From NCBI GenBank assembly GCA_964575755.1, contig CAZNRH010000002.1, positions 6,107 through 70,106 of the forward strand: a stretch of 64,000 nucleotides of DNA. The letters are read 5' to 3'. Shown piece after piece: positions 1 to 64,000 of this stretch. Position numbers and translations under genes: made by a program. The notes under the pieces are model-generated. The model had not been told where the DNA came from and searched no databases. It worked only from the letters and a program-made list of their open reading frames with translations. Source of the stretch: an uncultured Candidatus Saccharibacteria bacterium (GTDB lineage: Bacteria > Patescibacteriota > Minisyncoccia > Phycocordibacterales > JABMNX01). How positions within the stretch are numbered: position 1 is the first letter of the stretch; the number at the start of each line of letters is the position of its first letter.

Positions 1-450
1 CCAGAAGAAGTATTGTGATGAAAAGAGGTTGTCTATCGAATTTCCAAAATCATATATGGTTGCAAACGGGATAGTGTGATAAAGGAAAGCAAAAAACAAG
101 GCTGTTGTTGCTCCAGATAAAAGGCCCACTTCTATATATTTAAAAATCTTCCTGTATGAATATTCTATATAAATAAACCTAAGTATAATTTTGTGGATAA
201 TTATAATTCCAACAAGAAATACAGCTAAATGAGATAGGGTTATTTGAACCTCTGAACTTTTTAACAGTGTTGCATCTTCAAGATATGGAAAACTTAAAAA
301 AGCTAAGATTCCAACATATAAAGATATTAAAAGTGATACGATATAACTTTTTCCATAACGAAGGCTATATAAAGACAAAAGAATAAACACTGCAAATATA
401 ATCAATACATCTGTTGTTATGGCACCGGATAATGTGTCTAAAAAATCCAT
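1..450 (-). CDS. Polytopic membrane protein, 5' part only (runs off window start)
   Basis: Minus-strand ORF from ATG at 448-450 (MDFLDTLSGAITTDVLIIFAVF...), hydrophobic helices, no stop before window edge; absent from ORF track because open-ended. Confidence 0.4.
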   Translation of the reverse strand, partial: MDFLDTLSGAITTDVLIIFAVFILLSLYSLRYGKSYIVSLLISLYVGILAFLSFPYLEDATLLKSSEVQITLSHLAVFLVGIIIIHKIILRFIYIEYSYRKIFKYIEVGLLSGATTALFFAFLYHTIPFATIYDFGNSIDNLFSSQYFFW

Positions 451-478
451 ACAATATTACTGTATAATAATTCCTAGT

Positions 479-1552
479 TTAGATTCCTTCTTCGTGTAGT
501 TCGTCGATGATTTTCTTTGATTTCTTACTTAATTTTTTCGGCATATCTATCGCCACTTTAATCAAAAGGTCTCCGCGCCCACCTCTGGCTGGTACTCCTC
601 TGCCCTTTATTCGTATAATTTCACCGAAAGATACTCCTTGAGGTATCTTTACTTCAATTGTGTCGTCATCAAGTGTATGTAGTGAGTATGTGCTACCAAG
701 TAGGGCGTCAGTTAATTTTACCGAAAGGGTTGTGATTAAGTTACTCCCCTCTTTGTGATATTTGGTGTCAGGATGCACATGTATTTTTATATACAAATCC
801 CCTGCTTCTCCTTCTGCTATCGCTTCTCCTCCTCCAGTTAATCGGATCATTTCTCCGTTATTTATACCTGCTGGCACACGTATCACGACCTCCTCCTCTT
901 TTCGTATGACACGTTCTCCCTTACATATTTTACATTTAACTTTAGGTATCTTCCCTGTTCCATAGCATTTTGAACATGACTTCACTGTCGTAAATGTGCC
1001 AAATACAGATGACCTGTTCTCATGTACTTTTCCATTGCCGTTACACTCTGTACATGTTTCAACTGAAGAGTCTTTTTCTGCACCAGTACCTTTACAGGTC
1101 TCGCATACAGATGTTTTAGTAAGAAGCACTCGCCTCTCTACACCAAACAAAGCTTCTTTGAAAGTGAGTTCTATATCGATAGATATGTCCCGCCCACGCT
1201 TAGCTTGATTTTTTCTTCCTCCAAATATGTCTCCAAATATATCCCCTAAATCTACTCCATCAAAACCTGCTTGACCCTGTCCAAATCCAGAGAAATCAAA
1301 CCCTCCGAACCCTTGCTCTTGTGCTCCTTGGGATGCACCACCAGAAAATACACGCCCATAAGAGTCGTATTCTGCACGTTTTTTATCATCGGAAAGCACG
1401 CTGTATGCCTCACTTATTTCTTTGAATTTAGCTTCATCCCCAGTTTGTTTATCGGGGTGATATTTATGAGCAAGTGCACGAAAAGCCTTTTTTATTTCAT
1501 TCTTATTAGCTCCTTTTGTAATACCAAGTGTCTTGTAGTAGTCGTTTTGCAT
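479..1552 (-). CDS. dnaJ: Molecular chaperone DnaJ
   Basis: N-terminal J domain with HPD motif (YHPDKQ), Gly/Phe-rich linker, four CxxCxGxG zinc-finger repeats. Confidence 0.9.
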   Translation of the reverse strand: MQNDYYKTLGITKGANKNEIKKAFRALAHKYHPDKQTGDEAKFKEISEAYSVLSDDKKRAEYDSYGRVFSGGASQGAQEQGFGGFDFSGFGQGQAGFDGVDLGDIFGDIFGGRKNQAKRGRDISIDIELTFKEALFGVERRVLLTKTSVCETCKGTGAEKDSSVETCTECNGNGKVHENRSSVFGTFTTVKSCSKCYGTGKIPKVKCKICKGERVIRKEEEVVIRVPAGINNGEMIRLTGGGEAIAEGEAGDLYIKIHVHPDTKYHKEGSNLITTLSVKLTDALLGSTYSLHTLDDDTIEVKIPQGVSFGEIIRIKGRGVPARGGRGDLLIKVAIDMPKKLSKKSKKIIDELHEEGI

Positions 1553-1602
1553 ACGTATGAGGTTTATTGTACTTACTTATATGCTAAAAACAAGAAGTGA
1601 AC

Positions 1603-3561
1603 CTATTTCTTTTCTTCTGATGATTCGGTGTTCTCATCTGTACTTTCAGGATCAGTACCTTTGTCTTCTTTAGTTTCTTCTTCAGGTGTATCAGCGGAGT
1701 TCTCATCGGTGGTAGCTTGTTTAACGTCTTTGGACGCGATTCCTTCCGAGGAATCGTCGTTAACTTTTGCTACGTCTTCTCCTACCTTACCAAGCGCTGT
1801 TGATAGTTCTTCAGAGGCTTTCTTAATTGCATATGCATCTTCCTTGTCTTTTACTTCACGAAGTGCTTTTATCTTTTCTTCAACGTCTACTTTTACTGTG
1901 GTGCTCACCTTATCGCCATGTTCTTTTAGTGAGTTTTCTGCTGTGTATATAAGCTGTTCTGACATATTCTTTATTTCAATCAATTCTTGTTTTTTCTTGT
2001 CCTCATCTGCGTGACTTTCAGCGTCTTGCTTCATCTTTTCTACTTCTTCATCACTAAGCCCCGAGCCTGCTTCAATGCGAACAGACTGCTCTTTCCCCGA
2101 AGTTTTTTCTTTAGCGATTACATTTAATATTCCATTTGCATCTATATCAAACGTTACTTCTACTTGTGGTATTCCGCGCGGTGATGGCGGAACTCCCTCT
2201 AGTATAAATCTTCCTAGACTTTTGTTGTCAGTGGCCATAGCTCTTTCTCCTTGGACAATGTGAACTTCTACGGAAGTCTGGTTGTCTGCTGCAGTTGAGA
2301 AAGTTTGTGATTTAGATGTCGGTATAGTGGTATTTCTCTCTATCAGTTTTGTTCCTACTCCACCAAGGGTTTCAATACCTAGCGATAGAGGTATAACATC
2401 AAGAAGTAAGATATCCTTTACGTCTCCCTGCATAATGCCGGCTTGGAGTGCTGCTCCGAGGGCAACTACTTCGTCAGGGTTGATTGATTTGTTTGGTTCT
2501 TTTCCAAAAAGCTCTTTAACCCTTGCTTCTATTGCTGGCATTCGAGTCTGACCTCCAACTAAAATAATTTCATCAATATCTTTAATTTCAAATGGTGACG
2601 CTTCTATAGCTCGTTTTGTAATTTCAATAGAGCGGTCAATGTATTCTCTAGCCAGATCTTCTAGAGTTGCGCGTGTTAATTTAAGTAGTAAATGCTTTGG
2701 ACCTGATTCATCTGAGGTTATAAATGGTATGTTGATTTCTGTCTCAGTAGCTGTTGAAAGCTCTAATTTAGCCTTTTCAGCTGCCTCATCGAGTCTTTGT
2801 AGAGCTAGAGGGTCTTTTGTGATATCAATTCCGCTTTCTTTCTTAAACTCTTCCCCTATCCAAGTTATGATCTTTTGATCTACATCTCGTCCTCCCATAT
2901 GTGAATCTCCATCAGTGGCTTTAACCTCAATAACCTCATCCCCTACTTCAAGTACTGATACATCAAATGTACCTCCACCAAAATCAAATACGACAATTTG
3001 TTCGTCTTTCTTTTTATTAAATCCGTAAGCAAGTGCGGCTGCAGTTGGTTCGTTTATTATCCTCTTAACATCAAGTCCTGCTATCTTACCAGCGTCTTTA
3101 GTAGCTTTCCGTTGAGCATCATCAAAATATGCAGGCACTGTGATAATGGCTTCCTCTATCTTTTCTCCAATCTTTGCTTCTGCATCTTGCTTGAGTTTCT
3201 GAATAATCATTGCTGAAATTTCTTCTGGTCGGTAGTCTTTTTCATTGAGGGAGATTAAAACTCCACCATCTTTTCCTTCTTTTATAGTGTAAGGTAATGT
3301 ACCTTTGTCTTTCTTTACAACTTCGTCTGCAAATCGGTGTCCAACAAATCGTTTAATACCATATATAGTATTTTGAGGGTTTGTAACTGCTTGTCTTCGT
3401 GCAAGTACACCAACAAGACGTTCCCCTGTTTTTGATACAGCAGCCACTGAAGGTGTCGTACGCGCTCCTTCGCTATTTTCAATTATTACAGGCTCACCAT
3501 TTGCTATATATGCCATTGCTGAGTTTGTTGTTCCTAGATCTATTCCTAAAATTTTTCCCAT
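1603..3561 (-). CDS. dnaK: Molecular chaperone DnaK (Hsp70)
   Basis: [10 protein letters not shown] start, DLGGGTFD motif, full-length Hsp70 with acidic C-terminal tail. Confidence 0.95.
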
Positions 3562-3569
3562 GGTATTTT

Positions 3570-4148
3570 TTAAATTTTAAATTTTCCTATAATAACTTTT
3601 GCTGGCCTAAGTACTATATCACCTCGTTCGTATCCTTTCTGTGCAACCGAAAGTATTGAATCTTCATCTTTTTCATCTTTAACATCCTCTGTCTGCACGG
3701 TTTCATGCTTTTGTGGATCAAATGCATCTGATGTATTTATAACAGAAACACCTAATTGTTCAAAGATATTTATAGCTTGGATATAAATCTGTTCTATTCC
3801 AGAGCGCCAATTTGCATCTACCTTTTCCCAAGCCTCTTTGTTGGAGAAAGCCATGTCGAAACTATCCAAGATTGGAAGTAATGATGTAAAGATATTTATT
3901 TCTGCCCTAGAAACAGCTCTTTCTCGCTCTAGTAGTGAATCTTTGTCTTTATTTACCGCATCAGCGCGTGCTCTTTGCCATCCGTTTAGGTGATCTTGTC
4001 GTTCTTTTTCACAGTTCTTAAGTTTCTTTTGGAGTTTTTTTAGTTTTCCTGAGACGCTCACTGAGTCATCTTCAACGGTAATATCACTAAAAACCTCTTC
4101 TTGTATATCTTCACTTGAGCTATTTTTAGTAGATCCTTTTTTTAACAT
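3570..4148 (-). CDS. grpE: Nucleotide exchange factor GrpE
   Basis: GrpE core with C-terminal [10 protein letters not shown]; start moved to internal Met (MLKKGS...) to remove overlap with rpsI; ORF-track start 4271 is possible. Confidence 0.8.
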
Positions 4149-4224
4149 GCTCCAAATGAGAATTAAAGAGTGAGTTATAATAGCACTATAACTTAATCCC
4201 TTATTCTTAATTCTTAATTCATTT

Positions 4225-4635
4225 TTACCGCTTCGACCACTGTGGTGCTTTCCTTGCCTTTTTAAGACCAAACTTTTTACGCTCCTTCATTCTAGGATCT
4301 CGTTTTAAAAATCCAGCCCCTTTTAAACTTTTACGTAAGTCAATATTAAACTCAATAAGAGCACGAGATATTCCATGCCTTAAAGCTTCTGCCTGTGCAT
4401 GGATTCCACCTCCTTTTATTCTAGCTGTTACTTTAAAATTATCTTCATCTGCAGAGTGTTTTAAAGCTTCTTTAGCAACAGCCTGTAATTCATTTGTTGG
4501 GAAATGCTCATCAAGACCTTTTTTGTTGATAAAGATTTCGTCTTTCTTTGTCTTTGAAATACGAACTCTGGCAGTAGCTGTCTTTCGACGTCCAATAGTT
4601 TCTATGTATTTTTCTTTGTGTGTGAAATCAACCAT
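4225..4635 (-). CDS. rpsI: 30S ribosomal protein S9
   Basis: GRRKTATARV...GGGIHAQAEALRHGISRAL...KAPQWSKR conserved S9 signature. Confidence 0.9.
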   Translation of the reverse strand: MVDFTHKEKYIETIGRRKTATARVRISKTKKDEIFINKKGLDEHFPTNELQAVAKEALKHSADEDNFKVTARIKGGGIHAQAEALRHGISRALIEFNIDLRKSLKGAGFLKRDPRMKERKKFGLKKARKAPQWSKR

Positions 4636-4638
4636 AAT

Positions 4639-4980
4639 TTATTCAATAATTAAACGCTTCATCCTTTTAGCTCGTAATTTATTTCCAGGAAGCATACCAT
4701 AAACAGCTTTACGAAGCACTTCGTCGATACCTTTCTTGTCTCGTACATTCTCAAGAGTTTTCTTACGTAGTCCACCAGGGTACCCTGTGTAATGCGTATA
4801 GATTTTTGTAGATGATTTTTTTGAAGATATTGCAAGTTCTTCTCCATTTGCAATCTTAACAATAATATCAGCTACAACATGTTTTTCAAACTCTGGGCTG
4901 TTTTTACCCATAAGAATATGCGCTGCCTCTGATGCAACTCGTCCTAAACTTTTTTCTTTTGCGTCTATTGTGTATTCCAT
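4639..4980 (-). CDS. rplM: 50S ribosomal protein L13
   Basis: L13 family sequence (GRVASEAAHILMGK..., YTGYPGG); immediately upstream of rpsI as in the conserved L13-S9 operon. Confidence 0.9.
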   Translation of the reverse strand: MEYTIDAKEKSLGRVASEAAHILMGKNSPEFEKHVVADIIVKIANGEELAISSKKSSTKIYTHYTGYPGGLRKKTLENVRDKKGIDEVLRKAVYGMLPGNKLRAKRMKRLIIE

Positions 4981-4996
4981 ATTGCAATATTATTTA

Positions 4997-5350
4997 CTAT
5001 ACAAATTCAATTACAGCCCTTTTGCGTGCATCGTGAGATGGTACATGAATTTTTGTGATTCGTGTATATCCACCAGCCCTGTCGGTATATTTTGGGGCTA
5101 TTTCTTCTTTAAGCATTTTAGCTATACGTTCTTCTCCTCCTAGAGTGGATATAACACCTCTATATGACGCAAGAGTGCCTTTATTGCTCTTTGTTATAAG
5201 CTTCTCTATAAAGCTTCTTATTTCCTTAGCTTTAGCTTCTGTTGTTTCTATTTTCCCATGAATAATCAAAGCACGCACAAGAGAGCGTATCAGGGCTACT
5301 CTGACTTTTCGTACTCTTCCGAATTTTCTTCCTCGTGCAAGATGTTTCAT
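4997..5350 (-). CDS. rplQ: 50S ribosomal protein L17
   Basis: MKHLARGRKFGR...GGYTRI L17 signature; follows rpoA. Confidence 0.9.
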   Translation of the reverse strand: MKHLARGRKFGRVRKVRVALIRSLVRALIIHGKIETTEAKAKEIRSFIEKLITKSNKGTLASYRGVISTLGGEERIAKMLKEEIAPKYTDRAGGYTRITKIHVPSHDARKRAVIEFV

Positions 5351-5369
5351 GTTTTTACTATATAAGTGA

Positions 5370-6332
5370 CTATTTTAGAGTTACTCCAAAGTTACTCAAT
5401 GCTCTTTTAATTTCTTGTAAGCCTTTCTGTCCGATTCCTTCGACAGCAAGGATGTCGTCTTCTCTTTTTCGCACAAGCCCACCAACTGTTCTAATATTTG
5501 CCTCTTCTAATGAATTGGTTGTTCGAACTGAGAGTTCAAGATCATCGATGCGAGTCTTTAAGAACTCGGAATCGACTTCTTTCTTATCTTCTTCTTGTTC
5601 TCCTTCTGGTGCAACTTCTTCTGGAAGCTGAATCTCTTCTTCCTTGAATCCTATAACAGCCTTAAGTTGATTTATCATTATTTCTATCGATTTCTCAAGA
5701 GCCTCCTTTGGAGTGATGGTACCATCGGTTTCGATAAAGAGACGTAGTCTGTTGAAATCTGTTCGGTCTCCAACTCTCATATTTTCTACTTCGTAGTTTA
5801 CGCGACGAATTGGTGTGAAAATTGCATCAAGTGTAATAACCCCTATCTCTACACGATCTTTCTGTAACACCTCTTTTGATACATAGCCCAATCCCTGCTC
5901 GACAGTCATGTCAATTTCAAGCTCTGTGTTCTTGTTGGTTATTTCTGCTATTGGTTGATCTGGGTTAAGAACTTGTACTTGTCCTGGGATTTCTATATCA
6001 GCAGCAGTTATTACCTTTTGTCCTTTTATTTTTATCTTCATTTGTTGAGGCTCATCTGAAAGCATCTGAATGCGCACTTTCTTTAGGTTAAGAAGTATCG
6101 CGATAACGTCTTCTTTAACACCGTCAATTGTTGAAAATTCATGTTGTACGTTCTTTATCTTTACTGATGTGATAGCTGCTCCCGGTAAAGAAGAAAGAAT
6201 AATTCGTCGAAGTGAGTTACCTAACGTGTGACCATACCCTGGATATAGTCCATCAACCTCATAAACACCACTAAATTCTTTTTCAGATACTATTCTAGGC
6301 TTGGATGGAAGTGTTACATTATAATCTAACAT
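5370..6332 (-). CDS. rpoA: DNA-directed RNA polymerase subunit alpha
   Basis: N-terminal dimerisation domain (GHTLGNSLRRILLSS) and C-terminal CTD with HhH (VRTTNSLEEANI). Confidence 0.9.
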   Translation of the reverse strand: MLDYNVTLPSKPRIVSEKEFSGVYEVDGLYPGYGHTLGNSLRRIILSSLPGAAITSVKIKNVQHEFSTIDGVKEDVIAILLNLKKVRIQMLSDEPQQMKIKIKGQKVITAADIEIPGQVQVLNPDQPIAEITNKNTELEIDMTVEQGLGYVSKEVLQKDRVEIGVITLDAIFTPIRRVNYEVENMRVGDRTDFNRLRLFIETDGTITPKEALEKSIEIMINQLKAVIGFKEEEIQLPEEVAPEGEQEEDKKEVDSEFLKTRIDDLELSVRTTNSLEEANIRTVGGLVRKREDDILAVEGIGQKGLQEIKRALSNFGVTLK

Positions 6333-6356
6333 AATATATTGTTATAAATTAATAAA

Positions 6357-6965
6357 TTACCTACTGTAAAATTCAAGTACTAAATCTAAGTTAAGTGATG
6401 CATCTGCTGCGGTAAGTTCGGGGGACTCTGTCATTTTTCCTTCAAGTTTTTTTTCATCAAACGTAAGCCATTTCGGTACAGAATTATTTTTCATGCGTTT
6501 TTCTAACTCGATAAATAATCCTTTGTCTTTACTGTTTTGTCTTACTGAAATAATGTCTTTTGGTCCTATTTTATATGAAGGTATGGTCACTCGCCTGCCG
6601 TTTATCATAATATGTCCGTGAGATACCATTTGGCGTGCAAATCTACGAGTTTGAGCTAATCCTAGGCGATAAACAATGTTATCAAGGCGGGTTTCCAGTC
6701 CAATAAATATTTTTTCTTTTGATTCTGATGGAGACTGAGTAGCTTCTTTAACATACTTAGAAAGCTGTTTTTCTGTGATGCCGTACATGTAGCGCAGTTT
6801 CTGTTTTTCAATCAATTGTTTTCCAAAGTCAGAGAGTTGTCTCGGTCGAGAAGTTCGTCTCTTCTTTGATCTTTCTTGAGAAAGTACAAATTTTTGGGTT
6901 TGGCATTTTTCAAATACACTTGCTCCAAGACGTTTTCCTATTTTGTATCGTGGTCCTATTTTCAT
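6357..6965 (-). CDS. rpsD: 30S ribosomal protein S4
   Basis: Conserved S4 N-terminus and S4 RNA-binding domain; alpha-operon position. Confidence 0.9.
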   Translation of the reverse strand: MKIGPRYKIGKRLGASVFEKCQTQKFVLSQERSKKRRTSRPRQLSDFGKQLIEKQKLRYMYGITEKQLSKYVKEATQSPSESKEKIFIGLETRLDNIVYRLGLAQTRRFARQMVSHGHIMINGRRVTIPSYKIGPKDIISVRQNSKDKGLFIELEKRMKNNSVPKWLTFDEKKLEGKMTESPELTAADASLNLDLVLEFYSR

Positions 6966-6979
6966 ATATAATTTACTAT

Positions 6980-7414
6980 TTAAACTCGCCTAGGTTTTTT
7001 AGCTCGTGGGCCATTAAATGGTACAGGAGTCCTGTCTTTAATACTTGCTACACCAATACCTTTTGATGCGAAAGCTCGAAGTGAAGATTCTCGACCAGAA
7101 CCAACCCCACGCATAATAACGTCAACTTCTTTTATGCCCATTATTTGTGCTTTTTCTCCAATAATTTCCCCTATCTTAGCTGCTGCAAATGGAGTACCTT
7201 TTTTAGCCCCCTTGAATCCAAGAGCTCCACTAGAAGACCACATAACTGCATTACCATCTTTATCTGAAAGAAGAAGTTTTGTGTTGTTGTATGTTGCTTG
7301 TATATGTAAAATACCAGTTTCTAATTTCTTTTTTGGTACGCGAGCAAGAGATCGGGACTTTAATCCTGAGCTCATTTCTCCTCCTGCTTTTTTAATAATT
7401 CGTTTCTTTCCCAT
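6980..7414 (-). CDS. rpsK: 30S ribosomal protein S11
   Basis: S11 signature (GILHIQATYNNT, RGVGSGRESSLRA). Confidence 0.9.
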   Translation of the reverse strand: MGKKRIIKKAGGEMSSGLKSRSLARVPKKKLETGILHIQATYNNTKLLLSDKDGNAVMWSSSGALGFKGAKKGTPFAAAKIGEIIGEKAQIMGIKEVDVIMRGVGSGRESSLRAFASKGIGVASIKDRTPVPFNGPRAKKPRRV

Positions 7415-7417
7415 ATA

Positions 7418-7798
7418 TTATTTCTTATCTACCGAACGTCTTCCTGAACTCATGGTTTTTCGCTTGTTACCACGCACTGTCCTCGAGTTAGTTTTTGTTC
7501 TTTGTCCCCGGACAGGAAGATTCCTACTGTGTCTAACCCCTCTGTATGCGAGAATATCCTTAAGTCTTTTAATATTTCCTGAAACAATTCTACGGAGCTC
7601 TCCTTCTATAGTAAATGATTCAATTTTTTTTCTTATTGAATTTTCTTCCTCTGTATTTAAATCTGCTGGTTTTTTACCGGCATCAATCTTAAGCTCACTC
7701 AATATGTCTAGAGCACGAGGGCGACCAACTCCATACACGGCAGTTAGACCTATTTCTAGTCGCTTCTTTTCTGGAATTGTTATACCTGATATTCGCAT
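7418..7798 (-). CDS. rpsM: 30S ribosomal protein S13
   Basis: MRISGITIPEKKRLEIGLTAVYGVG S13 signature. Confidence 0.9.
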   Translation of the reverse strand: MRISGITIPEKKRLEIGLTAVYGVGRPRALDILSELKIDAGKKPADLNTEEENSIRKKIESFTIEGELRRIVSGNIKRLKDILAYRGVRHSRNLPVRGQRTKTNSRTVRGNKRKTMSSGRRSVDKK

Positions 7799-7807
7799 AT
7801 ATTAAAT

Positions 7808-7921
7808 TTATCCCTGTCTTTGTTTATGACGAGGGTTTGAACAAATAACGTATAAACGCCCCCTTCTACGAACGGTTTGGCATTTACTACATAATTTCTT
7901 TACTGATGATTTTACTTTCAT
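7808..7921 (-). CDS. rpmJ: 50S ribosomal protein L36
   Basis: Hand-translated 37-aa minus-strand [40 protein letters not shown] (C-x2-C...C-x4-H zinc ribbon of L36); below ORF-track size cut-off; canonical position between infA and rpsM. Confidence 0.8.
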
Positions 7922-8120
7922 CCCGTTTAGAGATAGGACACTGATATAAACAATCTTTGTCCTAAAATTAAATGTGTTAATAATATTTTATATTGTTACA
8001 TATATCGTCCCAGTGTCCGGCAGTCGTCTCTGGACGACTTATCTCTAACGGGATTCATTGTGACAACAAAAAATTGCGCTTTCCACATGTTAGGTATAGG
8101 CGGAACTAAATCGGATCCAA

Positions 8121-8342
8121 CTACAAGCGCTTTATTATTCTTCCTTTTCCTCCATAAGGTTCAAGCTCAACAGCTACCTTATCGCCAACTAGCACCTTGA
8201 TACGATATCTTCGCATCTTTCCAGATAGATATGTAAGTAGTTGTTCACCACTTTCTTCTAGAGTTACTCGAAATAGTGTATTAGGCAAAGCCTCATCCAC
8301 TACTCCTAAAACTGGCTCTGGTTTGTTCGCTTTTGTTGACAT
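8121..8342 (-). CDS. infA: Translation initiation factor IF-1
   Basis: 73-aa S1-like OB fold; ...FRVTLE...[23 protein letters not shown]. Confidence 0.9.
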
Positions 8343-8409
8343 TGATTGGAGTTAGGACATAGTACCAGAAACAACCCTACAACGTCAAGGTTTTTCTGAG
8401 GATTAGTCA

Positions 8410-9714
8410 CTATTCTTCTATTACCGTAGTAATCTTTATATCCTTAATATCATCAGGGAGTGTCTGCCTCCAGAAAGGACGTAGTATTATTTGAGCATTA
8501 TCGATACTTGGGTATCCTGTGAGTACTGTTTGCAAGGCCTCTTTTGACTTACCAGCTAGATCATTTTTTAGTTGTTCTGACTCAAAACTCCATACGACAT
8601 GGGCATTTCCAGCTAATTTAAATGAAAATTCATCATCAATCCATGGTTGCACGTCATTTTTATTAAGAATAGTAAATGAAATAGAGCTTGAATCTAATAT
8701 CTCTACAACCTCTCCATCAAAACCAGCTATTGTGTTTAGTGCTATAAATTGTGCAAATTTCTCTTGTTTAAAAAGAGTACCATAAAGAATTGCTTTTTCT
8801 TTGATTACAACATCACCACCTTCTTCGCCATTTGGTAGTGATGAAAAAGTAATAAAGATGCCGTCTTTGTATATTTCAAACCCTTCTGGTTTTTGAGAAA
8901 AAACATCTTTAAGTAGTTGTTCTTTAAGATTGGTTTGTATGCTCTCTCTTGCATTAAGCTCGTCTTCACTGTTTACAATTTTCTTTTCACCTATAAATCC
9001 TCCTACCATGCTTGTTTTAGATCGAGCATAGAAGTCGTCAAATCGCGGGTCTCCAGAGAAACCCGGAATAGTGAAGTCCGTAAGCCCTATATTGTAGCTA
9101 GCACCCTCTTCGTCAGCATATACAGTAGCTTCAATACTTCCTGGTACAATCTTCCCGCCTACTGTCTTTCGTCCTGGTACCACAATAGACTTGTTTATAC
9201 GGTATATAAGCCCGTCTGGTGTTTCAAATCTTGTATTCTTAATTAATCGTTGATTAGATTTGTTGTAATTATTATAGATTATGATATCTCCAGAAGCTTT
9301 CTCTTTTACAAATATTTCACCATTTGCATTAACACTTTGAGAACCTTCTTTTTCAATAGTCATAATCTCGAACCCAAGCTCGTCGCCTTTGGGTGTTTTG
9401 TATGCGCTAAACTCTGCATCCACAAGCACAGTCCGCTGTTTAGGAGTTATAACAAGCTTTGCCCCAGAAAAAATAAAAGAAAGCCCAAATACCAGCACAA
9501 GCACTGAGATAAGAATAATTATCCACAACCCAAAACGGTACGAGGTTTTTCTATAACGAGGTGGTTCTGGTGTTGAGTCGGTGTCTAATTCTTCTCTTCG
9601 TCTAGACAACCTCTCTGCTACTCCATGTCGTTTAGTTTTCTCCACGCTAACTTTACGGATTGATCTACGGGATATTTTCTCGTGAGAGATTATGTCATCT
9701 ATATTTCTTTTCAT
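8410..9714 (-). CDS. Bitopic membrane protein (about 70-aa cytoplasmic N-terminus, one TM, large extracytoplasmic domain); possible PilN/PilO-like partner of the upstream actin-like ATPase
   Basis: Single hydrophobic helix FGLWIIILISVLVLVFGLSFIF; no recognisable catalytic motif; co-oriented and adjacent to the PilM/FtsA-like gene. Confidence 0.5.
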   Translation of the reverse strand: MKRNIDDIISHEKISRRSIRKVSVEKTKRHGVAERLSRRREELDTDSTPEPPRYRKTSYRFGLWIIILISVLVLVFGLSFIFSGAKLVITPKQRTVLVDAEFSAYKTPKGDELGFEIMTIEKEGSQSVNANGEIFVKEKASGDIIIYNNYNKSNQRLIKNTRFETPDGLIYRINKSIVVPGRKTVGGKIVPGSIEATVYADEEGASYNIGLTDFTIPGFSGDPRFDDFYARSKTSMVGGFIGEKKIVNSEDELNARESIQTNLKEQLLKDVFSQKPEGFEIYKDGIFITFSSLPNGEEGGDVVIKEKAILYGTLFKQEKFAQFIALNTIAGFDGEVVEILDSSSISFTILNKNDVQPWIDDEFSFKLAGNAHVVWSFESEQLKNDLAGKSKEALQTVLTGYPSIDNAQIILRPFWRQTLPDDIKDIKITTVIEE

Positions 9715-9741
9715 ATTTATTCAATATTATACCAATAAGCT

Positions 9742-10935
9742 CTACTTGTCGCTATAAAGATATTCCCTGTTATAAAACAGTGAATTTACTATAAGAAAAT
9801 TGTCTGGGACAACGTCTTTACCTAAAGTATACGTTCCATCCTTCTGGTTTTCTGTAAGTGAGTCTACATGAAACATTTCTTTTGTGACAGTGAACTGACT
9901 AAAATCAACCCTTTCTATCATTGAGCGAAACCAGTTTTTATAATTATTATCCACTACAAGAAAGACATCTCGTGGTAATGGGTTTATTTCAGATGAAAGT
10001 TCATCACAAGCTCTACCAAACATTTCAGTCCATTTCTTTTCTGCTTCAAAGAATTCTTCTTTTACTTCTAACTCGTTTCCTGAAGACATAATTTTTATAC
10101 GAGTGAGTATGTCTTCAGGAATACTTTTTGTTTTTTTTGCTACGTCACGCACTATTGTATTTTTACCATATGGGAAAGACAGCATATCCTCTAAAATAGA
10201 ATTGCGAACAACAGCAATCTCTGTTATTTCTCCTGTGACATCTATCAACATGAAATTTTTTGTTGTATTGAACAGGTCTCTGGTTACAGAAAATGCAACG
10301 AGCGTGAAGGATCTGAATACAAGCGGTATGTCTGGGTTAAAAGTGCTGTGCATAATTTCGCTCATCTTTGCATGTAGTGCATTTGAGACTGTACTTTCAA
10401 GAAAGGTTATATTTATACGAGTTACCTCTTTACCAAGTGGCGCTTCTGTTGGGTAGCCGTTTAGTAACGAATTAATAACTTTCTTTTCAATAGTCACTGT
10501 AGATTTTCTTGCTATTTTTTTATCACTCGCGTGAATTTTGGCAAGTAAATCGTCCATAATACGGTTCGTCACCTTAAACTTTTCCTTATTTTCAAAAGAC
10601 ACGTTTGTTGTTTGAGTATTGCTCCATAATGATGAAAGTACACAGACTATCTCTTTCACCGCGATAGATTTTCCATCTTTTGTAAGAAGTCCATTTTTCT
10701 GCAAATCACTTGCTACAGAAGTAAGCACTTCTTCTATTTGTGTCAATAGACGCTTTTCATCAGCAACTTCTTGAAACGGTAGTTGTGTTCTTGTTGAATA
10801 AGAGATATGAGGAACCTTTTTATCGAACGATACTACTGCTCCACCAATACTCGCGCTTTCAATATCAAAAATAATAACAGAATTTTTTGATTCCTTGTTT
10901 CTTAAAAAACTATTCAAATTTCCAAAAAGCTTCAT
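9742..10935 (-). CDS. Actin-fold ATPase of the PilM/FtsA family
   Basis: N-terminal phosphate-1-like VIIFDIESASIGGAVV and phosphate-2-like FMLIDVTGEITEIAVV motifs typical of FtsA/PilM/MreB sugar-kinase/Hsp70/actin fold. Confidence 0.5.
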   Translation of the reverse strand: MKLFGNLNSFLRNKESKNSVIIFDIESASIGGAVVSFDKKVPHISYSTRTQLPFQEVADEKRLLTQIEEVLTSVASDLQKNGLLTKDGKSIAVKEIVCVLSSLWSNTQTTNVSFENKEKFKVTNRIMDDLLAKIHASDKKIARKSTVTIEKKVINSLLNGYPTEAPLGKEVTRINITFLESTVSNALHAKMSEIMHSTFNPDIPLVFRSFTLVAFSVTRDLFNTTKNFMLIDVTGEITEIAVVRNSILEDMLSFPYGKNTIVRDVAKKTKSIPEDILTRIKIMSSGNELEVKEEFFEAEKKWTEMFGRACDELSSEINPLPRDVFLVVDNNYKNWFRSMIERVDFSQFTVTKEMFHVDSLTENQKDGTYTLGKDVVPDNFLIVNSLFYNREYLYSDK

Positions 10936-10996
10936 TGGTAAATATTATAACAGTAATTAAAGTTTAATTTTCTTTCCTTTTGTAAAAACAAATTCT

Positions 10997-11023
10997 TTTT
11001 TACTCCAGTATACTGGAGTAAAA
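10997..11023 (-). terminator. Rho-independent terminator after alaS (TTTTTACTCCAG-TATA-CTGGAGTAAAA)
   Basis: Perfect 11-12 bp stem with A/T runs on both sides, 16 nt downstream of the alaS stop. Confidence 0.5.
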
Positions 11024-11038
11024 CCTAACACCTGTAAG

Positions 11039-12895
11039 CTACGTAAGTGTTGCCCGTATCCTCCTTACTCCAGCCGATATAGATTTCTCTTTCATAATTT
11101 TAAAATGACCAAGTTGGTTTGTATTAGTCACATGAGGACCACCACAGAACTCCATATTGAAGTCCCCTATCTTGTAAACTTTCACCACGTCGCCATATTT
11201 CCCCCCGAATACTCCAATAGCTCCAAGCTTTTTTGCCTCCTCAAGAGGAAGTTCTTCGTTGGTCACAGTTAGAGTTGCTTGTATTTGTTCGTTTACAATA
11301 TCCTCTACTTTTTGTTTTTCTTCGTCTGTCATTTTTCTCTCAAATGAAAAGTCGAAACGCATACGCTCTGGAGTAATATTGCTTCCCTTCTGTGTAATAC
11401 CACTACCTAGAACATTTATAAGAGCTTGATTAAGAAGGTGTGTTGCTGTGTGATACTTAATACTCATCTCTCCATGATCCACGAGGCCACCTTTAAACTT
11501 TTGTTCTGAGCCAGAGCGAGAAAGTTCTTGGTGATTTTTCATTTCCTCTTTAAATCCTTTTTCATCTACTTTTATTCCTTTTTCCTCAGCAAGCTCTTCT
11601 GTTAACTCATATGGAAAACCATATGTCGTAAATAAAATAAAAGCATCATGACCAGAAATATCAGTACCACTTAACTTCTTAAACTCTTTCATTCCTTTTT
11701 CAAGAGTCTTTCTAAATTGACCTTCTTCGTTAGCAATAATCTCACATGGTTCATTGATTAGTTTAGGCTCTGTGAAATAATTAGCATAACCGTCTAAATA
11801 TTGACATTCAATATTAGAAGCCAAGCTAGATATTTTATTTATTCCTAAAGAATCCGCATATCTTATGGCACGGCGAAGTAATCTTCGTAACACATATCCT
11901 TGATCTGTGTTTGACGGAGTTACTCCGTCAGCTATCAAGAATGTTGCAGATCTTAAATGGTCTGCCAAAATACGTAAAGCAACCTTTTTATCTTCGTTAG
12001 TGTATGAAACAAAATGCTCATCTTCAATTCTATCAAACAAACACTTAAACACATCAATATTAAACATGTCGGAATCGTCATTAGAGGCTGCTGTTATTCG
12101 CTCTAGTCCGCCGCCAAAATCGACATTCTTTTGTGGGAGTTGCTCAAAGCTCCCGTCTTCTTTCTTTAAGTATTCCATAAAGACATTATTCCCTATTTCC
12201 ATGAATCGTCCACAGTCACAGTTTGGGTGGCAGTGTTCGCCATAGCTTTTATTATGCTCAGTTCCAAAATCGTAAAATATCTCTGAGTCAGGACCACCTG
12301 GTTCTCCTACGGGCATATTATCAGGGACGCCAGAGCGACTCCACCAGTTTTTCTTTGAGTCGTAGTAAAAAATACGCTCACCACCTTTCATGCCTTTTTT
12401 ATATCCATCCTCTTCAGAACCTATTTCTACATCAGTTGTATCAATACCCTTTTCTTTAAAAAGACGCTTCCAGATTTCTACTGATTCAGTATCTTTAGGT
12501 ATACCAAGATCCTTATCCCCTATAAAAGTAGTGACATAAAGCTTGTTTGGATCTAGTTTTATTTCTTTAGTCAGAAATTCAAAAACCCAAGAAAGTTGCT
12601 CTTCTTTAAAATAGTCTCCTAAAGACCAATTACCAAGCATCTCGAAAAAAGTGGTATGACGATTATCCCCGACTTCTTCTATGTCTTCAGCTCGAAAACA
12701 TTTCTGTGAGTCTACAAGACGCGTTCCTGTAGGATGCTTTTCTCCAAGTAAGTATGGAAGTAGCGGTTGCATACCAGAGCCAACAAAAAGTGTGGTAGGG
12801 TCATTCTCTGGGCGCAGAGAAGCAGATGGGATTATTGCATGCCCTCTTTCTTTAAAAAACTTAAAATATTTTTCTCTAACTTCAGAAGTATTCAT
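11039..12895 (-). CDS. alaS: Alanine--tRNA ligase, short form lacking the C-terminal C-Ala domain
   Basis: Class II aaRS catalytic core (FKERGHAIIPSASL, GDYFK), editing-domain HxxxH (HTATHLLNQAL) and CGGPHV motifs; 618 aa vs about 870 aa typical. Confidence 0.9.
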   Translation of the reverse strand: MNTSEVREKYFKFFKERGHAIIPSASLRPENDPTTLFVGSGMQPLLPYLLGEKHPTGTRLVDSQKCFRAEDIEEVGDNRHTTFFEMLGNWSLGDYFKEEQLSWVFEFLTKEIKLDPNKLYVTTFIGDKDLGIPKDTESVEIWKRLFKEKGIDTTDVEIGSEEDGYKKGMKGGERIFYYDSKKNWWSRSGVPDNMPVGEPGGPDSEIFYDFGTEHNKSYGEHCHPNCDCGRFMEIGNNVFMEYLKKEDGSFEQLPQKNVDFGGGLERITAASNDDSDMFNIDVFKCLFDRIEDEHFVSYTNEDKKVALRILADHLRSATFLIADGVTPSNTDQGYVLRRLLRRAIRYADSLGINKISSLASNIECQYLDGYANYFTEPKLINEPCEIIANEEGQFRKTLEKGMKEFKKLSGTDISGHDAFILFTTYGFPYELTEELAEEKGIKVDEKGFKEEMKNHQELSRSGSEQKFKGGLVDHGEMSIKYHTATHLLNQALINVLGSGITQKGSNITPERMRFDFSFERKMTDEEKQKVEDIVNEQIQATLTVTNEELPLEEAKKLGAIGVFGGKYGDVVKVYKIGDFNMEFCGGPHVTNTNQLGHFKIMKEKSISAGVRRIRATLT

Positions 12896-13097
12896 AGAAC
12901 CTTATCTCTAGCAAATATCCAGTAACCATAAAGATAATTCCAAGAATTGCAAGATATTTTTCAAAGCGCATCTCACTTAACACAGCATCGTCTATTTTAT
13001 GCCCCGTAACAATCTTAGAATGAACCTTGATTACAGTGATACCGAGAATAACCTTCCCTATCACCCCAGATGTAATTCCCCAAAAAAGTAAATCCAT
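12882..13097 (-). CDS. Small two-helix membrane protein
   Basis: 71-aa ORF with two hydrophobic segments; 14-nt overlap with the alaS start. Confidence 0.3.
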   Translation of the reverse strand: MDLLFWGITSGVIGKVILGITVIKVHSKIVTGHKIDDAVLSEMRFEKYLAILGIIFMVTGYLLEIRFYEYF

Positions 13098-13141
13098 AAT
13101 ACGTATTAGTATACCCGTGTACAGTCATTTATGCTATTATT

Positions 13142-14410
13142 TTGTTTATGAAATTACACTCAAAAATATTAAAAAATGGACTCACTATTCAGATAATAGA
13201 AATGCCTGGCACTAACGTAGTTACTTCTATGATTCTGGTAGGCGCTGGCTCTAGAAATGAGGATAAAAAAATAAGTGGAATTGCTCATTTTCTGGAACAT
13301 ATGTTTTTCAAAGGAGGTGAGAAGTATAAAACTCCTAAAGAAGTATCTTCTACTATAGATAGTCTAGGAGCTGAGTTTAATGCTTTTACGTCTCAAGAAG
13401 TTGTTGGGTACTACGTCAAATCGGCAAAGCAACATGTTAATACTTCTCTAGATGTACTTAGCGATATGTTAACAAAGGCGCAATTTCCAAAAGAAGAAAT
13501 AGAAAAAGAGCGTGGAGTTATACTTGAAGAAATAGCTATGTATTTAGACTTACCTATGAGGCAAATAGGCTCCGATTTCACTTCGGTATTGTTTGGAGAT
13601 CAATCGCTTGGCTGGGAGATATTAGGTTCTCCTGATGTGATAAAATCGGTCACACAGAAAGATTTCTTTGATTATAAAGATGCACTGTACGTTCCTGAAA
13701 ATATTGTAATTACTTTAGCTGGTTCGGTGACAGAAAAAGACATCGATCGTGTAGAGAAATACTTTACATTTAAAGATGGTAAAAAGACGTATAAACAAAT
13801 ACCTTTTGATTCACAAATACCAGAAAAAAAATTTAATATTAGAGAGAAATCAACTGAACAGTATCATATTAGTCTCGGAGTGCTTGGATTGTCTGAAGAC
13901 GACAAAAGATATCCTATTCAAGAACTACTTTCTACAATTCTAGGAGGAAATATGTCATCTCGTATGTTTCAAAACGTACGCGAAGAGAAAGGTTTATGTT
14001 ACTCAATTCGTACATCTTCAACAGGTTTTTTTGATATAGGAAGATTTACAACAAGAGCAGGAGTAAAGCTAAATAAAGTCTTAGATGCAGTTAATGCAAT
14101 AAGAACAGAATACGATTTAATTGCTAAAGATGGAATAGGTGATGAAGAATTATCAAAAGCAAAATCTTTTCTTGGTGGGAGGATAGACTTAGGCACAGAG
14201 GACACAGAAGAAGTTGCTTTTTATTATGGAGAAAATACTCTTATGCACGGAACTCAAGAATCTCATGAAATAAAAAAACAAAAAATAGATAAAATAACAA
14301 AGGAAGAAGTTAACGCTCTAGCAAAAGAATTATTGCAACCAGAAAGATACCGTTTTGCTGGTATTGGACCAAAGATGGATGAAGAAAAACTCCTTAAACT
14401 AATTTCTTAG
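13142..14410 (+). CDS. M16 family zinc peptidase (insulinase/pitrilysin-like)
   Basis: Inverted zincin motif HFLEHMFFKG plus downstream Glu; two-domain M16 size. Confidence 0.8.
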   Translation: MFMKLHSKILKNGLTIQIIEMPGTNVVTSMILVGAGSRNEDKKISGIAHFLEHMFFKGGEKYKTPKEVSSTIDSLGAEFNAFTSQEVVGYYVKSAKQHVNTSLDVLSDMLTKAQFPKEEIEKERGVILEEIAMYLDLPMRQIGSDFTSVLFGDQSLGWEILGSPDVIKSVTQKDFFDYKDALYVPENIVITLAGSVTEKDIDRVEKYFTFKDGKKTYKQIPFDSQIPEKKFNIREKSTEQYHISLGVLGLSEDDKRYPIQELLSTILGGNMSSRMFQNVREEKGLCYSIRTSSTGFFDIGRFTTRAGVKLNKVLDAVNAIRTEYDLIAKDGIGDEELSKAKSFLGGRIDLGTEDTEEVAFYYGENTLMHGTQESHEIKKQKIDKITKEEVNALAKELLQPERYRFAGIGPKMDEEKLLKLIS

Positions 14411-14416
14411 TAAAAT

Positions 14417-14932
14417 CTATTTAAGAGTTATAAGTATTGCACCGCCTGTCATAAGGAGTGCTCCGAGTATTACCTTAATACCAAATCCTTCACCTAGGAA
14501 AACTGCTGCGAGTAATACTACAAACACAACACTTAACCTATCAATAGCTACCACTTGGGATGCAAAATCTAACTTAAGAGCGTAAAAATAAAATAGCCAA
14601 GATAGCGCTCCAGCTATACCAGCAAGAGCAATCAGAAGCCACTCTTTAGAACCCAAGCTTGTTATAGAGAATCCATCAAACTTATTAAGGAAAAAACTCA
14701 CTATAAGCAAGAAACCAGCCATTATAAGGGCACGTATTGTTGTTGCTAAAGTAGAATCTAGTTCCTCAAGTCCTAGTTTTGCAAAGATAGCTACGAGGGC
14801 TGCCATTATTGCTGAAAGGAATGCATATATTAACCACATAATATTAGTATGTACACCCTCGACGCGTCTCTTCGTTGCTTCGAAAAAAATATCATTCGCC
14901 ATAAGTATAATATGGCTTTTTCTATTTTTCAC
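14417..14932 (-). CDS. EamA/DMT superfamily small membrane transporter (start uncertain)
   Basis: 4-5 TM helices with the Gly/Ala-rich pattern of EamA domains; N-terminal 30 aa may be spurious. Confidence 0.45.
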   Translation of the reverse strand: MKNRKSHIILMANDIFFEATKRRVEGVHTNIMWLIYAFLSAIMAALVAIFAKLGLEELDSTLATTIRALIMAGFLLIVSFFLNKFDGFSITSLGSKEWLLIALAGIAGALSWLFYFYALKLDFASQVVAIDRLSVVFVVLLAAVFLGEGFGIKVILGALLMTGGAILITLK

Positions 14933-14965
14933 TTACGCCTCGAACTGCATTCAAGTGAGTACATT

Positions 14966-15547
14966 CTAAGTATACACTTTCTCTAAAAAAGTTTTGTATG
15001 TAAGGAATACCTCTTGTAGATGTCTAGATAACTCATGATCTTCCCCTAGGCGTTTTACAATAGCTTCTACTACCCCACCATAGAAATGTATTCTGTCTTC
15101 TGACTTAAAATCTTTTTTAAATTCTTCTGTGCTGTTTTTATAACCGTTTATTATCGAGCTGAAATTATGTATCTTATCTGCAGCAGAGACATAAAGAGAT
15201 TCTTCTGGACCAATTTCAAGTCCTTGTATATATTCCCTCTTTCTATCCGCCCAATCTAGTTTCTCACCATCTTTAGTTTTTTGCTCTGTTACTCCTAGGA
15301 CGATCTCTTTTACTCGTGAACCAAAATCTCTTTCAAGCTCATCTTCGGTATAATCAGTATCTTCAAGAGTGTCATGAAGTAATCCTGCTATAAGCACGTC
15401 TTCGTCTTTTGTATATTCAATTAAAATAATAAATACGGAAAATAAATGTGTTACGTACGGCAATCTTTCAAAGCCTTTTCGTGTTTGCTTTTTGTGTAGC
15501 ATAGACGCTTTACGTATAGCTTTTTCTATCTTGGGTGTGTAGATCAT
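14966..15547 (-). CDS. HD-domain (p)ppGpp hydrolase-like small alarmone hydrolase
   Basis: RelA/SpoT-type HD motif LLHDTLEDT and upstream His (THLFSVF); 193 aa, no synthetase domain. Confidence 0.7.
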   Translation of the reverse strand: MIYTPKIEKAIRKASMLHKKQTRKGFERLPYVTHLFSVFIILIEYTKDEDVLIAGLLHDTLEDTDYTEDELERDFGSRVKEIVLGVTEQKTKDGEKLDWADRKREYIQGLEIGPEESLYVSAADKIHNFSSIINGYKNSTEEFKKDFKSEDRIHFYGGVVEAIVKRLGEDHELSRHLQEVFLTYKTFLEKVYT

Positions 15548-15610
15548 ATATTTTTTATAATTACTATTGCATGATAGCAGATTACATTTTCTGTTGCTAC
15601 ACTGTATTTA

Positions 15611-16288
15611 ATGCCAGATTCACACGATATTCATTTGCCAATAGAGTGGAAAAATCTTTTACATGAAGAGTTTAATAAGATATATTTCAAAAGTCTCGCA
15701 CTTAAAGTACGAAGTGAATACACTTCTCAAATAATTTTTCCACCACCAAAACAAATCTTTCGAGCGTTTGAATTATGTTCCCTTGAAGACCTTCGCGTTG
15801 TAATTTTAGGACAAGATCCATACCATACACCTGGAGTTGCTGATGGGCTTGCATTTTCAACGACTTCCCAAAAGAAAATACCACCATCTCTTCAAAATAT
15901 ATTTAAAGAATTAGAGTTAGAATATGGAGAAATTAATATAGACCCAGATCTTACAAGGTGGGCTCAACAAGGGGTCTTACTACTAAACGCTTCTCTTTCA
16001 GTGCGTAGTGGTGAAGCTAACTCACATGCCAGCCATGGTTGGCATACGTTCACTGACGCTGTAATATCAACTATTTCAAAACATAACACACATATAGTAT
16101 TTATGTTGTGGGGGGCTTTCGCTCAAAAAAAATCAGAGCTTATAGATGAAACCAAGCATCTTATTCTTACATCAGTACACCCTTCCCCGCTCTCAGCTCA
16201 TCGAGGGTTCTTTGGTAACAATCACTTTAAAAAAGCTAACGAGTACTTGAATGAAAATAGGCGCAAAGAAATAGACTGGTGCTCCTAA
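15611..16288 (+). CDS. ung: Uracil-DNA glycosylase family 1
   Basis: Water-activating GQDPYH motif, LLLN, HPSPLS loop. Confidence 0.9.
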   Translation: MPDSHDIHLPIEWKNLLHEEFNKIYFKSLALKVRSEYTSQIIFPPPKQIFRAFELCSLEDLRVVILGQDPYHTPGVADGLAFSTTSQKKIPPSLQNIFKELELEYGEINIDPDLTRWAQQGVLLLNASLSVRSGEANSHASHGWHTFTDAVISTISKHNTHIVFMLWGAFAQKKSELIDETKHLILTSVHPSPLSAHRGFFGNNHFKKANEYLNENRRKEIDWCS

Positions 16289-16530
16289 ATAACACCTTCT
16301 TTTTTTAACTTTTTATACTTTAATTGAGTACCTCTGTTGTATTCTCCAAGTGTGCCATCTGACTTTATTACTCTATGACATGGTACAGAGCTATCATGAT
16401 TTCCTTTCATAATACTACCAACTATGCGGTATGCATGTGGCGAACCCGCCTTTTCTGCCACTTCTTTATACGAAAGAGTCTTCCCTCTTGGTATGTTTTT
16501 CACTACTTCTAATACTTTTTCTTTAAACAT
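16285..16530 (-). CDS. ogt: Methylated-DNA--protein-cysteine methyltransferase, C-terminal DNA-binding/active-site domain only
   Basis: PCHRV active-site motif (SSVPCHRVIKSDGTLGEY) in an 81-aa protein. Confidence 0.8.
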   Translation of the reverse strand: MFKEKVLEVVKNIPRGKTLSYKEVAEKAGSPHAYRIVGSIMKGNHDSSVPCHRVIKSDGTLGEYNRGTQLKYKKLKKEGVI

Positions 16531-16536
16531 GAGTGA

Positions 16537-17376
16537 TTAAAATAATGTGTCTGTCTTAACTTCTTCTTTTGATTCTCCTACTTTTTCTTTTTTAAGCTTC
16601 TCAGGTTTCTTAATTTTAGACGCATGTATTGCTTGTAATTTTTTGCCAGAAACTTCTCTGTATGGGCAGTATTCACAGTCGTCTCCTACTTTAGGGATTG
16701 AGCCTGACTTTAAACACCCTTTAATGTTCTGTAAGACTGATTCGATCCAAGTATCTTTCCCTAGATATGGTAGTACTTTTATATCAAATTCTAGTTTATT
16801 ATCAAAAGCGCCAACGTCCGTCTTAGCGTTCACGTAGACAAAATACCCTGTGTCAGAGACCTTGAATCCATTTTGTCGAAAGAGCCACTGATATATTTCC
16901 ATTTGCCGCTTATATCCATCTTGCCAGTCTGCGTCTAAACTCACTTCACCATCTTTACTTGTTGCTTTGTAGTCGACAATAATAAGCTCTCCATTTGTAG
17001 TGACCCATATATCATCTATTGCGCCTGAAACAACAAGTCCTGTTTCTTTATGTAGACAATCGATACCTTCAAAGTTTTCCCGCCATTTGTCAATATCTTT
17101 ATGCTGATATGGCACAGCGTCAACACCAAACTCGGTCATTATTGGATGCGGAGTCTTGTTTGCGCGATGAATATCGAACTCTTTCTTTAAAAGTGTATCG
17201 ACAGCAATGTTGAGGTTGAGTGGGTATCCAGGAGGGCGTTTGGTCCCAAGCTTGTTGTCTAGGTAGAAACATCGAGGACACGACATGAATAATTCTATTT
17301 TAGAGCGAGAAAGGCGCCATTTTTTGCCACCATAATTCCATTCTGCTCTCCTGTTTGGATTGTAGTAACCTGCCAT
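16537..17376 (-). CDS. Cas4/RecB-like PD-(D/E)xK exonuclease with 4-Cys Fe-S cluster (DUF83-like), stand-alone
   Basis: N-terminal CPRC and C-terminal CEYCPY cysteines, motif II Asp (AIDDIW), motif III IVDYK, QxxxY motif (QMEIY). Confidence 0.65.
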   Translation of the reverse strand: MAGYYNPNRRAEWNYGGKKWRLSRSKIELFMSCPRCFYLDNKLGTKRPPGYPLNLNIAVDTLLKKEFDIHRANKTPHPIMTEFGVDAVPYQHKDIDKWRENFEGIDCLHKETGLVVSGAIDDIWVTTNGELIIVDYKATSKDGEVSLDADWQDGYKRQMEIYQWLFRQNGFKVSDTGYFVYVNAKTDVGAFDNKLEFDIKVLPYLGKDTWIESVLQNIKGCLKSGSIPKVGDDCEYCPYREVSGKKLQAIHASKIKKPEKLKKEKVGESKEEVKTDTLF

Positions 17377-17405
17377 ATGGAATATTGTAACATAGCTAAT
17401 AAAAT

Positions 17406-17431
17406 AAATGCCCCAAGCATATGGGGCATTT
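17406..17431 (-). terminator. Hairpin terminator after mgtC (AAATGCCCCA-agcata-TGGGGCATTT)
   Basis: 10-bp perfect stem with flanking A/T runs; stem sequence related to the palindromes at 36982-37032 and 50082-50129. Confidence 0.5.
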
Positions 17432-17466
17432 ATTCTTAGTTAACTGAATTGTCTGGGACTCGATCC

Positions 17467-17976
17467 TTATTTAATGGGCTCTCCAGATTGTTTATCTTTC
17501 ACAACTTTGACACGACTTCTTTTATCAAAAAATGCATCAAGCTTAGTCTCAACAAACCACAGTACAGTAAACACAAGTAGTGTAAGAATTGTTGTAAATA
17601 TTGCTATTGCGTACAGGCTATACCCTACTGCAACTCCTATTCCTGCTGACACCCAGAGTCCTGCAGCAGTTGTTAAACCTTGGAGTGAGTTTTCTTTAAA
17701 GATTATAATACCAGCTCCCAGAAAACCTATACCTGTAATAATCCCCGCAACAACACGCATGGGGTCAAATGAAACCAGTCCAATATATCCAGACGTTACT
17801 TGAATTGAGACTATGGAGAATAAGCATGCACCAAGTGCAACAAGTGCGTATGTGCGTGTTCCTGCTCTTTTGTCAGCGACAACAGAGCGTTCCGTCCCTA
17901 GGATCATACCAAGAAAAACAGCTAAAAGAAGCTGTAAGAATATTACAAATGTTGAATTAAAGAAAATTGGTTCCAT
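17467..17976 (-). CDS. mgtC: MgtC/SapB family membrane protein
   Basis: MgtC N-terminal signature LGTERSVVADKRAGTRTYALVALGA and 4-5 TM helices. Confidence 0.8.
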   Translation of the reverse strand: MEPIFFNSTFVIFLQLLLAVFLGMILGTERSVVADKRAGTRTYALVALGACLFSIVSIQVTSGYIGLVSFDPMRVVAGIITGIGFLGAGIIIFKENSLQGLTTAAGLWVSAGIGVAVGYSLYAIAIFTTILTLLVFTVLWFVETKLDAFFDKRSRVKVVKDKQSGEPIK

Positions 17977-18127
17977 ATAATTTAATATATTTTAATGATT
18001 AGAACTTACACACTTGGATGCGGTTCGAGGCGCAAGGCAAAAATTAAGTGAAGTGTGTCTGTGCCATACAGTGAACGATATTTTTGACGATATAACGAAG
18101 AAATGCGCCAAGTGCGTAAGTTTTAAA

Positions 18128-18679
18128 TTACTCTACTATAAATGTAGTCAGGATGGGCTGGTTGCCATTTTGTAAGAACGGGAAGTCTGTTTCAAGACTA
18201 AACACTTTATCTCCGTTATCCCGATATAATATAGCTCTATAAGTTATACCAACTTCGGTTGTTCTTAACAATTCTACGTTTCCACTATGTTCTCCTTTGT
18301 CGAATCGTGCTGCACCAAGAGCATTACCTATATGACTTGCTGTTCCCTCATGGATTACAAGCCATCCATCTTCTTCAAATACAGCTTTTTCTACTACAAC
18401 AGACATACCTGCGAGTTGGTTGCGGACTATAATTGCGTCATTGCGTAGCTGTGCTTCCACTGTATTAAGTTCTTGAACAGATGTAGTTAAGTCTTTTTTA
18501 TCTATTTCGCTAACAACTACTTCCACTTGTTCTTTATCTGAAAGAGCATCTTGGGTTGCTGTCCACATCCATACAAAAAAAGCTCCAACAACTACCCCAA
18601 TTAAAAACACTCCAAAAAGTTTTATATTAAAATTTCGTGATTCAGTATTCATATGTGTATATTTACTAATATGCTCCAT
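18128..18679 (-). CDS. Hypothetical membrane-anchored protein
   Basis: One N-terminal TM helix then a soluble domain; no recognisable motif. Confidence 0.4.
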   Translation of the reverse strand: MEHISKYTHMNTESRNFNIKLFGVFLIGVVVGAFFVWMWTATQDALSDKEQVEVVVSEIDKKDLTTSVQELNTVEAQLRNDAIIVRNQLAGMSVVVEKAVFEEDGWLVIHEGTASHIGNALGAARFDKGEHSGNVELLRTTEVGITYRAILYRDNGDKVFSLETDFPFLQNGNQPILTTFIVE

Positions 18680-18680
18680 T

Positions 18681-19511
18681 CTACACTCCAGCCCCTGGTT
18701 GACACAAGTCCCCTATTTCATTAAGAATTTCAGGAATTAATCTCGATTCAACCCCATGTGTCTCCAAAAGGCTGTTATTATCTTTTATATCTCGACACAA
18801 TAATACTTTATTTTCGATAAGTCTCTTCCTTTCTTTTGAAGGTATTTTAGTAAGACATGTGATGGGGTGAAGTCCTGTTTCTTCTATAAGTGAAAATAGG
18901 TTTCCTTTTAGGGGGTATTCCCAACTTATCATCTTTAAGCCGGCACATTTACCATATGACACTGCATTTTTTGTAAATTTTGTGTTTGTGATAAGGATAC
19001 CTTCGTCTACTGCACCAGATTTAATAAGGTCATCAAAACGTGCGTATACGTAAAGCGCCACCTTCAAATCTGATTTTATACCTTGACTGTTATGAAATTT
19101 TATTTCTGCGCCATATATCTTTTTATCCTTCTTTGCAAACAAGTCGACTTCGTGCACTGCGCACTTCCCTTTTAACATAACTCCAGTTGAAGATTCAAAC
19201 CCTTTTGCGCGATAAATCTCTGCAATAAAGTCTTCAAGTGGGAATCCGCTTGGTCCAAGATCAAAAACAGCTTTTTTAAGAGAGTATTTTGCCGCAGTCA
19301 CTCCTGTGTCTTTATCACGAAGTAGCTCAAAAGCATTTCTATAGATTTCCTTTGTGGTCATGCCATCAACAAGTCTAGAAGTTATACCTGCTAACACTTC
19401 TTTTATTATGGATTTCGACGCACCAGAACGCTCTAGAGAGCGTTCTAGCTTTGACGCTTCAAACGGCTCCGTACTTCCATCTGCTTTTTTAATTAAAATC
19501 TCTTTAGTCAT
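18681..19511 (-). CDS. ATP-cone domain fused to Mrr-like restriction-endonuclease (PD-(D/E)xK) domain
   Basis: N-terminal NrdR-type ATP-cone (ILIKKADGSTEPFEASKLERSLER); C-terminal HEVDLF...AEIKF D...ExK nuclease core. Confidence 0.6.
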   Translation of the reverse strand: MTKEILIKKADGSTEPFEASKLERSLERSGASKSIIKEVLAGITSRLVDGMTTKEIYRNAFELLRDKDTGVTAAKYSLKKAVFDLGPSGFPLEDFIAEIYRAKGFESSTGVMLKGKCAVHEVDLFAKKDKKIYGAEIKFHNSQGIKSDLKVALYVYARFDDLIKSGAVDEGILITNTKFTKNAVSYGKCAGLKMISWEYPLKGNLFSLIEETGLHPITCLTKIPSKERKRLIENKVLLCRDIKDNNSLLETHGVESRLIPEILNEIGDLCQPGAGV

Positions 19512-19532
19512 AGAAATAGTCTACCAGATTAA

Positions 19533-19988
19533 CTATATCATTTCATTAAATTCACTCAAATGATGCACTGTGTATGTTGGTTTCCCAGTCTCTTCATTTG
19601 GTAATTCATCTTTAAATTTTCCATTTCGAAACCAAATTGTTGTAGTTCCGTTTTGATTACCCCATTTAATTCCTCTTATAACCCTGTCGTCGACTATTAC
19701 CGCTTCTTCGGGTTTGAGTTCTAGAGCCCTCAATGTTTTTGCGTACATACTATCTTTATCTTTTGTATCAAAGAGAATAGACTCGAAGTATTGTTCTAGA
19801 TTATTTTCTTTTATAATACGTAATCGTTCTTGTATTTTTTCTTCGCCAGCAGTTGCTAAAGCAACGATTGCTAAAATATATTTTTGAGATAGATGATCAA
19901 GTACTTCTATGGTGTCACTGAACAATCTCTCAGTCTCTGGATTATAAAGGGTTCTTCCCCAATCAAAAATAATAAGTTTCTTATTCAT
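19533..19988 (-). CDS. HAD-superfamily hydrolase-like protein
   Basis: N-terminal LIIFDWGRTL (HAD motif I-like) and C-terminal VDDR / GTTTIW motifs. Confidence 0.45.
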   Translation of the reverse strand: MNKKLIIFDWGRTLYNPETERLFSDTIEVLDHLSQKYILAIVALATAGEEKIQERLRIIKENNLEQYFESILFDTKDKDSMYAKTLRALELKPEEAVIVDDRVIRGIKWGNQNGTTTIWFRNGKFKDELPNEETGKPTYTVHHLSEFNEMI

Positions 19989-20000
19989 AAAGACTGAAAG

Positions 20001-21062
20001 CTATTTTATAATACCTCCACCTAAACACTCATCTTTATTATATATAACAATAGATTGTCCACGAGCTAGTCCATGTTGTGGCTCTTTAAATACAACTTTC
20101 TCTCCTTCTATTTTACATTGATATAGTTCTCCACGATGTCTAATGCGGGCTGTGTATTCTTTCCCTGCTTCAGGAACTTTTGTTATCCAATTTATCTGCT
20201 CTAATAGGACTTCTCTTTTATTAAAATCTTTATCGTTTGGTTTATGAGAAACGGTGATGATATTTTTTTGTACATCTTTACTTACAATATAGTACGGCTT
20301 TCTGTCAGTGTTTTTCTCAAAAATTATAAAACCATGGCGTTGGCCGAGCGTGTATATTTCAGCACCATTGTGGGAGCCCACTATATCTCCCTTTGTATTA
20401 AATACATAGCCCTCTTTTAAATCTATATAATGACCAAGAAATTCTTCGAGATCCACGTGACCTAGGAAACAAATACCTTGGCTGTCTTTCTTGTCTGCGG
20501 TTGACAGATTATATTTCTTAGCTAGTTTACGTACTTTGTCTTTTTCCAAGCATCCGACAGGAAACAGTACCGAGCCCAGTTCTTTCTGTGTAAGAGTCCA
20601 TAAAAAGTATGTCTGGTCTTTGTTGTGGTCTACGCCCTGCAACATCTTAAATTGCTCACCATCTTTAACAACCTGAGCATAATGACCTGTTGCTATATAG
20701 TCTGCCCCGCTTTCTTTCGCAAACTTCATAAAGCTTCCAAATTTAATATATTTATTACACATCACATCAGGGTTTGGGGTTCGCCCTTTTTTATACTCAG
20801 AAATCATATAGTCTGCGACTTCTTCCTTGTACTCTTTTTCAAGGTCTAGTGTTAGGAACGGTATATCGAGCCGTACACAGACACGCATGGCATCTGTTCT
20901 TTCCTTTTCCCAATCACACTCTAGGAATTCAGGTTGCCACACCTTAATAAAGACTCCAACTACGTTATATCCAGCATCTTTAAGGAGCGCTGCGGAAACA
21001 GACGAGTCTACTCCACCACTAACTCCTACAAAGACTGTTCTATTTTCATTTTTCTTATTCAC
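20001..21062 (-). CDS. mnmA: tRNA-specific 2-thiouridylase
   Basis: PP-loop SGGVDSSV, catalytic Cys pattern and C-terminal barrel; full MnmA length. Confidence 0.9.
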   Translation of the reverse strand: MNKKNENRTVFVGVSGGVDSSVSAALLKDAGYNVVGVFIKVWQPEFLECDWEKERTDAMRVCVRLDIPFLTLDLEKEYKEEVADYMISEYKKGRTPNPDVMCNKYIKFGSFMKFAKESGADYIATGHYAQVVKDGEQFKMLQGVDHNKDQTYFLWTLTQKELGSVLFPVGCLEKDKVRKLAKKYNLSTADKKDSQGICFLGHVDLEEFLGHYIDLKEGYVFNTKGDIVGSHNGAEIYTLGQRHGFIIFEKNTDRKPYYIVSKDVQKNIITVSHKPNDKDFNKREVLLEQINWITKVPEAGKEYTARIRHRGELYQCKIEGEKVVFKEPQHGLARGQSIVIYNKDECLGGGIIK

Positions 21063-21082
21063 GAGATAGTTATATCACAACT

Positions 21083-22114
21083 TTAGTCTATATACTGCGC
21101 TTTCTTTCTGGAGTGCTCTGCGAAGGTTTTACTAAAATGCGTTATCCCGCTCTTATCTGCTAAATAGTAGTAATAGCCGTGTTTATTTGGAGTTACTGCT
21201 GCTAGGATTGAATCTAGTCCAGGGTTTGCAATAGGACCGGGTGGGAGTCCTCTATATTTATACGTGTTATACGGAGAATCTATTTGTAAATCTTCAAGAG
21301 ATAGTTGAGAAGTACCTTTTCCAAGAAGATATGCAAATGATGCATCAACCTGAAGTGCCATATTAACATCTATACGATTCCAAAGAACTCCAGAGATTTC
21401 GCGTTTTGTTTCAAAGTCCATGGCTTCTAACTCAATAATAGATGCCATGGTTATAATGTCTTCTATAGAAACCCCTGAACTTTTCATAAAATCTTCCATT
21501 TCTTTAGACACTTCTTTTAAGCGAGTATTAAAATTATCTTTCATTGTTTTGTACACTTCCTCCTCACTTACATTTGGTAAGAAATAATACGTGTCTGGAA
21601 ACAAGTACCCCTCGTCACTTTTAGATAAAGATATAAACTTCGCCATATCAAATGTTTCTATTGTGTTAGATAGATGTAGCGCAACTTCTTTGTTGTTTAA
21701 CCCCTCAGGAACCAATACCGTTATTGGAGTTAATCCAAAAACTCCACGAGTTATCCTGTAAGCGAGCGTGAATACTCCTTCTTTCTCATCTAAATAGTAT
21801 TCTCCCGCATGTGAGCTTTTCTCCCCTCCTAATAATATTATTCCTGCTCTAAATAGAAATGGAGAGCGTATAGCCCCAGATGATTCAAAATTCACAGTGA
21901 TATCTTTTAGTGTAGAGCCTTCTTCTACTTTAATGATTTGTTTTATTGGAAAATCAGATGGCACTCGAATCAGGGAGATATAAAAAGAGAAAGTTAGAAC
22001 AATAACTGAAAGTGTTATAGCTTTTTTTACGCGTGACCCAAACAATACTCTCAGTATGTGGACTGGTAAGTTTTCTTTTTGTGATATTTCTTGTAAGAGT
22101 TCGTCTGTGTTCAT
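21083..22114 (-). CDS. mltG: Endolytic murein transglycosylase MltG/YceG
   Basis: N-terminal TM helix; YceG signature DSPYNTYKYRGLPPGPIANPG. Confidence 0.85.
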   Translation of the reverse strand: MNTDELLQEISQKENLPVHILRVLFGSRVKKAITLSVIVLTFSFYISLIRVPSDFPIKQIIKVEEGSTLKDITVNFESSGAIRSPFLFRAGIILLGGEKSSHAGEYYLDEKEGVFTLAYRITRGVFGLTPITVLVPEGLNNKEVALHLSNTIETFDMAKFISLSKSDEGYLFPDTYYFLPNVSEEEVYKTMKDNFNTRLKEVSKEMEDFMKSSGVSIEDIITMASIIELEAMDFETKREISGVLWNRIDVNMALQVDASFAYLLGKGTSQLSLEDLQIDSPYNTYKYRGLPPGPIANPGLDSILAAVTPNKHGYYYYLADKSGITHFSKTFAEHSRKKAQYID

Positions 22115-22134
22115 TTCTCTCTATGATGGCTTTT

Positions 22135-23484
22135 TTATCCAATAGGTAGATTAGATGGAGCTTCTCCTTTTGTAGACTGAACACGTGGAAGTGTTGGTGC
22201 TTGTACAACTGACCCGGGGAAATGAAATATGGTAGCTAGCTCCTCTACATTAAGTACAAAAGGAGGGGTTTTGTATGGCTCGTGGAAATAAGAGCGACGC
22301 TTATAAGCATCAATAATTTCTCTTTTATTTCTCTCTTTTTTCCACCCAAAAAGGTCTTGCCATGGGTAGTCATACCCTATAAACCATCTTGTAGGTGCAA
22401 ACCCGTTAAGGCTCCCTGAATTAAGTTGTTTAAATGAAGAGGTTAACCCAGCAATATTTGATGGATTAAATTTGCCTGACTTAGAAATATAGATACCGCG
22501 TATTCCGATGTCAAATCCTAGTTTTGAAATACTTCGCTCAAGAGCTTTTATAGTATCCGTCTCACCAGGTGTAGGATTAGGAAATCCTGACCTTTCTTTG
22601 CCTTGCTCATCAGTATATTTAGGTGTTGCATTATCTCGTATCTCATCTATCTCTTCCTTTGCTTCTTCTTTCCAGCTCGTAGTTTGTGTAAATAAAGACC
22701 CTCCTTTGTACTTTCTATCATCTTTTAACTTATCTTTATTTGTACGTATTAAAATCTGGAACCACAACTGTTCATCAGGACCGATATGTCCAAGGAATTC
22801 AAAGAAACCTGCCATCGGATCTATTTTAAACTCCTCTTTTGGGTCTTTATCAAGCCCATAGTCAATATATGTCTTGATTGGGTAAGCATCTTTCTTTGTT
22901 AATTTAAAATCGCATCCCCATAAATCATATGCGTCAGTGCTGTACCGTAGCTTTTTTGCATAATCATCTACTTCATGGATTTCTACCATAGGATATTGAC
23001 CGTATATTTGAGCCTCTACAACATCTCTAAGGAATTTACTAGTGTATATATAGAAGTGTATTTCTCCGCCGAGAGAAACCATCTCTAGTGAGTACCAAGA
23101 TCTTACCTTGCCTTGAAAACTCCTATTAATAAAAGTGGTTTCTCCCATACCAATATGAATATTACTTAAAACTGTTTCCATAGCTAGTGGGGAGCGTACT
23201 ACCTCACGTGGTAAACGGATTTCAAGTAAAACATACTCTTGTTTGTTTATGGACTTAGCGCGAATATATTTAATCCATATTTTCCAAAATACAACAACTA
23301 ATACAAAAGGTAACCAAACTGGAGAAGATAAGAAAATTGTTTCAAACGTTGGCCCCAGATTTAATTCAAGTATAGAAGAAGTAAACCATAGTAGTCCAAG
23401 AAATACAGCTACTAAAAACCAAGCAGAAGAAAATTCAAAACCTTCGAGTGTTTTACTTACGTCTTTTAATGGGTTTACAGACAT
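22135..23484 (-). CDS. Hypothetical membrane protein (two N-terminal TM helices, large soluble domain)
   Basis: 449-aa ORF with good coding texture; no recognised domain. Confidence 0.5.
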   Translation of the reverse strand: MSVNPLKDVSKTLEGFEFSSAWFLVAVFLGLLWFTSSILELNLGPTFETIFLSSPVWLPFVLVVVFWKIWIKYIRAKSINKQEYVLLEIRLPREVVRSPLAMETVLSNIHIGMGETTFINRSFQGKVRSWYSLEMVSLGGEIHFYIYTSKFLRDVVEAQIYGQYPMVEIHEVDDYAKKLRYSTDAYDLWGCDFKLTKKDAYPIKTYIDYGLDKDPKEEFKIDPMAGFFEFLGHIGPDEQLWFQILIRTNKDKLKDDRKYKGGSLFTQTTSWKEEAKEEIDEIRDNATPKYTDEQGKERSGFPNPTPGETDTIKALERSISKLGFDIGIRGIYISKSGKFNPSNIAGLTSSFKQLNSGSLNGFAPTRWFIGYDYPWQDLFGWKKERNKREIIDAYKRRSYFHEPYKTPPFVLNVEELATIFHFPGSVVQAPTLPRVQSTKGEAPSNLPIG

Positions 23485-23558
23485 TGTGTTAAATTATACA
23501 ACCTGTTTACTCAAGAGCAAAGCGATTGATTTGCACTAAAGCGCCGCGACTTATACTC

Positions 23559-23660
23559 AATCGTTCCACTCTTGAATAAGTCGGTTGTAAACAGCAGTGC
23601 TCTGTGAGTACAACCGATTTCTCTAGAAGTGCAACCAGTTCGTTCAAGAGTGAAACGATT
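23559..23660 (-). repeat. Nested inverted repeats in the 5' leader of the 22135-23484 gene
   Basis: 17-nt arms AATCGTTCCACTCTTGA / TCAAGAGTGAAACGATT (16/17 match) enclosing a perfect TCGGTTGTA...TACAACCGA 9-bp hairpin. Confidence 0.3.
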
Positions 23661-23741
23661 GGATACAAACAGCAGTGCAAAGTCCATGTATAGTGAAAAA
23701 TAGAATAGTTATTATTACAGTGGCTCGGACACTCAAAACAT

Positions 23742-23768
23742 AAACACTCCAGTATAGCTGGAGTGTTT
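23742..23768 (-). terminator. Rho-independent terminator after the sigma-r4/HARE-HTH gene (AAACACTCCAG-TATAG-CTGGAGTGTTT)
   Basis: Perfect 11-bp stem with U-runs on both strands, 25 nt below the stop at 23793. Confidence 0.5.
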
Positions 23769-23792
23769 ATGTTTTTAGAGATGGTTTAATAA

Positions 23793-24866
23793 TTAAACTA
23801 TTGAGTACTTACCTCCTTTATCTTTCTTAAATACTGTAACATCCTGTAGGTTTACTAAAATAGTATTATCCTTTACGTAACGCTCTTTTCGTATTTTATC
23901 AATAAGGTCTTCTTTGGTTAAAGGACCTTCTTTTGAAAGGATGCTACGAAGTACGTCTTTTACTACTCCGCTTGAGTACCCCCATTCCTCAAGGGCATAA
24001 AGACCTCTTCCTACAAGCACAAATCGTTTATCTTTGATAAGTTCATTGTGACAAGTTGCAACATGAGCCTTTTTATTAAATAAGTCAGTAATCATACGTG
24101 CAACTTCTGTAAAATGCATTGGTGAGCCATGACGTTTTATTGCAAGATACGCAAAATCCCTCATTCCTTTTGCTCGTACGTTTGAAGATGTAGTTTGACC
24201 CCATTCACCAAGTGGGTTCTTGGAGATTGTTTTTGAAAGAGATAACCAGCGACGTAATATTTCGTCTTGTAGATATTGTTCATTAAGATGCTTAACTTCG
24301 TCTAGAAATGAATCAATTAGTTTTGATTCTACAACAAGCTCATCATCTGAAAGATTCGAATAAAGATTACGTAAAGCTTTATGAACATCTTCAGCAAGAT
24401 CTTCATCTATATACCATCGTGGTGTAAATTCAGAATCTTCTTTTTTATATACAAAGTGATTACCCAAAACTAGTAAGAAATGGATATGGTTTTGTGTTCC
24501 ACTGTCCTTAGAGATACTCGAGAGTAGTTCTTCTTCTGAAATAACTCCTCCAAGTGAATCGATATATTTTTCTAGTTCGTCGAAAATGCCAGTTGTACTT
24601 TCAAATATGTCTGATTTACGGATACTAGCTAAGGCATGGTTTTCAATCTGGCGGACTCGTTCTCGAGTGATGCCATATCTTTCACCAATAGACTCTAGAG
24701 TCTTTTTCTCAGTATCTTTCCCAAGACCATAACGACTAGTAAGAATCTCTCCAGATCTCTCTGGAAGAGCTCCAAGAAGTGTCTTGGTTATTTGCTTTGG
24801 TTTGAATGTAATTTTCGCCATAAATATATTGATAAGTGTTGAATAGTGTACTCTAATTTCTGTCAT
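23793..24866 (-). CDS. DNA-binding protein with N-terminal sigma-70 region 4 HTH and C-terminal HARE-HTH winged helix
   Basis: LESIGERYGITRERVRQIENHAL (sigma r4 recognition helix); C-terminal HFTEVARMITDL...RFVLVGRGLYALEEWGY (HARE-HTH as in RNAP delta); start may be the internal Met at about 24821. Confidence 0.55.
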   Translation of the reverse strand: MTEIRVHYSTLINIFMAKITFKPKQITKTLLGALPERSGEILTSRYGLGKDTEKKTLESIGERYGITRERVRQIENHALASIRKSDIFESTTGIFDELEKYIDSLGGVISEEELLSSISKDSGTQNHIHFLLVLGNHFVYKKEDSEFTPRWYIDEDLAEDVHKALRNLYSNLSDDELVVESKLIDSFLDEVKHLNEQYLQDEILRRWLSLSKTISKNPLGEWGQTTSSNVRAKGMRDFAYLAIKRHGSPMHFTEVARMITDLFNKKAHVATCHNELIKDKRFVLVGRGLYALEEWGYSSGVVKDVLRSILSKEGPLTKEDLIDKIRKERYVKDNTILVNLQDVTVFKKDKGGKYSIV

Positions 24867-24903
24867 TTGTCTAGTGCTTCGTCAAGTACCACGTCCTATA
24901 CGG

Positions 24904-27786
24904 CTAAATAACTATATTTATAAGCTTATTTTCGACATAGAATGTCTTTTTAGCCTCACCTTCTAGCCATTTAGAAAATTTGCTGTCAGCCCGAACCAGC
25001 TTTATAGCATCATCCTTACTTATCCCAGAATTAGCTTCTATGGTTCCTCGTGTCTTACCGTTTATCTGTACGGCTATAAAGACAGTGCCAGAAACAAGTT
25101 TAGATTCGTCAAATTGTGGCCATTTTTCAAGATGGATAGAGGTCACATCGTTTTTCTTTAGAATTTTCGCCTGCAAGTCAAACCAAAGTTCTTCTGTTAT
25201 ATGTGGAGCAAATGGTGCAACAAGCTTAAATATTGTTTCCAATTGTGGAGTTGTGATTTGACGGCTCTTAGTGTTAGTTACTTTCACTTTATGCGATATA
25301 GTTTTATCTTCTTCATATATATTATTCAAGAGAACCATTAAAGAAGATACTGCTGTATTGAATTTCATTTGATCAATATCATCATTCACTTTTTTAATTG
25401 TATTATGTAATAAATTAGAGAAAGAGTTGTCCCATTCATCTAAATCATAATCTTTTCCATTATCATCTATATAATTCTTTTTCCAATCGTTGTGGTAATA
25501 ATTCCACATCTTTTCTAGAAACCTTCTTGCTCCAGCAATATTATCTGTATTCCATATTATTGTCTGATCAAAAGGACCCATAAACATTTCATATATACGC
25601 AAAGTATCAGCCCCAACTGTTTTTATAACATAATCTGGGTTTATAGCATTACCTTTTGATTTAGACATTTTAGACCCATCTTCAGCTAAAATCATTCCCT
25701 GGGAAGTTCTTTTCATATATGGTTCTGAGGATGGAACAATACCGATGTCATATAAAAATTTATGCCAAAATCGTGAATACAGTAAATGAAGAGTTGTATG
25801 TTCCATACCCCCGTTGTACCAATCTACAGGGGTCCAATATTTTAACTTATCTTTTCCTGCAAATTCATCCTCATTTTTAGGATCAGTATATCGTAAGAAA
25901 TACCACGAAGAACCAGCCCAATTAGGCATCGTGTCTGTTTCTCTTTTTGCGGAACCATTACATTTTGGACAAGTAGTATTTACCCAATCTTCAGCAGAAG
26001 CTAAAGGAGATTCCCCATCATCAGTTGGTTTATAATTCTCAACTTCTGGAAGCTCTAAAGGAAGACTGTCTTCTGGTACTGGAACCCACCCACATTTTCC
26101 ACAATTAATCATCGGTATCGGTTCTCCCCAATATCTTTGACGTGAGAATATCCAATCGCGAAGCTTGTATGTGGTCTTCATCTTTCCGCCGACAAACTTA
26201 GTAATCTTTTCCTTAGCATCTTCACTTGTTAGTCCATCAAATTTTTCGGAATTCTCTAACATTCCTTCATTAGAATGAATAATTATATTTTTATAAAATC
26301 CATTTTCTGCTTTTGCTAGCCAACTCCAAACATTCCTAGCTTTCCACTCTAATCCAACTTTTTTATTATGAAAAAATTCATAGCATTTTTTATCAACTTC
26401 AGCCCAATTGCTTGAGTCAAGCTTATATGTCGAAATACTATTATCAGTATTTTTGAAATTAAATATAATTCCAATAGGTCCAACGTATTCATTCCAAAAT
26501 CCCACAGGCAATTTCTCTTGCACCAATTTTTCAAAAGCAACTATTGTGCTTACAGGGAACTCAACTTTCTTTATTATTTCATCATATTTATCGTTATTGG
26601 TTTTAATCTCTTCAACGATTTTTACCCCAATTGACTCTAAATCAGCTTTTTTAATGTTATGTCCCCAAACAATACTTCGAACTATGTCTTTATTCGCTAT
26701 CACTCGTTGTATTGGCAAATCAAATTTATCTGCGAACTGATAATCACGCTCATCATGCGCCGGCACTGCCATAATTGCTCCTGTTCCATACCCAGAAAGT
26801 ACATAGTCCGCTATAAAAATCGGAATCTCTTCGCTATTTGCAGGATTTATCGCTTTCACACCCTTTAATTCGACCCCCGTCTTTTCTTTTCCTTCTGCAG
26901 TACGTTCAATTTCAGGCTTACTCACAGCTTCCTTAACATATTCCTCCACCTCTTTATAATTCGTAATTCCTAACTTATTATCCTTTAACAGCTCATGTTC
27001 TGGGGCCAAGACTACATAAGTAGCTCCAAATAATGTGTCGGGGCGCGTCGTAAAGACTTTTACTTTTTTATTACCTCCGGCAATTCTAAAATCTATTTCA
27101 GCTCCCTCGCTCCTTCCGATCCAATTCCTTTGTTGAGTTTTTATTCGATCAAGGTAATCCACTTCATCAAGATCATCATAAAGTCTTTGGGCGTAATTGG
27201 TTATCTTCAACATCCACTGTTCTTTTTCTCGCCTTTCAGTTTCTCCTCCACACCGTTCACATAACCCGTCTATTACTTCTTCATTTGCTAATCCAGTTTT
27301 GCAATCAATACACCAATTTATTGGCATCTTTGATTTGTATGCTAACCCCTTTTCAAAAAGTTTAATAAAAATCCACTGCGTCCATTTATAATATTCTGGG
27401 TCAGTTGTATTTATCTCCCTATCCCAGTCAAAGGAAAATCCCATCGATTTGAGTTGTTCTCTAAACTTATCTGTATTCTGTTTTGTAACTTCCTTAGGAT
27501 GTATACCTGTCTTAAGTGCATAATTTTCTGTAGGTAATCCAAAAGCATCCCACCCTATTGGGTAAAGAACATTAAATCCTTCCGCTCTCTTTTTCCGTGC
27601 GACGATATCTAAGGCCGTGTAGCTTCTTGCGTGTCCAACATGTAATCCATCTCCAGAAGGATAAGGAAACTCAACCAATAAATACATTTTTTCTTTTTTT
27701 GAACCGTCTATGGCTTTATTCTGCCCATCTTCAGCCCATTTATCTTGCCATTTTTTTTCAACTTCCTTATGATTATACAAAGACAT
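24904..27786 (-). CDS. leuS: Leucine--tRNA ligase
   Basis: HVGHARSY (HIGH) and KMSKSKGN motifs, CP1 editing domain (TRPDTLFGATYVVLAPEH); 960 aa. Confidence 0.95.
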   Translation of the reverse strand: MSLYNHKEVEKKWQDKWAEDGQNKAIDGSKKEKMYLLVEFPYPSGDGLHVGHARSYTALDIVARKKRAEGFNVLYPIGWDAFGLPTENYALKTGIHPKEVTKQNTDKFREQLKSMGFSFDWDREINTTDPEYYKWTQWIFIKLFEKGLAYKSKMPINWCIDCKTGLANEEVIDGLCERCGGETERREKEQWMLKITNYAQRLYDDLDEVDYLDRIKTQQRNWIGRSEGAEIDFRIAGGNKKVKVFTTRPDTLFGATYVVLAPEHELLKDNKLGITNYKEVEEYVKEAVSKPEIERTAEGKEKTGVELKGVKAINPANSEEIPIFIADYVLSGYGTGAIMAVPAHDERDYQFADKFDLPIQRVIANKDIVRSIVWGHNIKKADLESIGVKIVEEIKTNNDKYDEIIKKVEFPVSTIVAFEKLVQEKLPVGFWNEYVGPIGIIFNFKNTDNSISTYKLDSSNWAEVDKKCYEFFHNKKVGLEWKARNVWSWLAKAENGFYKNIIIHSNEGMLENSEKFDGLTSEDAKEKITKFVGGKMKTTYKLRDWIFSRQRYWGEPIPMINCGKCGWVPVPEDSLPLELPEVENYKPTDDGESPLASAEDWVNTTCPKCNGSAKRETDTMPNWAGSSWYFLRYTDPKNEDEFAGKDKLKYWTPVDWYNGGMEHTTLHLLYSRFWHKFLYDIGIVPSSEPYMKRTSQGMILAEDGSKMSKSKGNAINPDYVIKTVGADTLRIYEMFMGPFDQTIIWNTDNIAGARRFLEKMWNYYHNDWKKNYIDDNGKDYDLDEWDNSFSNLLHNTIKKVNDDIDQMKFNTAVSSLMVLLNNIYEEDKTISHKVKVTNTKSRQITTPQLETIFKLVAPFAPHITEELWFDLQAKILKKNDVTSIHLEKWPQFDESKLVSGTVFIAVQINGKTRGTIEANSGISKDDAIKLVRADSKFSKWLEGEAKKTFYVENKLINIVI

Positions 27787-27800
27787 AGTTTATATCTATT

Positions 27801-28763
27801 TTAGAACCTTTCTTTAAATGGTTGGAATGTATCTGGGTCAATTGTTCGTTCAAAACAGGTCTCGCCAACGCCATGAGACCAATTTTTGTCATCTATAGCA
27901 TACCTGTACTCTAAAGACCTACTCCATACATTTTGTTGCGCGATACCCCCTGTATCTGTAGGTTCATATTCTCTACTTTCTTTGTTAAAGTCTGCACATA
28001 GTTTAAAGGTAAGCTCTCCCATCACCTCATAGCCATATGCTTTTCCAGTTTGAGAGTCTTCTGGAAGAATATATCCAACAAGCGGGTCTTCTAGGTCTAC
28101 TAACTTATTTGGTAGTTGTTCTTTTTGTTGGTAGTGATTTATGATTTGCCATTGAATATTTGAAAGATCTCTTAATTTATCTTGGTCAAACCTAATATCA
28201 CGCATTGATTGGGGTGATCCCATAATAAAGAATCCAAGAACAATAACAGCGACCACTAACACAGAAACACCTGCGCCAATACTTTGGGAAAGTTTCTTAG
28301 ACGTTTCCCATTTACCCTTTAGGTCGTAAAAGTAATATAGAAATACACCACCGATAACGACTAGAATAGATAGAACTTTAAGTATAAAACCAAAAGTAAG
28401 TTCTTCTCCTCCAAGGAATGTGTTTATAAGAACAATGAGGTCGATAATAATAGTTACTCCAGCCACAAAAAGAGTTAGGAAAATAAGCCACTTCCTTACA
28501 CCGATATCTTTTTTCTCTGGGTTCTGTCTTACTTCTTTATTAACAAGTCTTGTTAGATAAATATACAGAGGGAAAATAACAATCAGCGACGCAATTGCGA
28601 ATCGTATCGCTCCAGAGTATGGGTCATAAAAAGCGTTCTTTAATGAGTCTTCAAACAGCACATCTATGTATTGGAAAAGTAGAGTTAGTAAGCTAATGGA
28701 GCTGATATAAAGAGTAATAATTACTCCGATCCAAAGGAAGAAATCTTTAGGTGTTGTTTTCAT
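27801..28763 (-). CDS. Hypothetical polytopic membrane protein with C-terminal extracytoplasmic domain
   Basis: About 5 N-terminal TM helices then a soluble tail; no motif recognised. Confidence 0.5.
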   Translation of the reverse strand: MKTTPKDFFLWIGVIITLYISSISLLTLLFQYIDVLFEDSLKNAFYDPYSGAIRFAIASLIVIFPLYIYLTRLVNKEVRQNPEKKDIGVRKWLIFLTLFVAGVTIIIDLIVLINTFLGGEELTFGFILKVLSILVVIGGVFLYYFYDLKGKWETSKKLSQSIGAGVSVLVVAVIVLGFFIMGSPQSMRDIRFDQDKLRDLSNIQWQIINHYQQKEQLPNKLVDLEDPLVGYILPEDSQTGKAYGYEVMGELTFKLCADFNKESREYEPTDTGGIAQQNVWSRSLEYRYAIDDKNWSHGVGETCFERTIDPDTFQPFKERF

Positions 28764-28806
28764 ATGGCTTATATAATATGGATACGTTACTACTAATTAA
28801 AACAAA

Positions 28807-28832
28807 GTATACCCCGCAAATGAGGGGTATAC
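28807..28832 (-). terminator. Hairpin (GTATACCCC-gcaaatga-GGGGTATAC), second of two tandem terminators
   Basis: Perfect 9-bp stem followed on the minus strand by TTTGTTTTAATT. Confidence 0.4.
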
Positions 28833-28849
28833 AACACATAGAAAAATAG

Positions 28850-28893
28850 AGATAAAAAAGACGACCCGCTTAGCTTTACGCTTACGGGTCGTT
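28850..28893 (-). terminator. Rho-independent terminator (ACGACCCG...CGGGTCGT plus T6)
   Basis: 8-bp GC stem, 16-nt loop containing the frame-B stop codon, followed on the minus strand by TTTTTT. Confidence 0.5.
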
Positions 28894-29341
28894 CATTAGT
28901 TTTATTGTGGTGAGGAAATTGCCCACGCTATTTTGAATTGCTTCCGCAATAAAGCCTCTGTCAACAAGGTCAGATATAGAGAAGCTAAACCTATCATGAA
29001 GATTAGATTTTCCAGACCATCCACCTTCGTCTATTACTGAATTTCCGTCGGTTAAGATATATAGAGATTGGTAAAATAATATAGAATTTATTTATACCAG
29101 CCTTCATAACAGGTTCAGGCTTGCCAGCAATTAGGATGACACGTACTTTATACGGATCATCTTTAAAACATCTGAAACCGAGAAAAGAGAAATTACTCTC
29201 AAGTGCTAAGTCAACAGAAGGCTCTCCTGATGGAAATATGTAAATACACTCATCAGCTACTTTTAACCGTTCTCCAGCGCTTACTGTTTTTAACCCTAAT
29301 CCTAAAAACAGTATTAGAGTAACAGAAAACAAATATTTCAT
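28882..29341 (-). pseudogene. Secreted hypothetical protein interrupted by a frameshift (frame A 29003-29341; frame B continues 29091 to 28882)
   Basis: Frame A has a signal peptide but ends in Arg-rich junk (NRRKFSNRRRWMVWKI); a second frame gives a protein-like tail ...ILTDGNSVIDEGGWSGKSNLHDRFSFSISDLVDRGFIAEAIQNSVGNFLTTIKLMNDP; switch lies in an AT dinucleotide run near 29045-29090. Confidence 0.35.
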
Positions 29342-29407
29342 TGCCCGTATCCCTTCAAACTATATTTATTCTGAAGAAACCGTACCACTTTATTACATAA
29401 AGTCAAT

Positions 29408-30505
29408 CTATATTCTAAACTCGATTATATCGCCGTCTTGCACTACATACTGTTTTCCTTCTGTTCTCACAAAACCTTTTTCACGAGCGGTTGCGTATGA
29501 CTGCGCTTCCATAAGCTTCTCATAAGAAATTATGTCTGCTCGTATAAACTTATCTTTAAAATCAGAGTGTATTGCGCTTCCTGCTTCCGGCGCAGTACTA
29601 TCTCGAGTTACTGTCCATGCCCTAGTCTCATCTTCTCCAGTTGTAAAATATGTAATTAGATTCAGTAGTGTATAGCTTGTGTTAATAAACAAGCTTATAC
29701 CATCTTCAACCACACCAAATTCCCTTAAGAACTCTTCCCTGTCTTCCTCTGACACATCTTTGAGTTCATGTTCTACACCAGCATCTATAATCACGTACTC
29801 TGAATTAGAATCTTTGATAAACTGCATAAGTTTTTCATATCTCTCTCCGTTTTCTTCATCAATGTTAATAGCATTCGCTTTTTTATTAAAAACATACAAT
29901 ATCGGCTTCATTGTCAATAGGTGTAATCCTTTTATCGCTTCAGTCTCATTTTCGTCGAGTACAGCTTCTTGAGCGAGTTTACCTTCCTCTAATTTATGTA
30001 AGACTTTAGTAGCAACGTCGCGTTCTTTTACTGCATCCTTGTCTCCTTTTTTGACCTCACGCTCTATTGATGAAAGACGTTTTATGACAGTCTGCATATC
30101 TGCCATAACAAGCTCTAGATTGATCACGGTAATGTCATCAATTGGGCTAATATCTCCGTGCACATGCATTATGTCAGCATCCTCGAAAAGACGCACAACA
30201 TGAGCAATAGCGTCAACTTCACGTATGTTAGACAAAAACTTATTACCGAGACCTTCTCCTTCTGCCGCTCCTTTCACTAAACCTGCAATATCTACAAACT
30301 CTATTGCTGTTGGTATAGTCTTTTTCGACTTAGATAAACGGCTGAGGCACTCCAGCCGTTTATCTGGCACAGCAACAACACCTACTGACGGGTCAATAGT
30401 ACAAAATGGAAAATTCTCCGCTGGTACTGAGCGTTTTGTTAATGCATTAAATAATGTGGACTTGCCTACGTTAGGTAATCCAACAATTCCTATTGAAAGT
30501 GACAT
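29408..30505 (-). CDS. ychF: Ribosome-binding ATPase YchF (Obg-family GTPase)
   Basis: G1 [19 protein letters not shown]-terminal TGS domain. Confidence 0.9.
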
Positions 30506-30560
30506 AGTTGCTATATGGTATCAAAAAACTTTTAAATAAGCGATTCTTCACTGTAAATAC

Positions 30561-30589
30561 AAAAATCCAAGGTCGACCCTTGGATTTTT
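30561..30589 (-). terminator. Bidirectional hairpin terminator (AAAAATCCAAGG-tcgac-CCTTGGATTTTT)
   Basis: 12-bp perfect stem with A5/T5 arms, 4 nt below the stop of the 30593-31192 gene. Confidence 0.5.
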
Positions 30590-30592
30590 TGT

Positions 30593-31192
30593 TTATTTTG
30601 CTTTCTTGCCAAGCTTACGCATTTTGTTGCGCCACTTGTCTTTACACTCATCCGTTGCTTTCTCGGCTGGGCCAAATACAGTTCGTCTTACTGGTGAGAT
30701 ACCTGAGAATCCTAGGATTCCGCGGATTATTTCATTAGTAAAGTCTCCAAAATGAAAGCGTATCTTAATAGGATGTGTCCCTGTTGTTACGACAACTCGT
30801 GCAGTCTTTCCTTTAAACATTTCTATAAGCTTATTAGTACGTTTCCCGTCTTTATCTTTCTTAAAATTAAACGCAAATCCAGGAAGCCACATTCGGTCAA
30901 ACAACCCCTTTAAAAGAGCCGGCATTGAACACCACCAATTTGGATACAATATAACAATATGGTCAGCCCATTTAAAATTTTCTTGAACTTGGATTAAGTC
31001 TGGCTCTAGTGCTTGAATTTCTTTATATCCTTTGTGTAATATTGGATCAAACTGCATTTCGCCAATATTAATGCGACGTACCTCATGTCCTCCAGCCTCT
31101 GCTCCTTCAACATATGCACCAGCAAGCGAACCAATCATTGAGTCTGAATCCGGGTGTCCTACAAAAACAAAAACCTTTTTCTTTCCCTTCAT
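30593..31192 (-). CDS. Flavodoxin-like-fold NAD(P)H:quinone oxidoreductase family protein
   Basis: KKVFVFVGHP...SMIGSLA nucleotide-binding start and YPNWWCSMPALLKGLFDRM motif of Flavodoxin_2/NQO1-like proteins. Confidence 0.7.
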   Translation of the reverse strand: MKGKKKVFVFVGHPDSDSMIGSLAGAYVEGAEAGGHEVRRINIGEMQFDPILHKGYKEIQALEPDLIQVQENFKWADHIVILYPNWWCSMPALLKGLFDRMWLPGFAFNFKKDKDGKRTNKLIEMFKGKTARVVVTTGTHPIKIRFHFGDFTNEIIRGILGFSGISPVRRTVFGPAEKATDECKDKWRNKMRKLGKKAK

Positions 31193-31210
31193 ATTTATTA
31201 ATATAATATT

Positions 31211-31555
31211 TTAATGAGAGACCATAAATGTCTCGTAATAATAAAAACCTGTTATTACAACTGTACTTAATAAACTAATCCAAAACAACCACATAATATA
31301 GGTCGACAAGGATTTTCTTCTCCCGCTCATAAATGAGAGTAAAGCATACCCCAAGATATAAAAACCCACAAAGGATATTATGCCTTTACCAACCCAATGG
31401 TGATAAAATGTCTCAGCTAGCCAATTTTTAAGTGGTTTGTGTAGTTCACCTGCTACTGTAAGTAATGCGATAGTAGCAACAGAAACCATTGCGCTTAATG
31501 CGAATGCGTATATGTATCGAGATTTTTTATCTATATTTTTGTTTTGATTTGCCAT
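31211..31555 (-). CDS. Hypothetical membrane protein
   Basis: Three hydrophobic helices; no motif. Confidence 0.4.
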   Translation of the reverse strand: MANQNKNIDKKSRYIYAFALSAMVSVATIALLTVAGELHKPLKNWLAETFYHHWVGKGIISFVGFYILGYALLSFMSGRRKSLSTYIMWLFWISLLSTVVITGFYYYETFMVSH

Positions 31556-31569
31556 ATATAACTTATTGT

Positions 31570-32025
31570 TTATCCTGCACTACCACTTATTAATATCCCC
31601 GACACAGTTATAAACAGTGCGAGAAGTGCTGTTAATACTGTTAGATACATCATAGCCCGTTTTGCCTTTCCTTTTGAAACTACATCTTCTCCTCGTAAAA
31701 AGAATACGAGCGCAAGCATGAACGTAAGTACTGGTAATAGTAAAAATAGGTGCTCTTTAACCTCCATAAAAAATGCATGAGCCCACGCACTATCCCCGCC
31801 TTTTATAATAGGCTTTACTTCAGACCCATACCTAAATACGTAGTAATACCCACCAGCGAACCACGACGTTAAGTATGAAATAAACGCAAGGCTTGAGAAA
31901 AAACGCAACATCTTTATAGACGATTCTCTTTTACATAAAGACATCAAGACAGCGTACGTTGCTATAAAACCAACTATGCCTGCTATAACGTGTACTATGA
32001 GTGTGGTAACAAAAATCTGGCTCAT
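31570..32025 (-). CDS. Hypothetical membrane protein (4 TM)
   Basis: Hydrophobic helices; size and layout similar to the neighbouring 32036-32554 gene. Confidence 0.4.
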   Translation of the reverse strand: MSQIFVTTLIVHVIAGIVGFIATYAVLMSLCKRESSIKMLRFFSSLAFISYLTSWFAGGYYYVFRYGSEVKPIIKGGDSAWAHAFFMEVKEHLFLLLPVLTFMLALVFFLRGEDVVSKGKAKRAMMYLTVLTALLALFITVSGILISGSAG

Positions 32026-32035
32026 ATAATAAGTT

Positions 32036-32554
32036 TTATTTTTTTAGACTATTTATTAATTCTTTACCTAGATACAACTTTTTTATCCATTCAAGCACTA
32101 CTACCATAATAGCAACTGCGACAAAGTAGCCCATCATTATCTCAATATATGAATATGTGATACCACGCCATGAGCCTAGTATCATTGCAGTATACCAAGA
32201 CGTAATTGAAAGTGACGCACCCAACCAAAAAGGAATTTTATGTAATTGTAACAGAAGAGCATTAATTACAAGAATAACAATTACTGTCATCTTCGCCCAA
32301 AGTTTAGGGTCAAGTAGACGTTCCTCTTGTCCTGTAAATCTGTACAACAATAAGAAGCCGAACCCTGACAGAACACCCAATACAAGACCTACCCTTAAAA
32401 CAGAATAAGTAGTTTTAAGTAGAGCACCCTCGTCTGGACTGATTTCCCCATCCTTAAGAGCTTTAAGGTAAAAAAACTCCGCAAAAGTAGCTGCGCCGAC
32501 ACCTAAAACAGTTCCGAGTAAATGAATCAAAATTAGAATTGTGTATATGTCCAT
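32036..32554 (-). CDS. Hypothetical membrane protein (4 TM)
   Basis: Hydrophobic helices; possible paralogue of 31570-32025. Confidence 0.4.
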   Translation of the reverse strand: MDIYTILILIHLLGTVLGVGAATFAEFFYLKALKDGEISPDEGALLKTTYSVLRVGLVLGVLSGFGFLLLYRFTGQEERLLDPKLWAKMTVIVILVINALLLQLHKIPFWLGASLSITSWYTAMILGSWRGITYSYIEIMMGYFVAVAIMVVVLEWIKKLYLGKELINSLKK

Positions 32555-32678
32555 CCAGTACGAAATAGGACCCAGACTTAAACAGTCTTGGTCGCTATAT
32601 TATAAGTTCTATTAATTATCAACCTGTTTATCATATATTGTGTTTATGTCCGCGATTTCGTACGGGATCCATATTAAT

Positions 32679-32906
32679 TTATTTCTTCATTAGTTCCTGC
32701 ATCTCGCTCTGATGAGCTTGCATAACTTCCATTGTTGCTGTCATTTGATCCATACCTCCTTTCATCTTTGTTTGAATCTCTACTGCTATCTTTTGGAAAA
32801 ACTCTGGATTTTTCTCAACAGCGGATAAAATCATTTCTTGTTGTTCTTCTGGAACATTCTTCATTTTAGACTTCAAGAGTCTTTTCATTAACATATTTTT
32901 AAACAT
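32679..32906 (-). CDS. Small helical protein of unknown function
   Basis: 75-aa ORF rich in Met/Gln/Glu; coding status uncertain. Confidence 0.3.
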   Translation of the reverse strand: MFKNMLMKRLLKSKMKNVPEEQQEMILSAVEKNPEFFQKIAVEIQTKMKGGMDQMTATMEVMQAHQSEMQELMKK

Positions 32907-32976
32907 AGTGATGATAGTATAACAAAAAAGTTGGCGCGAAATATTTGTCAGTTGTGGGTAATACTACTTTTTTTGT

Positions 32977-33423
32977 TTAAGGTTGGTCATATTCTGCACC
33001 GTTTTTCTTACCTATTTGATGCATAATCATAGCGCGTAATGTTCTACCGCTGTAGTATAAAGCAAATAGAAATACTATCGCGATGACTTGTCTAGTTACA
33101 GATAAAAAGAAATTATCGTGCCCAAACCCAACAACTGCAGCATACTCAAACAGTATCACAGCAACAGCGGATATTACTAAATCAATAGTAACAACCCAAC
33201 GTTGAAACGGATTTACTATAGCACCACCCAGTACCAGTAATACAACAAAAACAGGAAGAAAACCTGTTCCAATTTGGAGTAAATTTTTAAAAAAAGGAAG
33301 AGTGGCTAGTATAATTATTCCACCAATAAGAAAGAGTATTTGTATAGTATCACCATGGTAATGTGGCACGTGCGGGTGACTTGGTGGCTTAACAAATTCA
33401 AGTGGGTCTAGCATTATTATCAC
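32977..33423 (-). CDS. Hypothetical membrane protein
   Basis: Four hydrophobic helices, His-rich N-terminus (PSHPHVPHYHGD). Confidence 0.4.
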   Translation of the reverse strand: MIIMLDPLEFVKPPSHPHVPHYHGDTIQILFLIGGIIILATLPFFKNLLQIGTGFLPVFVVLLVLGGAIVNPFQRWVVTIDLVISAVAVILFEYAAVVGFGHDNFFLSVTRQVIAIVFLFALYYSGRTLRAMIMHQIGKKNGAEYDQP

Positions 33424-33463
33424 TATGTCATAAGTGAGTTGTTTTGGCTAGCTTTTTGTAGTA

Positions 33464-33748
33464 TTAACTATTTAACACCTGTTCTGGGTCAAAATTGTCT
33501 CTATCTTTGAGTTTATTCTTCTTTTCAAAGCTACATTCAACACAACGGTGGAGTATTCTATATTCACCACTATCTTCTTCAAATAAGATAGGGCGCATAA
33601 GGCCTTTACAGTCAGATTTGCGGTCTCCAGGCTCTATATCGACATGTTTACTCCATAAACACTGTGGACAATGGTTAGTATATCCATCTCCCTTGACATG
33701 TTCACCACAATATTCACATTCAAAGTTTTCTTTTGTTCTTTTGAACAT
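33464..33748 (-). CDS. RNHCP-like zinc-ribbon domain protein
   Basis: CEYCGEH...TNHCPQC...CVECS cysteine pairs; TNHCP resembles the RNHCP family motif. Confidence 0.45.
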   Translation of the reverse strand: MFKRTKENFECEYCGEHVKGDGYTNHCPQCLWSKHVDIEPGDRKSDCKGLMRPILFEEDSGEYRILHRCVECSFEKKNKLKDRDNFDPEQVLNS

Positions 33749-33773
33749 TCTTTAACTGTATCATTTTTAACAG

Positions 33774-33850
33774 TGGTGGACCCGACAGGACTTGAACCTG
33801 CCACCTCCTCAGTGCAAGTGAGGCGCTCTAGCCAGATGAGCTACGGGCCC
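33774..33850 (-). tRNA. tRNA-Ala (anticodon UGC), CCA encoded
   Basis: Minus-strand sequence GGGCCCGTAGCTCATCTGGCTAGAGCGCCTCACTTGCACTGAGGAGGTGGCAGGTTCAAGTCCTGTCGGGTCCACCA folds as a cloverleaf with anticodon loop CTTGCAC, G3:U70 pair, GTTCAAGTCC T-arm. Confidence 0.85.
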
Positions 33851-33877
33851 TTTATGTAAGTACCGAAATATTATACC

Positions 33878-34852
33878 TTACTTTCTATTCACAGCAAGGT
33901 TAATAATATGATCTAAAAATTCAGATAAACTGCAACCTGCTTCAGATAGAGCGCGTGGCACTAGAGAATCTTCAGTTAATCCTGGTAATGTATTAGCCTC
34001 TAGGAAATATATACCACGTGGTGTCAGAATAAAATCAGAACGTGAATAGTGTCGCAGTCCCAAAGCATCATGCGCTATGTGTGTGGCATCCCTTATTTGT
34101 TGTCTTTCTTCATCAGTTAAATTACCTGGACACCGTAATTCCACCATACTCTCTCTCTTATACTTGGCGTAGTAATCAAAACAATTTTTACCTTTCGGTA
34201 AAACTACTTCTATTGGTAAAAGAGTGTATTTCTCCTCTCCACGAAAATCATTAACGACCCCACATGTTACTTCTTTGCCTTTTATAAATTCCTCGATAAG
34301 CACCGATGAAGAGCCTTCAAGTGCTGATGTTACACTATCAAATAATTCTTGATAAGAACCCGCGAACACTACACCTAGGGACGAACCTTTATCTAACGGC
34401 TTTATAATCACTGGTTGTGGGAAAGAACGAAATATTTTAGTTATCTTTGCTTCAGTATTTGGTGACTGTTCTATAACCACATGTAGAGGTACGCGAACCC
34501 CTGCTCTAGATACTATTTCTTTAGCTCGAACTTTATTAATAGCTATTTTTGATGCTAGTACTCCCGAGCCAGTATATGGTATTTTAAATTTATCCAATAC
34601 CTTCTGAACTTCACCATCTTCACCATATTTTCCATGGAGAGCGTTAAACACTACGTCAACATTCTTGAGCACTTTACTAGGATGTGTTTCCAGTCCACGT
34701 ATATGCCACACACCCGTTTTAGAAATTAAAATATCATGCTTCGTATATTTATCATCTGATAGGTTCTGTAATACATGCCCCCCTGTTTTAAGAGAAATAT
34801 CATATTCACTAGACGGACCGCCTCGTAGTACACCTATTCGAAGTTTTGACAT
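33878..34852 (-). CDS. ddl: D-alanine--D-alanine ligase
   Basis: MSKLRIGVLRGGPSSEYDISL start, ATP-grasp core, C-terminal EANTLPGLT motif; start moved to internal Met at 34852. Confidence 0.85.
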   Translation of the reverse strand: MSKLRIGVLRGGPSSEYDISLKTGGHVLQNLSDDKYTKHDILISKTGVWHIRGLETHPSKVLKNVDVVFNALHGKYGEDGEVQKVLDKFKIPYTGSGVLASKIAINKVRAKEIVSRAGVRVPLHVVIEQSPNTEAKITKIFRSFPQPVIIKPLDKGSSLGVVFAGSYQELFDSVTSALEGSSSVLIEEFIKGKEVTCGVVNDFRGEEKYTLLPIEVVLPKGKNCFDYYAKYKRESMVELRCPGNLTDEERQQIRDATHIAHDALGLRHYSRSDFILTPRGIYFLEANTLPGLTEDSLVPRALSEAGCSLSEFLDHIINLAVNRK

Positions 34853-34897
34853 ACTTAAAGTATAACAAAAAATCAGGCCAGCGTGAGCGAGCATATC

Positions 34898-34948
34898 AAA
34901 CCACCATTCACTGTTCTAATGTTCTTAAGAACATTAGAACAGTGGTTT
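34898..34948 (-). terminator. Long perfect palindrome between uvrC stop and ddl start (ACTGTTCTAATGTTCTTAAGAACATTAGAACAGT)
   Basis: 34-nt perfect palindrome centred on CTTAAG, with AAACC/GGTTT outer pairing; weak U-run, so terminator or attenuator role is uncertain. Confidence 0.4.
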
Positions 34949-34985
34949 ATAATATAAAATAACAAGTAGAAAAAACAAAAACCTA

Positions 34986-36230
34986 CTATACTATCTTACC
35001 TCGTAATTTCCTGTGATATGAGATTGCAAAGCGGTGTGCTTCACTATTTGCTAAAAGTATTTCTCTTTCACGTTTTTGTGCGAACCTATTCTCCCCTACA
35101 AACCCTTTTGGTCTATGGTTCTCGTCTTTAGTAACTCCAATGACTGGAATCATATATCCAAGCTCTTTAAGAACTTTGTTTGCTGTATTTAACTGCGCCT
35201 TTCCTCCATCAACCACTATAAGTCGTGGGTATTGCCATTCACTGTGAGTGAGTCTACGCAAGAGTATTTCTCGGAGCCCCGCAGTATCATTGTTTGTATC
35301 ATTTTTAATCTTAAACTTTCTATATTCGTTTTTGTTGACCTCTCCGTCCTCGACGACCGTCATAACCCCTGTAACATGCTTCCCTGATGTGTGAGCAACA
35401 TCATATGCTTCAATACGAAACACTCGACCGCTCTGCGGGGTTTTGTATTCTTCTTTAATAAGCGATACGTCACGTATGTGTGTAAGAGCGAATATCTTTC
35501 TCTTTACTTCTTCGGCTTTTTCAAACTTCTCTGCTTTGGCTAACCTTTTCATATCTCTCTCAAGAGATGATAAAAGTGTCTTCTTCTTAGCTTCTAAAAA
35601 TAACTTTAAATGTCGTATTGTTTTTTTATATTCTTTTTCGTCTAGTTTTTCAGCTGGCTTACCTGGAAACACTCCGATAGACTGATTAAATTTAATTTGT
35701 TTCTCTTGAGATTTTGTATTTGTTCCTATCTCTTTAATTGGATACTTAGTATCAAAATACGGAAAGATTTTCCGGATTATCTTCATCGCCTCTTTAAACT
35801 GAGCCCCTTGGGGAAAGGGGCCAAAGAGATATTTGGCTTTCGTTTTTTGTAATTGGCTTTTTAGATCTTTACCACGAACAGTGAGCACTCGAGGGAATCT
35901 CTCATCAGTAATCACCACGTAATTAAAACTTTTGTCGTCTTTCTCACGAGAGTTATAAATTGGTTGATGTTTTTTAATAAGATTCGCCTCAAGGATAAGT
36001 GCTTCAAGAACTGAATCTGTTTCGATTACCTCAATCTTCTTTGCTTCCTCTATCATCTTCTCTATAAGTGGACTTCTCACTTCACGTATGTCAGATACGG
36101 AATAGCTTCGCACTCGAGAGCGTAGCGACGTTGCTTTACCTATATATAAAATCTTTCGCCCTGCACCTCGAAAGAGATATACTCCCGGCGTGTCTGGTAA
36201 CTTCTTTTTTTGTAAGTCTTTTATATCCAT
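34986..36230 (-). CDS. uvrC: Excinuclease ABC subunit C, short form without the C-terminal HhH domain
   Basis: N-terminal GIY-YIG (PGVYLFRGAGRKILYIGKATSLRSR), UvrBC-interaction region, C-terminal RNase-H-like endonuclease (VDGGKAQLN). Confidence 0.85.
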   Translation of the reverse strand: MDIKDLQKKKLPDTPGVYLFRGAGRKILYIGKATSLRSRVRSYSVSDIREVRSPLIEKMIEEAKKIEVIETDSVLEALILEANLIKKHQPIYNSREKDDKSFNYVVITDERFPRVLTVRGKDLKSQLQKTKAKYLFGPFPQGAQFKEAMKIIRKIFPYFDTKYPIKEIGTNTKSQEKQIKFNQSIGVFPGKPAEKLDEKEYKKTIRHLKLFLEAKKKTLLSSLERDMKRLAKAEKFEKAEEVKRKIFALTHIRDVSLIKEEYKTPQSGRVFRIEAYDVAHTSGKHVTGVMTVVEDGEVNKNEYRKFKIKNDTNNDTAGLREILLRRLTHSEWQYPRLIVVDGGKAQLNTANKVLKELGYMIPVIGVTKDENHRPKGFVGENRFAQKREREILLANSEAHRFAISYHRKLRGKIV

Positions 36231-36263
36231 TTCAATTACTGTATCAAAAACATCTATAATCAG

Positions 36264-36296
36264 AAATCGCCGTCAAGATCGAAATGACGGCGATTT
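36264..36296 (-). terminator. Hairpin terminator after the 36306-36911 gene (AAATCGCCGTCA...TGACGGCGATTT)
   Basis: Perfect 12-bp stem, 9-nt loop. Confidence 0.45.
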
Positions 36297-36305
36297 GAGA
36301 ATTTA

Positions 36306-36911
36306 CTATGAAGTGGTTTTTTGCTTCAAGTATATTTCTTCATACCACAAAGCTATAATGCATCCAGGCAGTTCACACCACCACAAAGCTAATTGAGAAA
36401 TCCCTTTGGCGCAATATAGATGCATCTTATTTTGTCCATAAGCCAACCCTATAAGAGGCTCCAATGTGTCCATGTCTATCTTGACGTAGTCAATCTTAAT
36501 TAAATCACACAAGTCCTTAATGATTTCTTCTTGCTCATAATAAACCTCTTCGCCACTACTTAAGGTAATACAGTTCTTGCTTTGGTCTATAACAATACCC
36601 TGACACATATGAGTGCTAACACTACTGTGGATAGACACGTCAACCTTTTCAAGAGGTGTTTTAAGTAGTTTTTTATATACAACCCGTAAATAAAAAGGGA
36701 CTACTCCACCAGCTTTATAGTTACGGATATAAGGACCCACACCCTCTTCGAGACTTCCACTCTTACCTTTCTCTTCAAACCTAGAAATATTTTCTATGTA
36801 CTTACGCCCCGCTTTAAGAAATATAGTCCTAATATCTGAAGTACCGAAACAGGTTCCAAGAAAAACGACTATCTCACTATCGTTGGTTTTATTACTACTT
36901 TGTTGCAACAT
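36306..36911 (-). CDS. Hypothetical 201-aa protein embedded between uvrC and uvrA
   Basis: Good coding texture; several Cys (CQGIV, CDLIK, WWCELPGC); no motif recognised. Confidence 0.45.
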   Translation of the reverse strand: MLQQSSNKTNDSEIVVFLGTCFGTSDIRTIFLKAGRKYIENISRFEEKGKSGSLEEGVGPYIRNYKAGGVVPFYLRVVYKKLLKTPLEKVDVSIHSSVSTHMCQGIVIDQSKNCITLSSGEEVYYEQEEIIKDLCDLIKIDYVKIDMDTLEPLIGLAYGQNKMHLYCAKGISQLALWWCELPGCIIALWYEEIYLKQKTTS

Positions 36912-36981
36912 GTTGCCACCTAACTTTCAAACTTACTATGGAGAACTCTTCTAAAATACAAGTATAGCATAAGATGTGGTA

Positions 36982-37032
36982 AATTAAGCCATAAAGAATG
37001 CCTCAGGTACCTGGGGCATTTAATATGGCTTA
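36982..37032 (-). repeat. Palindromic intergenic repeat / uvrA terminator (AAGCCATA..AATGCCTCAGGTACCTGGGGCATT..TATGGCTT)
   Basis: Near-perfect hairpin centred on GGTACC; same core and flanks as the copy at 50082-50129. Confidence 0.5.
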
Positions 37033-37040
37033 AGACAGGT

Positions 37041-39638
37041 CTATTTTCTGAGTACTTTCTTAAGATACTTTCCTGTAAATGATTCTTTTGATTCAGCTAT
37101 TTCTTCTGGTGTACCTTTAGCGACTATATTACCACCACCAACTCCACCAAAAGGCCCTATATCAATCACATAATCTGCACTCTTAACTATATCCATATTG
37201 TGTTCTATTAATATCACTGTATTACCTCTATCTACAAGTCCTTGTAATATCTCAATAAGTTTCTTTACATCTTCATAGTGAAGCCCTATCGTAGGTTCAT
37301 CAAGGAGATATATAGTTTTTTGCATATGTGGTCTATACATCTCTGCAGAAATTTTTACACGTTGTGCTTCGCCACCAGAAAGTGTTGTCGCAGACTGTCC
37401 TAACTCTAAGTATCCAAGACCAACATCGTTAAGTGTTTTGAGTCTGTCATAAATAGCTGGTATATCATTAAAGAACTCGACTGCTTCTTCTACGGTCATA
37501 CTTAGGATTTCATAAATATTCTTTTTTTTGTACTTCACTTCAAGTGTCTCTTTTGTGAATCGTTTACCGTCACATAAATCACACAATACGTACACTGTGG
37601 GCAAGAAATGCATTTCTACTGCAATTAGGCCGTTCCCTTGGCACGCTTCACACCTACCTCCTTTAACATTAAATGAGAACCTTCCAGCTTTCCATCCACG
37701 AGCTCGTGCTTCTGATGTCGCTGCGAAAAGATCACGTATATGAGTAAAGGCACCTGTGTACGTAGCGGGGTTTGAACGTGGAGTTCTCCCAATTGGTGCT
37801 TGGTTTATTAAGATAGCACGTCCGAGGTATTCAGAGCCATCAAACTTTGCGCAGTTGAAAGTTTTGTTCGAACGATACTTTCTATCAAACCTTGCTTGTA
37901 GGTTCTTATATATAATTTCGTACAATAAACTTGATTTACCTGACCCAGACACACCTGTGATAACTGTCATACGTCCAAGTGGTATATCTACGCTCATATT
38001 TTTAATATTGAATATTTTTCCGCCTCGAATTTTAAGAGCTCCTTTTTGTGAAGTGCGTCGCTTCTTAGGAATCCCTAATACCTTATCACCTCTTAAATAA
38101 TCAAGAGTAATAGACTTTGAAGAATTTTTCTTTGCAGTTAAAAGTTTCTCTAGCCAATCAGAAACAATTATCTCCCCACCGTGTATTCCAGCACCCAGGC
38201 CGATGTCCACGATATAGTCAGCTGAATAAATAGTATCTTCGTCATGCTCAACCACAATGATGGTGTTACCAAGGTCGCGAAGGTCAAGAAGTGTCTTAAT
38301 AAGGCGGTCGTTATCTTTTTGGTGTAGTCCGATAGTTGGCTCATCAAGGACATAGAGAGCCCCAACAAGGCCTGAGCCAAGCTGTGAAGCCAGCCTTATA
38401 CGTTGTGCCTCTCCACCAGAAAGAGTGTTTGCTCGCCTATCTAAAGAGAGGTAGTCAATACCAACATTAATCATAAACTGTAATCGATTTTGTATTTCTT
38501 TTATAACTACATTTGATATCTCTTGTTCTTTTTTAGTTAGTTTAAGAGAGGTTATAAAGTCATGTGCATCTGTTATAGACATTGAAGTAAGGTCAACAAT
38601 ACTTTTCCCTAAATCCTTGCTAGATTTCTTATCAGAACCTCCTAGATACACCCGTAGCGCCTCTGGGCGAAGCCGAGCACCAAGACATGTGTCACATACC
38701 TCGCTACCAAAAAAATGTTTTGTACCAAGTCCATTACATGCTTCACATGCTCCATATGGTGAGTTAAAGGAAAACAGTCGTGGCTCGACTTCAGGAAAAG
38801 AGGTGCCGTCTAGTGGACATATAAACTTAGCTGAGAGTATGCGTTCACTCCCATCTGGACTTTCAATTTTAATAAGTCCATCACTTTCCTCTAGTGCATG
38901 TTCTATTGCTTCTGAAAGTCGCTCGGTTGCACTTATTTTATCTTCTTTAAATTCACTTATATAAATTTCATCAACAAGTACATCTATGTCGTGCTTCTTA
39001 GTCTTCTGAAGCTCTATCTTTTCCCTTAATTGCTTCATTTTTCCATCTATACGTACTCTCTCATAACCTTTACCGAGTAAGTCATAGAGAAGTTGGTAAT
39101 ATTCTCCTTTCCGTCCAACTACGACTGGTGCAAGAATTCGCAACTTAAGATCACTGTATTCTGTTCCTATCACTTTTTTACTTCCTTTTTTAATATCAGT
39201 TTTTTGGATAGAAGTAAGCACAACTTTCATAAGTTCTTCATGCGAAAGTTTTTTTATTTCTTGGTCATGATGTAAACAGTATGGCTTCCCTATTCGAGCA
39301 TATAAAATACGCATATAGTCATATATTTCTGTGATAGTTGCTACTGTCGAGCGAGGGTTATTTGAACGTGATTTTTGATCGATAGATATAGCAGGAGAAA
39401 GGCCAGAGATTTCTTCAACATCTGGTTTTTGCATTTGTCGTAAAAACTGCCGGGCATATGCTGAAAGAGACTCAACATACTTACGTTGACCTTCTGCAAA
39501 AATAGTATCGAATGCGAGTGATGATTTTCCAGAGCCAGATAAACCAGTAAAAACTACCATCTTGTTTCGTGGTATTTCTAAGTCGACATTCTTTAGATTA
39601 TGCGTCTTTGCGCCTTTTATTATGATTTTATCCTCCAT
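37041..39638 (-). CDS. uvrA: Excinuclease ABC subunit A
   Basis: Two ABC modules ([22 protein letters not shown]), zinc-finger Cys clusters, LSGGEAQR signatures. Confidence 0.95.
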
Positions 39639-39771
39639 CTTAGGTCTTGTTATATCAATTCAAACCACCCCTTGTTTTGACATAGGGGTTGTATAGAAAG
39701 AAAGTGTACCATACTTAATTAAAAGAAAAAGGAGTTTAATTAAGCTCTCATACTCTTGTTTACAGTACTAG

Positions 39772-41787
39772 CTAATTTTTACCTTCTAACGCCTGTATTT
39801 CATCACGTATAATAGCTGCCGTCTCGAAGTCGAGAATCTTTACAGCTTCTTCCATTTGACGGCGCTTTTCTTTAATAAGTTTCTTAGGATTCTTCTTATA
39901 TAGTTCCCTATCTACATCAAGCAACGTCACTACTGCTTTCTGATGTTCTGTGCGTAGCTGGTCTGTGATGTCTTTAATATTTTTCTTAATTGTCTTTGGT
40001 GTTATGTTGTACTTTTTATTGTGTGCAATCTGAATCTCACGCCTGCGATTAGTCTCAGAGATTGCTTTTTGCATTGAGCCAGTTATGTTGTCTGCATAAA
40101 GCACAGCGCGGCCCTCTACGTTTCTCGCAGCTCGTCCTATTGTTTGAATAAGTGAAGTCTCTGAACGAAGGAAACCTTCTTTATCTGCATCAAGAATCCC
40201 GACAAGCGTTACTTCAGGTAGGTCAAGCCCTTCTCGTAAAAGATTCACTCCAACAAGCACATCGAACTTACCTTTTCTAAAATCAGTTAAGATAATGATA
40301 CGATCTAGTGTCTTTATATCACTATGTAAATACTCTGCTTTTATATCTTTATCTTTTAGATACTCACTAAAGTCTTCTGCCATTTTCTTTGTAAGTGTTG
40401 TAACTAGTACACGCCCGCCTTTCTTAACTGTCTTGCCTGTTTCTGCTATAAAGTCTGCAACCTGTCCTTTGTATTTTCCGTCATTACTTTCAACAACTGG
40501 CCTTATCTCAATCTGAGGATCAATAAGTCCTGTTGGGCGAATAATTTGCTCTATTGGTTTATCGGTATGTTCAAACTCATACACGCCTGGAGTCGCTGAA
40601 GTGTATATAGACTCTCCTACTCGTTGCTCAAATTCCTTGAAATTAAGTGGGCGGTTATCTAGTGCTGATGGGAGTCGAAATCCATAATCTATTAACGTAC
40701 GTTTACGTGACTGGTCTCCAGCATACATACCACCTATCTGAGGAATAGTAACGTGAGACTCATCTATAATTGTCAAAAAATCAGGTGTTCCATCTTTTTT
40801 ATGTGGAAAATAAGAAAGAAGAGTATATGGTGGTTCTCCAACCTTTCTTCTATCAAAATGTAGTGAATAGTTTTCTATACCGTTGCAATAACCTATCTCA
40901 CGCATAAGAGCCATGTCTTGAGTGGTCCTGCGTCGTAAACGCTCTAACTCTAGTATATTCCCTTCTTTATCAAACTTCTTTAACTGTTCTTTAAGCTCGT
41001 CTTTTATATCTTCTATCGCTTCTTTGCGTTCATGTTCTGGAGTTACATAATGTTTTGCTGGAAACAAGAACATATCAATTTTCTTTTCAATAATTTGTCT
41101 GGAAATATAATCGAGTGTAATTACTTCTGTTACTGTGCCTGAAGAAAGTCCAATACGATAAATAATCCTTTCGCTTGTTGGCATTATTTCAATAAAGTTA
41201 CCTAGTGCACGAAACATACCTGGCTTCAAATCAGCATTTGTTCTTTCAAAATATATATCAATAAGTTTTCGTATAAAACCAGAGCGTGAAAGATTGTCCC
41301 CGACAGCAACTTTGAGATGCACTCCCTCATATCTCTCTGGGCTTCCTAAACCATAAATACATGAAACGGATGCGACTATTATCACATCACTTCGTGTTAA
41401 GAGTGCTTGTGTTGAGGCGTGCCTTAGCCTATCTATTTCTTCATTGATTTGTGCCTCTTTCTCAATATAAGTATCCGAAGTTGGCATGTATGCTTCTGGC
41501 TGGTAGTAGTCATAGTATGAGACAAAATAATGCACAGCATTGTTTGGAAAAAATTCTCTATATTCTTGTGCAAGTTGAGCTGCGAGTGTTTTATTGTGTG
41601 CAATCACAAGTGTTGGTTTCTGAATCTTTTCTATTACATTTGCTACGGTAAACGTTTTTCCTGACCCAGTCACACCTAAAAGAGTCTGGTGTCGCTTACC
41701 TGATTCAACTCCTTTTATAAGAGCTTTTATTGCTTTTGGTTGGTCTCCATCTGGCTTGAATCCAGATGAGATTTTAAATTTATTCAT
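39772..41787 (-). CDS. uvrB: Excinuclease ABC subunit B
   Basis: Helicase motif I GVTGSGKT, beta-hairpin region YYDYYQPEAY, C-terminal UVR domain (AAIIRDEIQAL); start moved to MNKFKISS at 41787. Confidence 0.9.
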   Translation of the reverse strand: MNKFKISSGFKPDGDQPKAIKALIKGVESGKRHQTLLGVTGSGKTFTVANVIEKIQKPTLVIAHNKTLAAQLAQEYREFFPNNAVHYFVSYYDYYQPEAYMPTSDTYIEKEAQINEEIDRLRHASTQALLTRSDVIIVASVSCIYGLGSPERYEGVHLKVAVGDNLSRSGFIRKLIDIYFERTNADLKPGMFRALGNFIEIMPTSERIIYRIGLSSGTVTEVITLDYISRQIIEKKIDMFLFPAKHYVTPEHERKEAIEDIKDELKEQLKKFDKEGNILELERLRRRTTQDMALMREIGYCNGIENYSLHFDRRKVGEPPYTLLSYFPHKKDGTPDFLTIIDESHVTIPQIGGMYAGDQSRKRTLIDYGFRLPSALDNRPLNFKEFEQRVGESIYTSATPGVYEFEHTDKPIEQIIRPTGLIDPQIEIRPVVESNDGKYKGQVADFIAETGKTVKKGGRVLVTTLTKKMAEDFSEYLKDKDIKAEYLHSDIKTLDRIIILTDFRKGKFDVLVGVNLLREGLDLPEVTLVGILDADKEGFLRSETSLIQTIGRAARNVEGRAVLYADNITGSMQKAISETNRRREIQIAHNKKYNITPKTIKKNIKDITDQLRTEHQKAVVTLLDVDRELYKKNPKKLIKEKRRQMEEAVKILDFETAAIIRDEIQALEGKN

Positions 41788-41950
41788 TGTTTGTAAACTA
41801 CATACTATTGCATCAATGGGGCATAGGCAAGAAAAAAAGCCGATTCCCGAAGGAACCGGCAAGTTTAACAGGGAGGCGATGACCTCAAAAAAGTGGAGGA
41901 AAGATCATCTACAGCCAAGAATACCATTTAATTATAAAAAAGCAATCATT

Positions 41951-43168
41951 TTACACTAAGTACTTATCAAGAAACTCGGCCTTAAACTCATAAAATTTAT
42001 CGTCAAGAATTGACTGTCTTAAGTCTTTAACTAAATTTACAATAAAATAAAGATTATGGATCGACGCGAGTGTTGCACCAAGCATTTCTTTAGAGCGAAA
42101 TAAATGTGCTAGATACGCCTTTTTATAATTCTTTGAGGTGTAACTAGGTGTATCATCGTCAATCGTTGAGAAGTCATTCCTATATTTACTATTTAAAATG
42201 TTTATAAGACCACTTTTTGTGTATAGCATCCCATTCCTTGCTATACGCGTTGGAGTAACACAATCAAATGTATCAATCCCCTTCTCTATACCGTCAAAAA
42301 TATTAAGTGGGTCTCCAATACCAAGAAGATGTCTAGGTTTTTCTTTAGGTAAGATACTATTCACTAACTTTAATGTGGCATCTAGATCTTTTTTAGTAAA
42401 CGAACCACCAATGCCGTACCCGTCAAAACTCATTTTCGCTAACGTCTCAGCACTCTCTCTACGCAAGTCTTCATGGCGACCACCTTGTATGACTCCATAC
42501 AACCCTTGCTTCCCGCTTGCTTCTATATTTCCCAAGTGAGCTTTTAAACTTCTGTCTGCCCAACGATGTGTTCTGTCCATAGCTTCTTTTTGATACTCAT
42601 AAGGAGCAGTCGGTGACGTACATTCATCAAATGCAAACATAATATCTGCACCTATATTGTGTTGTATCTCAATAGAACATTCTGCACTAAATCTGTGTGT
42701 ACTTCCATCTAAATGTGACGTAAACGTCACACCCTCTTCGTCAATACGTGCAAGTCGAGCTTACTCTAGACTAAAGTTCTTGTCGTATATTACTGGCGAT
42801 GTACTATCCTGAATATCATGAGCAAATTTACTTACATTACTATCATATGCATCTCCAAGTGAAAATACCTGAAACCCACCAGAGTCAGTTAGTGTTGGAC
42901 CTCCCCAATTCATAAACTTATTCAACCCACCAGACTCTTTAACTATATTTTCACCAGGTTCAAGATACAGATGATATGTATTTGCAAGCACTGCTTGAAC
43001 CCCAACGTAATCTCTCAACTGTTCTGGGGTAACAGACTTCACTGTGGCTTTAGTGCCAACCACAGTAAAAGCTGGAGTTTCTATCTTTCCATGAGGAGTA
43101 TCTATTACGCCAGCACGTCCAAGCTGTCCTTTGATTTGTTTTTCAATTTTAAATGAAATAGTCGACAT
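41951..43168 (-). pseudogene. tgt: Queuine tRNA-ribosyltransferase interrupted by an in-frame TAA (42761-42763)
   Basis: N-terminal piece 42761-43168 (RAGVIDTPHGKIETPAFTVVGT...LTDSGGFQVFSL) and C-terminal piece 41951-42730 (SHLDGS...GADIMFAFDEC...) are in the same frame; the 30 nt between them encode ARLARIDEEG, matching the conserved TGT region around the stop. Confidence 0.7.
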
Positions 43169-43196
43169 ACTAAAAGTATCCTAGAAACGTGTCAGA

Positions 43197-43415
43197 CTAT
43201 CGAACTACACTACATGTAGCATATACAGCAAGCAGTAGAGCTAGTGTAAAAAATACAGCTCCTACGAAACATTTTGAGTGGAATGGACTTTGATGCAGCC
43301 CAGTAGAACATGTATCGCAATTATTCAACACTACTTGAGCAAATTGATACCATGCGTAAGCAGTGCCAAGTGCAAGAACTCCAGTAAGGAAATATAGTAT
43401 TTGTGTTAATTCCAT
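43197..43415 (-). CDS. Small Cys-containing membrane protein
   Basis: 72-aa ORF, two hydrophobic helices, CDTCSTG motif. Confidence 0.3.
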   Translation of the reverse strand: MELTQILYFLTGVLALGTAYAWYQFAQVVLNNCDTCSTGLHQSPFHSKCFVGAVFFTLALLLAVYATCSVVR

Positions 43416-43420
43416 AATTA

Positions 43421-43903
43421 TTAAGGGTTTAAAACTTGTATTAATTCTACTTCGAAGTGCAGTGTGGAGTTAGCTGGAATTACTCCAATAGCACGGTTTC
43501 CATATGCGAGATTAGCTGGGATAGTTAACTTTCGCTTTCCACCAACTTTCATACCAACTATTCCTAAATCCCACCCTTTTATTACTTGACCAATTCCAAG
43601 TGTGAAAGAAAATGGTACACCTCTATCGACAGAGCTATCAAACACAGTACCATCGTCGAGTGTACCTACATAATGAGCTGTTACCCTAAGACCATCAACA
43701 GCCTCTTCTCCTTGACCTAGAATTATATCTTCAATAATAAGTCCTGATCCTAATATTTGCTCTGTATTTCCCTCAATTACAACACTCTCCCTTTGGGTTG
43801 AGTTACTGAATAAAGTATTTAAAATGCCAATTAATAAAATGACCCCAACGACAGTAATAGCTACAGCCACCGCTATGTTTTCATTTCGATTCAATTCTTT
43901 CAT
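43421..43903 (-). CDS. FKBP-type peptidyl-prolyl cis-trans isomerase, membrane-anchored
   Basis: N-terminal TM helix; FKBP domain VTAHYVGTLDDGTVFDSS...GIGQVIKGWDLGIVGMKVGGKRKLTIP...LHFEVELI. Confidence 0.8.
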   Translation of the reverse strand: MKELNRNENIAVAVAITVVGVILLIGILNTLFSNSTQRESVVIEGNTEQILGSGLIIEDIILGQGEEAVDGLRVTAHYVGTLDDGTVFDSSVDRGVPFSFTLGIGQVIKGWDLGIVGMKVGGKRKLTIPANLAYGNRAIGVIPANSTLHFEVELIQVLNP

Positions 43904-44086
43904 AGAAAATAAAATTACCTTAATAAATATATTTACTTAAGCGTAACATCATTTCTTCTTCAAAGAAACTTATGTATGTTGGTTATTGAGCACGAGACAA
44001 AGACTTGACAATGGCTATATTTTCGTGTTAAACTTGTGTTAGAAATATCGAATTACAAATTTGGTATAAAACAGTTTTTTAAAGGA

Positions 44087-44311
44087 GACGACCCTATGCG
44101 AACTTTTAAAAAAGTGGCGCTGGTCGCCACACTTCTTGTTCTCGGTGCATGTACTAGCATTGAGGTAATAGATAAAGACAACGGACACGTGTCTGTTGTA
44201 TACGAGAAACCAAGCCTTATCATAGGTATGATTCCAACGTTTACAAAACGTAGGATCACGTTTGACTTCGTATGCACACCAGTGTGCATACAAGAAAAAG
44301 CGAAGGAGTAG
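44087..44311 (+). CDS. Small lipoprotein
   Basis: RBS AAAGGAG 8 nt upstream; signal peptide with lipobox (LVLGAC); 74 aa. Confidence 0.45.
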   Translation, partial: DDPMRTFKKVALVATLLVLGACTSIEVIDKDNGHVSVVYEKPSLIIGMIPTFTKRRITFDFVCTPVCIQEKAKE

Positions 44312-44316
44312 GAAAA

Positions 44317-44754
44317 ATGAAAATCTTTTTTATCACCCTTCTCTCCCTTTTTCTTTATACCGCTGGTACTCTGAAAGCTGCAGCAGGATCTATAGACGTA
44401 ACCATGTCTCCGACAGGAGATGTTGTGACACTTCCCGACGGAAGTACACTCCAACCTTACGTTATTGATGATACACGATGGTTCGAGTTTTTCAAACTCG
44501 ATTCTATTGTCGGTCAGCAATGTTGGAGCGATGATAACTGTGTCTTACTGTCACCAAACGGTGTCGAAATTAAGATCGACTGGCAACAAGTTGCTGTAGT
44601 TGCAACAATTGTGATTATCCGAGTTGCGCAACCTAAGTGGCTTCCAAAATGGGCGACTGGGCGAAGTGCAAACTCTTCAAATCCCGTTGCTACTGCCGTA
44701 GGTGGTGGTGGTACTTGTCCCCCCGCTTGCGGAGCACCTGGAGCAGGAACCTGA
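44317..44754 (+). CDS. Secreted hypothetical protein with Gly/Pro/Cys-rich C-terminus
   Basis: RBS GAAGGAG; signal peptide MKIFFITLLSLFLYTAGTLKAAAG; C-terminal GGGGTCPPACGAPGAGT in a locally GC-rich segment. Confidence 0.45.
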   Translation: MKIFFITLLSLFLYTAGTLKAAAGSIDVTMSPTGDVVTLPDGSTLQPYVIDDTRWFEFFKLDSIVGQQCWSDDNCVLLSPNGVEIKIDWQQVAVVATIVIIRVAQPKWLPKWATGRSANSSNPVATAVGGGGTCPPACGAPGAGT

Positions 44755-44760
44755 ACTTAT

Positions 44761-44802
44761 ACCCCATGAAATGTAGGAACATTTCATGGGGTAAACTTTT
44801 TT
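44761..44802 (+). terminator. Rho-independent terminator (ACCCCATGAAAT...ATTTCATGGGGT plus T6)
   Basis: 12-bp perfect stem then AAACTTTTTT, right after the stop of the plus-strand secreted-protein gene. Confidence 0.55.
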
Positions 44803-44808
44803 ATATAA

Positions 44809-45657
44809 TTATTGTTTCTTTTTATACTGATCAGATAATACCATCGCTCCATATAACCCACCAAGCGAGCCTAGCTGTGCTAACTTTATTTCGGGCAATT
44901 CTGGGAATATTTTTAATATTCCTTTCAAACATTCTATTGTATGATCAAGTGGAATTCTAGGGTCACCAACCATCATTGAACCCCCAAGCACAACTACGTT
45001 CGGTGACCAGTGAACTATTGTGTTATTTAATCCATATGCAAGATATCTTGCATATGTATCCCAAAATTCTTCGTCTTTAATTTCATATGGTTTCTTTCCT
45101 GTTCGTCTTTCAGTTGCTCTACCTGATATGTAATTTCCAAGAGTTATTCCATCACAATCTGAACAAAGCGCTTTACCAGCATCAATTATCTGCTGTCCTG
45201 GTTCAAAACCAACAACTTTACTATCAATAAACCCGTCAATAAATCGCGCACCCCCAACTCCTGTACTCACCGTAATGTATACCCCAATCCCCTCCTTTGC
45301 TCCTGCGCCATAGTGCATTTCTCCAAGCCCTACTACGGCAGAATCATTCTCTATATGAACAGGTACGTTAAACTCTTTTGTTAATTCATCACATAGAGAG
45401 CGCCCTATCCAATTTTTAAGATTAGGACTTCCAAGAAGGCTACAGACTCCTTTACCAAAAGGTCCAGCGATACCTCCGCATATCATTTCAATATTTTCTC
45501 CTGTAGAAATAACCTTTATCTTTTCTTTAAGTACACTCATTCCTTCATTGAAATCGACAGGCGTATTTACAACAATAGGCTCACCAACAAATTTTACAAG
45601 GTCGTGACTTCCCACAATACGCATCTTTGTTCCTCCTATGTCAAAAAGAATATACAT
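44809..45657 (-). CDS. ROK/BadF-type sugar kinase (glucokinase-like)
   Basis: N-terminal DIGGTKMR phosphate-1 motif, GIGVYITVSTGVGGA phosphate-2; actin-fold sugar kinase size. Confidence 0.6.
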   Translation of the reverse strand: MYILFDIGGTKMRIVGSHDLVKFVGEPIVVNTPVDFNEGMSVLKEKIKVISTGENIEMICGGIAGPFGKGVCSLLGSPNLKNWIGRSLCDELTKEFNVPVHIENDSAVVGLGEMHYGAGAKEGIGVYITVSTGVGGARFIDGFIDSKVVGFEPGQQIIDAGKALCSDCDGITLGNYISGRATERRTGKKPYEIKDEEFWDTYARYLAYGLNNTIVHWSPNVVVLGGSMMVGDPRIPLDHTIECLKGILKIFPELPEIKLAQLGSLGGLYGAMVLSDQYKKKQ

Positions 45658-45660
45658 ACT

Positions 45661-46632
45661 TTACTCAACTATTGGATTAATTGTTTGATTAAAAATCTCA
45701 GATGCGTCTTTAGTGTATTCTACAATATTTTCTTTAAAGTATGCAGGGTGTGCTTCTTGTATCTTACCTATAACAAAGTACCCCACAGATAACATCTCTC
45801 CATACATAGCTCTCTTTTTTAGGGGAATGTTTAAATAGTCTCCTTTATATTCTTTCAGTACATCTTCTTTTTTGGGAGATTGGGTGGTGAATTGAATTAT
45901 TAATTCTTTATCTGACTTAATAATGGTCTTTGCATGCTTGACTTCTTCACTTGTAAACACTCTACCAACTACATTTCCTCCAAACAATTCATCGAATTTT
46001 GTTCTTAACATACTGCGCACTTCATCAAACTCAACAGGAACAACCAAAACAAAAGAAGAATACTTACCAAAGTCATGTGGTATATTTTTTTTTATAGTAT
46101 CAATATGCTCATAAATATCCTCTGCACGCTCTCTTGTGTGAGAAAGAATCATGGAGAGATATGTTGATGTATTGTATGTATATGGTTCACGATTCTTAGG
46201 AAAAACAACTACATTACTATCATCTATATACTTTTTAGCTTCTGCATCTTTATTGTTGGTTAAAAGCCATGTTGACATGTTTAGCTTTCTTTCTGCCATC
46301 TTTTTTGCAATATCTACAGAATGCTTTCCTCCAGAAGCAGATATAATTACTACACAGTCTATATCTGTAAACTTATTAAGATTTTCTTCAAAGTCTCCTG
46401 CTTCAGAATACCGAGCCTGTGTATTTTTAAAGAGTATCTTCCCAACAGCGTAAGAATTTGCACTTCCAACAACGAGAGGTTTCGAGCAGATATTATCCAC
46501 CTTTAATGTATAAGGTTTTTCTTTTGAAAAACGCTCTAGGGCACCCAAAACTACAACATCCAAGTTTGGGAGAGAATGTATATTAAAGGTCTCTAATGTT
46601 TTTAAATTCTCGTACTCCATATATTTACACAA
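45661..46632 (-). CDS. SIS-domain protein, possibly a bifunctional phosphoglucose/phosphomannose isomerase
   Basis: VVIISASGGKHSVDIAKKMAE resembles the SIS phosphosugar-binding loop; about 320 aa like archaeal-type PGI/PMI. Confidence 0.4.
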   Translation of the reverse strand: MCKYMEYENLKTLETFNIHSLPNLDVVVLGALERFSKEKPYTLKVDNICSKPLVVGSANSYAVGKILFKNTQARYSEAGDFEENLNKFTDIDCVVIISASGGKHSVDIAKKMAERKLNMSTWLLTNNKDAEAKKYIDDSNVVVFPKNREPYTYNTSTYLSMILSHTRERAEDIYEHIDTIKKNIPHDFGKYSSFVLVVPVEFDEVRSMLRTKFDELFGGNVVGRVFTSEEVKHAKTIIKSDKELIIQFTTQSPKKEDVLKEYKGDYLNIPLKKRAMYGEMLSVGYFVIGKIQEAHPAYFKENIVEYTKDASEIFNQTINPIVE

Positions 46633-46847
46633 TTAAAAGTATGAAAGTTATAGAAATTGCTATAAGTATAATAATAGTCTGTGTATCTTTTTTCATCCCG
46701 TTAGAGGCAAGTCGCGATCTTTGCGACTTGTAGAATTATGTTTTTATAAATTTTAGTTCGGCTTTTATTCATACCATTGATTATACCTCATGTGACCACG
46801 GCCTCTAAAGGTATTCATATAATAATTATAATACTAATCCAATTCAA

Positions 46848-47852
46848 TTACTCAGTGTCAAAAAGTTTCTCTGCCTCAACCCAGAAAGATTCATCTCCTT
46901 GTTTTTTAAGCCAATACCACCACTCTGCTCCCCATAAGTACTGAGTGCTAAACCTTGTGTCTTTAGCGAATTCTATAATTTCTTTAAATTTTTCAATATC
47001 CATACGCTCTAACTGCGTCTCTATTGGTGTATCTATTATTGGTTGCATAAGCCATGGTTCAGCAGAAAGTTCTATTAAAAATGTTTGTTTATTCCCGTAC
47101 AAAATACGCATTAGATTATTTTTAGCTCGATAAAAAGAAGGTGGGAGTATAGATTTAAACTGACCAACCTCAGGATTCCAAAAATATATGTAGACGCTCG
47201 TGCCAAACACGTCTCCAGATCTATACGCTCCAAACCAAGAACCAAGATTTCCACTATCAGTAATTAATATTGGTCTGGAATGGTCTAATTCTTTTACAAG
47301 TGCTATTTCTTCAGCAAGAAACTCTTTATCAAGTTCCCCACACTCTTCTTTAGCAAAAATCTCTAAAAATGGCTCGTTTTCGACTTGCCAATGCGTAATT
47401 GCCCTGCTGTCTTTATATCGTAAAACTATTTCTGTTATAAGTTCTTTTATTTCTTTTTTTTGTTCTTCCCATGTAAGCTTCTGTGCCCAATCTGGGACAT
47501 GACATTCAGGCCACCGCGGAAGCCTCCTCCCTACTCCAAGTATTACATCTACACCACGACTCTCTGCCTCTTTAAGCTGGAAATCAAGTTCTTTAAAATT
47601 AAATCTATCCTTTGTGGGCTCTACCATTGTCCAATGAGCTGAAAGGCGGAGTCTTTTCACGCCTAAATCGTCAAGGACTGCTATATAGACTTCTCTAGGA
47701 TCTAACTCAAGCTCTTCTGCATATAAAGTATTAAATGAAGTCCCGTATTTAATTTCTTTAGGCTTATCGCTTATAGTCAAAAGCAACATAACCACAAGTA
47801 TTAATATAAGACCTACAAATAAATATGTGATTAGTTTTCGTATTACTTTCAT
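46848..47852 (-). CDS. Membrane-anchored glycoside hydrolase, clan GH-A (GH5/GH42-like)
   Basis: N-terminal TM helix; acid/base motif HWQVENEP; candidate nucleophile in FLIELSAEPW; TIM-barrel size. Confidence 0.55.
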   Translation of the reverse strand: MKVIRKLITYLFVGLILILVVMLLLTISDKPKEIKYGTSFNTLYAEELELDPREVYIAVLDDLGVKRLRLSAHWTMVEPTKDRFNFKELDFQLKEAESRGVDVILGVGRRLPRWPECHVPDWAQKLTWEEQKKEIKELITEIVLRYKDSRAITHWQVENEPFLEIFAKEECGELDKEFLAEEIALVKELDHSRPILITDSGNLGSWFGAYRSGDVFGTSVYIYFWNPEVGQFKSILPPSFYRAKNNLMRILYGNKQTFLIELSAEPWLMQPIIDTPIETQLERMDIEKFKEIIEFAKDTRFSTQYLWGAEWWYWLKKQGDESFWVEAEKLFDTE

Positions 47853-47872
47853 GTTTTTATATAATGGGATGT

Positions 47873-48799
47873 TTATAGGAATAGAAACAAAAATCCTGTC
47901 ACGATGATACTGATGGCTATGGTTTTTTGTATTTTATTTCGTCCAATTAAATTCTCACCACATGTTCTAGGAAGGAATTTCCCAATAGTCAAACTGATAA
48001 CAAGTAAGAAGACGAACTGTAACCCACCAAGCGCTTGTACAAGAGCAACACTACTTAAGTCCACAGCTTTAAGTAGTAAAAAGCCAGCAATACCCGCTAG
48101 AATTTTATTACCCACAATAAGTGTATTGCTTTTGTTTGAAGTTCTTTTGTAACAATCTCTGCAATCATTCCATTTTGGGATAAATAATATAAACGCCACA
48201 ATCACAATCCCTACTCGGGACCAAAAAAAAGCATTGTCAAACGTAGTTATATTAAATAAAAGTTTCATTAAAACAAAATGAAGAGCAAAAAATAGGCCTG
48301 AAGTAACTGTTATAAGCAATACCCCCCTTTTGAATCTATAATGAGAAAGAGCTAAAGCTCCTAGGACTAGCAACAGTATGCCGAAAAAAAAGGCAGGACT
48401 GAGTCTTGTGCCAAGAATATAAAACCCTAATGGCAAAGCAAAAAGTGCTGATGTTGAACCCACAACAGGAATAACATCTGACGCATCTGTACCACGAAGT
48501 GCGGTAAATAAGGACCAAAGTGCAAAGAAAAATGACAAACCAGACGCAATAGATAGAATTATTATTGAAGATGTTGGAAACTCTATATTTTGAATAGAAG
48601 GAATACTCAGTTCAGGTATAGGAATATTAATAAAACTAAATAAAAATACAAAAACGGAAAGTGTAGATAAAATACTTACAAAGAATGCATAGTACAAAGG
48701 GTGCGGCACTTTCCTTGTACTAATTATATATTTATCAATAAGTGCTACTACTGCATTTAAAAACTGCGCAATGACGATGATTACAATTGCAAAAGACAT
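47873..48799 (-). CDS. Polytopic membrane protein (about 10 TM), possibly a DMT/EamA-type transporter
   Basis: Ten hydrophobic helices in two similar halves; sits between two glycoside hydrolase genes. Confidence 0.4.
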   Translation of the reverse strand: MSFAIVIIVIAQFLNAVVALIDKYIISTRKVPHPLYYAFFVSILSTLSVFVFLFSFINIPIPELSIPSIQNIEFPTSSIIILSIASGLSFFFALWSLFTALRGTDASDVIPVVGSTSALFALPLGFYILGTRLSPAFFFGILLLVLGALALSHYRFKRGVLLITVTSGLFFALHFVLMKLLFNITTFDNAFFWSRVGIVIVAFILFIPKWNDCRDCYKRTSNKSNTLIVGNKILAGIAGFLLLKAVDLSSVALVQALGGLQFVFLLVISLTIGKFLPRTCGENLIGRNKIQKTIAISIIVTGFLFLFL

Positions 48800-48802
48800 A
48801 TA

Positions 48803-50062
48803 CTACAATTCTAACATGTTACTTTCACAGATTTTCTTATACACCTGTGCAGAAGACCGTATTGTTCTTTCTTTTGTTTTATAATCAACTTCAACTAAAC
48901 CAAATCTCGGCCAAAACCCCTTATCCCATTCAAAATTATCAAACAGTGACCAATGTAGATATCCACGTACATCAGCTCCATTTGAAATAGCTTCATGTAA
49001 GTACTTGAGTGATTCTAATATGAACCATTCTCGTCTTGAGTCGTCTGCGTCTGCCAGACCATGTTCTGTAACATAGATAGGGAGTTTATACTTCCTTAAC
49101 TCAGACGCCATTTTACCAAGTGATTCTGGATATAACTCCCAGCCTAAATCAGAAACTTTTTCATTTTCATTTTTATGAAATCCGTAATTAATGCGATTGT
49201 GATGATAATGATTAAGAGTTATTACATCCTGAAATCCCTTGATTTGTTTTAAGAACCAATCGTTCCACCACCAATCGGAAACTAACTTTAATAACCTGTT
49301 AACTACCCTGTTTTCGTACGCTTCGAAATATACATTATGTTTCGCTACACATACCTGCGCTTGTGGGGTTTTTTCTTTTATTACTATATATGCAGACTTA
49401 TGTGCTTTGACTAGATTACGTATAACTCGTCTGTATAAAAAGTAACTTTTCTTTTGTGGAGGCCACACGCCTTTTAGATAAGAAAGTGTAGAAAATACTT
49501 CTGGCTCATTTAATGTTATCCAGAATGTTATTTTATCTCCAAGTGTATCTGCTATTTTCTTGGCATATTTTTCAAAATATTTGTAAATATTCTTATTTTC
49601 CCATCCACCCTTTTCCTCAAGCCATACAGGAAGAGGCCAGTGCCATAATGTTACAAAAGGTTCTATACCTCGTTCGCGCAGTGCATGTAATACATCTAGG
49701 TAGTGCCCTATCTCCTTTTCATCAAACTTACCTTCTTCTGGTTCTATACGAGACCATTCAATAGAAAAGCGGTGCGTATTATGGGAAAGTGTCTTTGCTA
49801 TATCAAAATCTTCTTTAAACTTATTATAATGATCCGAGGCGTCGCCAGATATATAATTATCTTTCTCAAACATCTCTGGAAACCTATTCATATCGCGTGA
49901 CTCCCATTTTTTCCATACATCCGTGCCGTCTTTAGCTTCACTCGCTAATCGTTCAGCGTTCTTTTTCTCCCACTCACTCCAACTGTTGTGGTTATTACCC
50001 TCGACTTGATGGGCGGATGTTGATGCCCCCCAGTAAAATCCTTTAGGAAATATTAATTTCAT
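48803..50062 (-). CDS. GH1 family beta-glucosidase
   Basis: FPKGFYWGASTSAHQVEG N-terminal signature, TLNEP acid/base, YVTEHG nucleophile region; start moved to MKLIFPKG (50062) so the ORF does not run through the upstream palindrome. Confidence 0.85.
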   Translation of the reverse strand: MKLIFPKGFYWGASTSAHQVEGNNHNSWSEWEKKNAERLASEAKDGTDVWKKWESRDMNRFPEMFEKDNYISGDASDHYNKFKEDFDIAKTLSHNTHRFSIEWSRIEPEEGKFDEKEIGHYLDVLHALRERGIEPFVTLWHWPLPVWLEEKGGWENKNIYKYFEKYAKKIADTLGDKITFWITLNEPEVFSTLSYLKGVWPPQKKSYFLYRRVIRNLVKAHKSAYIVIKEKTPQAQVCVAKHNVYFEAYENRVVNRLLKLVSDWWWNDWFLKQIKGFQDVITLNHYHHNRINYGFHKNENEKVSDLGWELYPESLGKMASELRKYKLPIYVTEHGLADADDSRREWFILESLKYLHEAISNGADVRGYLHWSLFDNFEWDKGFWPRFGLVEVDYKTKERTIRSSAQVYKKICESNMLEL

Positions 50063-50081
50063 TAGGTTAGTATACCAAAAC

Positions 50082-50129
50082 AAGCCATAAAAAATGCCCC
50101 AGGTACCTGGGGCATTTTTTATGGCTTGT
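50082..50129 (-). repeat. 48-nt perfect palindrome / bidirectional terminator (CAAGCCATAAAAAATGCCCCAGGTACCTGGGGCATTTTTTATGGCTTG)
   Basis: Perfect inverted repeat centred on GGTACC with A6/T6 arms, between dsbB-like stop and bgl start; second copy at 36982-37032. Confidence 0.55.
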
Positions 50130-50669
50130 TTAGGCTCTTTTTGAACTCCCAACTATCATCATAATAATTATGATAAGTGCAAAGATTGAAAATGACATCA
50201 GAGGGAATGTGATATATCCAAACTCAAACAGAATTCGTTTAGCACAATCTGCACCAGCTCCAACCGCAGGGCACCCTATTACTTCTGTACCGCCCATTTG
50301 TAGGTAATGTTGATAGAGCGCAATAATAGACCCTATGGCAGATAGTGATATAAGATAATCTGAAACCATCACACCCTGCTTCTTAATGATTGCTATTCCC
50401 GCTAAAAGAAGCTGTGGGTATAAAACTACACGCTGCAACCAACACAATCCACATGGTACAAAGCCAAATATTTCAGAATACAGAAGACTGAAAGACACGC
50501 CACCTAATGTTAATAGAAATACTATATGAATTCCGTATTTTCCTAAAAAACTTAAAATTGGAGAATCTTTTTTAAAGAAAAATAATATAAGGAGAATTAT
50601 GACTGCTACCTGCATAAACAGAGCCCCGAGTGCTAAAAGAAAATTAAGTTGTGATACTATTTCTAACAT
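50130..50669 (-). CDS. Disulfide-bond formation protein B (BdbC/DsbB family)
   Basis: 4 TM helices; Cys pair in CGLCWLQR (BdbC-type CxxC) and second pair CPAVGAGADC in the periplasmic loop. Confidence 0.7.
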   Translation of the reverse strand: MLEIVSQLNFLLALGALFMQVAVIILLILFFFKKDSPILSFLGKYGIHIVFLLTLGGVSFSLLYSEIFGFVPCGLCWLQRVVLYPQLLLAGIAIIKKQGVMVSDYLISLSAIGSIIALYQHYLQMGGTEVIGCPAVGAGADCAKRILFEFGYITFPLMSFSIFALIIIIMMIVGSSKRA

Positions 50670-50683
50670 ATTTTATTATCTAT

Positions 50684-51058
50684 TTATTGTGTAATTTCAC
50701 ATCCTGTCTTCTCTGACAACGTCTCAAAAGAAAGTACTCCAAGCAATCTACTACCGTCTGCAAACTCCCATGTTGGATATGCCGTTATACCAGCGTCTTT
50801 ACAGACTTGTAGTTGGTTTTGTCCATTTGGTGTTGAACACTCTGTGTAATCTATAAACTTCTTAGACTTTCCAAATAAGTCATTCTGTTTCTGACAATTA
50901 GGGCACCAGAAAGCGCCAAAGTATTTCACATTATTATTTGTTAAGCACTGTGCAAATTCGTCATACTGTCCTGGCGTAACTGCATCATTGTAGTAATACC
51001 ACCCAAATAAAAGTACAACTACTACAAGAACCCCTATTATTATATTTTTTGTTTTCAT
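50684..51058 (-). CDS. Membrane-anchored thioredoxin-fold thiol-disulfide oxidoreductase (BdbD/DsbA-like)
   Basis: N-terminal TM anchor; thioredoxin CxxC motif FWCPNCQ; additional Cys pair. Confidence 0.65.
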   Translation of the reverse strand: MKTKNIIIGVLVVVVLLFGWYYYNDAVTPGQYDEFAQCLTNNNVKYFGAFWCPNCQKQNDLFGKSKKFIDYTECSTPNGQNQLQVCKDAGITAYPTWEFADGSRLLGVLSFETLSEKTGCEITQ

Positions 51059-51077
51059 ATATTATTTAACTAATTTT

Positions 51078-51584
51078 TTAAGGAATAATACAAAATGCAG
51101 GATCGGTACAATCTACTCCAGCAAAAGTACCATCTATGTCTACATCAAGTGCTTCTTGTTCTATTTGTTCAAGAACTGCTTTAAGTAAATATCCTGCACA
51201 CAACCCTGACGAGCACACACCTCCATTATAATTTGTCCCTTGATATGAGTATGAATAAACACCCCTATTGAGAGGATCAATGGGCATAACTCTGATATAA
51301 CCTCCATCTGTAAGAACTGTGAACGTGTCTCCTGGAGGATAAAGTCCGTTAGTGTCGGCACCATAAAGCTCTAACGCATTCTTTATTTGTTGGAGGTCTT
51401 CAAAACGTCTACTGTCACGGCTTTTTTCACGTGCATCACTAAGAATAACCATACTAATACTGGTAAGAAATCCAATAATTGCTATCACAACCAAAAGTTC
51501 TATAAGTGTAAATCCCCGTCCACCTCGCAAGCGAGAGCGTTGCGGATTAGTATTTTTTTTATAATCTTTTTTAAAGAAAAACAT
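51078..51584 (-). CDS. Type IV pilin / pseudopilin with N-terminal methylation motif
   Basis: Class III signal GFTLIELLVVIAIIGFL; C-terminal domain with two Cys pairs (CSSGLC, CTDPAFC). Confidence 0.75.
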   Translation of the reverse strand: MFFFKKDYKKNTNPQRSRLRGGRGFTLIELLVVIAIIGFLTSISMVILSDAREKSRDSRRFEDLQQIKNALELYGADTNGLYPPGDTFTVLTDGGYIRVMPIDPLNRGVYSYSYQGTNYNGGVCSSGLCAGYLLKAVLEQIEQEALDVDIDGTFAGVDCTDPAFCIIP

Positions 51585-51688
51585 ACAAGTTATTGTAGTG
51601 ATTTAAACAATACGGTTCGTACAAATAAAAACTTACTGCACCCTCAAGGAGTACTCAAGATTCCTAGAGTGTTATCACACTAAGGAAT

Positions 51689-51784
51689 CTACTGCATTTC
51701 GTGTGGACGCAGACCTTTTTTAGTCTTGTTTTTCTTAGATTCACTCTTTTTTTCTTTCTTCTGTTTATCTCTTCCTTTTGCCAT
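51689..51784 (-). CDS. Possible Lys-rich 31-aa micro-protein (MAKGRDKQKKEKKSESKKNKTKKGLRPHEMQ)
   Basis: Hand-translated; no clear RBS; coding status doubtful. Confidence 0.2.
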   Translation of the reverse strand: MAKGRDKQKKEKKSESKKNKTKKGLRPHEMQ

Positions 51785-51839
51785 ATACAGATATTATACA
51801 TCATTTAAAATACAAAAACCGCCAATCTGTTGATTGACG

Positions 51840-52160
51840 GAATGGATTGGGGGGGGATGCTCATACTTACAGAAGTTGTGATGTTAAATACAAAACAATC
51901 ATCTCAAGTGCAATGGCTCCACCCCCGATCCCTTTTCAAATGGACTGGATGCATAGCTTGGGCTTGAAGACGGGCAAGGTATCAACCTATCGCATCCTCA
52001 AGAAATCCAAGTGGTCTCTGTCCGAGGTGACACACACCTCTTTTTTGTTTTTCGACTTGTACTGTAAGGTTATTTAATTAACCTCTCTCGGCAGACGTCG
52101 TCCTCACCGACGCGCCAAGAGAAGCCTTCTTGGATTTGCATCCTCAAACACTCCCCTTAG
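51840..52160. ncRNA. GC-rich, possibly structured non-coding region of unknown identity
   Basis: Locally elevated GC in an AT-rich genome; no credible ORF; long-range complementarity (AAATCCAAG 52004-52012 with CTTGGATTT 52124-52132), direct repeat GCATCCTCAA x2, GC hairpin CGTCG-tcctcac-CGACG. Confidence 0.2.
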
Positions 52161-52220
52161 TTCCTCCATAAAGATATCATAACTAAATATAAATGTCAAG
52201 TGTTTGTTGTTCTACTACAA

Positions 52221-52598
52221 CTACTCAAACTCAAACAAGATTTCATTAAAATTCTTTATTTTGTTATTTTTCTCTATCTCGATTCCCTCTTTTTTATAAA
52301 GTTTCATTCGTTCTGTTTTATATTTATCATTAACCCAGATCCGTCCATCTGCATACACTATTCGATGAAATGGAACGTTAGGATTATTTTTTGATGCTTT
52401 TGATAGTATTCCTGTAATACTTTGTGAAGACATTGCTCCGCCTCCCGAAGCACGAGCTATCCTACCATACGTCGTCACATGTCCTTTTGGTATAGAAAGC
52501 GCAACACGTAGTACACGATCACTGAAAGTTATTTCTTTATGTTTTGATTTATGTATACTTTGCATTTTACATAAGCTTAACGCAGAAATATAAAACAA
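52221..52598 (-). CDS. Alkyltransferase-like (ATL) MGMT-fold protein lacking the active-site cysteine
   Basis: MGMT C-domain HTH (TYGRIARASGG) and motif NVPFHRIV where canonical PCHRV has Phe in place of Cys. Confidence 0.6.
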   Translation of the reverse strand: MFYISALSLCKMQSIHKSKHKEITFSDRVLRVALSIPKGHVTTYGRIARASGGGAMSSQSITGILSKASKNNPNVPFHRIVYADGRIWVNDKYKTERMKLYKKEGIEIEKNNKIKNFNEILFEFE

Positions 52599-52788
52599 AA
52601 AACACCGCTTGCGCAGTGCTTCTTGTTTGCCCTAAACATCTATCGATCCTGTTGCATATCGAGTGGTTTCTCTCTTGCGAAATCAACCGTCAATGTTCAA
52701 GTAGTAAAATTATACTAATAACAGAAATATTTGCAAACCACCGTTTGTGTAAATCCTGTGTATATGTTGTGTATAACTCTATTTATTA

Positions 52789-52974
52789 TTATTGATACTT
52801 CGCAGCGTCATCCTTAGACATAAACTTGAACATGTTTCCTCCGCAAGTTGTACACTGTCCTTTAGCAGAAAAACGATTATTTTTTTCTGATATAACAATA
52901 TCTTTCATTACTTGCATTGTTGGCTTCTTGTTTTCATCTCGACACCTCATGCAAAGTCCTTTTAATTCATCCAT
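52789..52974 (-). CDS. Small 4-Cys zinc-ribbon protein
   Basis: CMRC...CTTCGG pairs in 61 aa. Confidence 0.35.
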   Translation of the reverse strand: MDELKGLCMRCRDENKKPTMQVMKDIVISEKNNRFSAKGQCTTCGGNMFKFMSKDDAAKYQ

Positions 52975-53130
52975 ATAATATATGTTAACTTAATATTTAA
53001 TAAACACTGTATTAAACAGAGTATACTAAATAGACAGCTAATGCACGCATTTTACACTGCTTTATGTATTTAAGCCTTTATATAAGCCATATATATACTT
53101 TTAATTTCAACAAAATTGCCTAAATAAATA

Positions 53131-54321
53131 TTATGTAATATTTTTATTTACTTTTATGTTTTTTATTGAGTATTCTTTGTTTAAATAAATCTTATTCATT
53201 ATTTTATTTACAGACCATCCAACAAATGCAAGGATTGCAAAATAATAGACGCCATTTAATGTAAATGACGGTAGCTCGGTTTTTGAAAAAAGCCCAAGTA
53301 ATGTAGCACCAACCCCCATAGAGGTTACTACTGTTAGGTTTTTAATAGAGTTGCTCGTTGCCTTTGCTTGCAAATCTCCAAAAACATTTAAGGCGGAATC
53401 AACATAAGACCGAGTCATACCCCAAATCTCTTTCACATACGACAACGTGTCACTTAATGTATCGTATTTAAACTGCAACACATCAGCAAACTTCTCCATT
53501 TGAGGATTATTCTTAATTATGCTACCTCTTGTATTAATATATGCCCCCATTTGGTTGATACGAGTACCAATCATACTGATTGATTTATTATATCCCTCTA
53601 TCTTCTCTTTAAAACCTCTTATTTCTTTTCCTCTTATAGAACCTCGTTCCTTCACTTCTGCAATATTTTCCCAAATAACACGATGAAGATTCAAATATCT
53701 ATGCATTTGCCCTTTAAACTCTCTAATAAAGATTTGTTCACCTATAAACCGCTCTATTGACTCGAGTGACTCCCCGAGTAAATTGACTATATATAAAGTA
53801 TCTCCCCTATACACTTCAAAAGTATCTTTCTTAATCTCAAAGTGTTTCTTTTGGTTAAAATCATCCAAAAGTGTATTTATATTACCTTCATGTGCATTAT
53901 CAAGCACGATAAAATATGGATATACTGTTTTTATATTTGCGAGCTCTTTAGGAATAGGAGCGCCAAGACTAAATATATACGAAATACCTTCAGAAAGTTC
54001 GTTCTCATAATATGAAGAAAGGAGTTCCATACCATTTTTTATATCCTCAATCTTATTGGTATCGTGACTCAGCACAATAAGACCATCTTCGTATATCTTA
54101 AAAGAGATATTATTTTTTGCTATCACGTGCAGATATTCAAACTCCTCATGAACATCCTTTACACTAATAATATTAAGATTATCTCTTAAGGTTTTTAATT
54201 TGTTTTTATCAAGGTCAAGTGGTGACTCAGCAGTGGTCAAGAAATCATATATCTCAGATAAATGAAGTGTCGTGCGTTGAAACCAGCTTCCAATAAAAAT
54301 TTTCTTTACTTTCATATCCAT
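53131..54321 (-). CDS. Hypothetical protein with large cytoplasmic domain and two C-terminal TM helices (CorA-like topology, no GMN motif)
   Basis: Long helical region then KNLTVVTSMGVGATLLGLF-loop-TLNGVYYFAILAFVGW and a KK-rich tail, resembling CorA/ZntB layout; GLF where CorA has GMN. Confidence 0.4.
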   Translation of the reverse strand: MDMKVKKIFIGSWFQRTTLHLSEIYDFLTTAESPLDLDKNKLKTLRDNLNIISVKDVHEEFEYLHVIAKNNISFKIYEDGLIVLSHDTNKIEDIKNGMELLSSYYENELSEGISYIFSLGAPIPKELANIKTVYPYFIVLDNAHEGNINTLLDDFNQKKHFEIKKDTFEVYRGDTLYIVNLLGESLESIERFIGEQIFIREFKGQMHRYLNLHRVIWENIAEVKERGSIRGKEIRGFKEKIEGYNKSISMIGTRINQMGAYINTRGSIIKNNPQMEKFADVLQFKYDTLSDTLSYVKEIWGMTRSYVDSALNVFGDLQAKATSNSIKNLTVVTSMGVGATLLGLFSKTELPSFTLNGVYYFAILAFVGWSVNKIMNKIYLNKEYSIKNIKVNKNIT

Positions 54322-54408
54322 TATAATAATGTTAATTGTCTAACTACACAAATAAATTACAGTAGTAAGTATGCTCACGAAGTATAATTTTCAATCGTGT
54401 CACTCATA

Positions 54409-54945
54409 TTACTCACACACCAAAGGTTCCTTTATCTTTTTCAAGATTATGTAAGAAGAATAAATAAGTAAACCTACACCAAGAAAGCCAAACTCTTCAC
54501 CTCCAAAAGGTAAATAGACAAGTAAGCCACTTGCTCCAAATAAGGCTAATATTGAAGTGAATACAAATGTACCACATGTAGCACAGCCAATACCAAACAC
54601 TCCACTAACCAAGCCCCCTACACTCAAAGTAGTACCAGATGCTAAACTTTTTGTTTGTCTACTACGTATATAATAAACCAAAAGTGAGATATTTATACCA
54701 AACAGTACAGCTATAATAATCGTATAGCTTGCAGAAATAGCCGTAAAATTTGTTTGTATAGACCCAACAAAACTAAACATGAAACCTATTTTGTCTGTAA
54801 TAGGTACACTGGAATTAAATACTATGTCAATTACCAAACTGACGTTTGATAGCCACACCGCCAATACAAATATCACTACTGCAATAATAACTGCAGTAGC
54901 TATATATTTTATCTGAGAGAAAACCTTTTTAAAAGTATTTAACAC
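54409..54945 (-). CDS. Membrane protein with intramembrane CxxC (CATCGT)
   Basis: About 5 TM helices; Cys pair inside a TM helix; last gene of the CsoR-headed operon. Confidence 0.45.
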   Translation of the reverse strand: MLNTFKKVFSQIKYIATAVIIAVVIFVLAVWLSNVSLVIDIVFNSSVPITDKIGFMFSFVGSIQTNFTAISASYTIIIAVLFGINISLLVYYIRSRQTKSLASGTTLSVGGLVSGVFGIGCATCGTFVFTSILALFGASGLLVYLPFGGEEFGFLGVGLLIYSSYIILKKIKEPLVCE

Positions 54946-54947
54946 AA

Positions 54948-55697
54948 TTATTTTTTCTCTTTTAGAGCTATTTCAATAAGTTGTTTTACTGTTGAGTACG
55001 GCTGAGCACCAGAAAGTGGAAATGTTGTCTTGCTTTTTTCCGCGATAACTATACTCCACGGAGTACCTCTGGCTCCAGTCTCAATTGCATTATCTATATT
55101 GTCTTGTATGTGCTTATCATACTTCCCGCTATTCATACATGCACTAAATTTCTGCTCATCTATAGCAAGCTCTCTGACTATTTGAGGAATAACCACTTCA
55201 ATATTGATTTGATTGTTAGATGGTGTTAACTCAAACAATCTATCAGCGAATTTCCAAAACACATCATTACCACCTATCTCATTAGCGCACTCTGTCGCAA
55301 CTGCCTCAACGCGCGCTTTCACTGGATGTAATTGATCAATTGGAAAATGTCTATATACCCAAGCCACTTGTCCATCTGGACCATACTCATCCATGATTTG
55401 GTTCATTGTAACGTGGAATGACTTACAGAAAGGACACTCAAAATCAGAATATTCAACAATTTTTACGGGAGCATTTGGATTTCCTAATATATGATCTTCG
55501 TTTGTTACAGGGCGGACACTGTCAGTAGGGCTTACCTCTTTCGACACACTGTTTCCATTACTATACACCACTGCAAATGCTATAAGGGCTCCAGCTATTA
55601 CAATCGCAACTGGAACGAAAATATTATTCTTTGTCTCTTGCTCTTGATACTCTTCTTTGTTTTCTATATTTACAGTCTGATCTTCCATGGTACTCAA
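54948..55697 (-). CDS. Membrane-anchored DsbA-family thiol:disulfide oxidoreductase
   Basis: TM anchor then thioredoxin fold with CPFC active site (YSDFECPFCKSFH) and DsbA-type helical insertion. Confidence 0.7.
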   Translation of the reverse strand: MSTMEDQTVNIENKEEYQEQETKNNIFVPVAIVIAGALIAFAVVYSNGNSVSKEVSPTDSVRPVTNEDHILGNPNAPVKIVEYSDFECPFCKSFHVTMNQIMDEYGPDGQVAWVYRHFPIDQLHPVKARVEAVATECANEIGGNDVFWKFADRLFELTPSNNQINIEVVIPQIVRELAIDEQKFSACMNSGKYDKHIQDNIDNAIETGARGTPWSIVIAEKSKTTFPLSGAQPYSTVKQLIEIALKEKK

Positions 55698-55731
55698 TTT
55701 TACTTATTTTTATTATATATAATAGCCCCTA

Positions 55732-57777
55732 TTATACCACCTCTAAATTAACTCGCTTTAAAGATAATGCATTAATAACAACGATAACCGTTGAAAGGCT
55801 CATTAGTAAAGCGCCTATCTCTGGACGTAAGAAAAATCCAAATACCGCAAACACTCCTGCTGCTGCTGGGATGGCGACAATGTTGTAGCCAAGCGCCCAC
55901 ACAAGATTTTGAATCATCTTTGTATATACTGCTTTTGAGAGTACAAGTAATTTAACAATATCCCTAGGGTCGCTCTTCATAAGCACTACGTCGCCAGCCT
56001 CCACAGCAACATCCGTACCAGCCCCTATTGCGATACCTACATTTGCTTGAGTTAATGCTGGCGCATCATTTACACCGTCGCCTACCATAAGAACTACACT
56101 ACCGTCTTCTTGTAATTTTTTTATATGATTGTACTTATCTTCAGGTAGAACATTTGCAAAATATGTGTCTATGTTGAGTTTTTTTGCTACCCCTCCCGCA
56201 ACATCATTGTTATCACCAGTAAGCATCGCGACCTTAACCCCAAGCTTGTGTAGTTTACTGACAGCGCTATATGATTCATCTTTTATTTCATCAGAAAGAG
56301 CAATCACCCCAACTACCTTCTTGTCACTTGTAATAAATACTGACGTCTTGCCCTCTGCAGAAAAATCTGCATACACCTTCTCTGCTTCAGTATCTGATAT
56401 CTTAGCGTCTGTTATAAGTGCATGATTTCCAACTCCATGCTCAACACCATCAACCACGCCACTAACCCCCTTACCTGCTATGTTTTTAAACTGCTTAGGA
56501 TTACTCAAAACAATCCCTTTTTCTTTTACATAATTTACAATAGACTTCCCAATAATATGAGAAGAGTGCTGTTCTAGAGATGCAACTATCTTTAATACTT
56601 GATCATCTGTGTGCTCGTTAAATGACACAATATCAGTCACCCCAAACTCTCCTTTTGTTAAGGTGCCTGTTTTATCAAATACAACATAATTAGTTTTTTT
56701 AATAACTTCAATTTTTGACAAATCTTTAATAAACACACCATTTTTTACCGCCAGTGAAGTTGTGATGGTGGTGACTGTCGGTATAGCCAGACCAAGGGCA
56801 TGAGGGCACGCCACAACAAGCACGGTGATACCAAGGGTAATAGAAAACACAAACGGTTCCCCCATAAACACAGACCACACAAGAATTGTTAAGAGAGCGG
56901 TGATACCAGCAATAAAAGTAAGCATAGCAGCGGCTTTATCTGCAATACGCTGTGAGCGTGGTTTTGTACTTTGTGCGTCAGAAATAAGTTTCTGAATTTG
57001 ACCAATAGTAGAGTCTTCACCAACTCGAGATAACACTATGACAAGTGAACCATCTAAACATATAGAACCAGCCACAACTTCGTCTTTTTCTTTTTTCTCA
57101 ATAGGTTTTGATTCCCCACTTATAAGTGACTCGTCTATGTTCGCAGAACCTTCTTTAATAATTCCATCTGCAGGAATCTTCTCTCCTGGTTTTACCAGTA
57201 CGATATCCCCATCCTTCAGAAGTTCAACACCCACCTCCTCTTCCACCCCATTTACAATCTTATGGGCTTTCTTAGGTAAAAGCTTAGCAACTTCTTGGAG
57301 GGCATTACCAGCAGCAGTACTAGAGCGTGCCTCAAGATAATGCCCAAAAAGAAGTACCCATATAAGTGTAGATATTTCAATATAAAACTCTGCGTCTAGT
57401 GCTGGTATAAACGTAGAAACTACAGAAAAAAGGTACCCTGAACCAACAGCCAGAGAGACCAGGGTCATCATTCCATATTTCCGAGCCTTTATCTCGTGCG
57501 ATGCGTGCTCGAAAAACACTAGAGCAAAACCAAATATAATTGTTGCTATGCCGAGCTGAATCCACTTACCAAGAGGGAGTGTACCTATTCCTATAAACCC
57601 CACTACGGATTCATTTGTAAATATAAGTGGAATTAAAAGAAATGTAACAATCCAAAATCTACGAAGAAAATCCCTAGATGAACCGTGATCCATCCCAGGG
57701 CTACTAGAATGCTCGACGCCACACGCGTCGTGTTGCTTATCACCACAATGTTCCATACTCACATTCTTTTGTGTCAC
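55732..57777 (-). CDS. copB: P1B-type heavy-metal (copper) translocating ATPase, CopB-like
   Basis: TM6 CPH motif (VVACPHALGLAIPT), DKTGTLT, GDGVNDAPAL, TGES actuator; His/Cys-rich N-terminus (MEHCGDKQHDACGVEH) instead of a classic GMTCxxC HMA domain. Confidence 0.9.
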   Translation of the reverse strand: MTQKNVSMEHCGDKQHDACGVEHSSSPGMDHGSSRDFLRRFWIVTFLLIPLIFTNESVVGFIGIGTLPLGKWIQLGIATIIFGFALVFFEHASHEIKARKYGMMTLVSLAVGSGYLFSVVSTFIPALDAEFYIEISTLIWVLLFGHYLEARSSTAAGNALQEVAKLLPKKAHKIVNGVEEEVGVELLKDGDIVLVKPGEKIPADGIIKEGSANIDESLISGESKPIEKKEKDEVVAGSICLDGSLVIVLSRVGEDSTIGQIQKLISDAQSTKPRSQRIADKAAAMLTFIAGITALLTILVWSVFMGEPFVFSITLGITVLVVACPHALGLAIPTVTTITTSLAVKNGVFIKDLSKIEVIKKTNYVVFDKTGTLTKGEFGVTDIVSFNEHTDDQVLKIVASLEQHSSHIIGKSIVNYVKEKGIVLSNPKQFKNIAGKGVSGVVDGVEHGVGNHALITDAKISDTEAEKVYADFSAEGKTSVFITSDKKVVGVIALSDEIKDESYSAVSKLHKLGVKVAMLTGDNNDVAGGVAKKLNIDTYFANVLPEDKYNHIKKLQEDGSVVLMVGDGVNDAPALTQANVGIAIGAGTDVAVEAGDVVLMKSDPRDIVKLLVLSKAVYTKMIQNLVWALGYNIVAIPAAAGVFAVFGFFLRPEIGALLMSLSTVIVVINALSLKRVNLEVV

Positions 57778-57795
57778 TTTGTTTCTATTATTTAA

Positions 57796-58062
57796 TTAAT
57801 TTTTATCTTTTTCCAACTCTTCAAATTTTTCTGTAAATTGTTCTTTTGTTGCACCTCCAAAAACAAAAAATTTATCGTTGACCAAAATACCAGGACTTGA
57901 AAGGATCCCATACTTTTTAACCATTTCCTGTCCCTCAGGGGTCACCATATCAACTTCTTCGATTGTTATATCAGGATAATCTGATTTCATTTCTTCAAGT
58001 GTTGCTTTTACCGCTTTACAATGTGCACATCCATCTGGACGAATAAGTGTTACTTTTAACAT
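57796..58062 (-). CDS. Glutaredoxin/thioredoxin-like small protein (CAHC)
   Basis: 88 aa, CxxC motif PDGCAHCKAV near N-terminus, thioredoxin-fold length. Confidence 0.6.
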   Translation of the reverse strand: MLKVTLIRPDGCAHCKAVKATLEEMKSDYPDITIEEVDMVTPEGQEMVKKYGILSSPGILVNDKFFVFGGATKEQFTEKFEELEKDKN

Positions 58063-58088
58063 AATTTTTATAATTTATTAATTTACTA

Positions 58089-58322
58089 TTAATTTTTCCG
58101 ACCTTTTTTAATAATTTTTGCTACAACTACTGTCGCGACAATAATTAAAACTGCAACAAGTGGTCCAACCCAATCCGCCTCAGAAATCACGGTGATGTTT
58201 TCCTCTCCTTCATGAGCAAACACAGTTGCGGACGACAGTAGAAAGTATGCGATTGTGAGAATGGTTAATTTCACCCCGTTAGAAGTCTGTCTTACATAAC
58301 TACTATGTTTAATTTTATACAT
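58089..58322 (-). CDS. Small secreted/membrane protein with HEGEEN motif and C-terminal TM anchor
   Basis: Signal peptide, acidic His/Glu patch, C-terminal helix plus KKGRKN stop-transfer. Confidence 0.35.
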   Translation of the reverse strand: MYKIKHSSYVRQTSNGVKLTILTIAYFLLSSATVFAHEGEENITVISEADWVGPLVAVLIIVATVVVAKIIKKGRKN

Positions 58323-58376
58323 ATTTTATATTTATTATGTCCCATTAACCCGATTTAGAGAAACTTCTAACGGGGT

Positions 58377-59342
58377 TCATATATTTTTAATATTTCTTTT
58401 TGAATGAATAGCGTCCCAAAGAACAATTACTCCGATAATACCCCCAAATACAAGCCATGGGACAATACCACCTTCACCAGATGGGATACTGAGCGAGGCT
58501 TCAATAGCACCCGACTCAGCAATTCTAGGAAATGCAATTTCTAACCATCTATTCCACGCTTGATGGATGATAGAATCTTCAAACCATGCCATACCAAATA
58601 TGCCGTAGTTTAATATGAATGCACCAAGACCAACCAACATCCATGAAACCCACCGTTTCACTTTTTCTTGATAGTCACTAACCTTGCTCATAGCGTTAAT
58701 TCCTAAGACTGCCAAGACCACCAAGAAAAGTAGTGGTACGACTCTACCAAGTCCATGTATAGCGCCAAGCGAAGCTCCTACTGTTGGTATTCCAACAGTC
58801 GCAACATAACCAAATAAAATATAAAACGCAGGATTAGGGCATCCTACACCAGCATTGCCTAAGAAAAAACCTAAAAAGAAACTCCTCAAATAGTCATTTT
58901 TGCCTTGGAGAGATTTAGGCATGATTGTCTGCTTAAAAGGTAATCTAAACTTCACAAGACCAAGTTCCGAAATACCAAAGAAAAGTGCCGCGACCCCTCC
59001 AATCAAAAGCATAGCACTTATAATCTTGTACAATGCAACAAATCCACCAAGCCATCCAAGGACAACTCCGTATATAGTGAATGTAACAATGAGTCCAAGC
59101 CCAAAGAGAAGTGCCATCATGAACCCCTTACCTTTTTCTCGCGAAAGAGCTAACGGAACAATAATAAAGACAAGCGGAAATGTACATGGTAGTACTATCA
59201 TAGAAAGCCCCGCAAGAAATGCGAGAGAATATCCAGGTATGAACTCAGACGAGGTCATAAAACTGAAGACCCCAATGAGAATAATCGACAAAAGTACAAA
59301 TGCCGAGAATACAAGCCAAATTTTAAAAACTTTTGAAGTCAT
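58377..59342 (-). CDS. DsbD/CcdA-family membrane thiol-disulfide electron transporter-like protein
   Basis: Polytopic; two intramembrane Cys in CcdA-like contexts (MIVLPCTFPL and GVGCPNPAF). Confidence 0.5.
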   Translation of the reverse strand: MTSKVFKIWLVFSAFVLLSIILIGVFSFMTSSEFIPGYSLAFLAGLSMIVLPCTFPLVFIIVPLALSREKGKGFMMALLFGLGLIVTFTIYGVVLGWLGGFVALYKIISAMLLIGGVAALFFGISELGLVKFRLPFKQTIMPKSLQGKNDYLRSFFLGFFLGNAGVGCPNPAFYILFGYVATVGIPTVGASLGAIHGLGRVVPLLFLVVLAVLGINAMSKVSDYQEKVKRWVSWMLVGLGAFILNYGIFGMAWFEDSIIHQAWNRWLEIAFPRIAESGAIEASLSIPSGEGGIVPWLVFGGIIGVIVLWDAIHSKRNIKNI

Positions 59343-59382
59343 ATATTAATTATATTTTAGATTATATAAAACCATAACCCAC

Positions 59383-59859
59383 TTATTCAACATCATTTTT
59401 AACAACATTGCCTGAAAACGTCACTTTAATCTCTGGTGTAACTGTAGAATTGGTTTTAAGCATTAATTCTCGCTTTATTTTACCTATACCATTTGGTCCA
59501 TGTGCAAGAGGGTCAAAAGTAGCAGTAAGAGTCTTTTCTTCTCCAGCTGGAATAATCACAGTTTTACCAGAACTTTCATGCATACCAAATTCTAAATCAC
59601 CTATTTTTCCTGCTGTGCACATACAGCTTGTTACAGCCGATAAAATACTAACATCTTCATCTCCTTCATTTTTAAGTGTATACGTAGTACTTACTTTTCC
59701 ACTAAATATGTCTATGTCACCGAAGTCATGTGATGGTTCAACAACTGTTATAACCGATGCAACTTCAGTAAGTTGAGAAGTTTCATCTTTTGTTAATCCA
59801 TATGAAGCAACTATGAGTATCCCTACAAGTATTAATGCTCCTATTATATATTTATTCAT
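59383..59859 (-). CDS. Secreted DUF1573-domain protein
   Basis: Signal peptide; HDFGDI...YTLKNEGDEDVSI...SCMCT pattern typical of DUF1573 Ig-like domains. Confidence 0.55.
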   Translation of the reverse strand: MNKYIIGALILVGILIVASYGLTKDETSQLTEVASVITVVEPSHDFGDIDIFSGKVSTTYTLKNEGDEDVSILSAVTSCMCTAGKIGDLEFGMHESSGKTVIIPAGEEKTLTATFDPLAHGPNGIGKIKRELMLKTNSTVTPEIKVTFSGNVVKNDVE

Positions 59860-59884
59860 TGTTTCTTAATATTAAATTAATAAA

Positions 59885-60739
59885 CTATTCCCCTTCTTTA
59901 ATGTCGACTTGTATTGCCACTTCAGCTTCAGGTGTTAATTTATCGTTAGTTGGGATAAAAATCGTGCGCTTAAATACACCAAGTGGTTCTTCATGAAAAT
60001 CTGGGTTGAAAAACACAGTGAGGATTGTCTCTCCTCCTTTAGGAATGGTTCGTGAAGCAACATTTGCAGATGTACAACTACAACTTGTTGTAATATCTCC
60101 TATTACAAGTTCCTCTGTTCCCTCATTCTTTACTGTAAAAGTTGTCTCTACTACACCACCATATTGTGTGATAACACCGAAATCATGCATAATACGGTCA
60201 AGAGTTATCCTTGGACCATCTGAAGATGCGTCTACATCATTCCCGCTCGCTGTGTTCGCACCAGTAAGCGCTCCTGTTTCAGTAAATGGGTAATTATCTT
60301 CTTCCCAATGAATCATTCCTCCTGAAACACTCTTTATATTTGTGTAACCAAGTGAATTCATAATGTCATATGCGGTCTTACTCCGCGCACCGCTTCTGCA
60401 ATATATAATGATCTCTTTGTCTTTTGAGGACTCTCCCAATCCAATACTAGCTAGCGACTGCTGTGATAATTCTTGAACTGGAAGAAGTAGAGCACCTTTT
60501 AGATGGATTTCCTCATATTCTCCTAAAGTTCGTACGTCTAGTAAAATAATATCTTTATTATTTTTAATTTTGTTGGCTACATCTTCTGGATAAATTTCGT
60601 GACTTTCTACCATCTCGTTTTCATGATGTCCTACATCTGTCATCATACTGTTGTTATTCATACTAGTTGTAAAAAAGTAACCGATTCCTATAACAACAAC
60701 TAATGTAAAAGATATAGTAGCAATGTTGTTTATATTCAT
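59885..60739 (-). CDS. Membrane-anchored rhodanese (sulfurtransferase) domain fused to a DUF1573 domain
   Basis: Rhodanese active-site loop YCRSGARS; C-terminal HDFGVI...FTVKNEGTEELVI...SCSCT DUF1573. Confidence 0.7.
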   Translation of the reverse strand: MNINNIATISFTLVVVIGIGYFFTTSMNNNSMMTDVGHHENEMVESHEIYPEDVANKIKNNKDIILLDVRTLGEYEEIHLKGALLLPVQELSQQSLASIGLGESSKDKEIIIYCRSGARSKTAYDIMNSLGYTNIKSVSGGMIHWEEDNYPFTETGALTGANTASGNDVDASSDGPRITLDRIMHDFGVITQYGGVVETTFTVKNEGTEELVIGDITTSCSCTSANVASRTIPKGGETILTVFFNPDFHEEPLGVFKRTIFIPTNDKLTPEAEVAIQVDIKEGE

Positions 60740-60742
60740 ATG

Positions 60743-61012
60743 TTATTTTTTCTTTGATAATTTATATACTGATAAAATTTCATCTATTGCGCGTTTATGT
60801 TTACCACTCTTCATTTGTTGAACCACATGTGTAGATAAGTGGTTTTCAAGCATCATATCTTCAATAGAAGAAAGAGCCTGCCGTACAGCAGATGTCTGAG
60901 TAATAACATCAACGCAATACTCCCCTTCTTCGATCATTTTATAGAGCCCCTTGACCTGACCTTCGATTATTTTAAGTCTTCGTAGCAATTTCTTCTTTAC
61001 TTCTTTTTTCAT
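60743..61012 (-). CDS. csoR: CsoR/RcnR-family metal-sensing transcriptional repressor
   Basis: LRRLKIIEGQVKGLYKMIEEGEYCVDVITQ; ligand positions read x-C-H-H (Cys in YCVDV, His in ENHL and STHV), intermediate between CsoR (x-C-H-C) and RcnR (H-C-H-H). Confidence 0.8.
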   Translation of the reverse strand: MKKEVKKKLLRRLKIIEGQVKGLYKMIEEGEYCVDVITQTSAVRQALSSIEDMMLENHLSTHVVQQMKSGKHKRAIDEILSVYKLSKKK

Positions 61013-61019
61013 GTCAGTG

Positions 61020-61044
61020 TATAATACCCCATGGGGGTATTATA
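61020..61044. promoter_or_regulatory. Candidate CsoR operator: perfect palindrome TATAATACCCC-ATG-GGGGTATTATA in the divergent promoter region
   Basis: 11-nt perfect inverted arms around ATG; ATACCCC...GGGGTAT matches the G/C-tract pseudo-palindromes bound by CsoR-family repressors; overlaps a -10-like TATAAT. Confidence 0.6.
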
Positions 61045-61135
61045 GGTCAAGTGTTTTTTATAGCATCTGTGATACACCACCATTAAGACAGAGTGTGAAC
61101 CGTATATTATTAACGTATTAACTTCATAAATTACT

Positions 61136-61597
61136 ATGAAAAAGATTCTATTACCGCTACTATTTGTGGCTATTGCTATGCCGTTATTATCAAGCGCTCA
61201 TTCAGGAGACACTTCGTCATTCTCTAACACAGACTTCGGACAAGGTTTCATGATGATGCAAGAAGCTGAAGATCGTGCACTTGGCAATGATTTACATGAG
61301 GAAATGGAAGGTCTTATGTTAAAGACAATATCAGACGACATGTCTCAAGCAGACATGGATAGACTTCTTGTTCTTATGGACGAGCATCCAGGAGCTGGTT
61401 CAATGATGATGGGTCGCATGATGGGAGGATATTACAATACTGGATCTGGTTGCTTTTTTAGTGCTGGTTCTATGTATGGGTTCCACAGAGGATCAGGACT
61501 TTGGGGAAGCCTGTTTATGATTATCTTCTGGGGGTTGGCTATAACAGGACTTGTAACTGCTCTTAAGTACGTAAGAAACAATAGAAAATCAAAATAA
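61136..61597 (+). CDS. Secreted Met-rich (putative copper-binding) protein with C-terminal TM anchor
   Basis: Signal peptide; Met clusters (GFMMMQEA, GSMMMGRMMGG) like Met-rich Cu(I) sites; divergent from csoR. Confidence 0.55.
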   Translation: MKKILLPLLFVAIAMPLLSSAHSGDTSSFSNTDFGQGFMMMQEAEDRALGNDLHEEMEGLMLKTISDDMSQADMDRLLVLMDEHPGAGSMMMGRMMGGYYNTGSGCFFSAGSMYGFHRGSGLWGSLFMIIFWGLAITGLVTALKYVRNNRKSK

Positions 61598-61736
61598 TTT
61601 TTTTAAATTAAAATATCTAAACAGACAACAAAAAACAAACGGCAAGAGTACTCTTGCTGTTTGTTTTTTTATACCTTACGTATCTTTTGTATTTTGTCAC
61701 ATAAACCAGTCATATAAATATATTTGTAATATTTTT

Positions 61737-61979
61737 TTAGTCTATTAAAACTAACTTTTTATCTCTGGTCATTCTCTTTATTTCTGCTTCCCTTCTCCTT
61801 GCTTCCGCCACATCTTTTACATTCTCCTTGTATACCAAAACAACAGGGCGACGTGCTTTTGTATATTTAGCACCATTTTTAAGTTCATTGTGTTCTCGAA
61901 GTCTCTTTTCTAAATCAATAGTTGAGCCAGTATACAAAGTACCGTCACCGCATTTAAGAATATAAACAACATATTTCAT
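61737..61979 (-). CDS. GIY-YIG nuclease family small protein (UPF0213/YhbQ-like)
   Basis: YVVYILKCGDGTLYTGSTIDLEKRLREHN GIY-YIG core in 80 aa. Confidence 0.7.
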   Translation of the reverse strand: MKYVVYILKCGDGTLYTGSTIDLEKRLREHNELKNGAKYTKARRPVVLVYKENVKDVAEARRREAEIKRMTRDKKLVLID

Positions 61980-62066
61980 ATGTTAAATTGTAGCAAAATA
62001 ACCTATACAAAATCCAAGGTCTTTCCTTGGATAAATTAGAGTGCTGCGGCATGGCTATAAATGGTT

Positions 62067-62100
62067 AAAGCCCCCGTTTGCTTCCGCAAATGGGGGCTTT
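62067..62100 (-). terminator. Hairpin terminator downstream of pyrC (AAAGCCCCC-GTTTGC..GCAAAT-GGGGGCTTT)
   Basis: 9 plus 5 bp stem, about 90 nt below the pyrC stop. Confidence 0.45.
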
Positions 62101-62189
62101 CTTTGTGGTGTTTAGAGCCGTTTATGAGCCCTTGTACACGAAAAAGAAAGATGGCGCCGATCAAAGCTCGGCGCCATAATTTTCGACAG

Positions 62190-63278
62190 TTAGCCAACCA
62201 TCTTCCATTCAAGTTCTTCACCAAGGAAAAATGGTTGAATTTGGTCAGAGGGCAAGACCCCCCTTTCTTCAGTTGCCCAAACAGGGACAGACTCTTTCAC
62301 AACCCAAGGTTCACGACGTAAGGTAACCATTTCTTCTGAAAGTTTAATACCATAAAACTTAGACCCATTAAGCGACATGAATGCCTCAAAATGTTCAAGT
62401 GCTCCTGCTTTATCAAAAACAGTTGCGTAAAGTTCAAGAGCTGCATGGGCTGAATATATACCGCCCGGACAACACTCGACTTCTTTCTTACCTTTTAGGT
62501 GTGGAGCCGAGTCTGTACCACAAAAAATGTTCGGGTTTCCTGATGCGATAGCATCAATTAAAGCAGTTCTATTGTCCCTTCGTTTTACAACTGGAAGACA
62601 AAACAGATGTGGTCTCAGACCACCCCTAAACAAATCATCTCGTGTAATCAAGAGGTGGTGAGCTGTAACAGTCGCAGCCAGATTCCCACTCGTGTCATTC
62701 ATCACATAATCAACCGCTTCTTTGGTTGTAATATGCTCGAACACGATGCGCAAGTCAGGGTATGAATCGCGAAGCGGTATAAGAACCTTCTTGATAAAAA
62801 CATCCTCGCGGTCAAACGGATCAACTTCGACGCCGTCGTCATGCACAACTTCTCCATGCATCAACAATGGAATTTTGAATTTTTCCATAGCTTTTAAGAC
62901 GTCGTGGATATTATTAATGTCAGTAACGCCAAGCTTTGAGTTTGTCGTCGCATTTGCAGGGTAAAGCTTTGCCGCAACCCAACTTTCATTATGAAATCCC
63001 CACATGAGCTCACTATGGTTTGTGTCGTCCGTAAGGTACGTCGTCATAAGTGGCTTAAAAGTGCTTTTGTCTGGAAGAGCAGACATGATTTCTGCTTTAT
63101 ATTCATCTGCTTGTGGTGTGGTTGTAATTGGCGGATTAAGATTCGGCATAATTATTGCCGAATCAAACTGTCGTGCAGAGTGTCCTATTACTGCTTTAAG
63201 AACATTTCCATCACGTACATGGAGATGTGCATCAAACGGCTTAACAATTGATAGTTCATTAGTTATTGTTTCAGTCAT
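62190..63278 (-). CDS. pyrC: Dihydroorotase, class II (E. coli PyrC type)
   Basis: Near-collinear with E. coli PyrC: DAHLHVRDG, AKLYPANATTNS, HGEV, VFEHITT, GTDSAPH. Confidence 0.9.
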   Translation of the reverse strand: MTETITNELSIVKPFDAHLHVRDGNVLKAVIGHSARQFDSAIIMPNLNPPITTTPQADEYKAEIMSALPDKSTFKPLMTTYLTDDTNHSELMWGFHNESWVAAKLYPANATTNSKLGVTDINNIHDVLKAMEKFKIPLLMHGEVVHDDGVEVDPFDREDVFIKKVLIPLRDSYPDLRIVFEHITTKEAVDYVMNDTSGNLAATVTAHHLLITRDDLFRGGLRPHLFCLPVVKRRDNRTALIDAIASGNPNIFCGTDSAPHLKGKKEVECCPGGIYSAHAALELYATVFDKAGALEHFEAFMSLNGSKFYGIKLSEEMVTLRREPWVVKESVPVWATEERGVLPSDQIQPFFLGEELEWKMVG

Positions 63279-63464
63279 TCTATTGCTTCCTTTTCTATAT
63301 CGACTACTTTAGTGAAGTGTTCAGATAATCTAAAGCGAGTGTATCAAGATTCCATTTTGATAGCAAACCCTAATAAAAACAGACCTATTGCATTATCTTT
63401 GGTTGTGATACACTCCACACAGAATATAAGATTGGTATCAATTATTGTTTTAACTAAACAAGAG

Positions 63465-64000
63465 GAGATTAAGAATGTCGATAGACACAAATATGTCTAA
63501 GATTGGGCTTGCTGCAGGAATGATTAAAAACTTCCCTCAGATGGATCATGGTCAAGAATTGTTTGGTCTGACGAGTCACATCACTTTTGGCTCTTTCACT
63601 TTGAAGCCTCGGACAGGAAACCCTGAACCGACGTACTGGTTTAACCCAAAGACCAATACATCGATCAACGCTGTTGGGCTTACTAATCAAGGGCTAGCGA
63701 CCTTTCTGCGCGAAGACCTACCGACTATTACTCGCCTACTAGACATGACCAGCAACAGCACAGCGCGTATTCGTGTTAGCCTTGTGGAACTTCAAAAAGG
63801 TGATCTTGTAAAAATGTGTGACATGCTCAATAACTCTGAGCTTTCACACCACATCAGTGAAGTGGAAGTAAATGCAGCATGTCCAAATCACCGAAGTATG
63901 AATGGACTCCATCCAGTACTCGCGCATGATTCAAATGCTCTATATATGTTGATGAAGGAAACCGAGACTCTTGGTATTCCAAAAGCAATCAAGATTGCTC
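63465..64000 (+). CDS. pyrD: Dihydroorotate dehydrogenase, N-terminal part (truncated by window end)
   Basis: RBS AGAGGAG; FGSFTLKPRTGNPEPTYWFNPKTNTSINAVGLTNQG and EVNAACPN motifs of class 1 DHODH. Confidence 0.8.

Follow-up and report, generated by a model that had tools for sequence, protein, structure and literature searches.

The window (the whole 64-kb stretch of DNA analyzed here) encodes a protein of 276 amino acids in which an N-terminal ATP-cone, a nuclease core of the Mrr type and a helical C-terminal domain are combined, and the gene is a further member of a very large, already catalogued, uncharacterised family. With moderate confidence, we interpret its product as an AF1548-type endonuclease that would be controlled by its ATP-cone and, as the product of a vertically inherited housekeeping gene, would couple nucleic-acid cleavage to the nucleotide or energy status of the cell. 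A working, nucleotide-regulated nuclease is likely, since the predicted catalytic residues and K21 of the ATP-cone are all kept in 149/149 dereplicated family members, and gating by adenine nucleotides can reasonably be inferred from the sequence.

The N-terminal ATP-cone and the Mrr-like nuclease half had been proposed in an earlier note on this DNA, which quoted the motifs HEVDLF and AEIKF and named a Pfam search as a check, and these assignments were confirmed. PF03477 matches aa 6-78 (E 4.8e-8, 33.9 bits vs a gathering cut-off of 25.8) and PF04471 matches aa 89-194 (E 1.2e-5, 25.9 bits vs a cut-off of 21), and since both domains score above their curated thresholds, the matches are more than chance; the motifs correspond to H120-E121-V-D123-L-F and A-E136-I-K138-F. 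The isolated cone (aa 1-86) reaches 37.5 bits against PF03477, and homologues score 23.5-39.1 bits against Mrr_cat. Overlooked in the earlier note were a third domain, AF1548-like_C (PF22357), located by Pfam hmmscan at aa 216-266, and the homology of aa 95-264 to the solved structure 1Y88. PF22357 scores 16.6-19.5 bits in the window protein, which is under its cut-off of 23.9, and 31.2 bits, above this cut-off, in a homologue from Owenweeksia (L077). The AF2 model of the whole protein has a pLDDT of 92 and a pTM of 0.85, and an identical protein (P0001) is present in public assemblies. The features of the gene and of its neighborhood are compiled in Table 1.

Table 1 Positions in the window of the ATP-cone nuclease gene, its domains and predicted catalytic codons, and neighboring genes
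Feature	Position	Strand	Basis
ORF for the 276-aa protein, ATG start	18681..19511	(-)	ORF list
ATP-cone / Mrr_cat (AF1548-type PD-(D/E)XK) / AF1548-like_C, whole gene	18681..19511	(-)	Pfam, PDB 1Y88, AF2
ATP-cone, aa 1-84, beta-hairpin plus helices	19260..19511	(-)	PF03477, Foldseek, conservation
Signature L-G-P-S-G-F-P-[FL]-E, aa 85-93, junction of ATP-cone and nuclease	19233..19259	(-)	Conservation
Mrr_cat PD-(D/E)XK nuclease core, aa 89-194	18930..19247	(-)	PF04471, model, Foldseek
Catalytic codon D123	19143-19145	(-)	Read from sequence
Catalytic codon E136	19104-19106	(-)	Read from sequence
Catalytic codon K138	19098-19100	(-)	Read from sequence
AF1548-like_C helical C-terminal domain, aa 198-270	18702..18920	(-)	PF22357, isolated-domain model
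TM-anchored DUF7282 protein, downstream gene	18128..18679	(-)	Pfam DUF7282 E 6.4e-10
PDDEXK_1/Cas4-like nuclease	16537-17376		Pfam
Ogt DNA_binding_1 protein	16285-16530		Pfam
UDG	15611-16288		Pfam

Ribonucleotide reductases (RNR) and the repressor NrdR are regulated by ATP-cones via ATP/dATP-dependent oligomerization. The cone of the window protein has in common with those of RNR (NrdA, NrdD) and NrdR a Pfam domain above cut-off, a predicted fold of a beta-hairpin plus helices, and conserved equivalents of Lys9, Lys21 and Thr53. Two strands (E6-8, E14-16) and three helices (H19-28, H33-46, H53-67) are predicted in the AF2 model with pLDDT values above 90. Foldseek matched the cone to NrdA of E. 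coli and P. aeruginosa and to NrdR of E. coli (probability 1.0, E 2e-3 to 1e-2), and the ATP-cone profile of the family matched NrdD 8P23 (E 7.9e-4) and NrdR 7P37 (E 2.7e-3) in the PDB; the top matches of this profile, designed helical-repeat proteins of the PDB, were rejected as repeat artefacts without a single significant stretch. Among the dereplicated members, K21 is found in 149/149, G12 in 148/149, T53 in 147/149 and K9 in 144/149. The residues contacting the nucleotide are, in E. coli NrdA numbering, K9, R10, K21 and T55. The cones differ at position 10, where the canonical Arg is replaced by Ala in the window protein and in most family members (105/149), Arg being retained in 11/149, exclusively of the archaeal type. 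Because the Arg that follows K9 in RNR and NrdR (KRDG) is an Ala here, the ligand specificity of the cone is uncertain, and the ligand may be other than ATP/dATP or the affinity may be low. A nucleotide-dependent oligomerization that switches the attached module would be expected by likeness to the known cones, whereas the module attached here is a predicted nuclease, in place of the reductase of RNR or the DNA-binding zinc ribbon of NrdR.

The nuclease core is predicted to have the topology alpha-beta-beta-beta-alpha-beta (H92-102, E106-114, E119-128, E131-138, H149-165, E170-175 in the AF2 model). E93, the acidic residue opening the first nuclease helix, is invariant, as are E121, D123, E136, K138, R158 and D161 (149/149 each). 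The most conserved peptide pattern, as picked automatically, is the signature at the junction of cone and nuclease, of which G86, P87 and G89 are likewise kept together with E93 in 149/149. AF1548, NucS/EndoMS, MspJI, Can2 and AspBHI were among the Foldseek matches of the core. The C-terminal domain, modelled in isolation with a pLDDT of 76, has its best fold match in the C-terminus of AF1548 (E 8e-3, TM 0.67); the next matches, comprising the N-terminal helix-hairpin-helix (HhH) domains of RAD51/RadA, the RNA polymerase alpha-CTD, BAF, Pol beta and Hel308, are weak and not significant (E 0.5-5, TM about 0.55-0.6). These suggestive fold matches point to a domain that is probably an HhH-like nucleic-acid-binding module. 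An Fe-S or Zn site formed by four conserved cysteines was considered and rejected: nearly all members from CPR and Bacteroidota possess C117 and C189 but only about 80% of the archaeal-type members do so, C239 and C270 are lineage-specific, and because of this uneven conservation a universal metal cluster is unlikely.

The closest protein of known structure is AF1548 of Archaeoglobus fulgidus (PF04471 plus PF22357; PDB 1Y88), to which aa 95-264 of the window protein are related with an identity of about 31-40% (phmmer E 8e-29; Foldseek E 2.8e-15). The two proteins have in common the D...ExK triad, the C-terminal domain and the motifs HExD, ExKFHN, TNT, W-YP and HP-T. AF1548 is a structural-genomics protein whose function is a prediction, as is that of the window protein; in a 2007 GOS paper it was predicted to be a restriction endonuclease with the same catalytic triad (PMC1821046). 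In contrast to the window protein, the crystallized chain begins at the equivalent of residue 95 and possesses neither an ATP-cone nor the LGPSGF signature. However, a protein of 265 aa (P0390) that is 99% identical to AF1548 has a canonical VRKRDGR ATP-cone, and therefore the crystallized AF1548 is probably an N-terminally truncated gene model that misses the cone for this reason and not for a biological one.

The family comprises more than 6,500 clusters at 90% identity and is encoded in at least 598 species genomes; its members come from Patescibacteria, Bacteroidota, Chlamydiota and numerous Archaea. Practically all members, whether from Archaeoglobi, Korarchaeota, Bathyarchaeia, DPANN, CPR, Bacteroidota or Chlamydiota, have the three domains in this combination, which argues for sensor and nuclease acting as a unit, and the conservation pattern indicates that both modules are under purifying selection in three lineage groups. 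NCBIfam contains no model for the family. Literature searches on ATP-cone nucleases or restriction endonucleases and on the four-gene cassette described below returned nothing relevant besides PMC1821046, and no experimental characterization or biochemical report was found for any family member.

In Patescibacteria, the gene is embedded in a vertically conserved region. MnmA is encoded immediately upstream on the same strand in 75/89 loci, and the block LeuRS-Sig70r4/HARE-DUF8128-YceG-MnmA, followed by the nuclease gene, recurs with about 50% protein identity; over the whole region, the order is LeuRS ... MltG-MnmA, the nuclease gene and then MgtC/PDDEXK_1/Ogt/UDG. Pfam searches of the window agree with the neighbors named in the earlier note, an adjoining membrane-anchored protein and, nearby, ogt, a Cas4-like nuclease and ung, and add an MgtC gene to them. 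The stop codon TAG of the nuclease gene is separated by one base from the ATG of the DUF7282 gene, which is thus apparently translationally coupled to it; this arrangement is repeated in four further loci (L001, L002, L005, L009), and a DUF7282 gene occupies position +1 in 16 of the 67 dereplicated CPR loci. A scan for promoters and terminators around the window gene gave results at chance level.

In Bacteroidota and Chlamydiota, the settings of the gene point to nucleotide metabolism. The nuclease gene often heads a cassette there, and in Owenweeksia, in Cyclobacterium, on a Pontibacter megaplasmid and on a Criblamydia plasmid this cassette comprises four genes, those for a beta-CASP/RMMBL nuclease, an archaeal-type thymidine phosphorylase and a ribose-phosphate diphosphokinase (PRPP synthetase) following in an abutting or overlapping arrangement. 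Against PRK04350 (cut-off 434), the phosphorylase of the cassette reaches 659-679 bits; against the AMP phosphorylase model (cut-off 535), it remains at 490-507 bits. The beta-CASP gene alone comes after the nuclease gene in three loci (L058, L094, L095), and PFK, 2-hydroxyacid dehydrogenase, GAPDH-like, Usp, PPK2, MgtC and P-type ATPase genes are neighbors in other Bacteroidota loci. Clustering of the +-3 neighbors in 66 archaeal-type loci revealed no dominant partner, the largest cluster being present in 10/66, and judged by sequence signatures the top clusters resemble unrelated metabolic genes. By tblastn, the cassette partners were found neither in the 64-kb window nor within about 6 kb of the gene in any CPR locus.

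According to the mechanism that we propose, the ATP-cone would bind adenine nucleotides and control the PD-(D/E)XK endonuclease, probably, by analogy with RNR and NrdR, via a nucleotide-dependent oligomeric change, while the HhH-like C-terminal domain would help to grip the nucleic-acid substrate. The gene would be a vertically inherited housekeeping gene of a Paceibacteria-type (CPR) genome rather than a restriction or defense gene, and its role would most likely lie in DNA/RNA turnover or salvage, alternatively in a repair step, tied to nucleotide or energy status.

A role in nucleotide-sensing defense, as put forward in the earlier note, was not supported. The protein would then be an anti-phage effector, i.e. 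a type IV/Mrr-like or abortive-infection nuclease that is freed when infection perturbs ATP/dATP, and we consider this improbable. Single-gene systems combining a sensor and a nuclease are a common defense design, the fold neighbors of the protein include the defense nucleases MspJI, AspBHI, Can2 and Cdn1, and two copies of the gene are plasmid-borne, an AbiE toxin-antitoxin pair being located a few genes off on the Criblamydia plasmid. With Mrr and the type IV restriction endonucleases the window protein also has in common an Mrr_cat match above cut-off, the D-(E/Q)xK motif and a TNT-type strand following the core. Mrr_N, the winged-helix domain that reads modifications in these enzymes, is however absent (no Pfam match at E <= 0.1), the N-terminus being formed by the ATP-cone, and the window protein, albeit of Mrr catalytic fold, is no Mrr orthologue. 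PADLOC-DB v2 gave no match for the window protein or its downstream neighbor, no homologue was found by tblastn in the 50,697 phage records of INPHARED, and no relative was present among the viral contigs of IMG/VR. The neighborhood survey for defense islands proposed in the earlier note covered 151 dereplicated loci and revealed neighbors with housekeeping or metabolic functions, among them genes for tRNA modification, cell-wall, aminoacyl-tRNA synthetase or energy-metabolism functions. The extreme conservation, with about 50% identity and identical housekeeping flanks across a bacterial class, likewise argues against an anti-phage effector and for a vertically inherited core gene.

A role in DNA repair is possible; in this case, a structure-specific repair or recombination nuclease comparable to Hjc, NucS/EndoMS or the RecB family would act with the neighboring PDDEXK_1, Ogt and UDG, and the cone would limit cutting to times of sufficient (d)NTP supply, a proposal that we regard as rather unlikely. 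It is favored by the CPR loci, where PDDEXK_1 (48/89), Ogt (36/89) and UDG (9/89) are encoded downstream, but these genes are linked to the nuclease gene only in Patescibacteria, in which synteny extends over the entire region, and repair neighbors, including the ogt/Cas4-like/ung group, are missing from the loci of Bacteroidota, Chlamydiota and archaeal-type relatives; the proximity may therefore reflect inherited gene order and not shared function, and the CPR synteny could be purely historical. NucS/EndoMS provides the closest solved cores after AF1548 (2VLD, E 7e-4; 5GKE, E 3e-3; Foldseek), whereas the alignment is limited to 106-107 columns of the nuclease core, the domain architecture differs, and the N-terminal dimerization and DNA-binding domain that defines NucS was detected neither in the Pfam matches nor in the model of the window protein. 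Some sources label relatives as "Holliday junction resolvase", and a few carry a precomputed match to Hjc (PF01870); yet archaeal Hjc has a different domain architecture, and its model gave no match to the window protein at E <= 0.1 and E 0.14 in one homologue (L088). The resemblance of the C-terminal fold to the HhH domains of RAD51/RadA and DNA polymerases would fit a repair enzyme, the matches being not significant. Highly improbable, in our view, is an NrdR-like transcription factor, in which the cone would sense nucleotides and the nuclease fold and HhH domain would bind DNA without cleavage. NrdR combines an ATP-cone with a DNA-binding module, and both Foldseek and profile matches extend to NrdR; in addition, catalytically dead PD-(D/E)XK domains act as binding modules in some proteins, and weak matches to NA-iREase1 were obtained. 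The invariance of E93, D123, E136 and K138 would, however, be unexpected in a non-catalytic domain, no zinc ribbon precedes the cone, which begins at residue 5, and nrd genes were not seen as neighbors in any locus examined.

To our knowledge, the experimentally known ATP-cones are restricted to regulators of ribonucleotide reductases and the repressor NrdR, and an ATP-cone-controlled nuclease would carry this allosteric switch over to nucleic-acid degradation. We tentatively suggest that ATP-cones control a third class of machinery in addition to RNR and NrdR, the AF1548 family, which would start nucleic-acid breakdown as adenine-nucleotide pools fall, head a salvage operon in Bacteroidota and Chlamydiota, and meter degradation in CPR. 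If so, the enzyme of Bacteroidota and Chlamydiota would be the first of a mobile operon for salvage from nucleic acid to ribose-phosphate/PRPP, with the sequence ATP-cone nuclease, beta-CASP nuclease, AMP/thymidine-phosphorylase-type enzyme and PRPP synthetase, a concrete hypothesis that is testable in cultivable Bacteroidota; Cyclobacterium lianum, Pontibacter actiniarum, Psychroserpens ponticola and Chitinophaga eiseniae are cultivable carriers of the cassette. De novo synthesis of nucleotides is generally missing in CPR bacteria, and in these auxotrophs the nuclease would be a core enzyme metering the degradation of scavenged or own DNA/RNA by nucleotide supply; because none of the cassette partners is encoded in the window or within about 6 kb of the gene in the CPR loci, salvage in the window organism is an extrapolation from the cassette loci. 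Members occur in Archaea and in no fewer than three bacterial phyla, and in Paceibacteria-type CPR the gene apparently belongs to the core genome; as CPR depend on scavenged nucleotides, the function of the family bears on the nucleotide supply of ultra-small symbionts. With respect to annotation, the name "restriction endonuclease" is probably misleading, and the single structure solved for the family seemingly lacks the regulatory domain through a truncated gene call.

A link to Mg2+ homeostasis, prompted by MgtC near the gene in CPR and by an overlap with CorA in Ferroglobus, is recorded as an observation and does not serve as an explanation: MgtC lies within +-2 genes in 32 of the 67 CPR loci, and only one MgtC and two CorA cases occur elsewhere.

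The open reading frame (ORF) announced by the earlier note is present and encodes a protein of three domains. The two modules that had been recognized, an ATP-cone and an Mrr-like nuclease domain, both exceed their Pfam gathering scores, the letters of the D...ExK motif are found as H120-E-V-D123 and E136-I-K138 (window-protein numbering), and the fusion is confirmed as real, well beyond chance. Absent from that note were a third, C-terminal domain (AF1548-like_C) and a homologue of solved structure, PDB entry 1Y88. No NCBIfam model was found for the window protein.

Features of the ATP-cone/nuclease gene, its neighbourhood and related loci (window coordinates unless a locus handle or residues are given)
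Feature	Position	Strand	Remarks
Target ORF	18681-19511	-	ATG start, 276 aa
ATP-cone (PF03477)	aa 6-78		Pfam, E 4.8e-8, 33.9 bits vs gathering score 25.8
Mrr_cat (PF04471)	aa 89-194		Pfam, E 1.2e-5, 25.9 bits vs gathering score 21
AF1548-like_C (PF22357)	aa 216-266		Pfam, sub-threshold, 16.6 bits vs 23.9
LeuRS, Sigma70_r4/HARE-HTH, DUF8128, YceG (MltG), MnmA block	20001-27786; also L001-L009 (homologue-bearing contigs)		5' of target in most loci
HAD-family hydrolase, 151 aa	19533-19988	-	between MnmA and target
DUF7282 gene, including junction with the target stop	18128-18683		TM-anchored product
MgtC	17467-17976
Cas4-like PDDEXK_1 nuclease and 81-aa Ogt	16285-17376	-	PDDEXK_1 matches PADLOC Cas4 models, E 4.7e-12
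Four-gene cassette	L077:5992-10657 (Owenweeksia); L088:6001-10616 (Cyclobacterium lianum); L090:1972-6597 (Pontibacter plasmid); L091:8995-13602 (Criblamydia plasmid)
CorA, Ferroglobus	L098:5958-7001		overlaps target by one base

The homologue of solved structure is AF1548 of Archaeoglobus fulgidus, deposited as a 'protein of unknown function' and matched by phmmer among PDB sequences over query residues 95-264 (E 8e-29). The AlphaFold2 model of the target, computed from an alignment of 37 sequences, is confident (pLDDT 92, pTM 0.85) and proceeds from a beta-hairpin with helices (the ATP-cone) through an alpha-beta-beta-beta-alpha-beta core to a helical C-terminal domain. Its top Foldseek match in the PDB is again 1Y88 (E 2.8e-15), followed by the PD-(D/E)XK nucleases NucS/EndoMS, MspJI, AspBHI, Can2, and Cdn1, and the ATP-cones of NrdA (Escherichia coli, P. 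aeruginosa, Aquifex) and of E. coli NrdR were matched separately. A profile of the N-terminal domain built from 20 diverse family members reached NrdD (8P23, E 7.9e-4) and NrdR (7P37, E 2.7e-3); nominally stronger matches of this profile to designed repeat proteins were dismissed as repeat artefacts. The C-terminal domain modelled alone (pLDDT 76) resembles the AF1548 C-terminus best, and its weak further matches (E 0.5-5) to helix-hairpin-helix (HhH) or SAM-like modules of RAD51/RadA, RNAP alpha-CTD, BAF, Pol beta, and Hel308 form a recurring theme, without statistical significance.

The crystallised AF1548 chain starts at the equivalent of family residue 95. The best match for AF1548 as query, P0390, is a 265-aa protein of 99% identity whose N-terminus, MLRVRKRDGRLEEF... 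(MLRVRKRDGR...), is a canonical ATP-cone followed by an LGPSGF motif; with few exceptions, the archaeal relatives likewise comprise all three domains, including cone and motif. Taken together, these features indicate that the gene model behind the deposited AF1548 was most probably truncated at its N-terminus, in which case the sole structure of the family would be one without the regulatory domain.

The family is large. A word-indexed search yielded 3,219 clusters when the window protein served as query and 6,551 when a Chlamydiota member did. An exhaustive search of 50%-identity representatives yielded 1,185 at E <= 1e-3, of which 414 reached E <= 1e-30; the best 150 are nearly all 265-335 aa long and align end to end. 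When each GTDB species was represented by a single genome, at least 598 loci were confirmed. Members occur in Patescibacteria (CPR; Kaiser-, Zambryski-, Yonath-, Taylor-, Nomura-, Campbellbacteria, and others), Bacteroidota (including the isolates Cyclobacterium lianum, Chitinophaga eiseniae, Psychroserpens ponticola, and Pontibacter actiniarum), Chlamydiota, and many Archaea (Archaeoglobi, Geoglobus, Ferroglobus, Korarchaeota, Bathyarchaeia, Aenigm-, Nano-, and Altiarchaeales), and the three-domain architecture is constant from Archaea to CPR. Public names range from 'restriction endonuclease', 'ATPase', and 'Holliday junction resolvase-like predicted endonuclease' to 'ATP cone domain-containing protein' and 'restriction endonuclease/ATP cone domain-containing protein/AF1548-like protein', so that the fusion is already catalogued, though uncharacterised. 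The literature search found no paper on it beyond a 2007 GOS paper, which predicted a restriction-endonuclease function for AF1548 and named D38, E51, and K53 as its catalytic residues (PMC1821046). Given the size of the catalogued family and the solved, probably truncated structure, the window protein adds a member to a known kind. The fusion is mechanistically attractive, and to our knowledge no ATP-cone-controlled nuclease has been characterised experimentally.

Conservation was assessed in 149 dereplicated full-length members from fetched loci (67 CPR-type, 18 Bacteroidota/Chlamydiota-type, and 64 archaeal-type). G86, P87, G89, E93, E121, D123, E136, K138, R158, D161, T177, W197, and P216 are invariant, and the cone residues are kept almost as strictly (K21 in 149, G12 in 148, T53 in 147, and K9 in 144 members), so the catalytic residues and these cone residues are intact. 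The site after K9, which is the Arg of KRDG in ribonucleotide reductase (RNR) and NrdR, is Ala in 105 members and Arg in only 11, all archaeal-type, and the cone may bind a ligand that is not identical in every respect to the one recognized by classical ATP-cones. C117 and C189 (each in 84 of the 85 CPR and Bacteroidota members), C239, and C270 are almost invariant in that group and partly kept in the archaeal type (52, 51, 18, and 22 of 64, respectively); they could form a disulfide or, in particular lineages, a metal site.

In Patescibacteria, contigs with homologues of 49-58% identity share the gene order LeuRS, Sigma70_r4/HARE-HTH, DUF8128, YceG/MltG, MnmA, target, followed by a variable 3' region with DUF7282, MgtC, PDDEXK_1 (Cas4-like), Ogt (DNA_binding_1), a methyltransferase, UDG, an HD hydrolase, an M3 peptidase, and AlaRS. 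By tblastn of the window neighbours against 89 loci, MnmA lies upstream on the same strand in 75, and YceG (63), PDDEXK_1 (48), MgtC (40), and Ogt (36) recur, the PDDEXK_1 and Ogt genes downstream of the target and usually in the order of the window. The vicinity of ogt, a Cas4-like nuclease, and ung and the adjacent membrane-anchored protein, both pointed out earlier, were found as described: the window Ogt consists of the DNA_binding_1 domain only, with the active-site motif PCHRV, and the ATG of the DUF7282 gene follows the TAG stop of the target after 1 base and is closely preceded by GGAG, an arrangement suggestive of translational coupling. DUF7282 occupies the +1 position in 16 of the 67 CPR loci. 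The HAD hydrolase occurs in none of the 89 surveyed loci and is also carried by two short contigs (L092, L093) encoding an identical target protein; its weak, sub-threshold similarity to the pyrimidine 5'-nucleotidases PynA and YjjG makes it a candidate nucleotidase, whose position beside a putative nucleotide-sensing nuclease could be meaningful or a coincidence. Promoter and terminator scans around the target gave chance-level results, and the Rfam scan of the window matched a single tRNA-Ala and nothing else. Two uncharacterised members of the upstream block, DUF8128 and the Sigma70_r4/HARE-HTH protein of 357 aa, are strictly syntenic.

Neighbour clustering (+-3 genes, 151 dereplicated loci) recovered the strong CPR synteny, a beta-CASP partner in 7-8 of the 18 Bacteroidota/Chlamydiota-type loci, and no dominant partner in the 66 archaeal-type loci. 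On the chromosomes of Owenweeksia and C. lianum, on a Pontibacter megaplasmid of 204 kb, and on a Criblamydia plasmid of 89 kb, the target is followed by three genes that abut or overlap, an operonic linkage, in two other phyla, with another nuclease and with enzymes of nucleotide or ribose-phosphate metabolism. These genes encode a beta-CASP/RMMBL metallo-hydrolase closest to RNA-cleaving enzymes of the aCPSF1/Cas14 type, below equivalog cut-offs, an archaeal-type thymidine phosphorylase (PRK04350, 659-679 bits, cut-off 434; AMP phosphorylase, 490-507 bits, cut-off 535), and a PRK07199-type ribose-phosphate diphosphokinase (PRPP synthetase). The identity of 66-73% between the Criblamydia and Owenweeksia proteins suggests horizontal transfer of the cassette, for which no literature was found. 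The beta-CASP gene alone lies 3' of the target in L058, L094 (Chlamydiia), and L095; the window and the CPR loci hold none of the cassette partners.

RNR and NrdR use the ATP-cone to toggle the attached module through oligomerisation. By analogy, the cone of the target would bind an adenine nucleotide and toggle its nuclease in this way; the latter would cut DNA, as its HhH-like C-terminal domain suggests, or perhaps RNA, in view of the RNA-type beta-CASP partner, and nucleic-acid cleavage would be coupled to nucleotide or energy status. We rank such a housekeeping, nucleotide-gated nuclease first, at about an even chance. The four-gene cassette offers a testable hypothesis for its role; the salvage or turnover version, taken on its own, is tentative, and a repair or recombination nuclease is a similarly doubtful alternative. 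A non-catalytic, NrdR-like regulator would share the cone, but both modules are under strong purifying selection, with catalytic residues invariant in 149/149, which argues for a catalytically active nuclease with a functional sensor and makes a purely DNA-binding role very improbable.

The earlier note had proposed a possible defence effector and a survey for defence islands. The CPR loci show instead a recurrent block of the kind expected for a core gene passed on vertically, so that their context is core genome, and the annotated neighbours in those CPR loci that were inspected include no cas genes. The window protein has no PADLOC match, and the family is absent from 50,697 phage records and from IMG/VR, with only two plasmid-borne copies among 72,556 plasmids. 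Defence is thus not supported and improbable as the function.

Several minor observations concern the neighbourhoods. The labels of contigs assigned to Nitrospira (L007), KSB1 (L009), and, in many cases, 'uncultured Candidatus Saccharibacteria' are probably wrong, mis-binned, or generic, as these contigs carry the Paceibacteria-type block of the window. In other Bacteroidota loci, the target neighbours PFK, a 2-hydroxyacid dehydrogenase, a GAPDH-like protein, Usp, PPK2, MgtC/DUF4010, AAA_28, and a P-type ATPase, and the Criblamydia plasmid also carries phosphoketolase, glycogen phosphorylase, and acetate kinase. Non-cassette islands of Bacteroidota and Chlamydiota (L096, L097, L072, L053, L091) are rich in these genes apart from AAA_28, a set reminiscent of hypoxia or dormancy regulons. 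As raw counts only, and not as a general association, Mg2+-related genes recur beside the family: MgtC lies within +-2 genes in 32 of the 67 CPR loci, P-type ATPases occur in 10 of the 18 Bacteroidota/Chlamydiota loci, CorA lies two genes from the target in a Bacteroidales contig (L087), and in Ferroglobus the target is overlapped upstream by CorA and downstream by DUF389.

Follow-up and report, generated by a model that had tools for sequence, protein, structure and literature searches.

The window, i.e. the whole stretch of 64,000 nucleotides analysed here, harbours on its minus strand a tgt reading frame that is broken once by an in-frame TAA. The parts of this frame and the signal next to it are located as follows:

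41951-43168, minus strand: complete tgt frame of 405 codons, followed by its natural TAA and interrupted once
42761-43168, minus strand: ORF of the N-terminal fragment, 135 aa, terminated by the premature TAA and holding D95
42761-42763, minus strand: premature TAA at codon 136, read as TTA on the plus strand
41951-42760, minus strand: rest of the frame on the C-terminal side (codons 137-405 and the natural stop), with D181, D302 and H371
41951-42730, minus strand: mechanical C-terminal ORF, 259 aa counted from the first GTG
42758-42853, minus strand: lineage-specific insertion of 32 residues relative to Zymomonas mobilis Tgt, codons 106-137
42134-42151, minus strand: position of the Tgt zinc motif, codons 340-345, with T340, S342 and S345
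42386-42409, minus strand: substrate-pocket segment, codons 254-261
41839-41860, minus strand: terminator-like hairpin with a T-run before uvrB, by consensus match only

Translation of positions 43168 to 41951 of the minus strand in a single frame gave 405 codons with codon 136 as the sole internal stop, around which the peptide reads ...KNFSLE-stop-ARLARIDEEGVTFTSHLDGS.... The original prediction, according to which two ORFs share one frame and are separated by this TAA alone, was thus right in its coordinates, frame and peptide. Another 269 codons lie between the premature TAA and the natural stop, and the first standard start after the interruption is a GTG at codon 147 (position 42730), 30 nt downstream.

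The two pieces cover adjoining stretches of the Pfam TGT profile, i.e. 3-106 and 92-355 of 357. Joined across the stop, they reached 450.4 bits with the NCBIfam equivalog TIGR00430, the cut-off of which is 306.75, and an E-value of 1.6e-131 with Pfam PF01702; taken singly, the fragments scored 125 and 308 bits. Since the joined pieces pass the equivalog cut-off, they are parts of a single interrupted gene rather than two ORFs paired by chance, and the claim that the conserved peptide runs straight across the TAA is borne out. Judged by these profile matches, the gene is the bacterial tgt, encoding tRNA guanosine-34 transglycosylase, the enzyme of queuosine insertion. Bacterial Tgt enzymes exchange the base G34 on the tRNAs for Asn, Asp, His and Tyr.

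The protein aligns with Z. mobilis Tgt (PDB 1ENU, 1P0D and 1OZM) over residues 16-404 (phmmer, E = 2e-89), whereby D102, D156, D280 and H349 of the Z. mobilis enzyme correspond to D95, D181, D302 and H371; the three aspartates are invariant among 20-45 homologues. Unlike the Z. mobilis enzyme, the window Tgt has a stop at codon 136 and an insertion of 32 residues after the position of Z. mobilis S112, where the phmmer alignment breaks (query 105/138 against chain 112/113). The full-length homology to solved Tgt structures and the AlphaFold model of a relative with 90 % identity, P0001 (mean pLDDT 86.5, pTM 0.85), in which strands and helices alternate, agree in indicating a (beta/alpha)8 barrel. 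Residues 101-137 are the sole low-confidence stretch of this model, with pLDDT below 50, and the insertion is predicted to be flexible or disordered. The stop therefore falls at the C-terminal edge of this lineage-specific insertion on the protein surface. Across Paceibacteria, the insertion varies in both length and sequence and reaches its maximum of about 70 residues in locus L062. Owing to the TAA at codon 136, the window copy lacks the continuous chain of about 370-430 aa that is typical of a bacterial Tgt.

Its nearest homologues are Tgt sequences of uncultivated Patescibacteria, i.e. from MAGs of the Paceibacteria/Parcubacteria type. The best relative, P0001 (404 aa; GCA_964625905.1, contig CAZVBS010000002.1, isolate SRP128015_co3_51), shares 90 % amino acid and 81 % nucleotide identity with the window tgt, as well as the gene order FKBP, 72-aa ORF, tgt, uvrB, uvrA, uvrC and ddl, the same insertion and the same zinc-less TPSYTS motif. 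In contrast to the window, it possesses CAA (Gln) at the codon of the TAA and encodes a single protein of 404 aa. The original prediction had proposed to compare this codon in close relatives, and it is CAA in all four of the closest relatives with DNA, i.e. L002, with 90 % amino acid identity to the window Tgt, and L085, L086 and L087, with 71-75 %. Gln occupies the position in all relatives of at least 70 % identity; below about 70 %, the position varies, with His being the commonest residue and a gap in three loci. Given the CAA in the four closest relatives, the TAA represents a single C-to-T transition on the coding strand (plus-strand position 42763, A in the window and G in the ancestor), and the disabling codon is thus only one step away from the sense codon of the orthologues, as in a nonsense pseudogene.

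None of 80 related genome loci carries an internal stop in tgt, and none of 119 full-length homologues is split or interrupted; apparent internal stops in the tgt genes of L022 and L065 turned out to be tblastn extensions past shorter natural gene ends. The surroundings of the gene are more variable. A Y1 transposase gene (PF01797; positions 1-494 of L086) lies directly upstream of tgt on the contig of P0004, and in both L086 and L087 a HAD hydrolase gene is found downstream of tgt in place of uvrB. With such different neighbours, the synteny around tgt is not fixed within the clade.

Compared with L002, tgt shows a dN/dS of 0.042 (0.055 before the stop and 0.036 after it), which falls within the range of eleven neighbouring genes (0.023-0.118). 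An alignment of 120 homologues revealed no private deviations of the window Tgt at columns that are otherwise invariant. Among the 142 columns conserved to at least 95 %, the window Tgt deviates at only one, and since P0001 deviates there too, this change predates the split of the two lineages. With these dN/dS values and without private changes in the conserved columns, the gene gives no sign of relaxed selection or further decay, meaning that the stop arose very recently or that tgt continues to be selected. Based on about 330 non-synonymous sites in the conserved columns and a synonymous divergence of the lineage of at least 0.8 per site, the period since the stop arose, if neutral, would roughly amount to less than about 1 % of the branch that leads back to the common ancestor with L002. 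On these alignments, the lack of other damage would fit continued selection on a functional gene as well as recency.

Of the alternatives raised by the original prediction, a recent nonsense mutation is favoured by the CAA in the four closest relatives and by a tgt gene that is free of decay elsewhere. We therefore consider it likely that the window tgt has undergone a very recent nonsense mutation from CAA (Gln136) to TAA, which is probably inactivating and makes the gene a nascent pseudogene. Translation would end at codon 136 and release a fragment of 135 residues, which would carry D95 as its only catalytic aspartate, the substrate-binding D181 and the nucleophile D302 being encoded downstream of the stop. 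With D95 apart from D181 and D302, neither piece should be active alone. Since the active site is divided and there is no credible downstream start, loss of Tgt function is the most likely outcome, and tRNAs with a GUN anticodon would then keep G34. We infer both this loss and its tolerance by the cell; both E. coli and V. cholerae survive the knock-out of tgt (PMC9508795, PMC11703503). A search of the literature for Patescibacteria in connection with queuosine and tgt yielded nothing relevant.

On this reading, the window tgt is an ordinary gene, newly broken, and not a case of unusual coding. Like young bacterial nonsense pseudogenes, the window tgt combines one disabling substitution in a non-essential gene with intact orthologues in relatives. 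It differs from them in possessing no second lesion and no raised dN/dS, which would place it at the earliest detectable stage.

Alternatively, near-cognate tRNA-Gln, tRNA-Tyr or tRNA-Lys might decode the TAA at a low rate, so that some Tgt is kept, which we regard as unlikely. In that case, some queuosine modification would be retained and tgt would remain under selection, with the insertion of Gln yielding the wild-type protein. The low dN/dS downstream of the stop and the unchanged conserved columns would agree with such leakiness, as would the location of the stop in a variable and probably disordered surface insertion tolerating many residues. In addition, the stop is followed by G, a +4 context (TAA-G) found in just 4 of 39 natural terminators here. 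V. cholerae without tgt shows higher UAA read-through (PMC11703503), and the missing Q34 could accordingly raise read-through of the premature stop and produce a weak feedback. However, recency explains the intact remainder equally well, the stop is conserved in no relative and therefore gives no hint of selection for read-through, and a read-through signal was not identified. Moreover, TAA is the commonest terminator of the window, and UAA is a substrate of both release factors.

It is very unlikely that an active TIM-barrel Tgt forms by non-covalent association of the 135-aa fragment with a C-terminal fragment that is initiated separately. The break does lie in a type of site at which split proteins can reassemble, i.e. 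a lineage-specific surface insertion with pLDDT below 50, and the GTG 30 nt past the stop is preceded by GAAGAGGG. Yet this purine-rich stretch consists of the codons for DEEG and is merely about 2 nt away from the GTG. A start at codon 147, which lies inside a predicted strand, would furthermore cost the protein its residues 137-146, among them those of a predicted strand (140-142) as well as D143, E144 and G146, which are conserved. Its leader is also atypical for the window, where the 25 nt before about 60 starts are AT-rich and nearly devoid of GGAGG-type Shine-Dalgarno sequences, with ATG in about 80 % of the starts; this composition suggests that translation initiation in the window is independent of Shine-Dalgarno pairing. 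Finally, a split tgt is found in no relative. In some archaea, the archaeosine tRNA-guanine transglycosylase is naturally split between the catalytic domain on one side and the C-terminal and PUA domains on the other, in a conserved way. The window tgt resembles these enzymes in that a member of the TGT family is in two pieces, but differs from them in that the break falls within the catalytic barrel, is unconserved and leaves the second piece without a proper start. Taking both routes into account, it appears quite improbable to us that the TAA allele is alive, be it by read-through, boosted by the lack of queuosine and resulting in a self-limiting low expression, or by reassembly of a split barrel.

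The nonsense mutation presupposes that the TAA is real in the DNA. An error in sequencing or assembly was among the earlier suggestions, and the difference of one base, seen in assemblies and not in reads, is of a type that such an error, or one of polishing, could make in a genome that truly carries CAA. The Logan contigs from two runs, one of 3237 bp from SRR6439370 and one of 8005 bp from SRR6439372, nevertheless show 100 % identity to the window over their 3.2 and 8.0 kb, including the TAA. Four contigs of NCBI and Logan assemblies, among them a third Logan contig of 10-20 kb, are recorded with exactly these products of 135 aa and 259 aa. The site is also outside homopolymers and repeats. 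In a collection of about 15 billion proteins, an exact look-up of otherwise identical intact alleles, in which codon 136 stands for Q, K, E, S, L or Y, yielded no match, and pattern scans of JGI metagenome contigs for an intact allele were equally negative. Since the same TAA recurs in separately sequenced and assembled runs, we give an artefact hardly any credence; at the assembly level, the lesion is real. The NCBI and Logan assemblies probably derive from one study, and their agreement therefore concerns independent runs and assemblers and not independent populations. Literature searches for SRP128015 and for the accessions of the runs returned no publication. In the sampled population, the TAA allele is fixed or at least dominant, while a minority intact tgt allele may be present.

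The stop codon usage of the window speaks against a change of the genetic code. Of about 60 genes called with confidence, 35-39 end in TAA, 20-21 in TAG and 1-2 in TGA. In L002, the relative with 90 % identity, the corresponding counts are 10, 5 and 1, and TGA accounts for 16 % of the stops in 79 other Paceibacteria loci pooled. The window was also scanned for same-frame, stop-free segments of at least 70 codons with one stop in between. Besides tgt, nine such pairs were found on coding strands, all of them separate genes that belong to different families or have their own ATG, including GH1 and EamA-like, S13 and S11, L13 and S9, MnmA and HAD hydrolase, CsoR-like and rhodanese protein, and thioredoxin and P-type ATPase. 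A candidate for a second interrupted gene, of the PD-(D/E)XK nuclease/MGMT-like kind at position 16537, was rejected because the gene of 81 aa begins with a separate ATG, two codons past the TAA. The original prediction that no other gene of the window carries an in-frame stop, and that a genome-wide alternative code is unlikely, therefore held. Two small genes with the MGMT DNA_binding_1 domain only, i.e. 16285-16530 (minus strand, 81 aa) and 52221-52598 (minus strand, 125 aa), may both encode alkyltransferase-like proteins.

The only tRNA of the window is tRNA-Ala(UGC), which is also its one Rfam match; no Rfam element was found near tgt. In known UAR reassignments, e.g. in ciliate-type codes, UAA encodes Gln. 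Reassignment of TAA (e.g. to Gln), be it genome-wide, via a tRNA or by a dedicated ochre-suppressor tRNA, would thus match the ancestral residue at codon 136, but can practically be dismissed, considering that TAA is the commonest terminator and occurs in frame in no other gene of the window, that the sole tRNA is the one for Ala, and that CAA to TAA is the simplest mutation possible. The stop is, moreover, unconserved in relatives and in-frame stops do not recur in the window, whereas programmed read-through or reassignment would be expected to show one or the other.

Regarding the expression of the neighbouring genes, the hairpin follows the tgt stop at a distance of about 90 nt and precedes uvrB. 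This suggests that tgt is the last gene of its transcription unit, so that a polar effect of the premature stop on uvrB is not to be expected. A scan for promoters detected sites no more frequently than in shuffled sequence. The mechanical uvrB ORF with a TTG start at 41862 (41787-41862, minus strand) overlaps the hairpin; the true uvrB gene probably begins about 25 codons further on, with the ATG of MNKFKISSG..., which is where the gene calls of the Logan contig L083 place it (671 aa). On the other side of tgt, the region of about 900 bp between the FKBP and ROK genes (43904-44808) contains only overlapping ORFs of low confidence on both strands, i.e. 44053-44520 on the minus and 44272-44754 and 44036-44311 on the plus strand. 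The gene calls of L083 in this gap are of 145 aa and 91 aa, on the opposite strand and without a Pfam match.

Apart from the stop, the window Tgt deviates from the Z. mobilis enzyme in two functional segments. The three zinc-binding cysteines have long been regarded as conserved in the TGT family. The Z. mobilis residues C318, C320 and C323 correspond to T340, S342 and S345 of the window Tgt (TPSYTS), i.e. all three Cys of the structural zinc site are replaced, while the His ligand, H371, is kept. Cys is entirely missing from this segment in 23 of the 119 closest homologues and is reduced to one or two residues in another three. Therefore, the loss of the zinc site is a conserved trait of a sub-clade and not decay of the window copy. 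The zinc-less segment is also found in P0001, P0012, P0017, P0031 and P0053 and in about 20 of the loci L003-L082. Other Cys-free motifs in Paceibacteria include PLSDGYVAQ and PETIIPGTE, in proteins that are intact and conserved. From these alignments, zinc-less Tgt sub-clades appear to exist in Paceibacteria.

The second segment concerns the substrate pocket. The Z. mobilis segment GGLAVGE (G229-E235) corresponds to GGSFTKK in the window Tgt, starting at G254-G255. The canonical preQ1 pocket is thus replaced by GGSFTKKD, with GGSF-x-K-E/K-D as the consensus of the clade. The equivalent of E235 is Lys in the window Tgt and a few relatives. A changed base specificity resulting from the remodelled pocket is possible.

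For the annotation of the locus, our data imply that tgt should be recorded as a pseudogene or an interrupted gene and not as two Tgt proteins, and metabolic reconstructions should assume that the strain is queuosine-free. With the nonsense mutation as the preferred reading, the window tgt would offer a clear view of a gene being lost, caught at the very first stage, in a Patescibacteria lineage with reduced genomes. The relevance of the split gene is small outside annotation. The more interesting lead is the clade of zinc-less, pocket-remodelled Tgt enzymes under strong purifying selection.

Follow-up and report, generated by a model that had tools for sequence, protein, structure and literature searches.

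A VKOR-type thioredoxin/DsbB gene pair behind a type IV pilin gene in Patescibacteria, probably a general disulfide-forming cassette rather than a pilus-dedicated one

Does a pair of putative oxidase genes next to a cysteine-rich pilin gene represent a folding system reserved for the pilus, or a general disulfide-forming system of the cell? Type IV pili are considered central to host attachment and DNA uptake in CPR bacteria, and in Bacillus subtilis the intramolecular disulfide of the ComGC pseudopilin depends on BdbDC. Pilins of CPR bacteria usually have paired cysteines and their oxidative-folding system therefore tells what keeps the filaments stable. The locus considered here is in a 64-kb window (the whole stretch of DNA that was analysed, 64,000 nucleotides from an uncultured Candidatus Saccharibacteria bacterium), for which an earlier note had proposed a built-in oxidative-folding module of the pilus or competence pilus. 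We consider it likely that the three genes form a unit in which a pilin gene is followed by a general disulfide-forming cassette of Patescibacteria, one that is not dedicated to the pilus.

Three ORFs are present exactly at 50130-51584, all on the minus strand, and are followed by a candidate terminator:

51078..51584, minus strand (51584..51078): prepilin or pseudopilin gene, 168 aa, matching PF07963 and TIGR02532
50684..51058, minus strand (51058..50684): thioredoxin-like (Trx-like) oxidoreductase gene, 124 aa, matching the VKOR Trx-like domain
50130..50669, minus strand (50669..50130): DsbB/BdbC-family gene, 179 aa, matching PF02600
50081..50128, minus strand: intrinsic-terminator-like hairpin and T-run directly 3' of the dsbB stop codon, from a consensus scan

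The order of transcription is pilin, Trx-like, DsbB, with intergenic gaps of 19 bp (pilin to Trx-like) and 14 bp (Trx-like to DsbB). Because the genes are on the minus strand, both oxidase genes are immediately downstream of the pilin gene, not upstream of it as had been described. The hairpin 3' of dsbB has a stem of 20 pairs, 9 of them GC, and is followed by TTTTGG. By the same consensus scan, terminator-like sites in the region number 7 versus 1.4 expected from shuffled sequence, with weak hairpins inside the pilin ORF (51275..51262; 5-pair stem) and upstream of the pilin gene (51654..51638; 6-pair stem), and none in either the 19-bp or the 14-bp gap. The hairpin after dsbB is the probable 3' end of a pilin-Trx-dsbB transcription unit, and the Trx-DsbB pair is probably co-transcribed with the pilin gene at this locus. 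No sigma-70-like promoter was found directly 5' of the pilin gene. The 636-bp region upstream of it has a conserved 31-aa ORF as its sole content, without traces of the cupin and second-pilin genes that are present in relatives.

The last gene encodes, as first described, a DsbB/BdbC-type protein with the motif CGLCWLQR. It matches PF02600 across residues 48-172 (E 3.8e-10; 40.8 bits, cut-off of 22.1), a domain carried by 120 of the 120 DsbB homologues listed. Loop 1 has C73-G-L-C76-W-L-Q-R80 and loop 2 has C133/C142; across 36 sequences C73, C76, W77, R80, C133, and C142 are invariant. A single-sequence phmmer search of the PDB returned spurious proteasome matches only, and E. coli DsbB was reached by the family profile (2hi7/2zup; E 1.4e-4). 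In the latter alignment the CxxCxxxR motif corresponds to C41/C44/R48 of E. coli DsbB and a cysteine of the second pair to C104. Re-oxidation may depend on quinone, to which the sole pointer is Arg80, the invariant counterpart of E. coli R48. The protein shares with E. coli DsbB the CxxCxxxR in loop 1, the second cysteine pair in loop 2, and a predicted short amphipathic loop helix, but the sequence relation is remote, the profile alignment starts only at position 48, and five rather than four TM helices are predicted, the conserved extra one being N-terminal (residues 3-32). Structure work was run with database homologues. In the AF2 model (pLDDT 86.8) the long helices number five (3-32, 37-67, 74-96, 99-124, and 154-178), the first of them lying outside the DsbB core, and a short one (142-150) is in a loop. 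Its top fold match in the PDB is E. coli DsbB 6wvf (probability 0.97; TM 0.56; Foldseek E-value 0.84); Foldseek E-values are non-significant for this model and for that of the pilin, and these rank-1 matches are taken as supporting evidence only. The closest named subfamily is the BdbC type, but scores are below the cut-offs of the BdbC equivalogs (PRK03113, 75.2 bits versus 124; PRK00611, 59 versus 145). These NCBIfam models are 136-139 positions long and match the protein from residue 39-54.

The partner of this protein belongs elsewhere in the thioredoxin superfamily than had been assumed. Its N-in TM anchor (approximately residues 6-27), followed by an extracytoplasmic domain, and its active site of C52-P-N-C55 agree with the earlier note, which had described a membrane-anchored CPNC thioredoxin-fold protein. 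The suggested likeness to DsbA and BdbD did not hold up. The protein has no match to PF01323 or PF13462, as would be expected of a DsbA, BdbD, or MdbA member, and is under the cut-off for Pfam Thioredoxin (18.4 versus 23.5 bits) as well as for Thioredoxin_2. The closest solved structures are instead those of the Trx-like domain of Synechococcus VKOR (3kp8/3kp9/4nv2; E 2.9e-17 for 3kp8_A), with WCPxCQxQ, ECS..C, and the cis-Pro motif YPTW conserved in the alignment to 3kp8. Judged by sequence, then, the protein is of the VKOR-associated type and not DsbA/BdbD-like. In an alignment of 32 sequences the family consensus at the active site is CPHC and four more cysteines (38, 74, 86, and 120) are invariant.

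The likeness to Synechococcus VKOR (3KP9, 4NV2) extends over ∼85 residues (E ∼1e-16), including CPxC, the ECS...C pair, and YPTW, and in both systems the Trx domain is fixed to the membrane next to the enzyme that re-oxidises it. Unlike in Synechococcus, the Trx domain here is encoded by a gene of its own and carries its own N-terminal anchor, and the adjacent enzyme is of the DsbB family, not VKOR; no VKOR fusion is present in the 124-aa protein. Clustering of the family at 50% identity gives 3138 representatives, mostly stand-alone proteins of 120-200 aa, with some fused to VKOR (e.g., P0416 and P0458). Relatives of ∼265-296 aa are fused to VKOR, PsbP-like, or RDD domains, or have the Trx domain alone detected (P0403 and P0494), and none is fused to DsbB. 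Two long ORFs that seemed to join Trx and DsbB (L004 and L067) are longest-ORF artefacts; Trx and DsbB are read in different frames there (starts offset by 64 and 136 nt), and therefore no Trx-DsbB fusion was found.

The first gene encodes a prepilin, and its GFTLIELL motif and two cysteine pairs are as originally reported. No other prepilin motif is present in the 64-kb window. A 24-residue leader ending in RGGRG precedes FTLIELL, with cleavage predicted between G24 and F25 (F25-TLIE29) and LLVVIAIIGFL thereafter, which gives the Gly at -1, Glu at +5, and adjoining hydrophobic helix of a class III signal peptide. Scores exceed the cut-offs of PF07963 N_methyl (27.5 versus 21.2 bits) and TIGR02532 (27.5 versus 16.3 bits), and the N-terminal helix matches those of solved pilins (e.g., 7tgg; E 1e-10). 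The AF2 model (pLDDT 91.8) predicts a lollipop fold, in which a long N-terminal alpha-helix (27-77) is followed by a beta head (strands 113-117, 131-137, and 163-166); its best PDB matches are the CofA and PilW pilins. The pilin is below the equivalog cut-offs for ComGC (NF040999, 19.7 bits versus 75) and GspG (TIGR01710, 46.6 bits versus 88.85). All four cysteines (124, 129, 159, and 165) are in the globular head. The four columns are all retained in 79 of 120 homologues, 115 of 120 have an even number of cysteines, and cysteines disappear in pairs, a pattern that makes the pilin a plausible and likely client of the Trx-DsbB pair.

The earlier note named conservation of the three-gene order in relatives as one check of its proposal. 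Across 80 species-representative loci, DsbB is directly 3' of the Trx-like gene and on the same strand in 63, which are 63 of the 65 bacterial loci and represent different Patescibacteria species. The two genes nearly abut or overlap slightly (extrapolated median gap, ∼-9 bp). A pilin gene is adjacent in just 4 of the 63 loci, there is none within 6 kb in the other 59, and the other genes that flank the pair are housekeeping genes, among them SecA, Obg, and GatB, which vary from locus to locus. Conversely, 79 of 80 metagenome loci seeded with the pilin lack Trx and DsbB within ∼4 kb, although these are mostly distant pilins and the close relatives among them are four loci only (L081-L084). Adjacency of pilin and pair nevertheless is seen in three or more lineages (L001/L002, L067, and L073), with DsbB adjoining a pilin gene in L130 as well. 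Adjacency of pilin genes to the pair is above random placement within these loci (P ∼0.005, or 0.02 when counted by independent lineages), and a loose functional link to pilins is therefore plausible; there may be some selective link of the pair to pilins.

Within the clade of the window, the position of the pair is variable. The conserved backbone consists of pilin, GH1, EamA, glycosidase, SIS, and ROK genes, and Trx-DsbB is located between pilin and GH1 in L001, L002, L161, L162, and L164. In L081/L082 and L084 nothing occupies the slot behind the pilin, and in L167 a DUF3105 gene does; elsewhere the slot has a glycosyltransferase gene, or a Gmad2 gene alongside the pair. Close relatives whose pilins are 74%, 63%, and 61% identical and that have the same downstream synteny are without Trx-DsbB at that site. 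In sister contigs of this kind, the orthologous four-cysteine pilin must therefore be served in trans or not at all. The location of the pair behind the pilin is, by this comparison, a lineage-specific arrangement at a variable slot, and the three-gene order is kept only in part of the clade. Adjacency in 4 of 63 loci and the variable slot argue that the pair is the general oxidative-folding system of the lineage.

We consider it unlikely that Trx-like protein and DsbB are instead a folding module for this pilin, its pilus, or a competence pseudopilus, selected into the operon like a private chaperone. Such specialization would be consistent with the tight spacing and one terminator after dsbB, with the retention of the arrangement in six or more different contigs of the clade (Trx identity down to 56-58%), with the independent pilin-after-DsbB arrangements in L067, L073, and L130, with the statistical enrichment of adjacency, and with the precedent of BdbDC and ComGC. 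Against it stand the 59 pairs with no nearby pilin gene and the orthologous four-cysteine pilins in sister contigs that lack the pair there. In L164, a cupin gene is located between pilin and Trx, and adjacency of the pilin to GH1, EamA, and glycosidase genes, which have no pilus role, is at least equally conserved. Moreover, no genes for pilus assembly (pilB/C/D/M/N/O) were recognised in the 64-kb window (Pfam on 30 ORFs; other ORFs by translation only). The proposal of a built-in or dedicated module is not supported by these comparisons.

The opposite extreme, an accidental juxtaposition in which the cassette was inserted or retained in a permissive slot after the pilin and the pilin is no significant substrate, is also improbable. 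The varying contents of the pilin-GH1 slot and the presence of the cassette in unrelated housekeeping contexts elsewhere are compatible with chance. Yet in 590 kb of cassette-bearing loci, 4 of 5 pilin genes are within 900 bp of the pair, and the pilin cysteines are conserved and lost pairwise. Furthermore, in a cell with a DsbB system, exported cysteine pairs are expected clients, as in Dsb and Bdb pathways.

A third departure from the general cassette is something of a long shot. Patescibacteria could have a distinct main disulfide machine, in which a five-helix DsbB works with a separately anchored VKOR-type Trx, the extra helix of DsbB docks the anchor of its partner and imitates the VKOR-TM5-Trx arrangement, and DPANN archaea have the Trx component as well. 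Under this reading, Patescibacteria cannot make quinones and the machine would therefore run on host-derived quinone. If so, the episymbiotic lifestyle would be linked chemically to how pili and other surface proteins fold. Finally, a reductive or isomerase role for the Trx-like protein, like ResA/CcdA or DsbC/DsbD partners and not a primary oxidase, would fit its small thioredoxin fold without a DsbA helical insert and a CcdA/DsbD_TM protein in the window (58377-59342), but is highly improbable given that the near-universal neighbour of the gene is DsbB and not CcdA, that the consensus CPHC is that of DsbA and of the oxidising Trx-like domain of VKOR, and that CcdA is 7 kb off in another cluster with its own candidate partners.

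For the general cassette that we favour, we propose a path of electrons. The exported, membrane-anchored Trx-like protein would use its CPNC site to oxidise cysteine pairs of secreted and membrane-anchored proteins. The five-helix DsbB/BdbC-type protein would re-oxidise it via the CxxC and the second cysteine pair, and would hand the electrons to a membrane quinone. As a side effect of the position behind the pilin, the oxidase would be co-expressed with an abundant disulfide-bonded client. The window encodes another candidate thiol oxidase, a separate DsbA-like CPFC protein 3.4 kb away (54948-55697), with strong matches to PF01323 and PF13462. This DsbA/MdbA-like ORF adjoins an uncharacterised CxxC membrane protein, not VKOR, and its product could be the main partner of DsbB or a parallel oxidase.

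The analogy to BdbDC and ComGC drawn earlier remains reasonable as a working description. As in B. subtilis bdbDC, a two-gene unit has the extracytoplasmic thiol oxidase first and the DsbB-family membrane protein second, and the presumed client is a type IV pilin-like protein, as is ComGC with its intramolecular disulfide. The components differ, in that the partner here is a 124-aa protein of the VKOR-associated Trx type unlike BdbD, and the pilin falls outside the ComGC equivalog. The partner likewise differs from E. coli DsbA in thioredoxin subfamily and in being membrane-anchored versus soluble.

A role of oxidoreductases in the folding of CPR pilins was already proposed in 2019, when Meheust et al. 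suggested that type IV pilins are folded by the MdbA/DsbA-like fam000318 with VKOR (PMC6744442). The present pair resembles that hypothesis and the MdbA-VKOR systems of Actinomyces and Corynebacterium in that pilins of cells without an outer membrane would be folded by a thiol oxidase that is bound to the membrane and regenerated there by a quinone reductase, but it consists of a VKOR-type Trx domain and DsbB. Our search of the literature for DsbB in CPR/Patescibacteria returned nothing relevant, and no description of a VKOR-type Trx and DsbB pair in Patescibacteria was found in the searchable literature.

The main value of these results is corrective. By the comparative data, what appears to be a purpose-built pilus module is a general system in a lineage-specific position. 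Many Patescibacteria have a tightly linked Trx-like/DsbB pair in which the oxidase is of the VKOR-associated type. Complete quinone synthesis is reportedly missing from CPR genomes, and scavenging has been proposed (PMC6031116); the pair thus raises the question of which electron acceptor it uses in such organisms.

The interval 50130-51584 contains three ORFs and no more; they share the minus strand and are separated by gaps of 19 bp (pilin to thioredoxin-like gene) and 14 bp (thioredoxin-like gene to DsbB gene), and the motifs and coordinates reported for it in the earlier note are correct. That note placed the oxidase genes upstream of the pilin; because all three are on the minus strand, they are downstream, and the observation is real but mis-oriented. 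A scan found only two other terminator-like hairpins in or before the unit, both weak, in addition to the one at its end:

51654..51638: weak hairpin, 6-pair stem, upstream of the pilin ORF
51584..51078, minus strand: prepilin, 168 aa, first transcribed
51275..51262: weak hairpin, 5-pair stem, within the pilin ORF
51058..50684, minus strand: thioredoxin-like protein, 124 aa, N-terminally membrane-anchored, CPNC motif
50669..50130, minus strand: DsbB, 179 aa, polytopic, containing CGLCWLQR
50128..50081: terminator-like hairpin directly past the DsbB stop codon, a 20-pair GC-rich stem followed by a T-run

In this genome, the thioredoxin-like and DsbB genes are probably transcribed from the promoter of the pilin. 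A conserved, lysine-rich 31-aa ORF (MAKGRDKQKKEKKSESKKNKTKKGLRPHEMQ) precedes the pilin at about 51686-51781 on the minus strand and has copies in related loci (L161 4740-4829; L166 875-970); one relative has a 60%-identical copy in the matching position, and public assemblies annotate the ORF as a gene. Across the window (1-64000), the minus strand carries almost every gene and GC skew is negative in all 2-kb bins, which fits a single replication arm with a strong gene-strand bias. The sole tRNA, Ala-TGC at 33774-33850, is also the only Rfam match in the window. The queuine tRNA-ribosyltransferase gene (tgt; 41951-43168, minus strand) is broken by a single in-frame TAA into halves in the same frame (43168..42761 and 42730..41951); sequence spanning the TAA matches an intact Tgt in a relative (L056), and possible explanations are a pseudogene, read-through of the stop codon, or an error in the assembly.

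The 179-aa membrane protein is a DsbB-family member. It scores 40.8 bits against PF02600 (cut-off of 22.1); of the NCBIfam models, that for the Gram-positive BdbC type comes closest, with a score under its cut-off. A profile of 36 homologues matches Escherichia coli DsbB (E 1.4e-4), aligning CxxCxxxR with C41/C44/R48 and the next cysteine with C104; C73, C76, W77, R80, C133, and C142 are invariant. Every homologue has ∼45 extra N-terminal residues, modeled as a confident helix at 3-32 ahead of core helices at 37-67, 74-96, 99-124, and 154-178 and a short loop helix at 142-150. Charge distribution suggests a five-helix topology, N-out and C-in. The solved fold ranked first for the model is E. 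coli DsbB (probability 0.97, TM 0.56), with a non-significant E-value.

The thioredoxin-like protein crosses no Pfam threshold and is not of the DsbA or BdbD kind. Its match (E 3e-17) is to the thioredoxin-like domain that Synechococcus VKOR carries as a fusion (3kp8/3kp9/4nv2), and WCPxC, the ECS...C pair, and YPTW are included in it. The family calls of the earlier note are thus right with one refinement, namely that this partner is of the VKOR-associated type. Six cysteines are invariant across the family, for which an exhaustive search yielded 3138 cluster representatives. The majority are stand-alone proteins of 120-200 aa, and longer members are fusions to VKOR, PsbP-like, RDD, or peptidoglycan-binding domains; none of ten longer members checked is fused to DsbB. 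Records labeled as DPANN archaea (L006, L010, L016, L018, L025, L051, L079, and others) encode the same VKOR-type protein at 48-56% identity, often with an extra N-terminal cytoplasmic C2H2-type zinc-finger segment, and with no DsbB within 6 kb in these loci. This suggests that the gene is shared between Patescibacteria (CPR) and DPANN archaea or that bins are mislabeled.

The pilin carries the only prepilin motif in the window, and the most fitting label for it is the general one of Patescibacteria type IV pilin or pseudopilin. It exceeds the N_methyl and TIGR02532 thresholds, has a basic leader of 24 residues (cleavage site RGGRG|FTLIELLVVIAIIG), and its N-terminal helix matches solved pilins and pseudopilins; in the AlphaFold2 model (48 homologues; pLDDT of 91.8), residues 27-77 form a helix and a small beta-sheet head comes after it. 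Its scores for the GspG and ComGC equivalogs are under the cut-offs. Its four cysteines are at 124, 129, 159, and 165. The family behaves, in its pattern of conservation, as disulfide-bonded: 115 of 120 homologues have two, four, or six cysteines, C2-C3 spacing is nearly fixed at 29 residues, and two-cysteine homologues have lost a pair, keeping C3/C4 or C2/C3. Tandem paralogs adjoin the orthologous pilin in relatives (L001 5002-5475; L161 5545-5976; proteins P0142 and P0145-P0147). The prepilin signal of one is degenerate (RKRWFVLIEFW); in others, the pilin head follows an ordinary TM anchor resembling that of the thioredoxin-like protein, which suggests recombination between the neighboring genes.

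With the thioredoxin-like family as bait, 80 loci were fetched, one genome per species. In 63, the next gene downstream, in the same orientation, is a DsbB homologue, and in one more DsbB is 2 kb away; the 16 lacking DsbB are 15 DPANN-labeled records and one bacterium. The two genes are therefore a widely conserved unit in Patescibacteria. The three-gene order that the earlier note proposed to look for in relatives is rare: the pair is conserved but only five prepilin genes occur in cassette-bearing loci, two just upstream of the pair (L001 and L002, the nearest relatives of the window), two just downstream of DsbB (L067 and L073), and one 2.6 kb away. Other neighbors are variable housekeeping genes, e.g., SecA, Obg, and GatB. 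In the reverse search with the pilin as bait, one of 80 metagenome loci (L130) has DsbB nearby and none has the thioredoxin-like gene.

Within the clade of the window, a backbone of pilin, GH1 beta-glucosidase, EamA transporter, GH5/42-like glycosidase, SIS protein, and ROK kinase genes, often with a cupin gene near it, includes a variable slot after the pilin. The slot holds the pair in the window, L001, L002, L161, L162/L163, and L164 (where the cupin gene separates pilin and pair), in some cases with a glycosyltransferase or Gmad2 gene. Nothing occupies it in L081/L082 (pilin identity 74%) and L084 (61%), and L167 (63%) has a DUF3105 gene there. Slot content varies while all these pilins keep four cysteines; hence, orthologous pilins exist with and without the cassette alongside. 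The pattern is that of a cassette inserted as a unit into a variable site, or lost from it.

We consider it probable that the pair is a general cassette with the pilin as one likely client. The dedicated pilus module of the earlier note is only partly supported: pilin linkage is enriched and cysteines are paired, but the three-gene order is seldom kept among relatives and some pilin orthologues lack the cassette alongside; a truly dedicated module is improbable. The cassette-bearing loci span 590 kb and contain five pilin genes, four of them <900 bp from the pair (P = 0.005 under uniform placement; 0.02 with L001 and L002 as one event), suggesting, from a small sample, a linkage that is recurrent and infrequent, and pure coincidence is an unlikely account of the adjacency. 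A reductive or isomerase role is very doubtful beside the oxidative route proposed from established Dsb/Bdb/VKOR biochemistry and residue conservation here. As a general cassette, the pair would work in three steps: the anchored thioredoxin-like protein would oxidize paired cysteines in exported proteins on the outward-facing side of the membrane, DsbB would re-oxidize it via its two cysteine pairs, and DsbB would then pass the electrons on to a quinone bound close to the invariant Arg80. Co-transcription from the pilin promoter would supply the oxidase along with an abundant client.

Other redox and metal genes in the window are as follows:

30593-31192, minus strand: Flavodoxin_2 / NAD(P)H:quinone-oxidoreductase-type gene (PF02525, E 2e-35)
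54409-54945, minus strand: 178-aa polytopic membrane protein, directly after the CPFC protein gene, with an intramembrane GCATCG (CATC) motif
54948-55697, minus strand: MdbA/DsbA-like CPFC protein (Thioredoxin_4, E 2e-22)
55732-57777, minus strand: P-type ATPase
58377-59342, minus strand: CcdA/DsbD_TM homologue
59383-59859, minus strand: DUF1573 protein
59885-60739, minus strand: rhodanese+DUF1573 protein

The 178-aa protein has no Pfam or NCBIfam match and could be a re-oxidase or metal-handling partner; its gene and that of the CPFC protein are also adjacent in L001 (83-1078). Together with the cluster at 55732-60739, they form a ∼10-kb region predicted to be rich in extracytoplasmic thiol chemistry, and evidently the cell is equipped with several thiol-redox components in its envelope. 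The Flavodoxin_2 gene is of interest because DsbB would need a quinone, and a complete quinone-synthesis pathway is generally reported to be missing from CPR genomes, for which one study (PMC6031116) suggests scavenging.

Functionally, the locus resembles BdbDC of Bacillus subtilis, which acts on ComGC, and MdbA-VKOR, which acts on actinobacterial pilins. Unlike these systems, it has a separately encoded VKOR-type thioredoxin domain paired with an extra-helix DsbB. A search of the CPR literature for DsbB found nothing relevant. The concept is not new, since Meheust et al. (2019; PMC6744442) proposed that a CPR-enriched MdbA-like oxidoreductase, often beside VKOR, makes sure that type IV pilins of CPR fold correctly, and paired cysteines were likewise noted in a recent preprint on another CPR pilus. 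In its architecture, the locus departs modestly from a well-known pathway, and the idea has already been voiced for this lineage.

Follow-up and report, generated by a model that had tools for sequence, protein, structure and literature searches.

A composite cluster of copper-efflux and envelope-thiol genes behind a CsoR-type repressor in a Candidatus Saccharibacteria bacterium

All nine minus-strand open reading frames of the cluster, and the one divergent plus-strand frame, were confirmed at the coordinates given in the initial annotation. They lie in a window of 64 kb, this being the whole stretch of DNA that was analysed. The spacing between genes across the nine-gene string is only 2-54 nt. 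Nearly all genes of the window are on the minus strand, and the co-orientation of the nine is therefore uninformative on its own. The ten frames, their domain calls and the palindrome between the divergent genes are all real, as judged from the ORF list, Pfam, NCBIfam and a scan of the window, and HMM searches support the assignments to the CsoR, rhodanese, DUF1573, DsbD, E1-E2 ATPase and Thioredoxin families. The features are, from the divergent gene to the end of the string:

61136..61597, plus strand: divergent secreted protein, Met-rich and anchored by a C-terminal TM (ORF list, homologues)
60996..61025, plus strand: promoter-like site of the Met-rich gene, TTTACT-18-TATAAT (10/12 consensus matches)
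61020..61044, no strand: CsoR-type operator, the G/C-tract palindrome TATAATACCCCATGGGGGTATTATA (unique in the window; box kept upstream of csoR)
61021..61050, minus strand: promoter-like site of the operon, TTGACC-18-TATTAT (10/12 consensus matches; putative function)
60743..61012, minus strand: csoR, 89-aa repressor of the x-C-H-H Cu(I)-sensor type (Pfam PF02583, alignment with PDB CsoRs, clade conservation)
59885..60739, minus strand: membrane-anchored rhodanese-DUF1573 fusion, predicted extracytoplasmic (Pfam; CRSGARS loop; TSCSCTS)
59383..59859, minus strand: membrane-anchored DUF1573 protein with CxC motif TSCMCTA (Pfam, motif survey)
58377..59342, minus strand: long CcdA/DsbD-like membrane protein, 321 aa, about 8 TM (Pfam DsbD_TM, homologue alignment)
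58089..58322, minus strand: small single-TM peptide, 'HEGEEN' (position between the DsbD-like and thioredoxin genes; homologue lengths)
57796..58062, minus strand: thioredoxin-fold protein of 88 aa, cytoplasmic, with GCAHC and an SPG cis-Pro loop (Pfam, NCBIfam)
55732..57777, minus strand: CopB-type (P1B-3) copper ATPase (CPH, YN(x)4P, MSxST and DKTGT motifs; Pfam, NCBIfam)
54948..55697, minus strand: membrane-anchored DsbA-like oxidoreductase, ECPFCK (Pfam Thioredoxin_4/DSBA)
54409..54945, minus strand: 178-aa 4-TM protein of an unannotated family (homologue conservation, gene adjacency)

The csoR product matches PF02583 with an E-value of 2.5e-26. Its ligand set is C33, H58 and H62, with a second shell of Y32 and E78, and C33 is the only cysteine in the protein. 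A Tyr and Glu second shell is typical of Cu(I)-responsive CsoRs. In the PDB alignment C33, H58 and H62 coincide with the Cu-binding residues of the solved CsoRs, and with the H..H of Thermus CsoR (3aai), and all five residues, together with the single core cysteine, are kept in 18 of 21 neighbouring CsoR homologues. In the classification of the family, x-C-H-H is a Cu-sensor cluster (PMC8643695). By its sequence, the regulator belongs among the Cu(I) sensors exemplified by the Thermus thermophilus protein (TTHA1719, SSN cluster 17), which shares the x-C-H-H set and the Tyr/Glu second shell and is a true CsoR that represses copZ-csoR-copA (PMC10318464). A CstR-type persulfide switch was considered for the regulator and is excluded, because it carries one cysteine only and has His at the Z position.

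The repressor stands at the head of the cluster and its operator lies in the common divergent promoter region, as had been proposed. The palindrome core ATACCCCATGGGGGTAT (61024-61040) has no counterpart elsewhere in the 64 kb, where 0.05 such sites would be expected by chance. About 18 related loci have a box of the form ATACCC(C)-N3-5-(G)GGGTAT directly upstream of csoR, with additional copies ahead of separated modules in L013, L088, L050 and L043. The operator overlaps both promoter-like sites: it fills the spacer of the operon site, and its left arm is the -10 (TATAAT) of the divergent gene. A gap of 8 nt separates the operon -10 from the csoR ATG, which would make the transcript nearly leaderless. 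Weak internal promoter-like sites lie upstream of the DsbD-like gene (59390..59361) and of the DsbA-like gene (55747..55719). Promoter-like matches in the region are not commoner than in shuffled sequence. A G/C-tract pseudo-palindromic operator at the regulator's own promoter and the control of a P1B copper ATPase are shared with CsoR-CopZ-CopA operons. The window half-sites are however A/T-flanked (ATACCCC), in contrast to the Thermus site CCCCACCCCACCTGGGGTGGGG; there is no CopZ, the pump is CopB-type rather than an HMA-bearing CopA, and the string adds seven thiol/disulfide genes.

The ATPase has E1-E2 ATPase and HAD matches in Pfam and falls in the copper P1B subfamily (TIGR01511, 563 bits). 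Its N-terminus has 4 His and 2 Cys among the first 31 residues and no HMA domain. Pumps of the CopB type with His-rich N-termini are usually resistance pumps. The divergent secreted protein has 15 Met per 132 mature residues and a predicted mature N-terminal His; it matches no Pfam or NCBIfam family even at E<=10, and homologues are divergent from csoR in L011 and L017.

The central part of the string consists of the DsbD-like, small peptide and thioredoxin genes. The DsbD-like protein matches DsbD_TM (E 1.5e-9), scoring 37.9 bits where the cut-off is 27.1. It has 1562 homologues, and 394 genome loci were collected; in an alignment the LPC and GCP cysteines are invariant and an extracytoplasmic segment WFEDSxxH..WN..IAES is conserved. 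The small peptide, whose gene is always located between the other two, exists as annotated, but probably not with the 77-aa extent: homologues are 46-65 aa long and begin MK(I/L)..., and the start is probably the GTG at 58274, giving 61 aa. A predicted signal-peptide cut at FA|H would leave the mature N-terminus H-E-G-E-E. The 77-aa frame has no family match in Pfam or NCBIfam even at E<=10. The CAHC protein, previously called glutaredoxin-like, has both Thioredoxin_3 and Glutaredoxin matches in Pfam, but is better termed a small MJ0307/Thioredoxin_3-type thioredoxin; it presumably supplies the DsbD-like protein with electrons. The DsbD-like and thioredoxin genes are adjacent in 63 of 80 related loci, and the thioredoxin CxxC is conserved among them. 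Within 10 kb of the DsbD-like gene, CsoR is found in 20 of the 80 and a P1B ATPase in 25; all of the ATPases with a detectable motif (24/24) are CPC or CPH. At least one metal-related gene is present in 40 of the 50 loci that are at least 12 kb long.

The two exported DUF1573 proteins lie between csoR and this core. The 284-aa fusion has a rhodanese domain (E 3.8e-16), with its active-site loop intact, and an Ig-like DUF1573 domain (E 5e-18) that carries the CxC motif; it is also found directly 3' of csoR in L012, L017, L024/25 and L087. The 158-aa protein is a DUF1573 protein alone (E 7.7e-12). The motif [TA]SCxCT is present in 12 of 12 full-length neighbours, and selenoprotein forms of DUF1573 carry UGC (PMC9312934). 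The DUF1573 proteins and the rhodanese are candidate clients of the DsbD-like protein.

At the 3' end of the string the DsbA-like gene is followed after 2 nt by the gene for the 178-aa protein, an adjacency kept in every locus examined. The nearest solved relatives of the DsbA-like protein are 4n30 (a protein disulfide isomerase), 3f4r-t, 4pwp/4pwo (DsbA entries) and BdbD 3eu3. The 178-aa protein belongs to a superfamily of 1637 representative clusters, with invariant GxGCAxCG in TM3 (C121, C124), P146, G149 and E151 (a PFGGEE loop) and C177 (PLVC); the predicted topology places C177 in the cytoplasm and the CxxC near the outer face. No family is matched even at E<=10 in Pfam or NCBIfam, and hence there is no match to DsbB or VKOR; the MerT and MerC models of Pfam do not match it either. 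The pair resembles DsbA-DsbB, DsbA-VKOR and BdbD-BdbC in joining a DsbA-like gene to a small 4-TM CxxC protein; however, the 178-aa protein has one CxxC and a single predicted-cytoplasmic C-terminal Cys, in place of two extracytoplasmic Cys pairs. MerT, MerC and MerF are likewise small membrane proteins with an in-helix TM cysteine pair and a cytoplasmic C-terminal Cys, but here the partner is a DsbA-like protein, not MerA or MerP.

One other genome has all nine genes in the same order (L006/L012, 43-85% protein identity), and near-complete versions are found in about five (L010, L011, L017, L024/25 and L087). The modules are the DsbD-like/peptide/thioredoxin core, the DUF1573 and rhodanese exports, the CopB-type ATPase and the DsbA-like/178-aa pair. 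Copper export is tied to extracytoplasmic thiol/disulfide genes, as first noted, and the tie recurs in other genomes. The description as a 'super-operon' holds in that copper and thiol genes stand together, but not in the sense of one indivisible unit, because the DsbD-like core and the DsbA-like pair each also occur alone. The coupling of copper to DsbD-type envelope thiol systems already has a precedent in Scs (PMC10907172). The favoured reading counts three such independently kept modules, brought together under a single repressor of the predicted Cu(I)-sensing type.

The Scs system (ScsABCD) of Salmonella, Proteus and Caulobacter is an envelope thiol system induced by copper. It combines a DsbD-type membrane electron conduit with a partner resembling DsbA/DsbG and with proteins of the thioredoxin fold, and some of the latter bind Cu(I) (PMC10907172). 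It shares with the window cluster, as does DsbD (CutA2)-dependent copper tolerance, an envelope thiol system with such a conduit and a DsbA-like partner. The differences are considerable: in place of the fused periplasmic domain of ScsB there is a long, stand-alone CcdA-like conduit, accompanied by a small peptide and a cytoplasmic thioredoxin of its own; DUF1573 CxC proteins and the rhodanese are the putative clients; control is by CsoR rather than Cpx/CueR; and the thiol system is physically fused to an efflux operon. The patescibacterial host, unlike Scs hosts, is not known to have a Gram-negative outer membrane. With DsbD (Ig-like alpha, TM beta and thioredoxin gamma domains) and CcdA-TlpA/ResA the cluster shares DsbD_TM with both signature cysteines, a thioredoxin-fold partner and an Ig-like Cys-pair domain, DUF1573, which by analogy may be the equivalent of DsbD-alpha. 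Here the parts are separate polypeptides, the thioredoxin-fold protein is cytoplasmic, the membrane protein has an extra N-terminal TM, a C-terminal TM and a conserved His/Glu-rich outer segment, and no cytochrome c maturation genes lie nearby.

From the sequence we infer that the nine-gene string is co-transcribed and copper-induced. Its likeliest role, which we favour with some confidence, is copper-induced efflux together with delivery of reductant to envelope cysteines, analogous to Scs/DsbD. Since the ligands, second-shell residues and operator are all conserved, apo-CsoR would bind the palindrome, which lies across the spacer of the csoR promoter and the divergent -10, and Cu(I) bound at C33/H58'/H62' would free it. 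Derepression would then yield the ATPase, pumping cytoplasmic Cu(I) outward, and the Met-rich surface protein, probably a Cu(I) buffer. The reductive path would be a 'split DsbD', to which domain content, predicted topology and conserved adjacency point: the cytoplasmic CxHC thioredoxin would reduce the membrane cysteine pair of the CcdA-like protein, which would have the N-terminal-His peptide as its accessory subunit, and the electrons would move onward to the exported CxC proteins with Ig-like DUF1573 domains, of which one is fused to a rhodanese. Envelope cysteines would be held reduced while copper is expelled, and so be available for repair or for Cu(I) binding, following the logic of the Scs/DsbD(CutA2) and TlpA-Sco systems. 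The DsbA-like and 178-aa proteins would be a self-standing module that the operon acquired at its 3' end, the 178-aa protein acting as a thiol relay in one direction or the other. The layout resembles known copper-stress thiol-repair systems, yet is made of uncharacterised parts. A member of the tiny-genome Patescibacteria would place a copper pump and poorly understood Cys-based envelope proteins under one copper-sensing switch.

Other readings of the cluster have to be weighed against efflux with reductant delivery. The main one, possible although rather unlikely, is a soft-metal relay, in which the core, the DUF1573 CxC and the 178-aa protein would pass Cu(I) or Hg(II), not electrons, between cysteine pairs by ligand exchange, as in MerP/MerT/MerC. 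It is suggested by loci in which the core lies beside ArsR and MerA (L030, L031, L034, L035, L079, L041) or within a few kb of MerA (L068, L069). Those MerA proteins have a CVNVGC active site and C-terminal SCC; no recognisable MerT, MerP or MerC is found among the ArsR-MerA loci bearing the core, and the operons encode a 166-aa protein that hhalign shows to be homologous to the window's 178-aa protein (93%, E 3e-7), with CxSC in a TM and CxxC at the C-terminus. Hg(II) binds thiols and does not oxidise them, so that a metal relay fits these loci at least as well, and the predicted topology of the 178-aa protein suits it. In the copper operon the thioredoxin-fold protein would, on this reading, be the missing CopZ-like chaperone feeding the HMA-less CopB; the thioredoxin gene ends 18 nt before the ATPase gene. 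However, it would make little sense to import copper from an operon that is derepressed at high copper, Pfam places the membrane protein, with both signature cysteines, in the electron-transferring DsbD/CcdA family, electron transfer is the canonical role of a cytoplasmic thioredoxin paired with a CcdA-type protein, and the thioredoxin accompanies the DsbD-like gene far more often than the ATPase does. Maturation of a cuproprotein, in which the ATPase would supply Cu(I) outward and the DsbD-like path would keep acceptor cysteines reduced (cf. TlpA/Sco/CoxB), is improbable. A cupredoxin with a CuA-like C-x3-C-x3-H-x2-M motif does occur near the DsbD-like gene in 13 related loci, flanked by a DsbD-like gene, mostly of the long type, and a CPC ATPase in L038, L042, L045, L046, L048, L051 and L061, and a multicopper oxidase is divergent to the core in L007; the ORFs and Pfam show no cupredoxin or other recognisable copper enzyme in the window cluster, whose repressor, released at high Cu(I), and type of pump suit detoxification and resistance.

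The least probable reading is a persulfide-stress operon, with a CstR-like sensor and a rhodanese detoxifying sulfane sulfur. The initial annotation had left reactive sulfur species open as an inducer, and a csoR-family gene followed by an intact rhodanese does recall cst operons; rhodaneses are frequent in CstR regulons (PMC10318464). All three RSS-sensor clusters are however x-C-x-C dithiols, and CstR-type sensors require that dithiol (PMC8643695), which the window regulator, with its copper-type second shell, does not have. The rhodanese is N-terminally membrane-anchored and predicted extracytoplasmic, unlike the cytoplasmic cst-type sulfurtransferase, the accompanying transporter is a copper ATPase, and Pfam and NCBIfam identify no SQR, persulfide dioxygenase or TauE gene in the cluster, so that the sequence itself largely refutes this reading. 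It is also improbable that the juxtaposition is partly fortuitous, the DsbA-like and 178-aa proteins being a housekeeping oxidative-folding pair with its own promoter and no copper regulation. The pair does stand alone, with neither copper genes nor a CsoR box, in L002/L003 and L004/L005, and lies at least 3 kb from the core in L017, L019, L024/25 and L043; where it stands apart from the other cluster genes it has no CsoR box, and the weak site at 55747..55719 could serve it. Against this, only 34 nt separate it from the ATPase gene, with no terminator-like hairpin between, and the adjacency is recurrent, the DsbA-like gene directly following the thioredoxin or ATPase gene in seven loci (L010, L011, L012, L022, L058, L070 and L088). 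It is worth adding that in one genome (L002) a VKOR gene coexists with the pair.

All ten open reading frames of the initial annotation were found again at the same positions, and its domain calls were upheld by searches of Pfam and NCBIfam. These support a CsoR-family repressor, a fusion of rhodanese with DUF1573, a second DUF1573 protein, a DsbD_TM protein, a CAHC thioredoxin-fold protein, a copper-type P1B ATPase and a CPFC DsbA-like protein. For the 77-aa peptide, the 178-aa membrane protein and the divergent Met-rich protein, the same searches returned only noise at E<=10. The genes to which most of the argument refers are as follows.

61136-61597, plus strand: divergent Met-rich protein
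60743-61012, minus strand: csoR, first gene of the cluster
58377-59342, minus strand: DsbD-like protein, 321 aa
58089-58322, minus strand: small peptide
57796-58062, minus strand: CAHC thioredoxin-fold protein (Trx), 88 aa
55732-57777, minus strand: P1B ATPase
54948-55697, minus strand: DsbA-like protein, CPFC
54409-54945, minus strand: 178-aa protein, four transmembrane (TM) helices, CxxC

The co-orientation of the nine minus-strand genes says nothing by itself, since hardly any gene of the window lies on the other strand. What counts is the tight spacing (gaps of 3, 25, 40, 54, 26, 18, 34 and 2 nt, in turn along the minus-strand genes) together with conservation in other genomes. Relatives of the cluster proteins come from Patescibacteria MAGs. 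The gene order was found again in related loci (given L numbers here): the complete nine-gene order is present in one other genome (L006 = L012), with protein identities of 43-85%, and near-complete versions occur in L010, L011, L017, L024/25 and L087, where the ATPase or the DsbA pair is sometimes absent, moved by a few kb, or swapped. At the other extreme, L009 has the DsbD-like gene, small peptide and Trx by themselves, and L007, from Wolfebacteria, has the DsbA pair directly after Trx, with no ATPase. Metal-related genes are found in 40 of the 50 loci of at least 12 kb, and CsoR or a copper ATPase in 28 of these 50. From these recurrent full, near-complete and minimal versions, and from the enrichment in metal genes, the conclusion is that the cluster is an especially complete accretion of recurrent modules, more than a chance neighbourhood but not an indivisible unit. 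The description given in the initial annotation is accurate, and its term super-operon should be read as a mosaic of modules.

Genes within 10 kb of the DsbD-like gene in 80 fetched loci (many loci are incomplete, so that all counts are lower bounds)
Thioredoxin-fold gene: at least 63 of 80
Cu-type P1B ATPase: at least 25 of 80
Small peptide: at least 22 of 80
DsbA-like gene: at least 21 of 80
CsoR: at least 20 of 80
178-aa family: at least 14 of 80
DUF1573: at least 13 of 80
Rhodanese-DUF1573 fusion: at least 9 of 80

The repressor has the DUF156/Trns_repr_metal fold (PF02583, E 2.5e-26, 92 bits against a cut-off of 22.8) and matches solved CsoRs at 1.6e-15 and weaker. Cu(I) sensors of this type have C-H-C or C-H-H at the X-Y-Z positions and no W ligand. 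In the alignment to 4m1p, 2hh7 and 3aai, residues C33, H58 and H62 take the places of the Cu(I) ligands, the third ligand being a histidine, identical to that in the CsoR of Thermus thermophilus (PDB 3aai). In M. tuberculosis CsoR, Y35 (directly before the Cys) and E81 are the second-shell residues that couple copper binding to DNA release; their counterparts here are Y32 and E78, the latter aligning with E81. In the 21 homologues encoded beside related gene clusters, C-H-H is kept in 19, Tyr32 is present in 20 and Glu78 in all 21, and 18 have one cysteine in the core, as does the window protein. The window protein has only one cysteine in total, with histidine at the Z position. Its N-terminus (MKKEVKK) has no histidine or proline and hence no W ligand, residue 4 being the one that aligns with residue 6 of FrmR.

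A survey of the superfamily assigns the pattern x-C-H-H to a cluster of copper sensors (cluster 17) typified by Thermus CsoR, x-C-x-C to persulfide sensors, H-C-H-H to RcnR and P-C-H-x to FrmR (PMC8643695), and Thermus TTHA1719 is a validated CsoR that represses copZ-csoR-copA (PMC10318464). The x-C-H-H ligands, the single cysteine and the TTHA1719 precedent together place the regulator, as judged from its residues, in the copper-sensor class. The initial annotation had suggested copper, reactive sulfur species or both as the inducer; the copper half was right, and the persulfide half is refuted by the sequence of the repressor. CstR is ruled out, since it needs two cysteines (x-C-x-C) to form an intersubunit di-, tri- or tetrasulfide (PMC8643695) and the repressor has one; a CstR-like dithiol mechanism would be chemically impossible for it. 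Pfam and NCBIfam searches found no SQR, PDO, TauE or cytoplasmic sulfurtransferase gene in the cluster, the sole sulfur gene being that of the exported rhodanese. RcnR, the Ni/Co regulator (H-C-H-H, with His3 and the N-terminal amine), is ruled out by the missing N-terminal His, and FrmR, the formaldehyde regulator (P-C-H-x, with Pro2), by the missing N-terminal Pro; the NCBIfam scores for both are far under their cut-offs.

The regulated promoter carries a G/C-tract pseudo-palindromic operator, as a member of this family should have. The palindrome, ATACCCCATGGGGGTAT, is at 61024-61040, in a single copy where 0.05 would be expected by chance; the 64-kb window has no extra copies elsewhere that would indicate a wider regulon. 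It is overlapped by two promoter-like sites.

Minus strand: TTGACC-18-TATTAT, with the palindrome as its spacer and 8 nt between the end of the -10 and the csoR ATG
Plus strand: TTTACT-18-TATAAT, whose -10 is the palindrome's left arm

About 18 related loci have, directly 5' of csoR, a box that reads ATACCC(C)-N3-5-(G)GGGTAT, and additional CsoR-type boxes are located 5' of detached modules in L013, L088, L050 and L043. The position divergent from csoR is held by the Met-rich protein in the window (61136-61597), L011 and L017, and by DUF5676 (a 2-TM protein) and DUF302 in L010, L012 (=L006), L024/25 and L087. The Met-rich homologues of L011 and L029 bear a C-terminal tail, LEILKERYAKGEIDKDEFE.., which looks like a SHOCT domain; the window copy has no tail.

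The P1B-3 (CopB-type) ATPases are characterized by CPH in TM4, YN(x)4P in TM5, MSxST in TM6 and the DKTGT motif, and their His-rich N-terminus carries no HMA. The window ATPase has VACPHAL, YNIVAIP, MSLST and FDKTGT, with four His and two Cys in its first 31 residues and no HMA domain, and scores 563 bits with TIGR01511, against a cut-off of 397. In the neighbouring ATPases with a detectable TM4 motif, this is CPC in 17 and CPH in 7.

The DsbD-like protein matches PF02683 (DsbD_TM) with 37.9 bits against a cut-off of 27.1, and its LPC (C53) and GCP (C168) cysteines do not vary among 23 sequences. At each terminus it has one more helix than CcdA, and it carries a conserved segment, WFEDSxxH..WN..P.IAES..E, which is probably extracytoplasmic. 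A search of its profile against PDB sequences gave nothing usable. It has 1562 homologues, those with a name being from Campbell-, Zambryski-, Niyogi-, Harrison- and Wolfebacteria at 70-90% identity and from Uhrbacteria at about 60%. Species-representative genomes have 394 loci with it, DPANN archaea and Nitrosopumilus among them. In about 19 of 22 homologues, the small peptide carries a signal peptide that ends FA|H, and its mature part has the N-terminus H-E-E/G-G, a single TM helix and a basic tail; the window copy most likely starts at the GTG at 58274. Trx has no signal peptide, and its GC-x-H/N-C and SPG motifs are kept across homologues. The conserved adjacency to a CxxC thioredoxin-fold gene, in 63 of the 80 loci, is the one support for a putative passage of electrons from a cytoplasmic thioredoxin through the DsbD-like protein to extracytoplasmic partners.

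The DsbD-like protein is far more conserved than its neighbours, being 90% identical to that of L010, where the DsbA-like protein and the 178-aa protein reach 52-62%. In L087, a DsbD-like paralogue only 40% identical to that of the window fills the same slot, while its neighbours are 49-70% identical to theirs. This unequal conservation suggests either a very strong constraint or the exchange of modules between lineages.

All 12 neighbouring DUF1573 proteins of full length carry the motif [TA]SCxCT, as does each fusion of rhodanese with DUF1573. Selenoproteins of the DUF1573 family have UGC at the CxC position (PMC9312934), which points to the first cysteine as redox-active or metal-binding. 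A search with the DUF1573 protein against PDB sequences gave nothing usable. The rhodanese domain of the fusion (PF00581, E 3.8e-16) follows an N-terminal membrane anchor and has its six-residue CRxGxR-type loop intact as CRSGARS; the loop is conserved in L012, L017 and L024/25. Separate exported rhodaneses are encoded directly 5' of copper ATPase genes in L058, L070 and L088.

The DsbA-like protein has the motif ECPFCK, and its nearest solved structures are 4n30 (a protein disulfide isomerase), 3f4r-t, the DsbA entries 4pwp and 4pwo, and the BdbD 3eu3. In other genomes the gene of the 178-aa protein is invariably the neighbour of a DsbA-like gene, even where there are no copper genes nearby, as in L002/L003 (a complete 721-kb genome) and in L004/L005, where a DUF3105 gene lies in between. 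This strict pairing mirrors those of DsbA with DsbB, DsbA with VKOR, and BdbD with BdbC. The invariant features of the 178-aa family are GxGCAxCG in TM3, P146, G149 and E151 of the PFGGEE loop, and the C-terminal cysteine of PLVC; by the positive-inside rule, we read the CxxC as lying towards the outer face and the last cysteine as cytoplasmic. The protein has 311 close homologues, of which those with a name are from Patescibacteria. A profile search with the family found 1,637 representative clusters at E<=1e-3, of which 1,017 also pass E<=1e-10 (counted at 50% identity), and there is no Pfam model. It was considered whether this protein is a DsbB or VKOR, which would have a family HMM match, two extracytoplasmic cysteine pairs and a quinone site, and this was rejected: there is no HMM match, and it has one cysteine pair and a lone cytoplasmic cysteine, not two extracytoplasmic pairs. 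Its moderately confident predicted model has no structural match to DsbB or VKOR, and a profile-profile comparison with the DsbD-like family was not significant (0.85% probability).

It is worth adding that in L002 (CP174359, a complete Patescibacteria genome) a VKOR-domain gene at 15241-15711 sits beside a Redoxin/AhpC gene, 5 kb from the pair formed by the DsbA-like gene and that of a 180-aa protein, which means that the 4-TM family does not just stand in for VKOR. Four further ORFs of about 475-620 aa, with no Pfam or NCBIfam match (L013:2593-4074, L087:14176-15648, L079:3200-5062 and L056:7219-8643), have an N-terminal membrane part resembling the 178-aa protein (GCP[VIT]CG ... PxxGLE), fused to a Cys-rich domain of roughly 300 aa; all four end in GCG[VI] or GGC. 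The motifs ASTGGWT, YRPCCxNSxxFxDCNHG and FWFPQ of the Cys-rich domain are conserved in L013, L079 and L087, with L056 being more divergent. The L013 ORF has a CsoR-type box 5' and a DsbD-like gene 3'.

These observations are consistent with the following mechanism. A CsoR predicted to respond to Cu(I) would gate the divergent pair of promoters, a step that is well supported by sequence. One arm would express the Met-rich surface protein, and the other the repressor and, very probably, the downstream genes, including the Cu(I) efflux pump. A reductive relay would then run from thioredoxin to the DsbD-like protein (with its peptide) and on to the exported DUF1573 CxC domains, holding the cysteines of the envelope reduced while copper passes through it. 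Among its targets would be the fused rhodanese and possibly also the DsbA-like protein. The alpha domain of DsbD is an Ig-like domain with a cysteine pair, and the architecture of the relay recalls a DsbD split into separate polypeptides. The closest characterized analogue is the copper-induced Scs system (PMC10907172), but the cluster lacks the fused periplasmic domain of ScsB and, in Pfam and NCBIfam searches, equivalents of ScsA or ScsD, and the likeness is one of functional analogy only.

An unbiased clustering of neighbouring ORFs found the core of DsbD-like protein, peptide and Trx in mercury-type operons as well. L034 and L031 share the order ArsR, MerA (CVNVGC, and SCC at the C-terminus), a membrane protein of 166-169 aa, a Cys-rich exported protein of roughly 200 aa, DsbD-like, peptide and Trx; L035 keeps this order but has no Cys-rich protein, and in L030 the genes run ArsR, DsbD-like, peptide, Trx and MerA. 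The 166-aa protein is homologous to the 178-aa protein over its full length (hhalign 93%, E 3e-7) and has CxxC at its end. No match to MerT, MerC or another Pfam family was found for it or for the Cys-rich protein. The presence of the same core and a homologue of the 178-aa protein in ArsR-MerA operons would fit a cysteine relay that carries the metal ions themselves. Copper import under a switch for high copper would, however, make little sense. A role in loading copper proteins is suggested by other loci, in which a cupredoxin gene lies between a long fused DsbD-like gene and that of a CopA-type ATPase, but the window holds no cuproenzyme. Against both, the DsbD_TM assignment and the dedicated cytoplasmic thioredoxin make up a canonical electron-transfer pair. 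On these grounds we rank the electron relay above both metal carriage and copper-protein loading, which the MerA and cupredoxin contexts nevertheless keep alive.

MerA-type genes were seen beside or within a few kb of the DsbD-like gene in L030, L031, L034, L035, L079, L041, L068 and L069, and no known Hg permease was recognized in these loci. ArsR was detected in the first four, in which the small peptide and Trx are 3' of the DsbD-like gene; the 166-169-aa homologue is found in L031, L034 and L035, and the exported protein of roughly 200 aa in L031 and L034 has CC/CCCKC motifs and a C-terminal His cluster. The cupredoxin-like protein, of about 140 aa with a CuA-type C-x3-C-x3-H-x2-M and no Pfam match at 1e-3, is encoded between the DsbD-like gene and a CPC-type (CopA-type) copper ATPase in L038, L042, L045, L046, L048, L051 and L061, and is also found in L052, L044 and L087. 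In most of those seven loci the DsbD-like protein is a long fused form of 670-845 aa, with a thioredoxin gene 5' in most.

Copper efflux under CsoR and copper-linked envelope thiol systems are known; what is new here is the implementation and most of its parts. We found no prior description, in the literature that was searched, of the arrangement, the long CcdA subfamily with its peptide, the function of DUF1573, or the 4-TM family. Copper toxicity acts largely through cysteine chemistry, and to our knowledge a few Proteobacteria (Scs, DsbD) are the sole known cases in which efflux is tied to the upkeep of envelope thiols. The same logic would have been built independently, from uncharacterized parts, in the Candidate Phyla Radiation and DPANN archaea. 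Patescibacteria and DPANN have minimal genomes, usually without respiratory quinones, and in a minimal genome each retained operon tells of the needs of the cell surface. The locus offers testable roles for DUF1573, for the long CcdA subfamily with its micro-peptide, and for the 4-TM CxxC proteins, whose family comprises over 1,600 clusters. An attractive lead is also shown to be mistaken: the regulator of the locus cannot act as a CstR-type persulfide sensor. The 4-TM protein could be a third kind of membrane partner for DsbA, or a MerT-like permease for Cu/Hg; the former would bear on how disulfides are formed in organisms that generally have no respiratory quinones.

Tentatively, and with more doubt than confidence, one may imagine that ultra-small prokaryotes share a hitherto undescribed, modular toolkit for soft-metal thiol defence, in which a split DsbD and the 4-TM CxxC superfamily are plugged in behind CsoR for copper or ArsR-MerA for mercury. 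Its hosts may be Patescibacteria and DPANN, and also Nitrosopumilus. One part may consist of the dedicated cytoplasmic thioredoxin, the long CcdA-like protein, the micro-peptide with N-terminal His and the exported Ig-like DUF1573 CxC domains; the other may be the 4-TM superfamily, with its intramembrane CxxC, cytoplasmic C-terminal Cys, about 1,600 clusters and no Pfam model.

Downstream of the cluster, a 396-aa ORF (53131-54321, minus strand) lies 87 nt 3', with no terminator-like hairpin between. Apart from a weak CorA-like match (E 0.018) in the two-TM segment at its C-terminus, it matches no family. L012 has a 767-aa Cytochrom_D1-type protein in that place, and the ORF is therefore probably not part of the system. 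On the other side, the 216-nt intergenic region at 61980-62195 (minus strand), between dihydroorotase-like and GIY-YIG genes, folds at -75.3 kcal/mol (z = -6.2 against shuffled sequences) into three strong hairpins, one with a 15-bp stem. It matches no Rfam family above noise, an Rfam scan of the whole window finding one tRNA alone, and it may represent tandem or bidirectional terminators.

Two other proteins recur in the related loci. An ABC ATPase with a C-terminal YHS domain is found in 14 of them. A 2-TM protein of about 90 aa that ends in GCCGLKG and has no Pfam match (here called CCG100) is found in nine, including L010, L019, L027, L054, L070, L087 and L088, and in several of these its gene is right after that of Trx or just before that of the copper ATPase.
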